Assembly (NCBI GenBank): GCA_018238625.1
Contig: JABCSY010000087.1
Coordinates: 1-18,115 of the forward strand
DNA from: Promethearchaeota archaeon
Lineage (GTDB): Archaea > Asgardarchaeota > Lokiarchaeia > Sigyniarchaeales > SOKP01
DNA length: 18,115 nucleotides
Direction of reading: 5' to 3'
In this document: piece by piece, positions 1 through 18,115 of the stretch
How the letters are laid out: every line of letters begins with the position of its first letter
Numbering within the stretch: position 1 is the first letter of the stretch
Made by a program: the position numbers and the translations under genes
Notes under the pieces: generated by a model
The model's database searches: none
What the model saw: the letters and a program-made list of their open reading frames with translations, nothing else
Told to the model about the DNA's origin: nothing

Positions 1-275
1 CCATTTTTCTTAAGTTTTTTTAACAAGGTTATGAATTCACGAGTTAATGATTCAATTTCTTGCTTTCGACCGTAATACTTAGTGTTTGTATCATTTTTGA
101 CAGGATTTGGACTGGATCGAAATCGATATCTTATCACTTCAGTCTTGTAATTGAAATAAGTTCGGAGTTGGCGTGAAAGTTCTTTTATTTTCCTTGCTCC
201 CTCAATTTCATACCAATCATTAAAAATACCATCATATTCTGATCTAAAATCAGAATCTTCAATATAATGCGTCAT
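1..275 (-). CDS. N-terminal fragment (truncated at window edge) of a probable archaeal/AAA-type P-loop ATPase
   Basis: Manual translation from ATG at 275 is open to the edge: MTHYIEDSDFRSEY...SPNPVKNDTNTKYYGRKQEIESLTREFITLLKKLKKNG. 'YYGRKQEIESL' resembles the F(V/Y)GRxxE(L/I) motif that precedes Walker A in archaeal/STAND-type ATPases. Walker A is not in the window. Confidence 0.5.
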   Translation of the reverse strand, partial: MTHYIEDSDFRSEYDGIFNDWYEIEGARKIKELSRQLRTYFNYKTEVIRYRFRSSPNPVKNDTNTKYYGRKQEIESLTREFITLLKKLKKN

Positions 276-373
276 AATTTATTATTTTAAATCTTTTATA
301 AGATAGACGCACTATTTGTATTTAAACAAAAAATGTTTTTTATGCTAATCTAAAGTTGAGTGCTAAAAGGATT

Positions 374-562
374 TTATAATCGTTCTTTTGAACCAATGGA
401 TAAAACTAATCTCTCAATCTCTTCAAAATTAATTTTTTTTTCTAAAATTTCTCCCATTTCTTGTAAATTGTTAAAACTTATACTTGAATCTGTATTATCT
501 TTACATGTACGCAATATCTTCTCTAACTCTTCTTTTCTCTTCTGCTTAATCTGTGCCACCAA
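374..562 (-). CDS. Possible small hypothetical protein (62 aa, charged, helical)
   Basis: Protein-like K/E-rich composition, co-oriented with the 1..275 gene, TTG/GTG start. No recognisable motif. Confidence 0.3.
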   Translation of the reverse strand: MVAQIKQKRKEELEKILRTCKDNTDSSISFNNLQEMGEILEKKINFEEIERLVLSIGSKERL

Positions 563-645
563 TATAAATGAGATGATATTATAATTAGATAATAAATCGA
601 TAAATGTAAATCCATAATATTTCGAATTGTATTTTAGGTCAAATC

Positions 646-659
646 GACAACCTTAAATG
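646..659 (+). promoter_or_regulatory. Candidate BRE+TATA for the methyltransferase-HgcA-like operon
   Basis: CGACAA-CCTTAAAT about 65 nt upstream of the start. AT-rich context weakens the call. Confidence 0.35.
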
Positions 660-719
660 TGAAATATTATTTTATATTTTGAATCTTCATAATATGAAAA
701 ATTAATTTGAAAAATTTGA

Positions 720-2393
720 TTGAAAATGGCTGTAGCTTTCATGCGTAAATTGGAGGAAGAACCAGAGACTTACGATTCGAAGTTTACTTCACTTACGAAA
801 GGAGTAAATGTTAAAGTTCATAATTGGGTATTGGATCAAATTCAATCAGATCAATCAATCTTAGAAATTGGGTCTGGAACGGGCTCATTAGCTTCAAAAA
901 TGGTTTCAAAAGGAAATGTTGTTGTTGCAATTGATAATAACATTCAAATGATTAATTTTGCTAAGCAAAAATACTCAGATACTTTAGAAAATGGTGCGCT
1001 ATTGTATCGATTAGCTTCATTTACGGATTTACCCGTTGAAAAAAGATCCGTAGATGTAATTGTCAGCACATTTCTATTATCAGAACTTCGACCGTTAGAG
1101 CAACAAATATTTCTTAGGAACGCTTGGAAAGCGTTAAAACCAAATGGTCGCTTGATATTAGCCGCAGAGTTTGTTCCATCAGGGTTTTGGAAGGTCAGTT
1201 TTAAAATAAAAAGGTGGTGGTTCAAAAAAAAACTGCGTCGCCTTCGTTTAAAAAGTACTTTTTTAGTTAAATGGTTTTTCAATTACATTGAACCAATAGG
1301 TTTTAGGATCGGAAACCAGAAGAAATGGAAGCACGGTTCAATTCAAGCAATTGAACTACTAAAAATTAACGATAACGGAGAAGACGAACCCGATTATTAT
1401 CGTCCCAAAACAAAGAAGTTTAAAGGAATTATTTCGCAATTGAGAATATATCGATGCCTTTTTACTGGACAGATAGATAGAGTTCCAATAGAACCAGGAA
1501 TATATAAATCTGGTAATCCCAATAACAACTCTCCTATTATCGTAACGGCAAATTACGAGTATACATACATAAAATTAATGCGCGATTTACAAGGTATTGA
1601 TGCGTGGGTTTTATGTTTGGATTCTAATGGAATTAACGTATGGTGCGCTGCTCGCGGAGATGATTTTGGCAACAAACAGCTACTAGAAGCCATTGAAGCA
1701 ACAGATATTCGAGTAATTTCAGAGAAAAAGACTTTAATTCTCCCCCAACTCTCAGCAGGAGGGGTTGCTGTACCTCAATTACCAGAAAAATTTCCTTTCA
1801 AAGTAAAATACGGTCCTGTTTGGTCAAAAGATCTAAAGCAATTTTTATCCGAGCGACCAGTCCGAAAACCAGATTCTATGAAACTTGCCAAATTTACTTT
1901 ATCTCATCGAATTCGCGCTGGAATCACGCACACTACCTTTTTATTCCGAAAAATCTTTTTAATTCCAATAATCGCAATTTTACTTTCGTTTTTCGCCTTA
2001 AATAATAATGCTATCATATGGTGGCTTGGAGAATTAGTAATATGGATCGTTTTGTCAAATGTAATAATATCGATCTTCTTTCCACTCTCTAAATTTAGCC
2101 GTAAATTTATTGTTAAAGCTATATTTTTTGGCTGTCTTAGCATATTTTTTATAGGGGCAATTTCTTGGATATTTCATAGTTCGTATCTTTATTTACTCTC
2201 GAACTTAGTTATATATTTCTGGATAACATTCTTTTCTACGATGTCTTTTAGCGGATACACGATGTCAACCAGTCCGAAAGAAATTCAAGCAGAATATCCT
2301 GTTTTTAGAAAAATAAATCTTACTCTAATAATTTTAGTCGTAATTCTATTAGGAATAAACATAATATTTTTTATGTTAAATATAATAAATTAA
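720..2393 (+). CDS. Fusion: class I SAM-dependent methyltransferase + HgcA-like (CdhD/CFeSP-family) corrinoid domain + ~5 TM helices (start TTG 720 or ATG 726)
   Basis: MTase motifs LEIGSGTG (861-884), VVAIDNN, DLP...VDVIVS, LKPNGRLILAAEF. HgcA-type motifs PIEPGIY..GNP..NSPIIVTANY, WVLCLDSNGINVWCAARG, LILPQLSAGGV, KYGPVWSKDL, then a hydrophobic C-terminus with SFSGYTMSTS..EI..E (cf. HgcA NFTGxxxxTS..GVxxE). Confidence 0.9.
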   Translation: MKMAVAFMRKLEEEPETYDSKFTSLTKGVNVKVHNWVLDQIQSDQSILEIGSGTGSLASKMVSKGNVVVAIDNNIQMINFAKQKYSDTLENGALLYRLASFTDLPVEKRSVDVIVSTFLLSELRPLEQQIFLRNAWKALKPNGRLILAAEFVPSGFWKVSFKIKRWWFKKKLRRLRLKSTFLVKWFFNYIEPIGFRIGNQKKWKHGSIQAIELLKINDNGEDEPDYYRPKTKKFKGIISQLRIYRCLFTGQIDRVPIEPGIYKSGNPNNNSPIIVTANYEYTYIKLMRDLQGIDAWVLCLDSNGINVWCAARGDDFGNKQLLEAIEATDIRVISEKKTLILPQLSAGGVAVPQLPEKFPFKVKYGPVWSKDLKQFLSERPVRKPDSMKLAKFTLSHRIRAGITHTTFLFRKIFLIPIIAILLSFFALNNNAIIWWLGELVIWIVLSNVIISIFFPLSKFSRKFIVKAIFFGCLSIFFIGAISWIFHSSYLYLLSNLVIYFWITFFSTMSFSGYTMSTSPKEIQAEYPVFRKINLTLIILVVILLGINIIFFMLNIIN

Positions 2394-2419
2394 AAAAAAA
2401 AATCATAAATTTGACGAAA

Positions 2420-2749
2420 ATGACAGAATCAAATCAAAATTCATGTTGTAGTGATGGTACTGATGCAGTACAAAATATCTTAAATGTTCTTGGGATTAGA
2501 ATTCTTATTAACGAACCGTTATGTATTGGTTGTGGACTATGTGGCGAAATATGCCCGTTTGGTTTACCCAAATCAAATGATAATGGAAAATACGAAATAA
2601 AGAATCCAGAACTCTGTACTGAATGTAGTGCTTGCCAAAGAAACTGCCCTACTCGCGCTATTATTATGCAAGAGCACGTAGGATGCGGATGTTTGTGGGA
2701 CTCACGACAACGAGCAAAAAGCAAAGGAAACAGTTGTAATTGCTCATAA
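2420..2749 (+). CDS. HgcB-like 2[4Fe-4S] ferredoxin with extra Cys pairs (alternative TTG start 2411)
   Basis: CIGCGLCGEICP and CTECSACQRNCP motifs, followed by AII...VGCGC (cf. HgcB CxECGAC..NCP..AI.V..GVGC). Directly downstream of the hgcA-like gene. Confidence 0.88.
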   Translation: MTESNQNSCCSDGTDAVQNILNVLGIRILINEPLCIGCGLCGEICPFGLPKSNDNGKYEIKNPELCTECSACQRNCPTRAIIMQEHVGCGCLWDSRQRAKSKGNSCNCS

Positions 2750-2780
2750 AAACAAATCTAAAGATCAAATTAGATTAAAA

Positions 2781-3071
2781 TTGATGAGAACTATGAAGCA
2801 ACAACACGATAGTAAATTAAAAGTAGATATATACGTTCCTTTAGACGCGTGTGCTTGTATATGGGACGATTTTATGAATCGGATGTTTGAAGTGCTTACT
2901 CCTTACATGAAAAATATTGACTACAATACAAAAAACTTAAACTCCGAAGAAGCTCGCAAATTAAAGCTATACGGAAATTGCGTTGTTGTTAATGGTAAAA
3001 TAAAATTTACTAGTTCCTACTTACTCAAAGATAAATTACCAAATTTACTTAAGGAAAAAGCTCTAATGTAG
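2781..3071 (+). CDS. Small thioredoxin-fold-like protein with CxC motif (ArsD/redox-disulfide-like)
   Basis: Beta strand KVDIYVP then ACAC, a helix, and C-terminal EEARKL...VVVNGKIKF resembling small Trx-like proteins of ars operons. The fold is inferred. Confidence 0.6.
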   Translation: MMRTMKQQHDSKLKVDIYVPLDACACIWDDFMNRMFEVLTPYMKNIDYNTKNLNSEEARKLKLYGNCVVVNGKIKFTSSYLLKDKLPNLLKEKALM

Positions 3072-3111
3072 ATTTTTATTTTAAAATAAATTTTGTAGAG
3101 GTTAAAAAAAA

Positions 3112-3468
3112 ATTAAAAAAATCAATTTTGAAATAAGCATACCAACTAAGGGACTACAACAAGGAAAAAAGTATACCGTTTACGTAAAAGATAACGCTTC
3201 TTTTATCGAAACCTTGGCGATGGTTGACAAATTAGAGATGGAAGTTCCTAAAGAATCAATTTTCCCTATAAATGAAGGGTACATTCACAATTATCTACAG
3301 CTGTTTGTAAATCTCGAAGAAAATTCTATATATGATGATGTCGGAATTTATGCATATGGTCCAGATGAAAATGGATTTATGCGTAGATTTAACCCAATTC
3401 GAGAAAACATAGAATTTAACCTGTATCCAGACAGTGTAATACAATTACAACCAGATGTTGGGTGCTGA
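3112..3468 (+). CDS. Probable beta-grasp (MoaD/ThiS/Ubl-like) protein ending in Gly-Cys; possible selenoprotein (ORF track start 3214)
   Basis: The frame is open from 3106 and GAGGT (3098-3102) lies 9 nt before ATT at 3112. Sequence (M)KKINFEISIP...KKYTVYVKDNASFIETLAMVD...LYPDSVIQLQPDVGC parallels the MoaD/SAMP pattern (...L.DGDxVxIxPPVxGG). Confidence 0.6.
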   Translation: MKKINFEISIPTKGLQQGKKYTVYVKDNASFIETLAMVDKLEMEVPKESIFPINEGYIHNYLQLFVNLEENSIYDDVGIYAYGPDENGFMRRFNPIRENIEFNLYPDSVIQLQPDVGC

Positions 3469-3576
3469 TGAGAAAAAGTGAAAAATAGACTCGATATCGG
3501 AAATTTTAAAACCTTCATTGGTAAAAAATACGGAAGAAATAACGAGTATTTTGCCCACTATTTTAAGAAATACGAA

Positions 3577-3633
3577 TCTTAATAATTTGGATGAGATCTT
3601 TCGTTAAATGAGAGTGAAAGATGGACATTAGGA
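3577..3633 (+). promoter_or_regulatory. SECIS-like RNA hairpin (eukaryote/Lokiarchaeota type)
   Basis: AUGA at 3591-3594; 10-bp helix 3596-3605/3613-3622; apical AAA at 3606-3608, 11 nt after AUGA; GA at 3624-3625; possible lower helix 3577-3583/3627-3633. Confidence 0.5.
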
Positions 3634-3697
3634 AGGCCTCCTAATATGAATGTGAAAATAAGCTAAATTAAGAGTGAAGAAGAGAGATGATGTAAGT

Positions 3698-4132
3698 TTG
3701 AACAAAACTAAATTAATTGTTCTTTGTACGGGAAATTCAGCGCGCAGTCAAATGGCAGAAGCCTTTTTAAGGAGATATGCGAGCAAGCGTTTTGATATCT
3801 ATAGTGCGGGATTTGTGATTAAAGGAGTTAATCCTTACACAATTAAAGTTATGGAGGAAATTGGCTATGATATGAGTAGCCACTACTCAAAATCGTTAAA
3901 TCAATATTTAGATAAAATTCATTTTAAAATTGTAATTACAGTCTGTTCAAAAGCGGAAGAAATGTGCCCAATCATTCCCGGTGTTGAAATTAAATTACAT
4001 TGGCCTTTTGAAGACCCAGCTTCGTTTGAGGGCACAGAGAAAGAAAAAATGCTCAAATTCAGAGAAATTAGAGATAAAATGCATGAGCATGTTAAATCAT
4101 GGTTAAAAGAAAGAGGAATTGTAAATAAATAA
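3698..4132 (+). CDS. arsC: Thioredoxin-coupled arsenate reductase (LMW-PTP fold); alternative GTG start 3674
   Basis: P-loop CTGNSARSQMAEA, resolving cysteines in TVCSKAEEMCP, HWPFEDP, FREIRD. Confidence 0.9.
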   Translation: MNKTKLIVLCTGNSARSQMAEAFLRRYASKRFDIYSAGFVIKGVNPYTIKVMEEIGYDMSSHYSKSLNQYLDKIHFKIVITVCSKAEEMCPIIPGVEIKLHWPFEDPASFEGTEKEKMLKFREIRDKMHEHVKSWLKERGIVNK

Positions 4133-4186
4133 TTTTCAAAATATGAAATTTAAAAAACTGATTTTAATTTTATAACTCGATATTAA

Positions 4187-5143
4187 ATGGATTTCTTCTC
4201 TCATTTTTTAATTGGAATATTAATTAGCATTTTCACTCTGAATAAATTGAGTTTTAGTATTGTTTTATATGCTGGTATGATGTCTGTTTTAGCTGACTTC
4301 GACATCATTTTTGAACCATTACAATTAATAAAAAAATCAAATCTTTTTGCACATAAAGGGATTTCACATTCTTTTTTTTTCGCGGCAATTATTTCCGCGA
4401 TTACAGGAAGCATATTTTCAATAATTACAGGAGAACTGTTTTTTCTAGCATGGTTAATCGGATTCTTATTTTATAGTATGCACAACATACTCGATTTTCT
4501 TACAGCTTCCAAAATTCCGATATTGTACCCTTTTTCAAAAAAAAGATATCGATTTTTTATAGATAGGGCAATAAATATTTTCTTAGCAGCTATATCTGGA
4601 AGTATTATTTTGTTTTACTTTATAATTTTCTTCCTCTGGCCAGAGTTATACTTTTCAAACTTGGTAATTTTTTTTTTAGGTTTCTACGTCGTGTATTTCA
4701 CTTATCGAATTTTAACCAAAATATGGGTCCAATTCAGATTACCTAAAAATATACATTTCATTCCAGGAATTCTTCCTTTCACTTATATGGTTTACGAAAA
4801 TAAGAAATCAGAGGAAACTATATCATTTAAACTTATTAAAAAATTCCAATTTCGTTCGAAGACTTCTCAATTAATAGAATCTGAAATAAAACTGTTTTCC
4901 AACGAAATGCAATTGTTTGAAAAAGCAGTTTTGTTAAGTAAGAAATATTCTTTTTTTTCCAAGTGGGAATTTATTATACCAGTCATCAAGAAAGACGAAA
5001 AAAACATCATTGTGATATTAATTTTAGCTGAAAGTTTCATGTCAGGTCATGTGTACTCTCTAAAAATTGTATTTGATTTAGTTAAAAATAAAATAGTTAA
5101 TGAGGTTGAAGGTTTCAATTATAGAGTAAAATCTAATAGCTAG
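4187..5143 (+). CDS. YdjM-like membrane-bound metal-dependent hydrolase with C-terminal soluble domain
   Basis: MDFFSH, LADFD, HKGISHS, MHNILD and ILYPFS motifs with multiple TM segments. Confidence 0.8.
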   Translation: MDFFSHFLIGILISIFTLNKLSFSIVLYAGMMSVLADFDIIFEPLQLIKKSNLFAHKGISHSFFFAAIISAITGSIFSIITGELFFLAWLIGFLFYSMHNILDFLTASKIPILYPFSKKRYRFFIDRAINIFLAAISGSIILFYFIIFFLWPELYFSNLVIFFLGFYVVYFTYRILTKIWVQFRLPKNIHFIPGILPFTYMVYENKKSEETISFKLIKKFQFRSKTSQLIESEIKLFSNEMQLFEKAVLLSKKYSFFSKWEFIIPVIKKDEKNIIVILILAESFMSGHVYSLKIVFDLVKNKIVNEVEGFNYRVKSNS

Positions 5144-5233
5144 TTATATAGAATAAAACTTACATTTTAGCTAAATAATTATCAAAGATTCCAACATCTT
5201 AATGATTTCATTATATTTTAAAAAGTATATTAG

Positions 5234-5245
5234 AAAAAAAAAAAA
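5234..5245 (-). terminator. Oligo-T (T12) terminator after the binding-protein gene
   Basis: A12 on the + strand, starting 18 nt past the stop at 5263. Confidence 0.5.
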
Positions 5246-5262
5246 GTTATTATTTAAATATT

Positions 5263-6672
5263 CTATGCATTAAAAGTCCAGCCATCCCAAGGTTCCCCAG
5301 GTAACCCATTTGGAGTCTGATACGTTCCTGTCGCAAGGGAATTTGGATAAACTCCAAGTGGAAGATCTCCAGACGGAACAACAGCCTTAGTCCCGTTAGC
5401 TTGCCACTGAACGAATAATGTATACCCGTAAGGATACCCTTCTTGAATATCATGGCTTACTGTGAAAGCGGCCATTCCACCTGCTCCTTCAAGAGGGGTT
5501 GCTGTAGTAATTGTTTCAAGTGTAGAAACAATTGTATCGGCGTTAAAAGATTGAGATCCGTTAATTGCCCACGCATAAGCATATATAGCATCGTAACTAC
5601 CAACTGCCGTATACAATGGTTCGTGGTTGTACTTAGCAACAAACGCGTTCCAGAATGGAATTGACATTTCTGTTTTACTTGTATTATGTAACGCTTGTAA
5701 AGTTGTTTCGAAAGCACAATTTCCATTAGAATCGTCCCAGAACGTATCTAATTGAGCCTGAACGTCAACACCAACTACGACAAATCCTGGTTCAGCAGTA
5801 GCGTACGAATTCATCATGAGAATTCCTCCTTGCGCTGAAATTACGGGAATCAAAATCTGCGTAGCGTTACCATCAAGTTGGCTTATATATCCATCCATTT
5901 GCGTTTGGGTAACTGTAATCGGATAGGCGATCTCTGTAGCGAGAGTTAGACCGGGAACATAGTACGGTAGAGCAGCTTTCAACCCGTCTACTAAGGGGGT
6001 CGTCCAAGTTAAATCTTCGTAAAGCAGACTAAAACTGTTAATGTTTATCGAAGGATTAGTTGCATTTAAATAAGCTACTGTATATACTAAGAATTGGATT
6101 ATTTCAGCTCCTAAAGAGGACGAATTTATAGGCATATTTCTAAAGAAATATTTATACCTGTCGTAGTTGTCAAGAACATTTTGGCAGAAATCATCCGTTG
6201 CGGAGCCAGTATTAATAAAGGGAATTTTGGCGTCCATAATTACTTCTTGATAAGCTAGTAAAGATTCGGATCTAAACCCTCCAGTAAGGAATTGAGCCCT
6301 CTTATAACTAACAATTCTTTCTGCAGCAGCAACTCCTTTGGTTACATCTAAATTAGGGTTAGATTCGTCAGTATCTTCGGCTGTAATTCCAATGTAATAA
6401 GTTTTTCCGCCAACGGTAACTCCGCCTGCTTGGTTAATCTCGTAGGCTGCCAATTTTGCGCCCTCTAAAGCGCCTGCTCCTTGAATATCGGTTAATCCAC
6501 CAAGTACACCTACCCTGATGATCTGATCTTCTGTTAGTCCTGTTGGTGCCCCTGGGCAATCCTTAGATTCCCATTTATACGGCGAAACAAATATAAAGAC
6601 CGTAATACCAACCACGCTACCAATTACGACGATGAAAACGATAGCTAAAATTCTTTTGGTTAATGGTTCCAT
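5263..6672 (-). CDS. livK: ABC transporter substrate-binding protein, LivK/LivJ-like, N-terminally membrane anchored
   Basis: N-terminal TM helix; IRVGVLG...GAKLAAYEINQAGGV, EDT, GGFRSE, YDAIY; several N-x-S/T sequons; divergent from livHMGF. Confidence 0.88.
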   Translation of the reverse strand: MEPLTKRILAIVFIVVIGSVVGITVFIFVSPYKWESKDCPGAPTGLTEDQIIRVGVLGGLTDIQGAGALEGAKLAAYEINQAGGVTVGGKTYYIGITAEDTDESNPNLDVTKGVAAAERIVSYKRAQFLTGGFRSESLLAYQEVIMDAKIPFINTGSATDDFCQNVLDNYDRYKYFFRNMPINSSSLGAEIIQFLVYTVAYLNATNPSININSFSLLYEDLTWTTPLVDGLKAALPYYVPGLTLATEIAYPITVTQTQMDGYISQLDGNATQILIPVISAQGGILMMNSYATAEPGFVVVGVDVQAQLDTFWDDSNGNCAFETTLQALHNTSKTEMSIPFWNAFVAKYNHEPLYTAVGSYDAIYAYAWAINGSQSFNADTIVSTLETITTATPLEGAGGMAAFTVSHDIQEGYPYGYTLFVQWQANGTKAVVPSGDLPLGVYPNSLATGTYQTPNGLPGEPWDGWTFNA

Positions 6673-6849
6673 TTTTTAATCACTTTTTTGGATAAATTTT
6701 TGTTTAACACTATCTAATTCAGATAAACGTATATTTAAAGCTTTAGGCTTTTTAAAACATTTTGGGTAAAATGTTAGCAGAAACTATTGAGATTTATCTA
6801 ATTAGCATTTTGTTAAAAATTCCACAAATTCAAATCGTTCTTCGCCTAA

Positions 6850-6868
6850 GAAAAAGCTTTTTATATAA
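6850..6868 (+). promoter_or_regulatory. BRE+TATA candidate for livH operon in the divergent intergenic region
   Basis: GAAAAAGC-TTTTTATATAA. A second TTTATATAAA lies at 6951-6960, and a minus-strand TTTAAATA at 6739-6732 could serve livK. Confidence 0.45.
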
Positions 6869-6983
6869 TGAAGTAAAAATATTTTTAACTTAAATTAATT
6901 TAAATTATTAGCAATAATCAAGATCATATTTAGTAAAATAGTTATTTTAATTTATATAAATAATTTCTATTGTGTGGATATAA

Positions 6984-7856
6984 ATGATTGATAGTTTGAT
7001 AAACTTTCTAATTTTAGGCACTATTCAGGGTTCAATTTACGCGCTCCTTGCTATGGGTTTTTCGCTCGTCTATGGAGTTGGGGGTATTTTAAATCAAGGT
7101 CACGGCGCATTTTATTTAATTACATGTTATCTATTTTATTGGTTTTATAAAAATTTTGTAGGTTTTGGATTAATCGCTGGAATGGTTGTAGGATTGGTCG
7201 TTGTTACACTTGTGGGCGGTCTGGTGTATATACTTCTAGTCAAACCTCTGAAAGATAGTCATGTTGGTGTTGTAATTGTGACCTTTGCATTTGCATTTTT
7301 AATAGAACAAATTGTAAAAGTTTCAGTTGATTCGCTTTATCATGATATGCCACTCCTTATTGAAGGATCCTTTGATTTTTTTGGAGTAGATGTATTGAAC
7401 CATTATATTTTGGTAGTAGTAGCTTCTTTAGTAATTGTATCTTTAATTACATTAATTATTAACAAATCTAAAATTGGCAAGTCTATACGAGCAGTTGCGC
7501 AAGATGCCGAAGCAGCCTCTCTAATGGGGATCAATGTTGATAGAATACTTGCCTATACAGTTATGATTTCCGCTTTTCTTGCGGGGATAGCCGCTATTTT
7601 GTATGTCCCAATTGATATAGTTGCACCTCATATAGGGTGGGGCATATTAATTAATTCATTTGCTATAGTGGTCTTAGGTGGTTTAGGTAGTTTGCCAGGG
7701 AGCGTATTAGGGGCATTTATTATGTCTTACGCTAACGCTTTTGTTAATTTCGTTTTATTTATGCCAGAAATTAGTGCTTTAATACCGATAGTAGTAATAT
7801 TGTTTATGTTGGTTCTGAGACCAAGAGGATTATTTGGAAAAAAAGAAATTGATTAG
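6984..7856 (+). CDS. livH: Branched-chain amino acid-type ABC permease
   Basis: GSIYALLAMGFSLVYG...N..HG, GKSIRAVAQDAEAASLMGIN, VVLGGLGS, RPRGLFG. Confidence 0.93.
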   Translation: MIDSLINFLILGTIQGSIYALLAMGFSLVYGVGGILNQGHGAFYLITCYLFYWFYKNFVGFGLIAGMVVGLVVVTLVGGLVYILLVKPLKDSHVGVVIVTFAFAFLIEQIVKVSVDSLYHDMPLLIEGSFDFFGVDVLNHYILVVVASLVIVSLITLIINKSKIGKSIRAVAQDAEAASLMGINVDRILAYTVMISAFLAGIAAILYVPIDIVAPHIGWGILINSFAIVVLGGLGSLPGSVLGAFIMSYANAFVNFVLFMPEISALIPIVVILFMLVLRPRGLFGKKEID

Positions 7857-7889
7857 TATAATTTGAACATCAATCGAGGATTAAAGAAT

Positions 7890-8921
7890 ATGATAATATT
7901 AAAAAAAAAAATAGCTGATTTTGCATCCAATTTTCCGAGTTATATGAGAGATTGGATTTCAACTTTCAGAGCGAAATTGACTATAGTTTGTTTGGTTGGA
8001 CTTTGCCTTGTTCCTTTATTAACTCAAAACGCCTACTTCTTAGGGATTTTTACAACTTTTATGATATTTACCATCTTTGCTGCGAGTTGGGATTTTTTAG
8101 CGGGTTTTGTAGGACAAGTTAGTTTTGGGCAAGCAGTATTTTTAGGTGTTTCGGGGTATGTTACAGCCTATCTAATACGATATTTAAGTTTTCCATGGTG
8201 GATATCTCTCGTGATTGGTTCTATTAGCGCGGTTATTTTTGGATTGATTATTGGAATTCCAGCTCTAAGGTTAAAAGGTCCTTATTTGGCCTTAGGTACT
8301 CTTGCTATGAGTCTAATAATGTATCAGTTATTTCTGATGGGATCATTAGCAACTATGTGGGAAGATGCGTTTGGAACACTCCTATTTGGTGCTGAAGGCG
8401 TTTCGCAGGTTCCACCTATTTCTCCTAATAAAATTGTAGAATATTTTGCAATATTCCTAATAATGAGCGTATCTTTATTAGTTTTAACTCATATAACTAA
8501 ATCTAATGTAGGTACGATTTTTAAAGCAATCAGAGATGATGAGACTGGTACAAGTGCTTCAGGAATAAATACTACCAAATACAAAATTTTGGCGTTTATG
8601 ATCAGTGGATTGTTCGCAGGAATAGCCGGTGGTCTTTTTGCTATGCGTTTTAGAGCAGTAAATCCCGGGATTTTTCAACCGTTATACTCATTTTACGCTA
8701 TTATCATCGCAGCTATGGGTGGTATAGCTACTATTTCTGGTTCAGCTATAGGTGCATTCATTTTTATTTTTCTTGGGGAAATTCTAAGAGAAACGCAAGA
8801 CCTATCGCTATTGATTTTCAGCGTCATATTAATATTATTCATAAGATTTGCAGAACACGGACTTTTAAAACCCACATTAGAACGCATTCAAGAATTGTGG
8901 GATATTCTATTAGGAAGGTAA
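7890..8921 (+). CDS. livM: Branched-chain amino acid-type ABC permease (alternative TTG start 7863)
   Basis: GFVGQVSFGQAVF, LRLKGPYLAL.TL, AIRDDE...ASGIN, FAGIAGGL, AMGG. Confidence 0.93.
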   Translation: MIILKKKIADFASNFPSYMRDWISTFRAKLTIVCLVGLCLVPLLTQNAYFLGIFTTFMIFTIFAASWDFLAGFVGQVSFGQAVFLGVSGYVTAYLIRYLSFPWWISLVIGSISAVIFGLIIGIPALRLKGPYLALGTLAMSLIMYQLFLMGSLATMWEDAFGTLLFGAEGVSQVPPISPNKIVEYFAIFLIMSVSLLVLTHITKSNVGTIFKAIRDDETGTSASGINTTKYKILAFMISGLFAGIAGGLFAMRFRAVNPGIFQPLYSFYAIIIAAMGGIATISGSAIGAFIFIFLGEILRETQDLSLLIFSVILILFIRFAEHGLLKPTLERIQELWDILLGR

Positions 8922-8967
8922 CATAAATAAAATAATTTGTAAAAATTAAATTTTGGAGATTTTTAAA

Positions 8968-9711
8968 ATGGGAGTGATTTTAGAAGTAAAAAATTTAACA
9001 AAAAAATTTAGTGGTTTAACAGCTGTTAACGATTTTAGTTTTGAAGTGAGACGGGGCGAATTTACAGGCTTAATAGGTCCAAATGGCGCTGGAAAAACTA
9101 CATTATTTAACTTGATCTCAGGACATGAAAAACCCAGTTCTGGAACAATTAGGTTCGATGGGCGTGATATTACGGGGATGAAACCTCATCAAATTGTTAA
9201 TTTGGGGATCGCTAGAACTTTTCAACTTGTAAGATCGTTTAGATTTATGACACTTTTGGATAACATTTCAGTATCTTGCCTTTCACCAAGAGGAAAAAAA
9301 GTAGCTAAAGAATATGGGATAGACGAATACGCCAGTTCTATTTTAGCTGCAGTTGGCCTCGTTGACAAAGCAAGAATACCTCCCATAATATTACCTCATG
9401 GCGATTTGAGAAAATTGCAAATAGGAAAAGCATTAGGCACTAATCCCCAATTACTTCTTTTAGATGAGCCATTTAGTGGGCTTTCTCACGAAGAACAAAA
9501 GGGTATAACAGATTTGATAATAAAATTGCATGATGATGGAGTAACTGTTTTTATGACGGGACATGTTTTACGAGAATTAATGCACCTAGTGCCTAGAGTC
9601 GTTGCTATGCACCAAGGTAAATATATAACCGAAGGCCCTCCACAAGAGGTTGCAAATAACAAAATTGTGTTAGAAGCGTATTTAGGAAAAGGAAGTGAAC
9701 AACTTGCTTGA
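8968..9711 (+). CDS. livG: ABC ATP-binding protein (alternative TTG start 8953)
   Basis: GPNGAGKTT, GIARTFQ, LLLLDEP, EAYLG. Confidence 0.93.
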   Translation: MGVILEVKNLTKKFSGLTAVNDFSFEVRRGEFTGLIGPNGAGKTTLFNLISGHEKPSSGTIRFDGRDITGMKPHQIVNLGIARTFQLVRSFRFMTLLDNISVSCLSPRGKKVAKEYGIDEYASSILAAVGLVDKARIPPIILPHGDLRKLQIGKALGTNPQLLLLDEPFSGLSHEEQKGITDLIIKLHDDGVTVFMTGHVLRELMHLVPRVVAMHQGKYITEGPPQEVANNKIVLEAYLGKGSEQLA

Positions 9712-10408
9712 AATGAGAAAAATATATCATTATTATGGAAAAGCTAGAGCTCTCGAAGAGATTAACTTAACGATTGAAGATAGAGCTCTGGATGCCGTTA
9801 TCGGTCCTAACGGAGCGGGAAAATCAACTCTTCTCAGAGTTATATCTGGATTAGAAGAACCAGATAGAGGAAAAATTGAATTTTTGGGAGAAAGAATTGA
9901 CGGCTTAAAAGCTCATAAAATCGCCAAAAAAGGAATAGCTCATTGTCCCGAGCGCCGGCGCTTATTTTACGATATGAGCGTAATGGAAAACCTAGAAATG
10001 GGGGCATATACATTAAAAAATAAAAAAAAGTTTCGTGAGTTATTAGATTTTGTGTTTGAAGTTTTCCCTCGTCTTAAAGAAAGGAAAAAACAAAGAGCAG
10101 GAACGTTGAGTGGAGGCGAACAACAAATGCTCGCAATCGGTCGTGCAATTATGGCAAATCCAAAATTACTTCTATTAGATGAACCTTCGTTGGGTTTAGC
10201 TCCTAAAATAAAGGATAGAATATTTGATGCAGTAAATACGATTAAAAAAGGGGGAACTACAACCTTATTAGTTGAACAAGATGCCATATTAGCAATGGAA
10301 GTTGGTGAAAACATACATCTATTGGAAGAAGGTAAAATAGAAATGAGGGGTACAAAAGAACAGTTAGAAAAAGAACCTCGAATTAAAAAAGTCTATCTAG
10401 GAATATAG
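9695..10408 (+). CDS. livF: ABC ATP-binding protein
   Basis: GPNGAGKST, PERRRLF, FPRLKER..QRAGTLSGGEQQM, LLDEPSLGLAP, LVEQ. Overlaps the end of livG. Confidence 0.95.
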   Translation: MNNLLEMRKIYHYYGKARALEEINLTIEDRALDAVIGPNGAGKSTLLRVISGLEEPDRGKIEFLGERIDGLKAHKIAKKGIAHCPERRRLFYDMSVMENLEMGAYTLKNKKKFRELLDFVFEVFPRLKERKKQRAGTLSGGEQQMLAIGRAIMANPKLLLLDEPSLGLAPKIKDRIFDAVNTIKKGGTTTLLVEQDAILAMEVGENIHLLEEGKIEMRGTKEQLEKEPRIKKVYLGI

Positions 10409-10419
10409 GGTGATAAAAA

Positions 10420-11766
10420 ATGTCAGCTTCTTTAGAACAATTGTTAAGGGATGCAAGAATTGATTTGGTTTTATCAAGAATTGAAAAAGATTCATCCGTT
10501 ATTGGTGAAGTGATAAAAAATATGGATAGTGAAATCCGTTCTATCAAATTTAATTCAATATTTGTGTTAGGTGAAATAGGAGAAAAATCTGGCGAAAATG
10601 CCGTACTTAAAATAACAGAATACTTAGATGATGAAGATTGGAGTATTCGCCGAGAAGCAGTTAGATCTTTAGGAAAAATTGGAAAACTCGCTGAATCCGC
10701 AATACCAAAATTATCTAATTGTTGTTCTGATAATGAAACCTCTATTAGAACTGCCGTAGTTACTTCACTTGGAAAAATTGGTAAAGCTACGAACGAATCT
10801 CTAAATTCTCTTAAAAACGCGTTAAAAGACGAAAACGAAGAGGTGCGCACTAAAGCAGCTGAGGCCTTAAGTTTATTGGGGTCTGAAGCTTTCGAGGTTA
10901 TCTCCGATTTAATGAGTAGCATTAGCGATCCAAGTTGGGCTGTTAGAACCGCTTCAGCACGAGCAATGAGTGGTATTGGAAGAGGTACAATTAAAGCAAT
11001 TCCTACGTTAATAAGTGCACTTGATGACAAAGATTGGAGGGTTAGGTATCATATTGTTAATACACTTTCTCAAATTGGTGAAGCTTCTGTTTCTCATCTA
11101 TTAAATGCCTTAAACCATAAAAACAGAGTTGTTAGAAAATGTGTAGTCGAATGTTTAGGGGAGTTAGATATAAAGAGTCCAGAAATAATTGAAAATTTAG
11201 CGTTAATGTTAAAAGATAAGAAAGAAGAAGTCAGAGGAAAAGCAGCCGATTCTTTACGGACTTTAGGTAAAGAAGCCGTTCCTGCTTTAACTAACGCGCT
11301 TCAAAATGCTAATAAAAGTATGAAAATCGTCATAATTTCTGCAATTGGAGGGATTGGAGTAGATGCGATTAAGGCAATCCCTTATTTGATAACATCGTTA
11401 AAAGGTGAAAAATCTTTAGTGCGCGTAGAAGCAGCTCGAAATCTAGGAGCAATTGGTAAAGATTCAGAGGAAACACTAATAGCTTTAGAAGAAGCTTTGA
11501 ACGATAAAAAAGCTATTGTAAGGAGAGAAGCTGCTCTTTCGTTAGGTAAAATTGGAACCATTTCGGAGAAAGCTATTCCTTCTTTATTAAGAGCGTTAGA
11601 TGATAAAAAACCAGATGTTAGATGGAGAGCGTCTGAAGCCTTAGGAAAAATTAAAATAAACAAGCCCGAGGTAATTTCAGCTTTAAAAGACCTAATTCAT
11701 GACGAATGCGATTATGTTTGCGAATCCGCTGATGTCGCAATAGATAACATTACAGAAAATATTTAA
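10420..11766 (+). CDS. HEAT (PBS-lyase/EZ-HEAT-like) repeat protein
   Basis: About a dozen 31-33 aa units of L..AL.D....VR..AA.(A/S)LG.IG; SD-like GGTGA upstream. Confidence 0.9.
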   Translation: MSASLEQLLRDARIDLVLSRIEKDSSVIGEVIKNMDSEIRSIKFNSIFVLGEIGEKSGENAVLKITEYLDDEDWSIRREAVRSLGKIGKLAESAIPKLSNCCSDNETSIRTAVVTSLGKIGKATNESLNSLKNALKDENEEVRTKAAEALSLLGSEAFEVISDLMSSISDPSWAVRTASARAMSGIGRGTIKAIPTLISALDDKDWRVRYHIVNTLSQIGEASVSHLLNALNHKNRVVRKCVVECLGELDIKSPEIIENLALMLKDKKEEVRGKAADSLRTLGKEAVPALTNALQNANKSMKIVIISAIGGIGVDAIKAIPYLITSLKGEKSLVRVEAARNLGAIGKDSEETLIALEEALNDKKAIVRREAALSLGKIGTISEKAIPSLLRALDDKKPDVRWRASEALGKIKINKPEVISALKDLIHDECDYVCESADVAIDNITENI

Positions 11767-11854
11767 ATTCTTACTCATTTTATTTCAAAAATAAATTAAA
11801 AAGAAAAGATGTAAAATCATAAAATCAATATATTTAAAATAGAAGGTACGAAAA

Positions 11855-13540
11855 ATGAGTGAAAACCCTTATGCTAAAAAACCTTGGTTGGAACATTACG
11901 ACGAGAATGTACCACATCATATAGATTATCCTAATATGAATATCTACGAATTTTTAGATAATTCTGCAAAGGATTTTGGCGGTCGAACTGCAATTTGGTT
12001 TATGAAAAACAAGATCACATATAAAAAGTTCAAAGATATTGCCGATAGACTCGCAACTGCTCTCGTTAGTTTAGGCGTTAAAAAAGGAGATGTCGTAGCA
12101 ATTATGATTCCAAACTTCCCCCAATTTATTTTCAGTTATTACGCTATATTAAAAGCAGGCGCAATTGTTACGGCTTGTAGCGTTCTCCACACTGGACACG
12201 AGTTGGCTTACCAGCTTAATGACTCTGGAGCAGAGATCCTATTGGTTTGGGACAACCAAGTTGACAAAATTAATAAAATAAGAGATAGAACCCGGTTGAG
12301 ACACGTTATAATAACAAATGTCCTCGATTATACGATGATGGCGCCAAGAAACCCACCTGAGATCGCTGGAACGATGCAGTTTATTAATTTAATTAATAAC
12401 ACAAAACCTAATCCCCCAAAATTCGAAACAAATGCTAAAGAAGATATTGCATGCTTACAATATACTGGAGGTACAACTGGATTACCTAAAGGCGCAATGC
12501 TTACACATAGAAATATAATCTCTAATTGTATAGCAACTCACAAGTGGTTAGGTGCGGAAGTTAAAAGAGGTAAAGATACGGGGCTTACTAATTTACCACT
12601 ATTCCATATATACGGTCAAACGGTATGTATGAATATCTTGATTTACAATGGCTCAACTATTGCATTAAATCCAGACCCCCGCGATCAAAAGTCTTTATTC
12701 GAAATAATTAAAGCTACTTCTCCAAGAATGTTTCCAGGGGTACCAACAATGTACATGCGTTTGTTAGAACGAGACGACTTAGAAGATTATGCAAAAGATC
12801 TTAAATCTATAAGAATTTGTAATACTGGAGCAGCACCAATGCCCCCAGAGGTTCTTAAGGAATTTGAAGCGAGGACAGGCGGTAAAATTATCGAGGGTTA
12901 CGGGCTGACAGAGACGTCACCGGTAGCTACTACTAATCCTGTTCAAGGAGAAAGGAAGATAGGTTCTGTTGGAATGCCAATTTCTGATACGGAACTAAAA
13001 ATCGTAGATGTAGACGATTATACCCAAATTATGCCTCTTGGCGAATCGGGCGAAGTTATGATAAAAGGACCTCAAGTTATGAAAGGTTATTGGAACAAGC
13101 CTGAAGAAACTGCTGGTCAAATAAAGGGTGACTGGCTTTTAACAGGAGATATCGCGATAATGGACGAAGATGGCTATTTCTTTATAGTTGATAGGAAGAA
13201 GGACATGATAAATGTTAGTGGTTTTAAAGTCTACCCAAGAGAAATGGAAGATGTATTGTTTGAACACGAAGCTATTGAAAGTGCTGCCGTAATTGGGCTT
13301 CCTAATCCGGATATACCCGGTAGTGAAAAAGTAAAGGCGTTTATCGTTCTTAAGGATGGATATAAAGAAAGCGAAGAAATGGAAGCTGAAATAAAGGAAT
13401 TTTGTAGACAAACTGTCGCTCCTTATAAAGTTCCTAAATTTATAGAATTTCGAAAAGAACTTCCCGAAACCCTCGTTGGTAAAGTTTTAAGAAAGGATTT
13501 GAAAGAAATTGAAGCCAGAAGGCGTGGAGAAGAAGTCTAA
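11855..13540 (+). CDS. fadD: Long-chain fatty acid-CoA ligase (AMP-binding family)
   Basis: N-terminal KPWL..Y, LQYTGGTTGLPKG, LPLFHIYG, EGYGLTE, TGDIA..DEDGYFFIVDRKKDMI, GKVLR. Confidence 0.92.
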   Translation: MSENPYAKKPWLEHYDENVPHHIDYPNMNIYEFLDNSAKDFGGRTAIWFMKNKITYKKFKDIADRLATALVSLGVKKGDVVAIMIPNFPQFIFSYYAILKAGAIVTACSVLHTGHELAYQLNDSGAEILLVWDNQVDKINKIRDRTRLRHVIITNVLDYTMMAPRNPPEIAGTMQFINLINNTKPNPPKFETNAKEDIACLQYTGGTTGLPKGAMLTHRNIISNCIATHKWLGAEVKRGKDTGLTNLPLFHIYGQTVCMNILIYNGSTIALNPDPRDQKSLFEIIKATSPRMFPGVPTMYMRLLERDDLEDYAKDLKSIRICNTGAAPMPPEVLKEFEARTGGKIIEGYGLTETSPVATTNPVQGERKIGSVGMPISDTELKIVDVDDYTQIMPLGESGEVMIKGPQVMKGYWNKPEETAGQIKGDWLLTGDIAIMDEDGYFFIVDRKKDMINVSGFKVYPREMEDVLFEHEAIESAAVIGLPNPDIPGSEKVKAFIVLKDGYKESEEMEAEIKEFCRQTVAPYKVPKFIEFRKELPETLVGKVLRKDLKEIEARRRGEEV

Positions 13541-13642
13541 TCTATAATATTATCCAACTCTTACTTTTTATAACTATATTACTATTTTTATTATAGCAAA
13601 CTTATTTCTTAATTAAATCAATTTTTTCCTTTTATATTAATA

Positions 13643-14245
13643 ATGAATATTATGAATGACGACGAAATGCTTTCAGCTGTAAGAACATTCGCATATAATA
13701 ATTCTGAAAAAGACGATCTCCATGGCTTTAAACATGTTGGGCGAGTACTTAATTTATGTGTACAAATTGGGACTGCTTTAAATGCGAATTTATTGATAAT
13801 TAAAATAGCTGCCTTACTTCACGATGTTGGTAGAATTCATGAGAAAAAAAATGATGCAAAGAATCACGCTGAAATATCCGCTGAAATGGCTGAAAAATTT
13901 TTACAAAAAACTAACTTCAACATTACTCTTGACAATATTGAAAATATCCTTCACAGCATTCGAGCACATTCTTTTTCGAATAACATAAAACCTAAAACTC
14001 TTGAAGCAAAAATATTATCGGACGCAGATAAACTGGATGCGCTTGGAGCAATAGGTTTATACAGAACAATTATATATTCATTTAAATTGAAAAATGGTGG
14101 AATAGAGAAAGTAATTGAACATTTAGAAAACAAAATCTTGAAATTAAAGGATGGATTGTACTTAGAAGGCTCTAAACAAATCGCAGAAGAGAGAAGTAAA
14201 ATAATTGTAGATTTTTATGATAAAATAAGAGAAGAAATAATGTAG
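13643..14245 (+). CDS. HD-domain metal-dependent phosphohydrolase
   Basis: HGFKHV.RV, AALLHDVGR, HAEIS, AHSF, DADKLDALGAIG. Confidence 0.9.
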   Translation: MNIMNDDEMLSAVRTFAYNNSEKDDLHGFKHVGRVLNLCVQIGTALNANLLIIKIAALLHDVGRIHEKKNDAKNHAEISAEMAEKFLQKTNFNITLDNIENILHSIRAHSFSNNIKPKTLEAKILSDADKLDALGAIGLYRTIIYSFKLKNGGIEKVIEHLENKILKLKDGLYLEGSKQIAEERSKIIVDFYDKIREEIM

Positions 14246-14256
14246 ATAATGACGAT

Positions 14257-15498
14257 TTACTTGAGTTTCAATATCATGCTCAAAAGAATTGGAAATTTCT
14301 CTTCTGTGCCCCAGATGACGTAAATTTTGTCGTCAATAGGAATCGCGACGTGCTTAGCAAGAGTAATCCAACCACTTCCAACATTCTTAGCCGCATCGCT
14401 TCCCGCTTTAAATCTCAAATACATAATGGCTCCTAAGTAATCTTGGATTTCTATGTCTTCAACTTTGATATCTTCTAAATCTTGAATAATATATTCTTTA
14501 TTTTCTTTATCAGGTTGTAAACTATTCCAAATTTTCTCGTACGACAATTGTAAAGCTGCCCGAATCACAATCTTATTTTCTATAAGCCTATCGTATTCCA
14601 AAATTATAAGACCGCAATCTTTATCTACACCTCTTATTCCAAGCGTGTTAAAGTCGTACGATTTTTCGCCATAGGCCTGAAAGTCTTTTTTAGCTTCAAC
14701 AATATCAATCCATCCATTTTCAAGATCCTCACCCATTATATACCGAAAACTTTTTAATATATTTAATTCTTCCTCCCTATCTTGAATAATCTCATCGATT
14801 AAAGCATTTAGTGGCCTTGCTACATATATTTGTATCCCGCTTGGAGTTCTTGATACCTTTTCTACCCAATAATTTTTAACTAAACGATCAATTATTCGAT
14901 ATATTGTAGTTCTTTTGATTTCCAGTTCTTTATTTATATTTCCAATTTTATCTCCTTTCTCTCCTTTTTTCAACAAAGCTAAATAAACTCTAGCCTCTTC
15001 TAAGCTTAAACCTGCTTTTAGTAAGCCTAATCTTTGCAAATTTTGGGTTTCATCGAGCAAAACTTTTGGAGTGGACCACTTTATTTCCTCAACTTTTCCT
15101 AAAGGCGTATCAGGTTCTAAATAAGGTTTTTTTGATCTAAATTTTCCTAAAGTTCTTGATGCTTCCATTAGCCCCAGATGGATCTGTCCTTCAGGTTCAA
15201 TTTTACAAATAATTTTTCGTTCTTCTTCTTTAAACCCAATAACGCTCCCCTTCTTATCTAAAGTACTAGCAACAAGCCTCTCAGTAGAAATTTGAAGAAT
15301 TATATACTTAATTCCAGAAATAGTGATATATCTCTCATCTAAATTTCGCCAAGTCGTGTTTATGGTTTCTATATCGCCACTAATATCCCAATTATCTGAT
15401 GAATATACAATCTTATTTTCATCTTCAATAATAGCTGTTGATATTATCTTAGAGTCGTGTTTTAAATATTTATCAAGAATAGATATGTATTTTTCCAT
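14257..15498 (-). CDS. Profilin-like domain + TrmB-type winged HTH + unknown C-terminal domain
   Basis: aa 1-~122: TAIIEDENKIVYSSDNWDI...ITISGIKYIILQISTERLVAS...KGSVIG (Asgard profilin pattern). aa ~155-250: GLSLEEARVYLALL...INKELEIKRTTIYRIIDRL..YWVE...IYVARP (TrmB HTH pattern). Confidence 0.8.
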   Translation of the reverse strand: MEKYISILDKYLKHDSKIISTAIIEDENKIVYSSDNWDISGDIETINTTWRNLDERYITISGIKYIILQISTERLVASTLDKKGSVIGFKEEERKIICKIEPEGQIHLGLMEASRTLGKFRSKKPYLEPDTPLGKVEEIKWSTPKVLLDETQNLQRLGLLKAGLSLEEARVYLALLKKGEKGDKIGNINKELEIKRTTIYRIIDRLVKNYWVEKVSRTPSGIQIYVARPLNALIDEIIQDREEELNILKSFRYIMGEDLENGWIDIVEAKKDFQAYGEKSYDFNTLGIRGVDKDCGLIILEYDRLIENKIVIRAALQLSYEKIWNSLQPDKENKEYIIQDLEDIKVEDIEIQDYLGAIMYLRFKAGSDAAKNVGSGWITLAKHVAIPIDDKIYVIWGTEEKFPILLSMILKLK

Positions 15499-15542
15499 TA
15501 TTTTATTACAACCTCTTCTTCATATATTTGTTTTATTTTATT

Positions 15543-15553
15543 AAAAAAAAAAA
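15543..15553 (-). terminator. Oligo-T (T11) tract after actin
   Basis: A11 on the + strand, starting 20 nt past the actin stop. Confidence 0.45.
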
Positions 15554-15572
15554 TTAATTATGTTTTAAAAGT

Positions 15573-16691
15573 TTAAAAACATCGATGGATTACCCCTGGT
15601 CCAATCTCTTTGTATTCACGGCGCGTTATCCACATTCTGCTAAATGTTTTCAGAGAACTTAATATTGAGCCGCCAATCCAAACAGAATACATTCTTTCAG
15701 GAGGAGAAAGTATTCTAACATCGATCGATTCTGGAACCAATTCTTTTATTTCTTTTGTTAAACGCTCTTTAATACCAGGAAACATAGTAGACCCTCCTGA
15801 AAGAACAATGTTACTGTAAAGATCTCGCCTTAGGTCTACATCACATTCAGAAATGGCATCTACAAGGATATTATCTAAAGGATCTAATTCCTTTCCTAAT
15901 ACTGATGGATTAAAAAAGCTTTCTGGTGCTAAAAATCTTTCAATTCCTACATTGATAACCTCTCCATCGGGTAGCATAAAACTTTTCTCCATTCCAGAAA
16001 CTTTCTTTGAGAGAATCATTTCTTTTTCTGGATCAGTGGCTACATAGCATAGCTTCTCCTTAACATCTCTTACAATTTCTTTTTCAGCCGAGGATGTAAA
16101 GGAATATCCCTTTTGCCTTAATAATCTCTGCAAATAATTCGTTACATCTCGACCCGCAAGATCAACTCTCTGAATTGCGTGACTTAAAGCAAAACCTTCA
16201 AAAATCGGTACGATATGAGACACCCCATCTCCAATGTCTATTACACAACCTGTAGTCCTCCCAGAAGCGTACAGCGATAAAATAGCCTGAGTTGCAATGT
16301 AAAGTGCTGGTACATTAAAAGTCTCAAACATAATTTCCGCTATTTTTTCTCGATTCATTCTAGGATTTAAGGGTGCTTCCGTTAACAATACAGGATGCTC
16401 AGAAGGATCAATTCTAAGATCGGTGTAGAAAGTGTAATGCCAAATTTTCTCCATAGCGGGCCAGTCCTCAACAATTCCATGCTCTATAGGAAACATTAAT
16501 CGCATCAGACCTTTTAATTGCATAGCTTCTTCACCAATGTAAAAATCCCGTGAATAATGCCTTACATCTGGTAAAACAACGCCATATTTTGGTTCGCCAA
16601 TTACCGTTGGAAAAACAGAACGAGGTTGGTCTTCTCCAGCATATCCATTCTTAGATATCCCCGTACCATTATCTAAAACAACTGGCTTCAA
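15573..16691 (-). CDS. Asgard actin (Lokiactin-like); true start may be ATT at 16712
   Basis: [99 protein letters not shown]-terminus. Confidence 0.97.
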
Positions 16692-16899
16692 AAAATTCCC
16701 ATTAACTGAAATTTAAACCCCACCTTTTTTCATATTTTTTATCACATTAACTTTTTTAGGGACTTTAATATTATCTCGGCTAAGTAAATAATTTCTTTGT
16801 TGAAGATCATCTAAAGCTATCTACTATTACGTGCTTCTCGAGTTGTTTATTAAATCCCATCAAACCTTTTTGAGTTTGTTATTATGATAATAATAAAAC

Positions 16900-16937
16900 T
16901 AATATTTAAATCTTTGTCACCATATCGTGACAAAGAT
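16900..16937 (-). promoter_or_regulatory. Perfect 11-6-11 inverted repeat abutting a TATA-like box upstream of actin
   Basis: ATCTTTGTCAC-CATATC-GTGACAAAGAT (16910-16937); on the minus strand it runs straight into TTTAAATA (16910-16903). Confidence 0.6.
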
Positions 16938-17053
16938 GTTTTTAGTAAATCACAAATATAATCAAAGCATGACAAAAGATATTATTAGCATATTTTAACT
17001 GAATAAATGGAGAAATAATCATTATATAATATTGAGAAGATTCGAACAATGTA

Positions 17054-17221
17054 TTAGATTAGATATGGGCCCGTTATTGATTCTTTATTTCGTTTGATAT
17101 CCTTAGGTGTTCCTACTGCAATAACTTTCCCTCCTTTTGGACCACCTTCAGGTCCTAATTCGATTAAATAATCAGTATTCAATAATATTTCAGGATCTAA
17201 TAAATTAAAATAAGAAATCAC
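17054..17221 (-). pseudogene. uvrA: C-terminal remnant of excinuclease ABC subunit A
   Basis: Translation DPEILLNTDYLIELGPEGGPKGGKVIAVGTPKDIKRNKESITGPYLI* matches the UvrA terminus (AD.IIDLGPEGG..GG.IVA.GTPE.......S.TG.YL). No upstream UvrA sequence; in-frame TAA at 17251-17249. Confidence 0.8.
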
Positions 17222-17244
17222 ATTAATTCTATATTTAAATCTCT

Positions 17245-17266
17245 TAATTTAGTTATAACTAAATTA
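17245..17266. repeat. Perfect 22-bp palindrome
   Basis: TAATTTAGTTATAACTAAATTA equals its own reverse complement. Confidence 0.7.
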
Positions 17267-17608
17267 TTGAAAAAAATATTATCTTAAAATCATTTTAAGC
17301 ATAGTGACTATCATGAAAAATTATTTTATCAAAAAAGTTATTATAAAATATTACAATTTACGATCCTTCTATAATTTAAATTCATTCAATTGAATAAAAA
17401 TATTTATATACAACCTTTTATATAATTTATTAGGTATGCCTAATTTTTAACAAAAAGAATTATAATTCCTTTAAAAGTAGGAAGAAATTAGAAATATTAT
17501 AACTTTTAGAGAGGAATTGAAGAAATACTCATATAATAATCAAGATAGATAGTTTAAGTAAAAGATTTTTAATATTAAAAGAAATTGAAAGAAAGAAGAT
17601 GAGTAATT

Positions 17609-18115
17609 ATGACAAGTGAAAATATTAAAGATGAAATTAAGACTAATATGTTTCAAGTCTTAATAATAAGTATTTCAATGTTCTTAACGATTATATCAGT
17701 TTCGTTATTACACACAAATGAATACGAATTTATTTCTCTTCGTTTTGGTATAACGGGAGAAACTGCTTATTTTGACATTGTCCTTTATTTATCATATTTA
17801 ATTTGGGGAATAATTACTGGTATTTTCGCGGATCGTTTTGGAAAAAGAAAAAAATTTGTTATTATTGGGAGTGTGGGAACAATTATTTTCTTTTTCCTTA
17901 TGATTTCAACACCCCCTCCTTATTATGGGATTCTATTAATCTTTAGATTTGCACAAGGATGTTTTACAATTATGTGTTGGCAAATTTTAATGACGTTGAT
18001 ACTGGATATCTCAAATTCTGAAAATAGAGGGAAATGTTTAGGTATTTTAGGTATTTTTTTAGCTTTAGCTATGGGAATGGGTCCAATGTTAGGAGGAATG
18101 GTTGCTAACTATGGT
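17609..18115 (+). CDS. MFS transporter (truncated at window edge)
   Basis: Manual translation from ATG 17609: MTSENIKDE...GIFADRFGKRK (motif A), FRFAQG (motif B), ENRGKCLG...GPMLGG. Confidence 0.9.
   Translation, partial: MTSENIKDEIKTNMFQVLIISISMFLTIISVSLLHTNEYEFISLRFGITGETAYFDIVLYLSYLIWGIITGIFADRFGKRKKFVIIGSVGTIIFFFLMISTPPPYYGILLIFRFAQGCFTIMCWQILMTLILDISNSENRGKCLGILGIFLALAMGMGPMLGGMVANYG

What the first reader, a model, noticed from the sequence alone, without database searches (positions are those of the whole stretch)
720..2393. SAM methyltransferase fused in-frame to an HgcA-like corrinoid membrane protein
Seen: one uninterrupted 557-aa ORF joins a class I MTase (aa ~1-215), an HgcA/CdhD-type cobamide domain with the cap-helix Cys, and an HgcA-like TM anchor. 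Known: canonical HgcA has only the last two parts, and SAM has been shown to serve as methyl donor for HgcAB. From memory, the N-terminus (AFMRKLEEEPETYD...LTKG) resembles the stand-alone methyltransferases encoded beside HgcAB-like genes (CpaM-type). Inference: a Rosetta-stone fusion giving a self-contained SAM -> Co(I)-cobamide -> acceptor methyl relay in an Asgard archaeon.
Basis: partly seen in the sequence, partly recalled or inferred. Interest (0 to 1): 0.9.

Follow-up and report, generated by a model that had tools for sequence, protein, structure and literature searches.

The report
Methyltransferase fused to HgcA-like corrinoid protein
An Asgard archaeon carries one gene that joins a SAM-using methyltransferase to a membrane-anchored vitamin-B12-type protein related to, but distinct from, the bacterial mercury-methylating enzyme HgcA, which suggests a built-in methyl relay whose final target is still unknown.

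Summary
Window 720-2393 (+) is one uninterrupted ORF (likely start ATG 726, 555 aa). It joins a CpaM-like class I SAM methyltransferase, an HgcA-like corrinoid domain with an invariant cap-helix Cys (NVWCAARG) and five TM helices. An HgcB-like ferredoxin gene follows.

It is not an assembly artefact. 120 of 120 best database homologues carry both domains, and independent contigs bridge the junction without indels.

It is not true HgcA: 180 bits against a cut-off of 275, RG instead of GK in the cap motif, and a separate clade with 100/100 support.

In 201 Asgard genomes, 94 of 97 HgcA-like genes are fused to, or sit directly behind, a CpaM-type methyltransferase gene. All four arrangements occur: M|A|B, M|AB, MA|B and MAB. 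This is textbook Rosetta-stone evidence.

A complex prediction places the methyltransferase's active-site loop against the loop before the cap helix (score 0.67, best control 0.00).

Best reading (confidence about 0.6): SAM methylates Co(I)-cobamide, which passes the methyl to an acceptor, with the ferredoxin reactivating the cobalt. The acceptor is unknown. Thiol-rich partners and an ArsC gene in 8 of 14 loci hint at a soft metal(loid).

No paper describing the fusion was found. Databases name it only "methyltransferase domain-containing protein". I rate it a new variant of a known kind.

The parts
720..2393 (+). Fusion gene: CpaM-like methyltransferase + HgcA-like corrinoid domain + 5-TM anchor (probable start ATG 726; stop 2391-2393)
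735..1352 (+). CpaM-like class I SAM methyltransferase domain (aa 6-211). SAM motif EIGSGTG lies at nt 864-884. G51, G53, G55, D72 and E122 are invariant in 50 fused homologues. There is no conserved Cys set of the ArsM kind.
   Evidence: structural neighbours are class I MTases
1365..1487 (+). Linker and conserved helix (aa 216-256; helix 237-248 with near-invariant C246). It corresponds to the N-terminus of stand-alone HgcAB-like proteins.
1488..1874 (+). Corrinoid-binding (CdhD/CFeSP-type) domain. The cap-helix motif NVWCAARG lies at nt 1635-1658, with invariant C309.
1899..2387 (+). Five predicted transmembrane helices (aa 394-556)
   Evidence: best structural match is the deposited HgcAB model 9a0b_A
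2411..2749 (+). HgcB-like 2x[4Fe-4S] ferredoxin (112 aa). It has an invariant GCGCLW after the second cluster motif and a C-terminal SCNC.
   Evidence: directly downstream in 16 of 16 related loci
2781..3071 (+). Conserved 96-aa thioredoxin-fold protein. An invariant CxC (C24, C26) sits where thioredoxins have CxxC. No family hit.
3214..3468 (+). Conserved 84-aa orphan protein ending in GC. The family is seen only under Asgard MAG names, apart from one row labelled as a bacterium.
3674..4132 (+). LMW-phosphatase-type arsenate reductase (ArsC, thioredoxin type) candidate. This part of the cluster is variable.
   Evidence: present in 7 of 13 assessable related loci
4187..5143 (+). YdjM-family membrane protein (318 aa), the last conserved gene of the cluster
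   Evidence: present in 11 of 13 assessable related loci

Best explanation
The gene encodes a natural fusion of a CpaM-type SAM-dependent methyltransferase with an HgcA-like, Cys-ligated corrinoid protein anchored in the membrane by five helices.

Proposed mechanism:
1. The neighbouring HgcB-like ferredoxin reduces the bound cobamide to Co(I).
2. The fused methyltransferase domain binds SAM and transfers its methyl to Co(I), giving methyl-Co(III) held by the cap-helix Cys309.
3. The methyl is then passed to an acceptor at the membrane face.

The acceptor is not known. The Cys-rich ferredoxin tail, the CxC thioredoxin-fold protein and the small Cys-terminated protein point to a thiol-bound soft metal(loid), or to a thiol-dependent hand-off.

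Shown here: the fused architecture, its conservation, the retention of the SAM-binding and cap-helix residues, the obligate genomic coupling of M, A and B, and non-membership in true HgcA.

Inferred: cobamide binding, SAM-to-cobalt transfer by the fused domain, the ferredoxin's role, and the nature of the acceptor.
For: Architecture and conservation. Both domains sit in one ORF. In one search, 120 of 120 listed homologues (63-71% identity apart from the window's own cluster, 518-578 aa) carry methyltransferase Pfams plus PF03599. In 50 aligned fusions G51, G53, G55, D72, E122 and N306, V307, C309, A310, A311, G313 are invariant.

Coupling. In 201 Asgard genomes, 97 matches to the HgcA model score 128-216 bits (hand count).
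- 53 lie in frames of 552-668 aa.
- 4 lie in fused frames cut by contig ends.
- 37 have a CpaM(-like) match directly upstream on the same strand (cross-read).
- 3 are unresolved.
The order M-A-B held in 12 of 12 loci and in 20 of 20 further loci. All four split and fused forms occur.

Docking. Domains were given as separate chains with SAM. The score was 0.67 (runs 0.68, 0.67, 0.65) and the best of 3 controls was 0.00. That mark was reached by 58 of 80 solved complexes and 2 of 110 mismatched pairs. Runs agree in at least 95% of contacts, and the partner's pLDDT is at least 82. MT residues 124-127, 129-130 and 133 follow the invariant L120/E122 loop. They touch P259-G260, D301, N303 and helix 323-328, next to the cap helix. 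The single-chain model has pTM 0.86.

Chemistry precedent. SAM methylates the cobalamin of purified HgcAB, with a Cys-ligated methyl-Co(III) intermediate and HgcB as electron mediator (PMC11588087; abstract and Discussion).

Partner. The HgcB-like gene is present in 16 of 16 loci.

The MT domain has no conserved Cys set. It therefore cannot bind a metalloid as ArsM does (recalled), which fits a cobamide substrate.
Against: There is no biochemical datum for this clade.

The protein is below the curated cut-offs of CpaM (139.5 of 180), HgcA (180 of 275) and HgcAB_like (179 of 285). Transfer of function from any of them is therefore indirect.

Purified true HgcAB uses SAM without any class I methyltransferase domain. 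A dedicated domain is thus not obviously needed, and it might serve another step.

The nearest structural neighbours of the N-domain are small-molecule and lipid methyltransferases, not corrinoid methylases.

The docking result comes from the model's own confidence. It used my own paired alignment, a ligand riding along (outside the calibration) and a cut at a covalent junction, so the contacts at 225-229 with 217 and 224 are trivial.

The cap-helix stretch is not drawn as a helix in the AF2 model and has pLDDT 75-78.

Expression is not shown. The RNA-library contigs are only 90-99% alike and may derive from DNA.
Confidence: 0.6

Rival explanations
1. The acceptor is arsenic. The cluster would be a cobamide-dependent arsenite-methylating or organoarsenical module. 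ArsC supplies As(III), and the thiol proteins hand it to the methyl-cobamide. This is a special case of the relay.
For: An ArsC-type gene lies in the cluster: TIGR02691 at 136.3 bits, with a CX5R loop and two further Cys visible in the translation. It is present in the window plus 7 of 13 assessable related loci. The genome has no ArsM over cut-off (best 57.5 of 263) but does have an Acr3-like gene elsewhere (268.1 of 282.8). The 96-aa partner has a thioredoxin fold with CxC. The ND132 preprint (passages) reports hgcAB co-located with arsC, arsB or arsM in some genomes and raised hgcAB expression with arsenic. One database protein fuses an ArsN2-like domain to a true HgcA (P0162).
Against: arsC is missing in 6 of 13 assessable loci of the same clade. 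Three of the seven positive loci are near-identical relatives of the window. None of 20 other Asgard M-A-B loci has an arsC, p96, p84 or ydjM homologue at E <= 1e-3. The ArsC hit is below its cut-off of 174.3. By established chemistry (recalled), As(III) takes a methyl cation directly from SAM, so a cobamide detour is not required.
Confidence: 0.15
2. It is a genuine Hg(II) methylase, that is an HgcA orthologue that merely acquired an extra domain. This is also a special case of the relay.
For: It has an invariant cap-helix Cys, a 5-TM domain and an adjacent ferredoxin with extra Cys. Its best structural match is the HgcAB model 9a0b_A (E 9e-13). In the careful tree its clade is the nearest neighbour of true HgcA, though support is only 92/76.
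Against: It scores 180 bits, against 387-447 bits for the five true HgcA proteins scanned and a cut-off of 275. The cap motif is NVWCAARG in 119 of 120 close homologues, whereas 105 of 150 representatives have NVWCAAGK. NVWCAARG is not among the accepted motifs listed by Capo et al. 2022 (passages). True HgcA forms a 100/100 clade that excludes it. Cultured organisms with the related fused HgcAB did not methylate Hg (Podar 2015 and Capo 2022, passages), although these belong to a different subclade.
Confidence: 0.1
3. The methyltransferase domain does not supply the catalytic methyl. Either it only rescues oxidised Co(II) by reductive methylation, as the SAM-binding activation domain of methionine synthase does (recalled), or it methylates the product or another substrate. 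The cobamide would then take its methyl from another donor such as a methyl-pterin.
For: The organism has the CdhD/CdhE corrinoid pathway and hence methyl-pterin chemistry. The N-domain's structural neighbours act on lipids, quinones and a tetrapyrrole carboxylate (8ys9, 4obw, 4qdk). True HgcAB needs no such domain to use SAM.
Against: No methyl-pterin methyltransferase or other donor-side gene is conserved beside the module. Only M, A and B recur across the 20 further loci and across the window clade's cluster. The strict 1:1 coupling and repeated independent fusions fit a stoichiometric partner. SAM is the stoichiometric donor in HgcAB.
Confidence: 0.12
4. The fusion is an assembly or annotation artefact, or a decaying gene.
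For: The window is from a metagenome-type assembly of 201 contigs with 7.6% contamination.
Against: The same fused frame occurs in 120 of 120 listed homologues from many sources and in 15 of the 16 related loci that hold the gene's start (L004-L018 and L020; L017 is cut by its contig end, and L019 and L021 begin inside the gene). Three DNA runs and one RNA library from four separate studies bridge the junction with no indel. Key residues of both halves are invariant.
Confidence: 0.01

Closest known systems
HgcA/HgcB mercury methylation pair (NCBIfam NF040863, NF040864)
   Same: Both have a CFeSP-type corrinoid domain with an invariant cap-helix Cys, a five-helix membrane domain, an adjacent two-cluster ferredoxin with extra cysteines, and SAM as the likely methyl source.
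   Different: This protein has an added N-terminal class I methyltransferase. The cap motif ends RG rather than GK. Scores are well below both cut-offs (180 of 275; 54.5 of 99). It forms a separate clade with 100/100 support. Its ferredoxin tail is GCGC...CNC rather than a terminal CC pair; the HgcB Cys numbering comes from the introduction of PMC11588087. Its substrate is unknown.
HgcAB-like fusion protein with its neighbour CpaM, 'corrinoid protein-associated methyltransferase' (NCBIfam NF043039, NF043040)
   Same: The same three modules occur in the same order. The cap motif has the same ...xG ending: NVWCA[AS]xG in 12 Asgard examples. In 11 of 12 loci cpaM sits directly upstream of the corrinoid gene.
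   Different: The fusion junction is shifted: here M is fused to A and B is free, whereas there M is free and A is fused to B. Both halves score below those families' cut-offs. The window clade has its own accessory genes (p96, p84, YdjM-like, often ArsC), which are absent from 20 other M-A-B loci. I found no published description of CpaM. The name comes from the HMM library and from NCBI annotations.
Corrinoid iron-sulfur protein CdhD/CdhE (AcsC/AcsD) of the Wood-Ljungdahl pathway
   Same: The corrinoid-binding fold is homologous: PF03599, and a match to the gamma-subunit C-terminus at 66.9 bits. The genome also has both Cdh subunits.
   Different: This protein has no TIM-barrel partner or N-terminal Fe-S domain. 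It is membrane-anchored, has a Cys cap helix, and is coupled to a SAM methyltransferase instead of a methyl-pterin methyltransferase.
Cobalamin-dependent methionine synthase MetH, SAM-binding activation domain (recalled textbook knowledge)
   Same: It is a single polypeptide in which a SAM-binding module methylates enzyme-bound cob(I)/(II)alamin, with electrons from a small redox protein.
   Different: The MetH module has an unrelated fold and works only in repair; the catalytic methyl comes from methyl-folate. Here the module is a Rossmann-type methyltransferase and is presumed to be the main donor-side enzyme.
ArsM arsenite S-adenosylmethionine methyltransferase
   Same: It is a class I SAM methyltransferase, and weak HMM likeness is seen (40.5 bits to the ArsM/AhpD selenoprotein model NF041537 and 39.3 bits to the arsenite methyltransferase model NF008823). 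There is an arsenic-related gene context.
   Different: The metalloid-binding cysteines are absent: the only frequent Cys in the domain is at position 52, and the window has Ser there. Scores are far below the cut-offs.

Membership tests
HgcA (mercury methylation corrinoid protein, NF040863) | Whole-protein score over the curated equivalog cut-off (275 bits) | tested here: not met
   180 bits. The five true HgcA proteins scanned score 386.9-446.7.
HgcA | Cap-helix motif N(V/I)WC(A/S)(A/G/S)GK as listed by Capo et al. 2022, with conserved Cys | tested here: not met
   The Cys is present and invariant in 50 of 50 sequences. The motif, however, is NVWCAARG, as in 119 of 120 close homologues.
HgcA | CFeSP-type corrinoid-binding domain (PF03599) | tested here: met
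   CdhD at aa 236-346, 51.8 bits against cut-off 24.8.
HgcA | C-terminal domain of five transmembrane helices | tested here: met
   Five helices between aa 394 and 556 in the model, pLDDT 87.2. The feature is as stated in the introduction of PMC11588087.
HgcA | Falls inside the HgcA clade in a phylogeny | tested here: not met
   True HgcA forms a 100/100 clade of 25 rows that excludes the window's clade, which is itself 100/100.
HgcA | Hg(II) methylation activity that depends on the protein | not testable with these tools
   This needs an expression or culture assay.
HgcB (NF040864) for the neighbour at 2411-2749 | Two CX2CX2CX3CP motifs, extra C-terminal cysteines, and a score over cut-off 99 | tested here: inconclusive
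   Both cluster motifs and conserved extra Cys (GCGC, SCNC) are present. The score is only 54.5 bits.
CpaM (corrinoid protein-associated methyltransferase, NF043040) | Score over the cut-off of 180 bits | tested here: not met
   139.5 bits over model positions 3-212 of 216. A second Asgard fusion clade (P0135) does pass, with 211.5 bits.
CpaM | Encoded next to an HgcA-like corrinoid protein (implied by the family name) | tested here: met
   It is fused to one. Stand-alone CpaM lies directly upstream of HgcAB-like genes in 11 of 12 loci.
CpaM / class I methyltransferases | Intact SAM-binding motifs (glycine-rich motif I; acidic residue after strand 2) | tested here: met
   EIGSGTG. G51, G53, G55 and D72 are invariant in 50 sequences.
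HgcAB-like fusion protein (NF043039) | Score over the cut-off of 285 bits, and a C-terminal fused ferredoxin domain | tested here: not met
   179.2 bits, with the match ending at model position 276 of 350. The ferredoxin is a separate gene.
ArsM | Score over cut-off, and conserved As(III)-binding cysteines | tested here: not met
   39.3 bits against 263. There is no conserved Cys set in aa 1-224. The need for those cysteines is recalled knowledge.

The most novel reading that the evidence does not exclude
Coupling to a CpaM-type SAM methyltransferase is the ancestral condition of the whole HgcA family. The mercury methylase HgcA would then be a derived branch that shed the separate methyltransferase but kept SAM as its donor.

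On this reading the Asgard module is a methyl 'polarity-inverting' machine. It takes the electrophilic methyl of SAM, parks it on Cys-ligated cobalt, and delivers it as a carbanion or radical to a thiol-bound soft metal(loid) at the membrane. That would be a cobamide-dependent route of metal(loid) methylation separate from both ArsM and HgcAB. It would be widespread in the closest archaeal relatives of eukaryotes and would currently be miscounted as 'hgcA' in sediment surveys.
Probability: 0.15. Interest if true: 0.85.

Novelty: new variant of a known kind. Interest (0 to 1): 0.65.

Why it matters
1. The obligate coupling, with repeated independent fusion, of a SAM methyltransferase to HgcA-like corrinoid proteins is comparative-genomic evidence that SAM feeds this whole protein family. 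It is independent of the 2024 biochemical result and fits it.

2. It gives a one-polypeptide system in which the donor half-reaction (SAM to cobalt) can be dissected by deleting or mutating a discrete domain. In true HgcAB the SAM site is unknown, so this cannot be done there.

3. It bears on the old question of what the HgcA family is really for. The Asgard clade carries its own thiol-rich accessory genes and often an arsenate reductase.

4. It is a practical warning for surveys.
- Only 1 of 201 sampled Asgard genomes has a match over the HgcA cut-off. The fused paralogues nevertheless score about 130-216 bits on the HgcA model.
- They could therefore pass the 'moderate stringency' bitscore rule (at least 100) quoted by Capo et al., if their HgcA profile scores these proteins as the NCBIfam model does (not tested).
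- Asgardarchaeota are already listed among putative methylators (PMC12484752, passage).
- Lin et al. 2023 placed Asgard sequences in the 'fused HgcAB' subtree after trimming the first 327 alignment columns. Those columns may have held this domain.

Tried and rejected
Naming the accessory proteins by sequence.
- The 96-aa and 84-aa proteins gave no hit in Pfam or NCBIfam.
- Scanning each of the 15 members of A2 against Pfam at E <= 10 gave only three single-member chance hits.
- Profile searches against PDB sequences returned 0 hits at E <= 10 for both proteins.
- The protein atlas gave only a weak Thioredoxin_3 lead for p96 (0.87-0.88) and nothing for p84.
- The p96 fold was then settled by structure prediction and Foldseek. 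All listed top hits are thioredoxins or thioredoxin-fold proteins, apart from three low-ranked rows, but the best E-value is only 5e-3.

ArsD- or ArsE-like identity for p96. I considered this because of the vicinal Cys and the PF13192 lead. No search supports membership, so I call it only a thioredoxin-fold CxC protein.

Resolving the position of the window's clade relative to true HgcA and HgcAB-like.
- The mixture-model 'careful' tree was killed by the sandbox.
- The LG+G4 quick and careful trees agree on the clades but not firmly on their order.
- The AU test does not reject uniting all CpaM-coupled forms against true HgcA (p 0.368).
- The outgroup branch is very long (2.5), so I do not claim a root.

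I used a profile search instead, and every organism name that sources attach to the fused hits is an Asgard lineage.

Expression. The RNA library X17 covers 25 of 30 bins, but only with contigs 90-99% alike, and it may contain DNA. This is no proof of transcription. The gaps in X1 (1876-2011) and X2 (2216-2283) are uninformative.

Extra Cys at the N-terminus of the ferredoxin (SCC). It is not conserved across loci and was dropped as a feature.

A read-through fusion to hgcB via the 1-base deletion near 2392. The deletion lies in the A-run after an intact TAA, and the frames do not match.

Literature.
- Searches found no paper that describes CpaM or a methyltransferase-HgcA fusion.
- Haft & Gwadz 2023 (PMC9879109), which may describe these HMM families, is not held.
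- Supplementary files were not consulted, and those of Lin 2023 and Podar 2015 could show the trimmed N-terminal regions.
Full report
WHAT IS THERE. Window 720-2393 (+) is a single open frame of 557 codons from a TTG. An ATG lies two codons in, at 726. The identical database cluster is 555 aa (P0002) and homologues start at the matching Met, so 726 is the likely start. The window has 33% G+C, and a frame of this length has a chance probability of about 4e-20.

Pfam finds a class I methyltransferase at aa 48-147 (Methyltransf_11, 55.5 bits) and the CdhD corrinoid domain at aa 236-346 (51.8 bits). NCBIfam is more specific:
- CpaM, 'corrinoid protein-associated methyltransferase', at aa 6-211: 139.5 bits, cut-off 180.
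- HgcA at aa 257-542: 180 bits, cut-off 275.
- HgcAB-like fusion protein at aa 255-514: 179.2 bits, cut-off 285.

The AlphaFold2 model built on 50 homologues is confident (pLDDT 87.2, pTM 0.86). It shows a Rossmann-type N-domain, an alpha/beta middle domain and five long C-terminal helices. Its best PDB match is the deposited HgcAB model 9a0b_A (E 9e-13, 330 columns, 26% identity). Class I methyltransferases follow, such as 8ys9, 4obw and 4qdk.

IS THE FUSION REAL. Yes.
- All 120 listed homologues (518-578 aa; 63-71% identical apart from the window's own cluster) carry methyltransferase Pfams plus PF03599. They come from NCBI, JGI, ENA and Logan assemblies.
- Eighteen Asgard loci in the species-level genome collection encode relatives, and two of them are 93-94% identical.
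- Contigs of three DNA runs and one RNA library, from four different studies, cover the gene. Several bridge the domain junction (nt about 1362-1485) with no insertion or deletion.
- The only indel is a one-base length change in the A-run that follows the intact TAA stop.
- In 50 aligned fusions the SAM-binding glycines G51, G53, G55 and D72 are invariant. So are E122 after strand 4, the cap-helix residues N306, V307, C309, A310, A311, G313 and the LPQL motif.
Both halves are thus under purifying selection.

WHAT IT IS NOT. It is not a true HgcA.
- The five true HgcA proteins scanned score 387-447 bits on NF040863, against 180 here.
- The cap motif is NVWCAARG in 119 of 120 close homologues. 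By contrast, 105 of the 150 best 50%-identity representatives of the corrinoid half carry NVWCAAGK.
- NVWCAARG is not among the motifs that Capo et al. 2022 accept for true HgcA (passages).
- The tree covers 53 corrinoid+TM regions: all 10 fused forms, 13 HgcAB-like, the triple fusion L032, one in four carriers of the canonical motif, all odd-motif full-length representatives, and the genome's own CdhE as outgroup. In it, true HgcA is a 100/100 clade on a long stem (0.86) and the window's clade of six rows is a separate 100/100 clade.
- Its placement as nearest neighbour of true HgcA has only 92/76 support. The alternative, all methyltransferase-coupled forms together, is not rejected (AU p 0.368).
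- Two other fused lineages (P0135; P0145 with P0146) branch elsewhere, so the fusion label needs at least three changes on the tree.

THE ROSETTA-STONE PATTERN. I searched 201 genomes of the window's phylum with the CpaM model and with the HgcA model.

Only one genome has a match over the HgcA cut-off (G025, 436 bits, 9% contamination).

By hand count from the table, 97 further matches score 128-216 bits.
- 53 lie in open frames of 552-668 aa: 42 of 552-591 aa like the window, and 11 of 597-668 aa.
- 4 lie in fused frames cut by contig ends.
- 37 have a CpaM or CpaM-like match directly upstream on the same strand of the same contig (coordinates cross-read).
- 3 are unresolved; G172:C249 lies at its contig's start, and the contig ends of the other two (G055:C13, G160:C333) were not checked.

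Direct inspection confirms the forms.
- In the 12 best CpaM loci, 11 have cpaM immediately upstream of a 357-413-aa HgcA-like ORF. Nine of these have a detectable ferredoxin tail. One locus is a 597-aa triple fusion.
- In 20 more loci the order methyltransferase, corrinoid protein, ferredoxin holds in 20 of 20. For L057 the methyltransferase is known only, and L046 ends before the ferredoxin.
- Eight of these loci (L044-L051) have separate genes: about 216, 325 and 74 aa for M, A and B in seven, while L046 ends before the ferredoxin.

All four arrangements therefore exist in one phylum: M|A|B, M|AB, MA|B (the window) and MAB.

Sources name the window-type proteins 'methyltransferase domain-containing protein'. 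They name the P0135-type fusions from Thor-, Hod- and Heimdallarchaeota MAGs 'corrinoid protein-associated methyltransferase CpaM'. The corrinoid half goes unnamed in both.

SURROUNDINGS. In the window's clade a fixed cluster follows the fusion.
- An HgcB-like ferredoxin is present in 16 of 16 loci that continue past the gene.
- A 96-aa protein and an 84-aa protein are each present in 14 of 14 assessable loci.
- A YdjM-family membrane protein is present in 11 of 13.
- An LMW-phosphatase-type ArsC lies between them in 7 of 13. Three of those seven are near-identical relatives of the window.

The ferredoxin has both cluster motifs, an invariant GCGCLW and a terminal SCNC, and scores 54.5 bits on HgcB against a cut-off of 99. 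The 96-aa protein folds as a thioredoxin (pLDDT 86.7; nearly all listed Foldseek hits are thioredoxins, best E 5e-3), with an invariant CxC at the start of helix 1. The 84-aa protein ends in an invariant GC in its long form. Its family has 489 database members, all 'hypothetical' and without Pfam. Where sources name the organism it is an Asgard lineage, apart from one row labelled as a bacterium.

None of these accessory genes is found at E <= 1e-3 in the 20 other M-A-B loci, so they are specific to this clade.

The genome has CdhD and CdhE. It has no ArsM over cut-off and an Acr3-like gene on another contig.

HOW IT PROBABLY WORKS. Zheng et al. 2024 (abstract and Discussion read) showed three things for purified HgcAB. 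SAM methylates Co(I)-cobalamin. The methyl-Co(III) state is Cys-ligated. HgcB's two clusters mediate reduction. Where SAM binds in HgcAB is not stated in the parts of that paper that I read.

In the Asgard paralogues a complete SAM-binding Rossmann enzyme is welded to, or encoded directly before, the corrinoid protein. The simplest reading is that this enzyme catalyses the SAM-to-cobalt step.

A complex prediction with the two halves as separate chains plus SAM supports a defined interface.
- The score was 0.67 (runs 0.68, 0.67, 0.65), and the best of three controls was 0.00.
- That mark was reached by 58 of 80 solved complexes and 2 of 110 mismatched pairs.
- Runs agree in at least 95% of contacts, and the partner's pLDDT is at least 82.
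- Apart from trivial contacts at the cut, methyltransferase residues 124-127, 129-130 and 133 touch P259-G260, D301, N303 and helix 323-328. The methyltransferase residues lie just after the invariant L120/E122 loop, which follows strand 4 in the model. The other residues flank the cap helix (306-313).
- By recalled knowledge of class I enzymes, the loop after strand 4 borders the methyl of SAM.
- Caveats: this is the model's own confidence, it used my own paired alignment, and a ligand outside the calibration rode along.

The methyltransferase domain has no conserved cysteines, unlike ArsM, so it is not built to hold a metalloid itself.

The acceptor remains open.
- The chemical logic of routing a SAM methyl through Cys-ligated cobalt is to deliver it to an electrophile such as a soft metal ion. 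This step is inference.
- The many vicinal thiols in the partners fit a thiol-bound metal(loid).
- The ArsC neighbour, the lack of ArsM and published hgcAB-ars links (preprint passages) make arsenic a candidate.
- However, arsC is absent from nearly half of the clade's loci and from all other M-A-B loci.

KNOWN OR NEW. The pairing of CpaM with HgcAB-like proteins is encoded in NCBIfam models. However, I found no paper in the library that mentions CpaM together with corrinoids (0 papers) or the phrase 'corrinoid protein-associated methyltransferase' (0 occurrences). I also found no methyltransferase domain on HgcA-like proteins in print. In Podar 2015 and Capo 2022 the word methyltransferase does not occur. 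Lin et al. 2023 note an Asgard clade within the 'fused HgcAB' subtree and removed the first 327 alignment columns as poorly aligned. One possibly relevant paper was not available, and supplements were closed.

I rate the finding a new variant of a known kind. It is a shifted fusion junction in the CpaM/HgcA-like/HgcB-like module, with clade-specific accessory genes. It is abundant in Asgard archaea and unannotated as such.

VERDICT. The mechanism is inferred (confidence 0.6) and the acceptor is unknown. Interest is 0.65.

Noticed in passing
P0162 (representative; not in the window): A 477-aa protein joins an ArsN2-like N-acetyltransferase domain (63.9 bits, cut-off 125) to a true HgcA (446.7 bits). 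This is another physical link between HgcA and arsenic genes.
   Followed up: no
P0216, P0260, P0265, P0240: True HgcA proteins, and one HgcAB-like protein, carry N-terminal extensions of 135-190 aa that match no NCBIfam model.
   Followed up: no
G025:C110:1082-2017: This is the only match over the HgcA cut-off among 201 sampled Asgard-phylum genomes (436 bits, 347-aa frame). The genome has 9% contamination, so it could be a foreign contig.
   Followed up: no
G034:C139:6451-6843: An HgcA-like match has one in-frame TGA directly behind a CpaM match (5677-6345). It could be a break or a selenocysteine codon; HgcA selenoproteins are listed in PMC13188914.
   Followed up: no
L044, L047, L048, L049: In one Asgard family the unfused M|A|B module sits next to a 1152-aa HdrA-like gene and to HdrB/HdrC-like genes. 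This hints at a heterodisulfide-reductase-type electron supply. The four genomes are kin, so this counts as one observation.
   Followed up: partly
L006:7611-7832 and 8201-8452; L015:7607-7828 and 8173-8424: The 84-aa orphan gene is duplicated in tandem in two loci. The extra copy lacks the C-terminal GC ending.
   Followed up: no
L020:5001-5399: A second, distant class I methyltransferase gene (29% identity to aa 19-148) lies just upstream of the fusion gene in a 1.28-Mb contig.
   Followed up: no
window 2391-2403: The run of A's right after the stop codon varies in length by one base in contigs of three DNA runs. It is intergenic and has no effect on either ORF.
   Followed up: yes
window 15573-16691 (-): This is a full-length actin homologue (PF00022, 425.8 bits), typical of Asgard archaea.
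   Followed up: no
window 5263-10408 and 10420-11766: A branched-chain-amino-acid-type ABC transporter set is present: a binding protein on the minus strand, two permeases and two ATPases. A 448-aa HEAT-repeat protein follows, and then come an acyl-CoA-synthetase-like gene, an HD-domain gene and a TrmB-like gene.
   Followed up: no
P0440: One member of the 84-aa orphan family is labelled as from a Nanopelagicaceae bacterium MAG. All other named members are from Asgard MAGs, so this is probably a binning error.
   Followed up: no

Follow-up and report, generated by a model that had tools for sequence, protein, structure and literature searches.

Results

Six co-oriented genes and a SECIS element

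A survey of open reading frames in the window, that is, the whole 18,115-nt stretch of DNA analysed here, confirmed six co-oriented genes on the + strand between positions 720 and 5143, as the initial annotation had described. The features of the locus, each with the evidence that identifies it, are as follows:

590..666, + strand: copy of the arsR-acr3 intergenic block, promoter/operator-like (blastn, alignment A3)
726..2393 (ORF opens at 720), + strand: SAM methyltransferase (CpaM-like)::HgcA-like fusion, corrinoid domain of Cys-on type (Pfam, NCBIfam)
2411..2749, + strand: HgcB-like 2x[4Fe-4S] ferredoxin (Pfam, NCBIfam)
2781/2784..3071, + strand: CxC thioredoxin-fold protein (AlphaFold2, Foldseek)
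3112..3582, + strand: predicted selenoprotein, 156 codons (TGA TGA read as Sec-Sec, conserved frame)
3591..3644, + strand: eukaryote-like SECIS, type I (covarying helix, model fit)
3674..4132, + strand: ArsC, thioredoxin-coupled, low-molecular-weight phosphatase type (PF01451, TIGR02691)
4187..5143, + strand: YdjM-family membrane hydrolase (PF04307)

Once the selenoprotein and the SECIS element had been placed, the intergenic gaps came to 17-115 nt, and the one long gap of the cluster was filled by the SECIS element. The locus was compared with 60 related species loci, all from one order or class (order-level loci), and with 20 loci from distant Asgard classes. The gene order shared among relatives is partly a matter of common ancestry.

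A methyltransferase fused to an HgcA-like corrinoid protein

The first gene had been taken for a methyltransferase joined to an HgcA-like protein, and domain searches agreed: Pfam placed Methyltransf_11 at aa 48-147 and CdhD (PF03599) at aa 236-346, a SAM motif is present in the methyltransferase domain, and the protein carries a multi-pass membrane anchor. The frame opens at TTG 720, and a start at ATG 726 agrees with a 555-aa database entry. The best NCBIfam match of residues 6-211 was CpaM (139.5 bits, cut-off 180), while HgcA (180 bits, cut-off 275) and HgcAB_like (179 bits, cut-off 285) tied for the corrinoid part. Because the protein lies below the cut-offs of all three families, knowledge of their members cannot safely be transferred to it. 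We found 782 homologues, and every one of the 120 listed has the fused SAM-binding methyltransferase domain, with lengths of 518-578 aa; the gene is present in 201 of 400 Asgard genomes.

The ferredoxin gene that follows (2411-2749, start probably at ATG 2420) encodes two clusters, a conserved GCGCLW motif and a C-terminal CxC/CC tail. HgcB was its best family (54.5 bits, cut-off 99), which upholds the HgcB-like assignment made earlier, though below the family threshold. It follows the fusion gene in 60/60 order-level and 20/20 distant-class loci (80/80 in total).

These two proteins match HgcA and HgcB (NF040863 and NF040864) in several respects: the corrinoid domain is PF03599, its cap-helix Cys sits within NVWCA, the membrane domain is C-terminal, and the neighbouring gene encodes a two-cluster ferredoxin whose tail is rich in Cys. 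In a comparison with canonical HgcA, cap-helix residues N306, W308, C309, A310 and F316 were invariant. However, canonical HgcA has GK after the cap helix where the fusion has RG, the fusion reaches 180 bits against the cut-off of 275 where 44 scanned canonical representatives lie at 342-470, and the fusion carries a SAM methyltransferase domain at its N-terminus. The tail of the ferredoxin here is CxC. The pairing of these two kinds of domain is also seen with CpaM and HgcAB_like, and the phrase "corrinoid protein-associated methyltransferase", NCBIfam's name for CpaM, appeared in none of the papers searched. In fused HgcAB the ferredoxin is joined to the corrinoid protein, whereas here the methyltransferase is joined instead. 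It has been reported, in the accessible portion of Lin et al. 2023 (PMC10083202), that Asgard sequences fall in the fused-HgcAB subtree. According to the accessible text of PMC4646819, the fused P. furiosus HgcAB did not produce methylmercury, and this inactivity on mercury leaves the paralogue group, as far as that text goes, without a known activity.

The fusion also shares with ArsM a class I SAM methyltransferase fold, an ars operon setting and the same proposed product. The initial annotation had argued that it is not an ArsM and that its methyltransferase domain is free of Cys, and both points held. There is no Cys before residue ~246, so that the domain lacks the As(III)-binding Cys site of ArsM, and ArsM models match it only generically (39-40 bits, cut-offs 263-575). 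No ArsM was found in this genome at cut-off, the best match being 57.5 bits against 263. In contrast to ArsM, methyl transfer here would pass through a corrinoid; we know of no precedent for a class I methyltransferase that charges a corrinoid.

A Cys-Sec-Sec selenoprotein and a thioredoxin-fold partner

The fourth gene had been read as a beta-grasp-like carrier with a Gly-Cys terminus, encoded by an ORF at 3214-3468. This terminus was rejected: TGA TGA at 3466-3471 encodes Sec-Sec, a conserved tail lies beyond it, and the earlier ORF is the middle part of a Cys-Sec-Sec selenoprotein. The Sec-Sec reading adds 36 codons, so that the frame ends at TAA 3580-3582, and 36 conserved N-terminal residues moved the start to ATT 3112, an AUU start being found in most copies. 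Judged by its conserved frame, the small protein at 3112-3582 is a selenoprotein of 156 codons with a Cys-Sec-Sec motif.

TGA TGA and the conserved tail are present in all 45 aligned rows. Among the 43 rows with in-frame TGA TGA plus 30 further codons, 32 were distinct, and the frame after TGA was open in 31/32 of these, as against 2/32 and 0/32 for the other two frames. The tail after Gly-Cys-Sec-Sec is basic, conserved and 36 residues long. Three types of the protein were distinguished: A (G-C-U-U), B (U-U with a type-specific Cys) and C (U-G-U-U). Searches of Pfam, NCBIfam and the PDB gave no relatives by sequence, and a model of the shortened 82-residue form had a pLDDT of 54.7. Sec machinery is encoded in the genome, including SepSecS (479.9 bits) and a pair of SelD genes that contain in-frame TGA. 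MoaD, ThiS and SAMP are examples of beta-grasp sulfur carriers and ubiquitin-like proteins, and thioredoxin reductase has a redox-active Gly-Cys-Sec-Gly arm. The selenoprotein resembles these carriers and this arm in being small with a flexible reactive motif after Gly; unlike the carriers, it has no Gly-Gly end, and its motif is internal, with the 36-residue tail after it.

Downstream of the stop codon, the SECIS element consists of AUGA (3591-3594), a 7-bp helix (3596-3602 with 3616-3622) closed by an A-rich 13-nt loop, GA (3624-3625) and a second hairpin (3628-3632 with 3640-3644). Our script detected it after 31/32 distinct gene copies; in the first helix 210/210 cells pair and 4/7 pairs change on both sides, and 0/500 shuffles matched the observed scores. 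A comparison with Rfam gave no match; the element fits the type I model in the accessible part of PMC11227280. That source (Huang et al. 2024) describes Asgard selenoproteins with eukaryote-like SECIS elements (SelD, FrhA, HdrA, FrhD, a Prx-like protein and two more), and the portion available shows UGA decoding, an AUGA_GA type I 3'-UTR element, a 7-bp upper stem and an A-rich 13-14-nt loop, the same as here. What sets the present protein apart from them is two adjacent Sec after Cys, a mostly AUU start and an arsenic operon. The family is not among the seven in the accessible main text of PMC11227280. The selenoprotein is not previously described; neither it nor the arsenic-operon fusion is mentioned in the papers searched.

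The third gene had been called a CxC thioredoxin-like protein. No family in Pfam or NCBIfam covered it, and its AlphaFold2 model (pLDDT 91.2) has a thioredoxin fold, with thioredoxins as top Foldseek hits (probability 1.0, E about 4e-3). C21 and C23, invariant in 15 sequences, occupy the position of the thioredoxin CxxC, which bears out the earlier reading. Its 89 homologues are all hypothetical proteins and come from Asgard archaea only. Neither small protein was seen in the distant-class loci (0/20 each), and in the order-level loci the CxC protein occurs in 28/60 and the selenoprotein in 26/60.

The cluster in its arsenic operon context

The initial annotation had proposed a synteny analysis across Asgard genomes. 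When run, it showed an order conserved far beyond chance, and individual genes are unevenly kept. Upstream of the fusion gene we found arsR in 33/60 order-level loci, acr3 in 29/60 and either in 37/60, covering two families of the order, and in most loci that have these ars genes the fusion gene lies directly after acr3. ArsR/SmtB scored 70 bits (cut-off 55) and ACR3 269-281 bits, the best full-length match reaching 281 against a cut-off of 282.8. In the same genome, arsR-acr3 lies on contig C101; synteny with two close relatives (97% and 88% identity) places this contig next to the start of the window, and the contig of the window begins within an inserted module. Thus the earlier statement that no arsenite efflux gene is present is correct for the window but not for the operon.

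A block of ~75 nt from between arsR and acr3 has a second copy 54-130 nt upstream of the fusion gene (590-666), as seen by comparison with the arsR-acr3 intergenic regions of C101 and of two other loci (L001, L002). The 20-mer at 639-658 is single-copy in the window and occurs exactly twice in the 4.29-Mb genome, the other copy being C101:4703-4722. The block is a candidate duplicated promoter/operator-like element. The full operon would run from arsR and acr3 through a two-gene insertion, specific to this clade, to the six genes. On sequence grounds, the six genes form the distal end of an arsenic-resistance operon, and the suspected arsenic link of the cluster is supported by both the upstream ArsR/SmtB and ACR3 genes and the duplicated block. 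Classical ars operons likewise have arsR, acr3 and a thioredoxin-coupled arsC; here, in contrast, four to five extra genes separate the pump from arsC, and arsC is optional. Linkage of hgcAB to ArsR-like regulators and ars genes has been published, in the portions of the literature accessible here. Our preferred reading, to which we give a probability of roughly 40%, is that the cluster forms the distal half of an ArsR-controlled, metalloid-methylating arsenic operon of Loki-type Asgard archaea, and it suggests a new candidate route for methylating arsenic-like elements.

Not every fusion-ferredoxin pair is accompanied by ars genes: they are missing in a MarR-linked clade (12 tree rows; MarR upstream in 11/60 loci) and at 16/20 distant-class loci, and the other 4/20 have an ArsR-like gene alone upstream, without acr3. 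These last loci would suit a module that naturally acts on a different soft element (Sb(III), Hg(II), Se or Te), with a broad ArsR/SmtB sensor and shared export. The nearest characterised relative, the top NCBIfam match HgcA, methylates Hg(II); members of the ArsR/SmtB family sense many metals, and the CVC site and N-terminal CxCxxC of this genome's own ArsR could suit several; the affinity of selenols for Hg, Sb and Te is no lower than for As. We nevertheless consider this unlikely, since ACR3 and ArsC act specifically on arsenic and antimony, no mer genes were seen in any clustered locus, the cap helix has changed from GK to RG, and the fusion falls 95 bits short of the HgcA cut-off.

Selenolates are excellent methyl acceptors, and the acceptor might instead be a selenol or thiol, either Sec of the selenoprotein or a small Se/S compound, in selenium handling or SAM/SAH overflow with the ArsR-like protein as SAH sensor. 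An ArsR homologue of ND132 also responds to SAH, according to the accessible part of its published description, and DUF166, a family with selenoprotein members, is in the operon of many relatives (NF041372, 41 bits). However, the selenoprotein is absent from roughly half of the loci with the fusion gene, the linkage to acr3 and arsC is left unexplained, and the promoter block that was duplicated belongs to the arsenite pump gene; we regard a selenol or thiol acceptor as very unlikely.

A proposed route of metalloid methylation

In the preferred arsenic-methylating reading, the methyltransferase domain may pass the methyl group of SAM to the cob(I)amide that the HgcA-like domain ligates through Cys, the HgcB-like ferredoxin would return oxidised cobalt to Co(I), and the methyl group would then be transferred at the membrane to As(III) or a similar metalloid. 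The three neighbouring chalcogens of Cys-Sec-Sec may hold the substrate or keep it reduced, with help from the CxC protein. ArsC, where present, would supply As(III) from As(V).

The identification of arsC (3674-4132, start GTG 3674 or TTG 3698) as the thioredoxin type proved sound, with PF01451 at 66.7 bits, TIGR02691 at 136.3 bits (under the cut-off of 174.3), and a conserved CX5R loop and later Cys pair. Intact ArsC was found at 6/60 species loci, in three separate clades and at two positions. As such a minority accessory it cannot be the obligatory first step of the pathway, as the initial annotation had implied. In two loci (L126, L127) ArsC comes right after the CxC protein, as a reductase and its thiol partner would. 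This arrangement, together with the likeness of Gly-Cys-Sec-Sec to the Gly-Cys-Sec-Gly arm of thioredoxin reductase, would fit a module that serves redox chemistry or detoxification in place of arsenic methylation, perhaps by demethylating methylarsenicals onto the corrinoid or by reducing pentavalent arsenicals with the Cys-Sec-Sec arm, the CxC protein and ArsC. Corrinoid proteins are also able to take up methyl groups, and anaerobes, to our knowledge, lack the oxygen-dependent C-As lyase. Such a module is quite unlikely in our estimate, as the fused SAM domain in all 120 homologues listed points to methyl donation and not removal, and the fusion-ferredoxin pair is the universal core whereas the redox accessories are optional.

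The last gene (4187-5143), expected to encode a membrane hydrolase, belongs to the YdjM type (PF04307, 65.5 bits, cut-off 29), with invariant H6, D37, D39, H56, H61, H99 and D103 and an extra C-terminal domain of ~140 residues. It accompanies the Gly-Cys-Sec-Sec form of the selenoprotein in 15/15 assessable loci and in the window, and other forms alone in 0/9; in the arsenic-methylating reading, the hydrolase would partner this form. The genes might instead be neighbours by descent that form no functional unit, the fusion-ferredoxin pair being a housekeeping pair unrelated to arsenic. The 60 loci all belong to a single order or class, and relatives have gene order in common; further downstream, synteny extends to the Liv transporter, HD, TrmB and actin genes as well, and the pair occurs in other contexts. 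This view is very improbable, because the ars promoter block was retained before the fusion gene after an insertion split acr3 off, ArsC joined the cluster at two positions in three clades, the spacers are short with the SECIS element occupying the one long gap, and ancestry alone does not easily explain why YdjM keeps strictly to one form of the selenoprotein (15/15 versus 0/9).

Six co-oriented genes are partly conserved across Asgard archaea

Six + strand ORFs lie within 720-5143, in the arrangement that the initial annotation had described, on an entire contig (C47) of a 4.29 Mb assembly of 201 contigs that is 97.9% complete and 7.6% contaminated. The first of these joins a methyltransferase domain to an HgcA-like corrinoid protein, and we refer to it together with the ferredoxin gene that follows as the core pair.

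Features of the window
720/726-2393, + strand: fusion gene; class I SAM methyltransferase (Methyltransf_11, aa 48-147), PF03599 corrinoid domain (aa 236-346) and hydrophobic C-terminal third
2411-2749, + strand: two-cluster ferredoxin; best family HgcB (NF040864), 54.5 bits, missing the cut-off of 99
2781-3071, + strand: CxC protein ORF, without a family match
3214-3468, + strand: small-protein ORF in the standard reading, without a family match
3674-4132, + strand: thioredoxin-type ArsC; TIGR02691, 136.3 bits, missing the cut-off of 174.3
4187-5143, + strand: YdjM; PF04307, 65.5 bits against a gathering score of 29
15573-16691: actin (E 1.7e-127)

When the small gene is placed as a selenoprotein gene together with its SECIS element, the spacers of the cluster measure 17, 34, 40, 91-115 (SECIS inside) and 54 nt.

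Comparison with other genomes demonstrated that the gene order is conserved. In 18 Asgard loci the ferredoxin gene follows the fusion gene wherever sequence extends beyond it (16 of 16), and the CxC gene comes next in 14 of 14. We then counted by tblastn in 60 further loci, one per species of the same order or class, selected by the length of their contigs. The synteny expected at the outset held in full for the ferredoxin gene (60/60) and in part for the CxC gene (28/60, one of them 4 kb away), the selenoprotein gene (26/60), YdjM (16/60) and ArsC (6/60 intact, plus one fragment in locus L095). ArsC lies between the small-protein gene and YdjM in four loci and directly after the CxC gene in L126 and L127, with a second copy in L126; the ArsC-bearing loci fall in three separate clades of a quick maximum-likelihood tree with SH-aLRT support only. 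In 20 loci of distant Asgard classes only the core pair is kept (20/20).

Our main reading of the cluster, drawn from its sequence and gene context, is methylation of arsenic or another metalloid, to which we assign a probability of about 0.4. The optional nature of the accessory genes argues against it, as does the fact that the gene order is shared among kin; a set of neighbours with no functional unity is one of the rivals that share the remaining probability.

The cluster is embedded in arsR-acr3 operons

To define the gene neighbourhood, all ORFs of the 60 loci were clustered and representatives scanned. Directly upstream of the fusion gene and co-oriented with it we found the gene of a full-length ACR3 arsenite pump (TIGR00832, 281 bits, just under the cut-off of 282.8), preceded by a divergent ArsR/SmtB regulator (NF033788, 70.4 bits against 55). 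The regulator gene is present in 33 of the 60 loci, acr3 in 29 and either of them in 37, which bears out the arsenic link suggested initially. Of 27 loci whose CxC gene was clustered, 25 have one or the other, the linkage occurs in two families of the order, and an ArsR-like gene stands just upstream of the fusion gene in 4 of the 20 distant-class loci. Asgard MAGs were reported in one survey to carry acr3 and arsM and to lack arsC (PMC10060404).

In the source genome itself arsR-acr3 is found on another contig, C101. The related locus L001 matches C101:5258-553 (97.3%, 4707 bases), then, about 40 bases on, window 6-288, and then window 591-2724, and L002 does likewise. Because these matches span C101 and then the window, the two contigs very probably adjoin, which leaves about 3.4 kb from the end of acr3 to the fusion gene. 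The earlier statement that the window holds no arsenite efflux gene is thus correct for the window itself, whereas on this synteny an arsR-acr3 pair very probably lies next to it. Between acr3 and the fusion gene are two overlapping minus-strand genes, of 869 and 204 aa in L001, which form an inserted module of the window's clade (window 1-590, C101:553-3670, L001:3583-6803); the assembly breaks inside this module, and window 3-275 carries the first part of the 204-aa gene. Neither inserted gene had a Pfam or PADLOC match. One metagenome contig (sequencing run X1) skips window 286-590.

Window 590-666 holds a second copy of a block of about 75 nt from the arsR-acr3 intergenic region, oriented to the fusion gene as the block there is to acr3. 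The genome contains exactly two copies of a 20-mer within it (639-658). A third copy of the 20-mer, with 3 mismatches on contig C152, was discounted as it lies between convergent genes and at control level. We read the block as a retained putative ars promoter/operator.

Not every copy is in this setting, and the occurrence of the core pair without ars genes speaks against metalloid methylation. In a derived paralogous clade (12 tree rows, L114-L121 and L139-L142; 11 of the 60 loci) a MarR gene stands upstream of the fusion gene and ars genes are absent. ArsR-type sensors, moreover, are not limited to arsenic, a further point against our reading; some other soft element as the substrate is a second rival within the remaining probability. 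According to published work, hgcAB is under ArsR control and responds to arsenic and to SAH, and an hgcAB knockout is sensitive to As(V) (bioRxiv 10.1101/2022.10.17.512643); by analogy, these findings point the same way as the metalloid methylation reading.

Several variations on these neighbourhoods were seen. In the MarR-linked clade the neighbours include gelsolin-repeat, cupin and MFS genes, and many genomes hold both paralogous copies. Loci L088, L092, L094, L097 and L098 have arsR before the core pair without acr3 and two flavin-reductase-like genes after it, and two of these five also encode a further methyltransferase as a separate protein, akin to the N-terminal domain of the fusion protein. 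Many related operons have two extra Cys-rich genes near arsR-acr3 (for example L089:642-1373 and L095:448-696): a DUF166 protein with 7 Cys between arsR and acr3, weakly matching the DUF166 (seleno)protein DfsP family, and a DUF2769 protein with 8 Cys beyond arsR.

The fusion protein belongs to a third group beside HgcA and fused HgcAB

Of 8000 candidates scored, 782 proteins matched the fusion protein at E <= 0.001. The best 120 of these are 518-578 aa long and share 62-94% identity with the query (one, at 100%, is the window's own protein), and in each of the 120 both domain types are present and joined. Named sources among the 120 are Loki-, Hod-, Hermod- and Odin-labelled MAGs, and the annotation is 'methyltransferase domain-containing protein'. 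At E <= 1e-20 the fusion protein was matched in 201 of 400 Asgard genomes, including 109 of 134 in its own family and 46 of 90 high-quality genomes, and other Asgard classes contain full-length relatives with 30-35% identity.

Family models did not place the protein in an established group. It scores 180 bits on the HgcA model NF040863, below the curated NCBIfam cut-off of 275, and 179 bits on the HgcAB-like fusion model NF043039, missing the cut-off of 285 with a match that ends at profile position 276 of 350; that family needs a C-terminally fused ferredoxin, whereas here the ferredoxin is encoded by a separate gene. Residues 6-211 match CpaM ('corrinoid protein-associated methyltransferase', NF043040) at 139.5 bits, short of the cut-off of 180. 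Both CpaM and the HgcAB-like fusion are already named families in NCBIfam. The methyltransferase domain carries the SAM-binding glycine-rich motif EIGSGTG inside its Methyltransf_11 match. The initial annotation had held that this domain contains no Cys and is not an ArsM; its sequence confirms the first point, and ArsM identity was rejected since the ArsM models match only generically and Cys is absent.

A phmmer search with the HgcA-like part returned 970 proteins, and 54 representatives were scanned. There were 44 canonical HgcA sequences (342-470 bits on NF040863), one HgcAB-like sequence (336 bits), nine methyltransferase-fused sequences and two others of 443-447 aa. The nine fused sequences and the two others, which lack a CpaM match, fall below both cut-offs like the window protein; one fused representative, P0242, exceeds the CpaM cut-off (211.5 bits). 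In an alignment of 14 sequences, 6 of them canonical HgcA, residues N306, W308, C309, A310 and F316 of the cap helix are invariant, and the cobalt-ligand Cys is present in its NVWCA context. After this motif 6 of the 7 aligned methyltransferase-fused sequences have RG(D/G/N) and the seventh, P0252, has GGG, in contrast to GK in the 6 canonical HgcA. True HgcA identity was rejected, as both the cut-off and the Gly-Lys motif are missed. Since the methyltransferase-fused proteins lie below both cut-offs and keep the cap-helix Cys, the fusion protein is, on sequence criteria, a third group beside HgcA and fused HgcAB, with a predicted cobalt-ligating Cys retained.

Asgard sequences were previously placed in the fused-HgcAB subtree in an analysis that removed the first 327 alignment columns (Lin et al. 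2023, PMC10083202). The fused Pyrococcus furiosus protein, described as the sole tested member of that neighbouring fused group, was reported to make no methylmercury (PMC4646819). A non-methylating redox or demethylation role is a third rival sharing the remaining probability.

The small gene encodes a selenoprotein with three chalcogen forms

TGA TGA at 3466-3471 ends the standard ORF of the small protein, and reading both codons as Sec adds 36 codons up to a TAA at 3580-3582. All 45 rows compared (43 with in-frame TGA TGA plus 30 further codons; 32 distinct) show TGA TGA and, after it, a basic tail that is conserved. The 30 codons are free of stops in 31 of the 32 distinct copies, the exception having one extra TGA, while the remaining frames stay open in just 2/32 and 0/32. 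Tail residues K133, G141, H149, Y150 and F151 are invariant. The Gly-Cys terminus first proposed for this protein was therefore rejected: the TGA TGA is read through, with a conserved tail beyond and a SECIS element after it. In one lineage (L085 and L002) a third in-frame TGA occurs in the tail where Gly stands elsewhere; it may encode another Sec, or reflect a polymorphism or an error.

At the 5' end, 36 more upstream residues are conserved in all copies. The codon equivalent to the start is ATT in 20 of 34 distinct copies, ATG in 4, ATA in 2, GTT in 2, AAA in 5 and TTT in 1, a distribution that suggests conservation of AUU as a non-canonical start. In many copies a stop stands 1-3 codons before this position, and a GGAGG/GGTGA-like motif lies 6-10 nt upstream (window region 3094-3114). 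On the basis of these residues, stops and motif we set the gene at 3112-3582, 156 codons.

Alignment of 19 of the 33 distinct full-length copies distinguished three forms: A, Gly-Cys-Sec-Sec; B, His-Ala-Asp-Sec-Sec with a Cys about 40 residues earlier that is absent from form A; and C, Sec-Gly-Sec-Sec. Each form keeps three chalcogens. YdjM stands beside form A in all 15 loci with enough sequence, and in the window (the sequence of L122 ends too early to judge), and is missing from all 9 assessable loci having form B or C only; in L127 it is present and the selenoprotein gene was undetected. The full-length selenoprotein had no Pfam or NCBIfam relative and no hit at E <= 10 in a full-length profile search of PDB, and its middle part has 108 homologues, all Asgard 'hypothetical proteins'. 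An AlphaFold2 model of the 82-residue standard ORF, about half of the 156 residues, was too poor to use (pLDDT 54.7), and an Atlas search with these 82 residues gave nothing recognisable (recognition 1680). Unlike MoaD/ThiS/ubiquitin-like beta-grasp carriers, which end in Gly-Gly, the selenoprotein lacks a C-terminal Gly-Gly. Selenium or sulfur methylation is a fourth rival that shares in the remaining probability.

Directly 3' of the stop lies a conserved element composed of AUGA, a 7-bp helix, an A-rich loop of 13-14 nt, GA and a second hairpin. It was detected by script after 31 of the 32 distinct copies, and the 32nd (L103) has the same letters. In an alignment of 30 of the 31 copies, omitting L126 because the segment taken from it was out of register, helix 1 was paired in 210 of 210 cells with both-side changes in 4 of 7 pairs; none of 500 shuffles reached the observed scores, and slid partners paired in 47-62% of cells. 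The element fits the eukaryote-like type I SECIS model of Asgard archaea, which has an AUGA_GA core, a stem of 7-15 bp and a loop of 8-20 nt (PMC11227280). The main text of that study gives seven Asgard selenoprotein families, found by homology, none resembling the Cys-Sec-Sec protein, and neither arsenic nor ubiquitin-like proteins come up there. An Rfam search of window 3000-4300 gave no SECIS match, and a SECIS covariance model (R1) run on the whole genome recovered only its own locus, apart from one hit ascribed to chance within an ABC ATPase gene.

The genome encodes SepSecS (479.9 bits against a cut-off of 224.85) and two side-by-side SelD genes with one in-frame TGA each (C148:29888-32282). 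A simple type I SECIS scan after the two selD genes found nothing; selD SECIS elements are reportedly of type II. For tRNA-Sec the best score in the 201-contig assembly was 35.7 against a cut-off of 47, and aragorn reported none. Aragorn did call an intron-containing tRNA with anticodon CTA ('tRNA-Pyl', C177:10050-10153), which may be spurious because only 19 tRNAs were found in the whole assembly.

The remaining cluster proteins retain conserved cysteines and other candidate functional residues

In the ferredoxin both CX2CX2CX3C cluster motifs are invariant; the tail reads C-x-C-(S/G) or C-C among order-level copies, and C-C among those of distant classes. For the CxC protein, which had no Pfam match even at E <= 10 and whose 89 homologues are all from Asgard archaea, the predicted structure (pLDDT 91.2) has elements in the order beta-alpha-beta-alpha-beta-beta-alpha of the thioredoxin fold, and its best Foldseek/PDB matches are all thioredoxins (prob 1.0, TM about 0.6). 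The modelled fold agrees with the thioredoxin likeness noted initially; the CxxC active site is absent, and C-x-C (C21, C23) is invariant in 15 of 15 sequences.

The presence of arsC was likewise upheld, at a score below the cut-off: the match covers 126 of 129 profile positions, and the CX5R loop reads CTGNSARS in 6 of the 7 copies covering the region (CTENSVRS in L006; L004 is truncated). The later Cys pair, seven residues apart in VC..AE..CP, is kept in 8 of 8 copies. In YdjM, residues 1-171 match 169 of 176 positions of PF04307, and His and Asp residues are kept.

A candidate route to metalloid methylation

Taken together, the gene identities, the selenoprotein with its SECIS element, the conserved order and the embedding in arsR-acr3 operons lead us to propose the following mechanism for metalloid methylation. 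SAM would charge the Cys-ligated cobamide through the fused methyltransferase domain, and the ferredoxin would reactivate the cobamide. The acceptor of the methyl group would be As(III) or a similar metalloid, which the Cys-Sec-Sec site and the CxC protein would hold or keep reduced, and ArsC would be an optional feeder. We consider it unlikely that the most specific version is correct in all its parts, namely an ArsM-independent Asgard pathway in which a membrane HgcA-like cobamide enzyme, SAM-charged by its fused domain, methylates As(III) brought on the selenoprotein Cys-Sec-Sec, arsenic being the ancestral HgcAB chemistry.

The native role of the HgcAB family and the source of its corrinoid methyl group are long-standing questions. 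The fusion names SAM as a candidate donor and the operon names arsenic as a candidate substrate, and with the gene set in 201 of 400 Asgard genomes the role of HgcAB becomes directly testable. If the specific version were true, the ancestral job of the family would be arsenic chemistry and not mercury. Should the proposed route operate, anaerobic sediments would harbour a second enzymology of arsenic methylation overlooked by arsM-based surveys, and hgcA-based surveys would have to exclude the methyltransferase-fused paralogues. Independently of the methylation reading, the few selenoprotein families recognised in Asgard archaea gain one more with the Cys-Sec-Sec protein, which has a eukaryote-like SECIS and, in most copies, an AUU start. 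In the literature searched we found no description of the fusion, its Asgard ars context or the selenoprotein; the supplements of PMC11227280 and PMC10083202, outside that search, may list the genes. Apparently new here are the layout of the six genes, the association of YdjM with form A, the distinction of three chalcogen forms, the start at AUU, the second copy of the promoter block and the adjacency of the two contigs.

Flanking genes

Sequencing run X20, marked 'RNA?' but probably DNA, yielded only short contigs, 90-95% alike. Downstream of the cluster, window 5263-10408 encodes an ABC transporter of the Liv type (a binding protein with two permeases and two ATPases), which also follows the cluster in 14 of the 60 related loci, the strand of the binding-protein gene varying among lineages. 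Window 13643-16691 carries HD-domain, TrmB-type regulator and actin genes, and several relatives, L089 and L127 among them, keep the order of these genes close to the cluster, which points to long-range synteny in the group.

Follow-up and report, generated by a model that had tools for sequence, protein, structure and literature searches.

What might a protein do that carries a profilin at its N-terminus and a TrmB-type winged helix-turn-helix (wHTH) further along its chain, and whose gene lies directly behind that of an actin? This question is raised by a locus in an 18,115-nucleotide stretch of DNA from a Promethearchaeota archaeon, referred to here as the window. A preliminary description had placed the corresponding open reading frame at positions 14257 to 15498, 74 nt behind the actin stop codon, and had proposed a one-component regulator that reads monomeric actin. 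The coordinates and the gap agree with the sequence, and both genes lie on the minus strand, in the following layout:

13643 to 14245, plus strand: HD-domain gene, convergent with the regulator gene (Pfam HD, E = 7.8e-20)
14257 to 15498, minus strand: profilin-TrmB fusion gene, 413 amino acids plus stop codon, ATG start (open reading frame list and translation)
15499 to 15572, minus strand: spacer of 74 nt, with a T11 tract at 15543-15553 and a GAGGT Shine-Dalgarno-like motif ahead of the regulator ATG
15573 to 16712, minus strand: accessory Lokiactin-type actin gene (Pfam PF00022, Actin, E = 2e-127)

The T11 tract, which the preliminary description had also mentioned, has its first base 20 nt past the actin stop codon; a T-run of at least five begins 5-24 nt past this codon in 18 of the 19 short spacers of related loci. 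The transcript of the regulator may thus be separate from that of actin. At other loci, a small open reading frame is found between the actin and regulator genes; the genome studied here has none (tblastn best E = 0.027; no hmmsearch match at E up to 1). The HD gene is a conserved neighbor, with tblastn matches in 37 sources that include the window, the window's own copy (L048) and a second cassette (L050); we draw no functional tie between it and the regulator. Together with an acyl-CoA synthetase gene, it flanks the cassette at a conserved chromosomal place. Rfam gave no match at gathering scores across the whole window.

The fusion protein can be divided into five segments:

15145 to 15498, minus strand: profilin domain, residues 1-118 (phmmer, family profile, Foldseek)
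15049 to 15144, minus strand: linker, residues 119-150, conserved yet modelled as disordered
14818 to 15018, minus strand: TrmB-type wHTH, residues 161-227 (Pfam PF01978)
14752 to 14811, minus strand: long helix behind the wHTH, residues 230-249 (AF2 model)
14260 to 14640, minus strand: C-terminal alpha/beta domain, residues 287-413, unannotated, with no Pfam match

The head of the protein is a genuine profilin homologue. The Asgard profilin hallmarks that had been noticed, TAIIEDENKIVYSSDNWDI and ITISGIKYIILQISTERLVASTLDKKGSVIGF, are both found in the translation, and the profile and structure searches carried out per domain agree on the assignment, by sequence homology as well as by predicted fold, a central antiparallel sheet flanked by helices from the two termini. 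Using phmmer, residues 2-117 were matched to the Asgard profilins in the PDB (5zza_P, E = 1.8e-8; 5zzb_A, 1.1e-6; 5yed_A, 5.3e-6; 7pbh_A, 3.6e-4), and the family profile found 5yed_A with an E value of 4.4e-13. The AF2 model, with pLDDT values of 80-88 in the blocks covering residues 21-100, had 5zza_P as its best PDB match in Foldseek (E = 4.8e-9, TM-score 0.83 by target length, rmsd 1.8 over 116 columns); the top six rows were Asgard profilins, and eukaryotic profilins came next. The nearest kin of the head are extended profilins of about 205 amino acids from the same GTDB family (40% identity, E = 2e-27); most of the 122 family genomes (out of 134) with any match have N-domain-only matches to such proteins. 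Stand-alone Asgard profilins, reportedly described by Akil and Robinson in 2018, are represented by structures of Loki profilin-1 (5YED/5YEE), Loki profilin-2 (5ZZB) and the Odin (5ZZA), Thor (7PBH) and Heimdall (6YRR) proteins. They have the fold and detectable sequence homology in common with the fusion head and, as predicted for the latter, the same actin surface. However, they are single domains of 120-150 amino acids, whereas the profilin studied here heads a 413-residue protein of the DNA-binding type.

The head is followed by a linker whose pLDDT falls below 50 between residues 126 and 148; in an alignment of 40 homologues, Y126 is nevertheless invariant, and conservation reaches 90% or more at K123, P125, L133-K135, K140, W141, T143 and P144. 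The TrmB-type HTH of the preliminary description was recovered by Pfam (PF01978, residues 161-227, E = 1.1e-10, with 41.6 bits where 25.6 are required), and this domain is present in all of the best 120 of 163 homologues. Judged from the alignment, the wHTH is the best conserved part of the protein, with an invariant K195-R196-x-x-I199-Y200 and invariant I202 and L206 in the 40 homologues. Helix 230-249, which reappears as helix 3-26 in the separate model of the C-terminal domain, is likely a coiled-coil dimerisation helix of the TrmB type; the TrmB architecture, with an amphipathic helix of this kind behind the wHTH, has been described (PMC4158304). TrmB, TrmBL1/Tgr and TrmBL2 from Euryarchaeota, like the fusion protein, have a PF01978 wHTH and then a long helix, and the fold search with the complete fusion model also lists TrmBL2 (5bpd_D, E = 6.2e-4). 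In contrast to the N-terminal wHTH of the TrmB family, that of the fusion protein is internal. The family also possesses a sugar-binding effector domain; no such domain is found in the fusion protein, either among the fold-search rows listed or by Pfam at E up to 1, and the presumed ligand would be a protein, actin, taken up by the added head.

As to the C-terminal half, a PsbP/Mog1-like alpha/beta domain had been suggested by eye. The domain itself was borne out (about residues 287-410, pLDDT 78.6 and pTM 0.72 when modelled alone), but its likeness to PsbP and Mog1 is only weak: Foldseek gave PsbP with an E value of 8e-3, and in VIA PsbP had a Z-score of 5.1 and Mog1 one of 4.6, while the best row reached 6.0 and Apa-like proteins also fell within the range of 4.6-6.0. 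Pfam had no match in this half at E up to 1, and a search of the ESM Atlas with residues 280-413 gave no usable match. An SH3 domain at profile positions 242-275 was considered and rejected (E = 0.067-0.43, insignificant). The same C-terminal domain is present in TrmB paralogs of about 290-300 amino acids that have the HTH and are devoid of a profilin; hence, the fusion event equipped an already functional protein with a head. The C-terminal domain may sense an unrelated ligand.

The linkage to actin is not a peculiarity of a single genome. Among the 43 loci with a near-full-length match to the fusion protein, an actin gene lies directly upstream on the same strand in 42; the exception (L036) has the regulator without actin, and in one further locus (L042) the cassette actin carries a deletion and a frameshift. 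The range of the fusion is narrow and does not extend across Lokiarchaeia: the full-length protein was found only in a single GTDB family, where about 44 of 135 genomes have it, and in none of 265 other Asgard genomes. Even within the family, roughly two genomes in three lack the cassette. Searches for mobile-element relatives gave nine pattern matches in viral contigs, none of which was confirmed, and no plasmid match. Our literature searches found no publication describing a profilin-TrmB fusion family, and no profilin-HTH protein occurs in the 11 of 14 supplementary files searched of the Lokiactin co-immunoprecipitation study of L. ossiferum (PMC13716822), an organism absent from the related loci.

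Which actin does this protein accompany? The preliminary description had spoken simply of actin; this has to be revised, as the neighbor is an extra paralog and not the main Lokiactin. The two actins of the host share about 85% identity, and the cassette actin is fast-evolving, whereas the main Lokiactin is near-invariant; the tree behind this assignment is a quick one. The L042 actin was left out of the alignment since it contains stops. When the genomes of the genus were cross-tabulated, two or more Lokiactin-type genes were present in 20 of the 21 genomes with the regulator and in none of the 21 without it. The cassette actin is an accessory paralog found only where the regulator occurs. 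Its start is given in the open reading frame list as TTG at 16691; the true start is probably the ATT at 16712, behind GGTGGGG. Of 41 loci, at least 15 have ATT as the first codon of the conserved x-SVNGDF N-terminus; three have ATG and three TTG.

Upstream of this start, three elements can be recognized:

16713 to 16902, minus strand: long 5' leader between TATA box and actin start (three length classes among the loci)
16903 to 16910, minus strand: TATA box TTTAAATA of the accessory-actin promoter (from the sequence)
16915 to 16932, no strand assigned: palindrome TGTCAC-N6-GTGACA, a candidate operator, separated by 4 nt from the TATA box downstream of it

The strict palindrome exists in a single copy in the 4,290,242 bases of its own genome. 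It is present in 28 of 40 stretches upstream of the cassette actin and is found nowhere in the remaining 459,179 nt of these loci; the composite pattern GTGACA-N2-4-TTTAWATA occurs in 36 of the 40 stretches and once in the remainder. Across 42 genomes of the genus, 11 strict sites were counted: eight upstream of cassette actins, one at the syntenic position in a genome that lacks the cassette, and two within genes. A reversed control pattern yielded one site in the same genomes, and none of 17 main-actin promoters contains the palindrome. Related loci have between one and three half-sites, and the window has one palindrome. We assign this element to the fusion protein by way of its adjacency and its family-typical shape, and its binding by the regulator is hence putative. 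The candidate site is similar in shape to the TGM site (TATCAC-N5-GTGATA) of the TrmB-family members TrmBL1/Tgr, and it likewise lies next to BRE/TATA; in that family, a position upstream of BRE/TATA is associated with activation (PMC4158304). One subgroup of loci has the operator variant TGTCGC/GCGACA; inspection by eye of this and the T198H subgroup gave no co-variation of the recognition helix with the operator variants. Since a few bases of the expected BRE also belong to the proximal half-site, repression is about as arguable as activation. The codon aligned with actin residue 1 lies 73-87 nt from the TATA box in 13 loci, about 125 nt from it in five and 179-226 nt in 22, the window included. 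In nine of the leaders, RNAalifold found a long-range helix with compensatory changes in 6 of 17 pairs, a weak signal; when all 22 long leaders were aligned together, no common structure emerged.

A complex prediction with the neighboring actin, which had been proposed as a check, placed the head on the canonical profilin site, with ipSAE values of 0.67, 0.68 and 0.67, versus 0.00 for the best of three controls. At least 93% of the contacts were common to the runs, and the pLDDT of the partner was at least 78. The ipSAE mark used was reached by 116 of 157 solved complexes and by 2 of 215 mismatched pairs, counts that are rough, as our own alignments were used. In the model, head residues 66-80 (IILQISTERLVA) and 105-121 face actin residues 164-171, 284-287 and 349-372, which we take to be the barbed-end cleft used by profilins. 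Segment 66-80 ranks with the best conserved stretches of the head, with Q69 at 90% or more. The profilin head is thus predicted to contact an actin monomer at this cleft; the pass of the complex model may stem from its likeness to solved profilin-actin complexes.

We suggest that the fusion is a one-component regulator that responds to actin and acts on the accessory actin cassette, a function that we consider probable by a modest measure. The proposal of the preliminary description thereby stands in part, carried by the profilin head, the synteny, the complex model and the candidate operator on the actin promoter. In such a mechanism, the Asgard profilin (residues 1-118), joined by its conserved linker to the wHTH, the dimerisation helix and the C-terminal domain, would be part of a dimer that binds the 18-bp palindrome abutting the BRE/TATA of the upstream actin gene. 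The head would take up monomeric actin at the barbed-end cleft, so that the size of the free actin pool would alter the action of the regulator at the promoter. The regulator itself would probably be made at a low level by read-through past the T-run, and a feedback loop would thereby be closed. As a guess, the actin-free form would activate and the actin-bound form would not, because the site is fixed just upstream of the TATA box as in TrmBL1/Tgr-activated promoters. Depletion of monomers would then lead to the supply of extra actin, a homeostatic logic resembling that of MRTF-SRF. In animals, this system places actin genes under the control of the G-actin pool by means of RPEL motifs and a MADS box. 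The two would have in common a regulator with a module for binding actin monomers and an actin gene as target; the parts, profilin and wHTH here, are unrelated, and Pfam finds no RPEL repeats in the fusion protein at E up to 1. Unlike MRTF-SRF, no nucleus is involved, and the target would be one accessory actin cassette.

Alternatively, the protein might control the accessory actin gene as any TrmB-type regulator would, with a head that has lost its affinity for actin and acts as a general sensor or as a module for dimerisation or partner binding, while the C-terminal domain reads the signal. In these archaea, profilin-like domains of this type are indeed fused to Ras-family GTPases (P0159, P0177, P0217, P0238), to SIR2 (P0157), to an LCM methyltransferase (P0166) and to a zinc ribbon (P0211), and these many fusions are compatible with a broader role of the domain as well. 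The C-terminal domain, common to profilin-less paralogs, resembles a small alpha/beta sensor fold. The Pfam Profilin model (PF00235) does not match the fusion protein at E up to 1; stand-alone profilins encoded in this genome escape it likewise. Moreover, actin co-crystals exist for profilins matched by the head (5zza, 5zzb, 5yee), the segment modelled on actin is well conserved, and actin is the partner gene in nearly every locus. We regard a head that has lost its actin as unlikely.

The profilin head and the conserved actin linkage could also be read as those of a factor chiefly concerned with actin assembly, which would tune the polymerisation of the accessory actin while the HTH and C-terminal domain localise or oligomerise it without gene control; the GTDB family has many extended profilins whose tails are of other kinds. 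The best conserved part of the protein is the wHTH, however, and a family-typical palindrome sits on the neighboring promoter. Transcription regulators are normally scarce, and the T-run ahead of the gene suits such a protein and not a stoichiometric actin buffer. This role is, in our view, very improbable.

Also very improbable, and by a little the least probable reading, is a DNA-to-filament adaptor analogous to ParR in parC-parM-parR, which would clamp the unique site and with its head hold, feed or ride the growing barbed end of accessory-actin filaments. The cassette would then serve to place or transport DNA, promoter control being a by-product. In that system, a site, an actin-like gene and the gene of a DNA-binding adaptor follow each other; ParR also controls the promoter, and its tail occupies the barbed-end cleft of ParM. 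The cassette has the same order, a site unique in the genome, a dedicated extra actin, and a head predicted to lie in the cleft where the ParR tail sits, so that its adaptor, too, would touch actin and regulate the promoter. In contrast to ParMRC, the cassette actin is eukaryote-like, and the stretch upstream of actin in the window holds one palindrome and no centromere of iterated adaptor sites. The cassette occupies a conserved position on the chromosome, next to the genes for the HD protein and acyl-CoA synthetase, has no plasmid or viral-contig relatives in our searches, and is missing from most genomes of its family; the distance of 2-4 nt between palindrome and TATA box is fixed, which points to a promoter function.

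What is new here is the linkage to actin in 42 of 43 loci, the restriction to one family, the accessory nature of the actin, the unique palindrome on its promoter, and the model of the head-actin complex. We know of no earlier prokaryotic case of a transcription factor that directly reads the state of a eukaryote-like actin cytoskeleton. If true, the actin-responsive regulator would be the first such case and a second, independent invention of the logic of MRTF-SRF, and Asgard cell biology would gain a defined set of promoter, operator and regulator. Were the protein to link DNA to filaments, a ParMRC-like machine built of eukaryote-type parts would exist in the closest archaeal relatives of eukaryotes. 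Some Loki-type archaea keep, beside their near-invariant main actin, a second, fast-evolving and presumably regulated one, which raises the question of the role that this extra filament system plays in their cells.

The reading frame that the preliminary description placed at window positions 14257 to 15498 is present on the minus strand and encodes a regulator of 413 amino acids, whose translation contains the quoted profilin motifs. An actin gene lies directly upstream on the same strand, as had been claimed, with a gap of 74 nt, and a GAGGT motif precedes the regulator ATG within this spacer. The neighboring features of the window are:

13643-14245, plus strand: HD-domain gene, which converges on the regulator gene
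15543-15553, minus-strand spacer from actin to regulator: T11 run
15573-16691, minus strand: actin gene (Pfam Actin, E 2e-127)

Profile and structure searches against solved Asgard profilins bear out the profilin-like character of the N-terminal domain (the head). Residues 2-117 match, by sequence alone, 5zza_P (E 1.8e-8), 5zzb_A (1.1e-6), 5yed_A (5.3e-6) and 7pbh_A (3.6e-4), and a profile built from 40 regulator homologues improves the profilin match to E 4.4e-13. The AlphaFold2 model of the regulator (mean pLDDT 68; head blocks 80-88) finds its best PDB match in Odin profilin as crystallized with actin (5zza; E 4.8e-9; TM 0.83 on the target), followed by other Asgard profilins and then by eukaryotic ones. 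The TrmB-type winged helix-turn-helix was likewise correctly recognized; it spans residues 161-227 (PF01978, E 1.1e-10, exceeding the curated cut-off) and is followed in the model by a long helix (residues 230-249). Linker residues 119-150 are disordered in the model yet strongly conserved, with Y126 invariant and several nearby residues conserved to at least 90%. Pfam gives no match to the C-terminal domain (about residues 287 to 410), which is modeled confidently on its own (pLDDT 78.6; pTM 0.72). PsbP and Mog1, to which it had been likened, both recur among its matches, but these are all weak and do not establish the likeness: Foldseek gives E 8e-3 for PsbP, and the VIA-align scores (Apa, Z 6.0; PsbP, Z 5.1; Mog1, Z 4.6) fall short of a Z near 8, the level taken to mark more than a common arrangement. 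No TrmB sugar-binding domain was found in the C-terminal part by Pfam or among the fold matches listed.

When the neighboring actin (26-row alignment) was modeled together with regulator residues 1-125 (40-row alignment), the complex scored 0.67, 0.68 and 0.67 versus 0.00 for all three controls; the runs had at least 93% of contacts in common, with a partner pLDDT of at least 78. The mark applied is reached by 116 of 157 solved complexes and by two of 215 mismatched pairs, a calibration that is only rough for models built, like these, on custom alignments. In the predicted interface, residues 66-80 and 105-121 of the head meet residues 164-171, 284-287 and 349-372 of actin; this actin surface is the cleft used by profilins, which lies between subdomains 1 and 3. 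Since profilin-actin complexes have already been solved, the pass demonstrates likeness rather than binding by the regulator head. A rival reading, an ordinary regulator whose profilin head has lost actin binding, is one that we regard as unlikely.

The pairing with actin is not unique to this genome. Among 47 related loci from genome contigs (43 near-full-length matches and four fragments), a same-strand actin lies directly upstream in 42 of the 43 by tblastn; the exception, L036, has an unrelated opposite-strand frame where actin is expected, and the actin of locus L042 has both a frameshift and an internal deletion. The actin-regulator spacers form a short class of 36-92 nt (19 loci, together with L031, in whose spacer N occurs) and a long class of 225-602 nt (23 loci). 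In 18 of the 19 short spacers, the actin stop is followed by a run of at least five T; in many long spacers the run comes after a small open reading frame instead, so that it sits just before the regulator gene. Of the 23 loci with a long spacer, 19 have this conserved frame of 60-70 codons (M-x-R/K-I-K-x-I-D-G-I-P-C-I ... L-K-K-K-F-G-E), which has no Pfam match and is absent from the genome of the window. Examples, besides about 16 more loci, are:

L005, 5750-5950
L013, 5744-5941
L021, 5744-5941

Recurring neighbors place this cassette of actin and regulator at a conserved chromosomal position: tblastn detects the HD-domain gene in 37 sources (among them the window, its copy L048 and a second cassette, L050), an acyl-CoA synthetase gene in 18 and a HEAT-repeat gene in 14, the window being counted for both of the latter. 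Elsewhere in the window, positions 720-2393 (plus strand) encode a 557-aa protein in which, unusually, a SAM methyltransferase domain is combined with a stretch resembling the delta subunit of CO dehydrogenase/acetyl-CoA synthase (PF03599; E 7e-14) and with a C-terminal part that is hydrophobic.

The genome harboring the window has three Lokiactin-type genes, located in the window and on contigs C16 and C138. The C138 actin is 85% identical to that of the window and has no adjoining regulator; the C16 actin (86% identical) belongs to the second cassette:

L050, contig C16, 236-2720: 381-aa actin and 429-aa profilin-TrmB protein

Two full-length cassettes occur in this genome only, out of about 44 with a cassette, and contig C16 may come from a co-binned relative, as the estimated contamination of the bin is 7.6%. 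A cross-tabulation of 42 genomes of the genus (Lokiactin-type matches at E 1e-120) found at least two such matches in 20 of the 21 genomes with the regulator, the sole exception being a genome whose locus contains only part of the cassette actin; no genome of the 21 without the regulator has two (15 have one, six have none). A quick maximum-likelihood tree shows hardly any divergence among the 18 unlinked actins of the genus (end branches 0-0.007), against branches of 0.02-0.14 for the 40 linked actins; the linked and unlinked labels part with one change each, at a split support of only 56% and with main actins sampled from one genus. Together, the cross-tabulation and the branch lengths indicate that the linked actin is an accessory, faster-evolving paralog.

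Aligned DNA upstream of the linked actins contains a palindrome, TGTCAC-N5/6-GTGACA, that ends 2-4 nt before a TTTAAATA TATA box and is a candidate operator. Their positions in the window are:

16915-16932: palindrome (N6)
16903-16910: TATA box

The strict palindrome and the pattern GTGACA-N2-5-TTTAAATA each occur once in the 4,290,242-base genome. Compared with the rest of these loci (459,179 nt), 40 stretches of 260 nt upstream of actin contain the strict palindrome in 28 cases (versus 0), a relaxed form in 33 (versus 0) and the proximal half-site plus TATA in 36 (versus 1). The 42 genomes of the genus hold 11 strict sites, against one for a reversed control pattern; eight lie upstream of a cassette actin, two lie inside genes, and the eleventh belongs to a genome that lacks the cassette, where it directly follows the HD gene known from other genomes as a neighbor of the cassette. 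The last looks like a relic of deletion. All of 17 main-actin promoters lack the palindrome, and the C16 cassette has a degenerate version. The palindrome is similar to the TGM site (TATCAC-N5-GTGATA) recognized by TrmBL1/Tgr of the TrmB family; the review PMC4158304 associates sites upstream of BRE/TATA with activation and those downstream with repression in this family. Adjacency and family habit suggest that the regulator may bind the palindrome.

At least 15 of 41 loci have ATT as the first codon of the conserved accessory-actin N-terminus (x-SVNGDF), three have ATG and three TTG. In the window, the start is probably the ATT codon at 16710-16712 (minus), 5 nt behind GGTGGGG; the TAA stop of a six-codon upstream frame (ATG at 16733) abuts it. 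The leader between TATA box and start codon (window 16713-16902, minus; 190 nt) is long in about half of the cassettes. RNAalifold predicts for nine leaders (alignment A4) a long-range closing helix with compensatory changes in six of 17 pairs, at an energy of only -4.16 kcal/mol; the leader has no Rfam match.

The best-supported reading, and on balance a probable one, is that the protein is a one-component regulator that responds to actin and specifically serves the accessory-actin cassette. The actin-free regulator would activate the accessory-actin promoter, a sign favored because the site keeps a fixed spacing to the TATA box; repression may apply instead, since the site partly overlaps the expected BRE. 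Given the winged helix and the palindrome at the neighboring promoter, we find it improbable that the protein is purely an actin-assembly factor, and a ParMRC-like adaptor linking DNA to filament seems slightly less probable still.

In a search of 400 genomes from the phylum, matches spanning the full length of this putative actin-responsive regulator (positions 1-412, E below 1e-110) come only from the GTDB family of the window; the matches listed amount to 44 of its 135 genomes, plus one copy truncated by the end of a contig, in four of 13 genera. No such match turned up in the 265 genomes of other families, which gave only four weak partial ones. The cassette is optional, since complete cassette-less genomes occur in the same genera. 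The titles of several records assign the source MAG to Hod-, Hermod-, Odin- or Thorarchaeota (NCBI records with the first three names: loci L004, L006, L010, L020, L023, L029, L030); the restriction to one GTDB family suggests that these labels are unreliable rather than a sign of wide distribution. Apparent traces of cassette loss lie at:

L054 (genome G236, contig C4), 1501-1518: the intact palindrome behind the HD gene
G225, contig C4, 86025-86372
G200, contig C1, 80550-80810
G248, contig C132, 20995-21324
locus L044

They include C-terminal fragments of the regulator, two with in-frame stops, in genomes without a full-length copy among the matches listed.

A word-index search yielded 163 relatives, the best 120 of which (318-474 aa; 48-97% identical) all carry PF01978 and bear only names like 'helix-turn-helix domain-containing protein'; in an exhaustive representative search, 145 clusters reached E 0.001 or better. 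Two groups among these clusters are informative. One consists of fusions of profilin-like domains to other proteins, described below; members of the other (P0138, P0139, P0140, P0146, P0153; about 290-300 aa) combine the TrmB helix-turn-helix with the same C-terminal domain and lack the profilin. In its own genome the head is closest to three profilins: two extended ones, 200 and 210 aa long (40% and 32% identity), which have in common a conserved C-terminal tail (L-K-x-E-[IV]-x-x-F-[LV]-[ED]-W-I ... Y-N-E-L), and one of 129 aa. The extended profilins are encoded at:

L049 and L051 (contigs C22 and C119), 1474-2076, plus strand, and 1222-1854, minus strand, respectively

Matches of any kind occur in 122 of 134 family genomes, and for most of these the matches listed include N-domain-only ones to proteins of extended-profilin length (open frames mostly 200-230 aa). 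In the simplest history, an extended profilin would have been joined to an already existing TrmB-like chassis. Full-text searches of literature available without subscription, including passages of 10.1101/2020.10.19.343400, PMC13716822 (with 11 of its 14 supplement files), PMC12993045, 10.64898/2026.10.28.762692 and PMC12962969, yielded no description of a profilin-HTH fusion or of a regulated Lokiactin paralog. Profilin-like domains related to the head are also fused to Ras-family GTPases, SIR2, leucine carboxyl methyltransferase (LCM) and a zinc ribbon (fusion proteins P0157, P0159, P0166, P0177, P0211, P0217, P0238), and the fusions to enzymes hint at a broader set of actin-linked enzymes in Asgard archaea.
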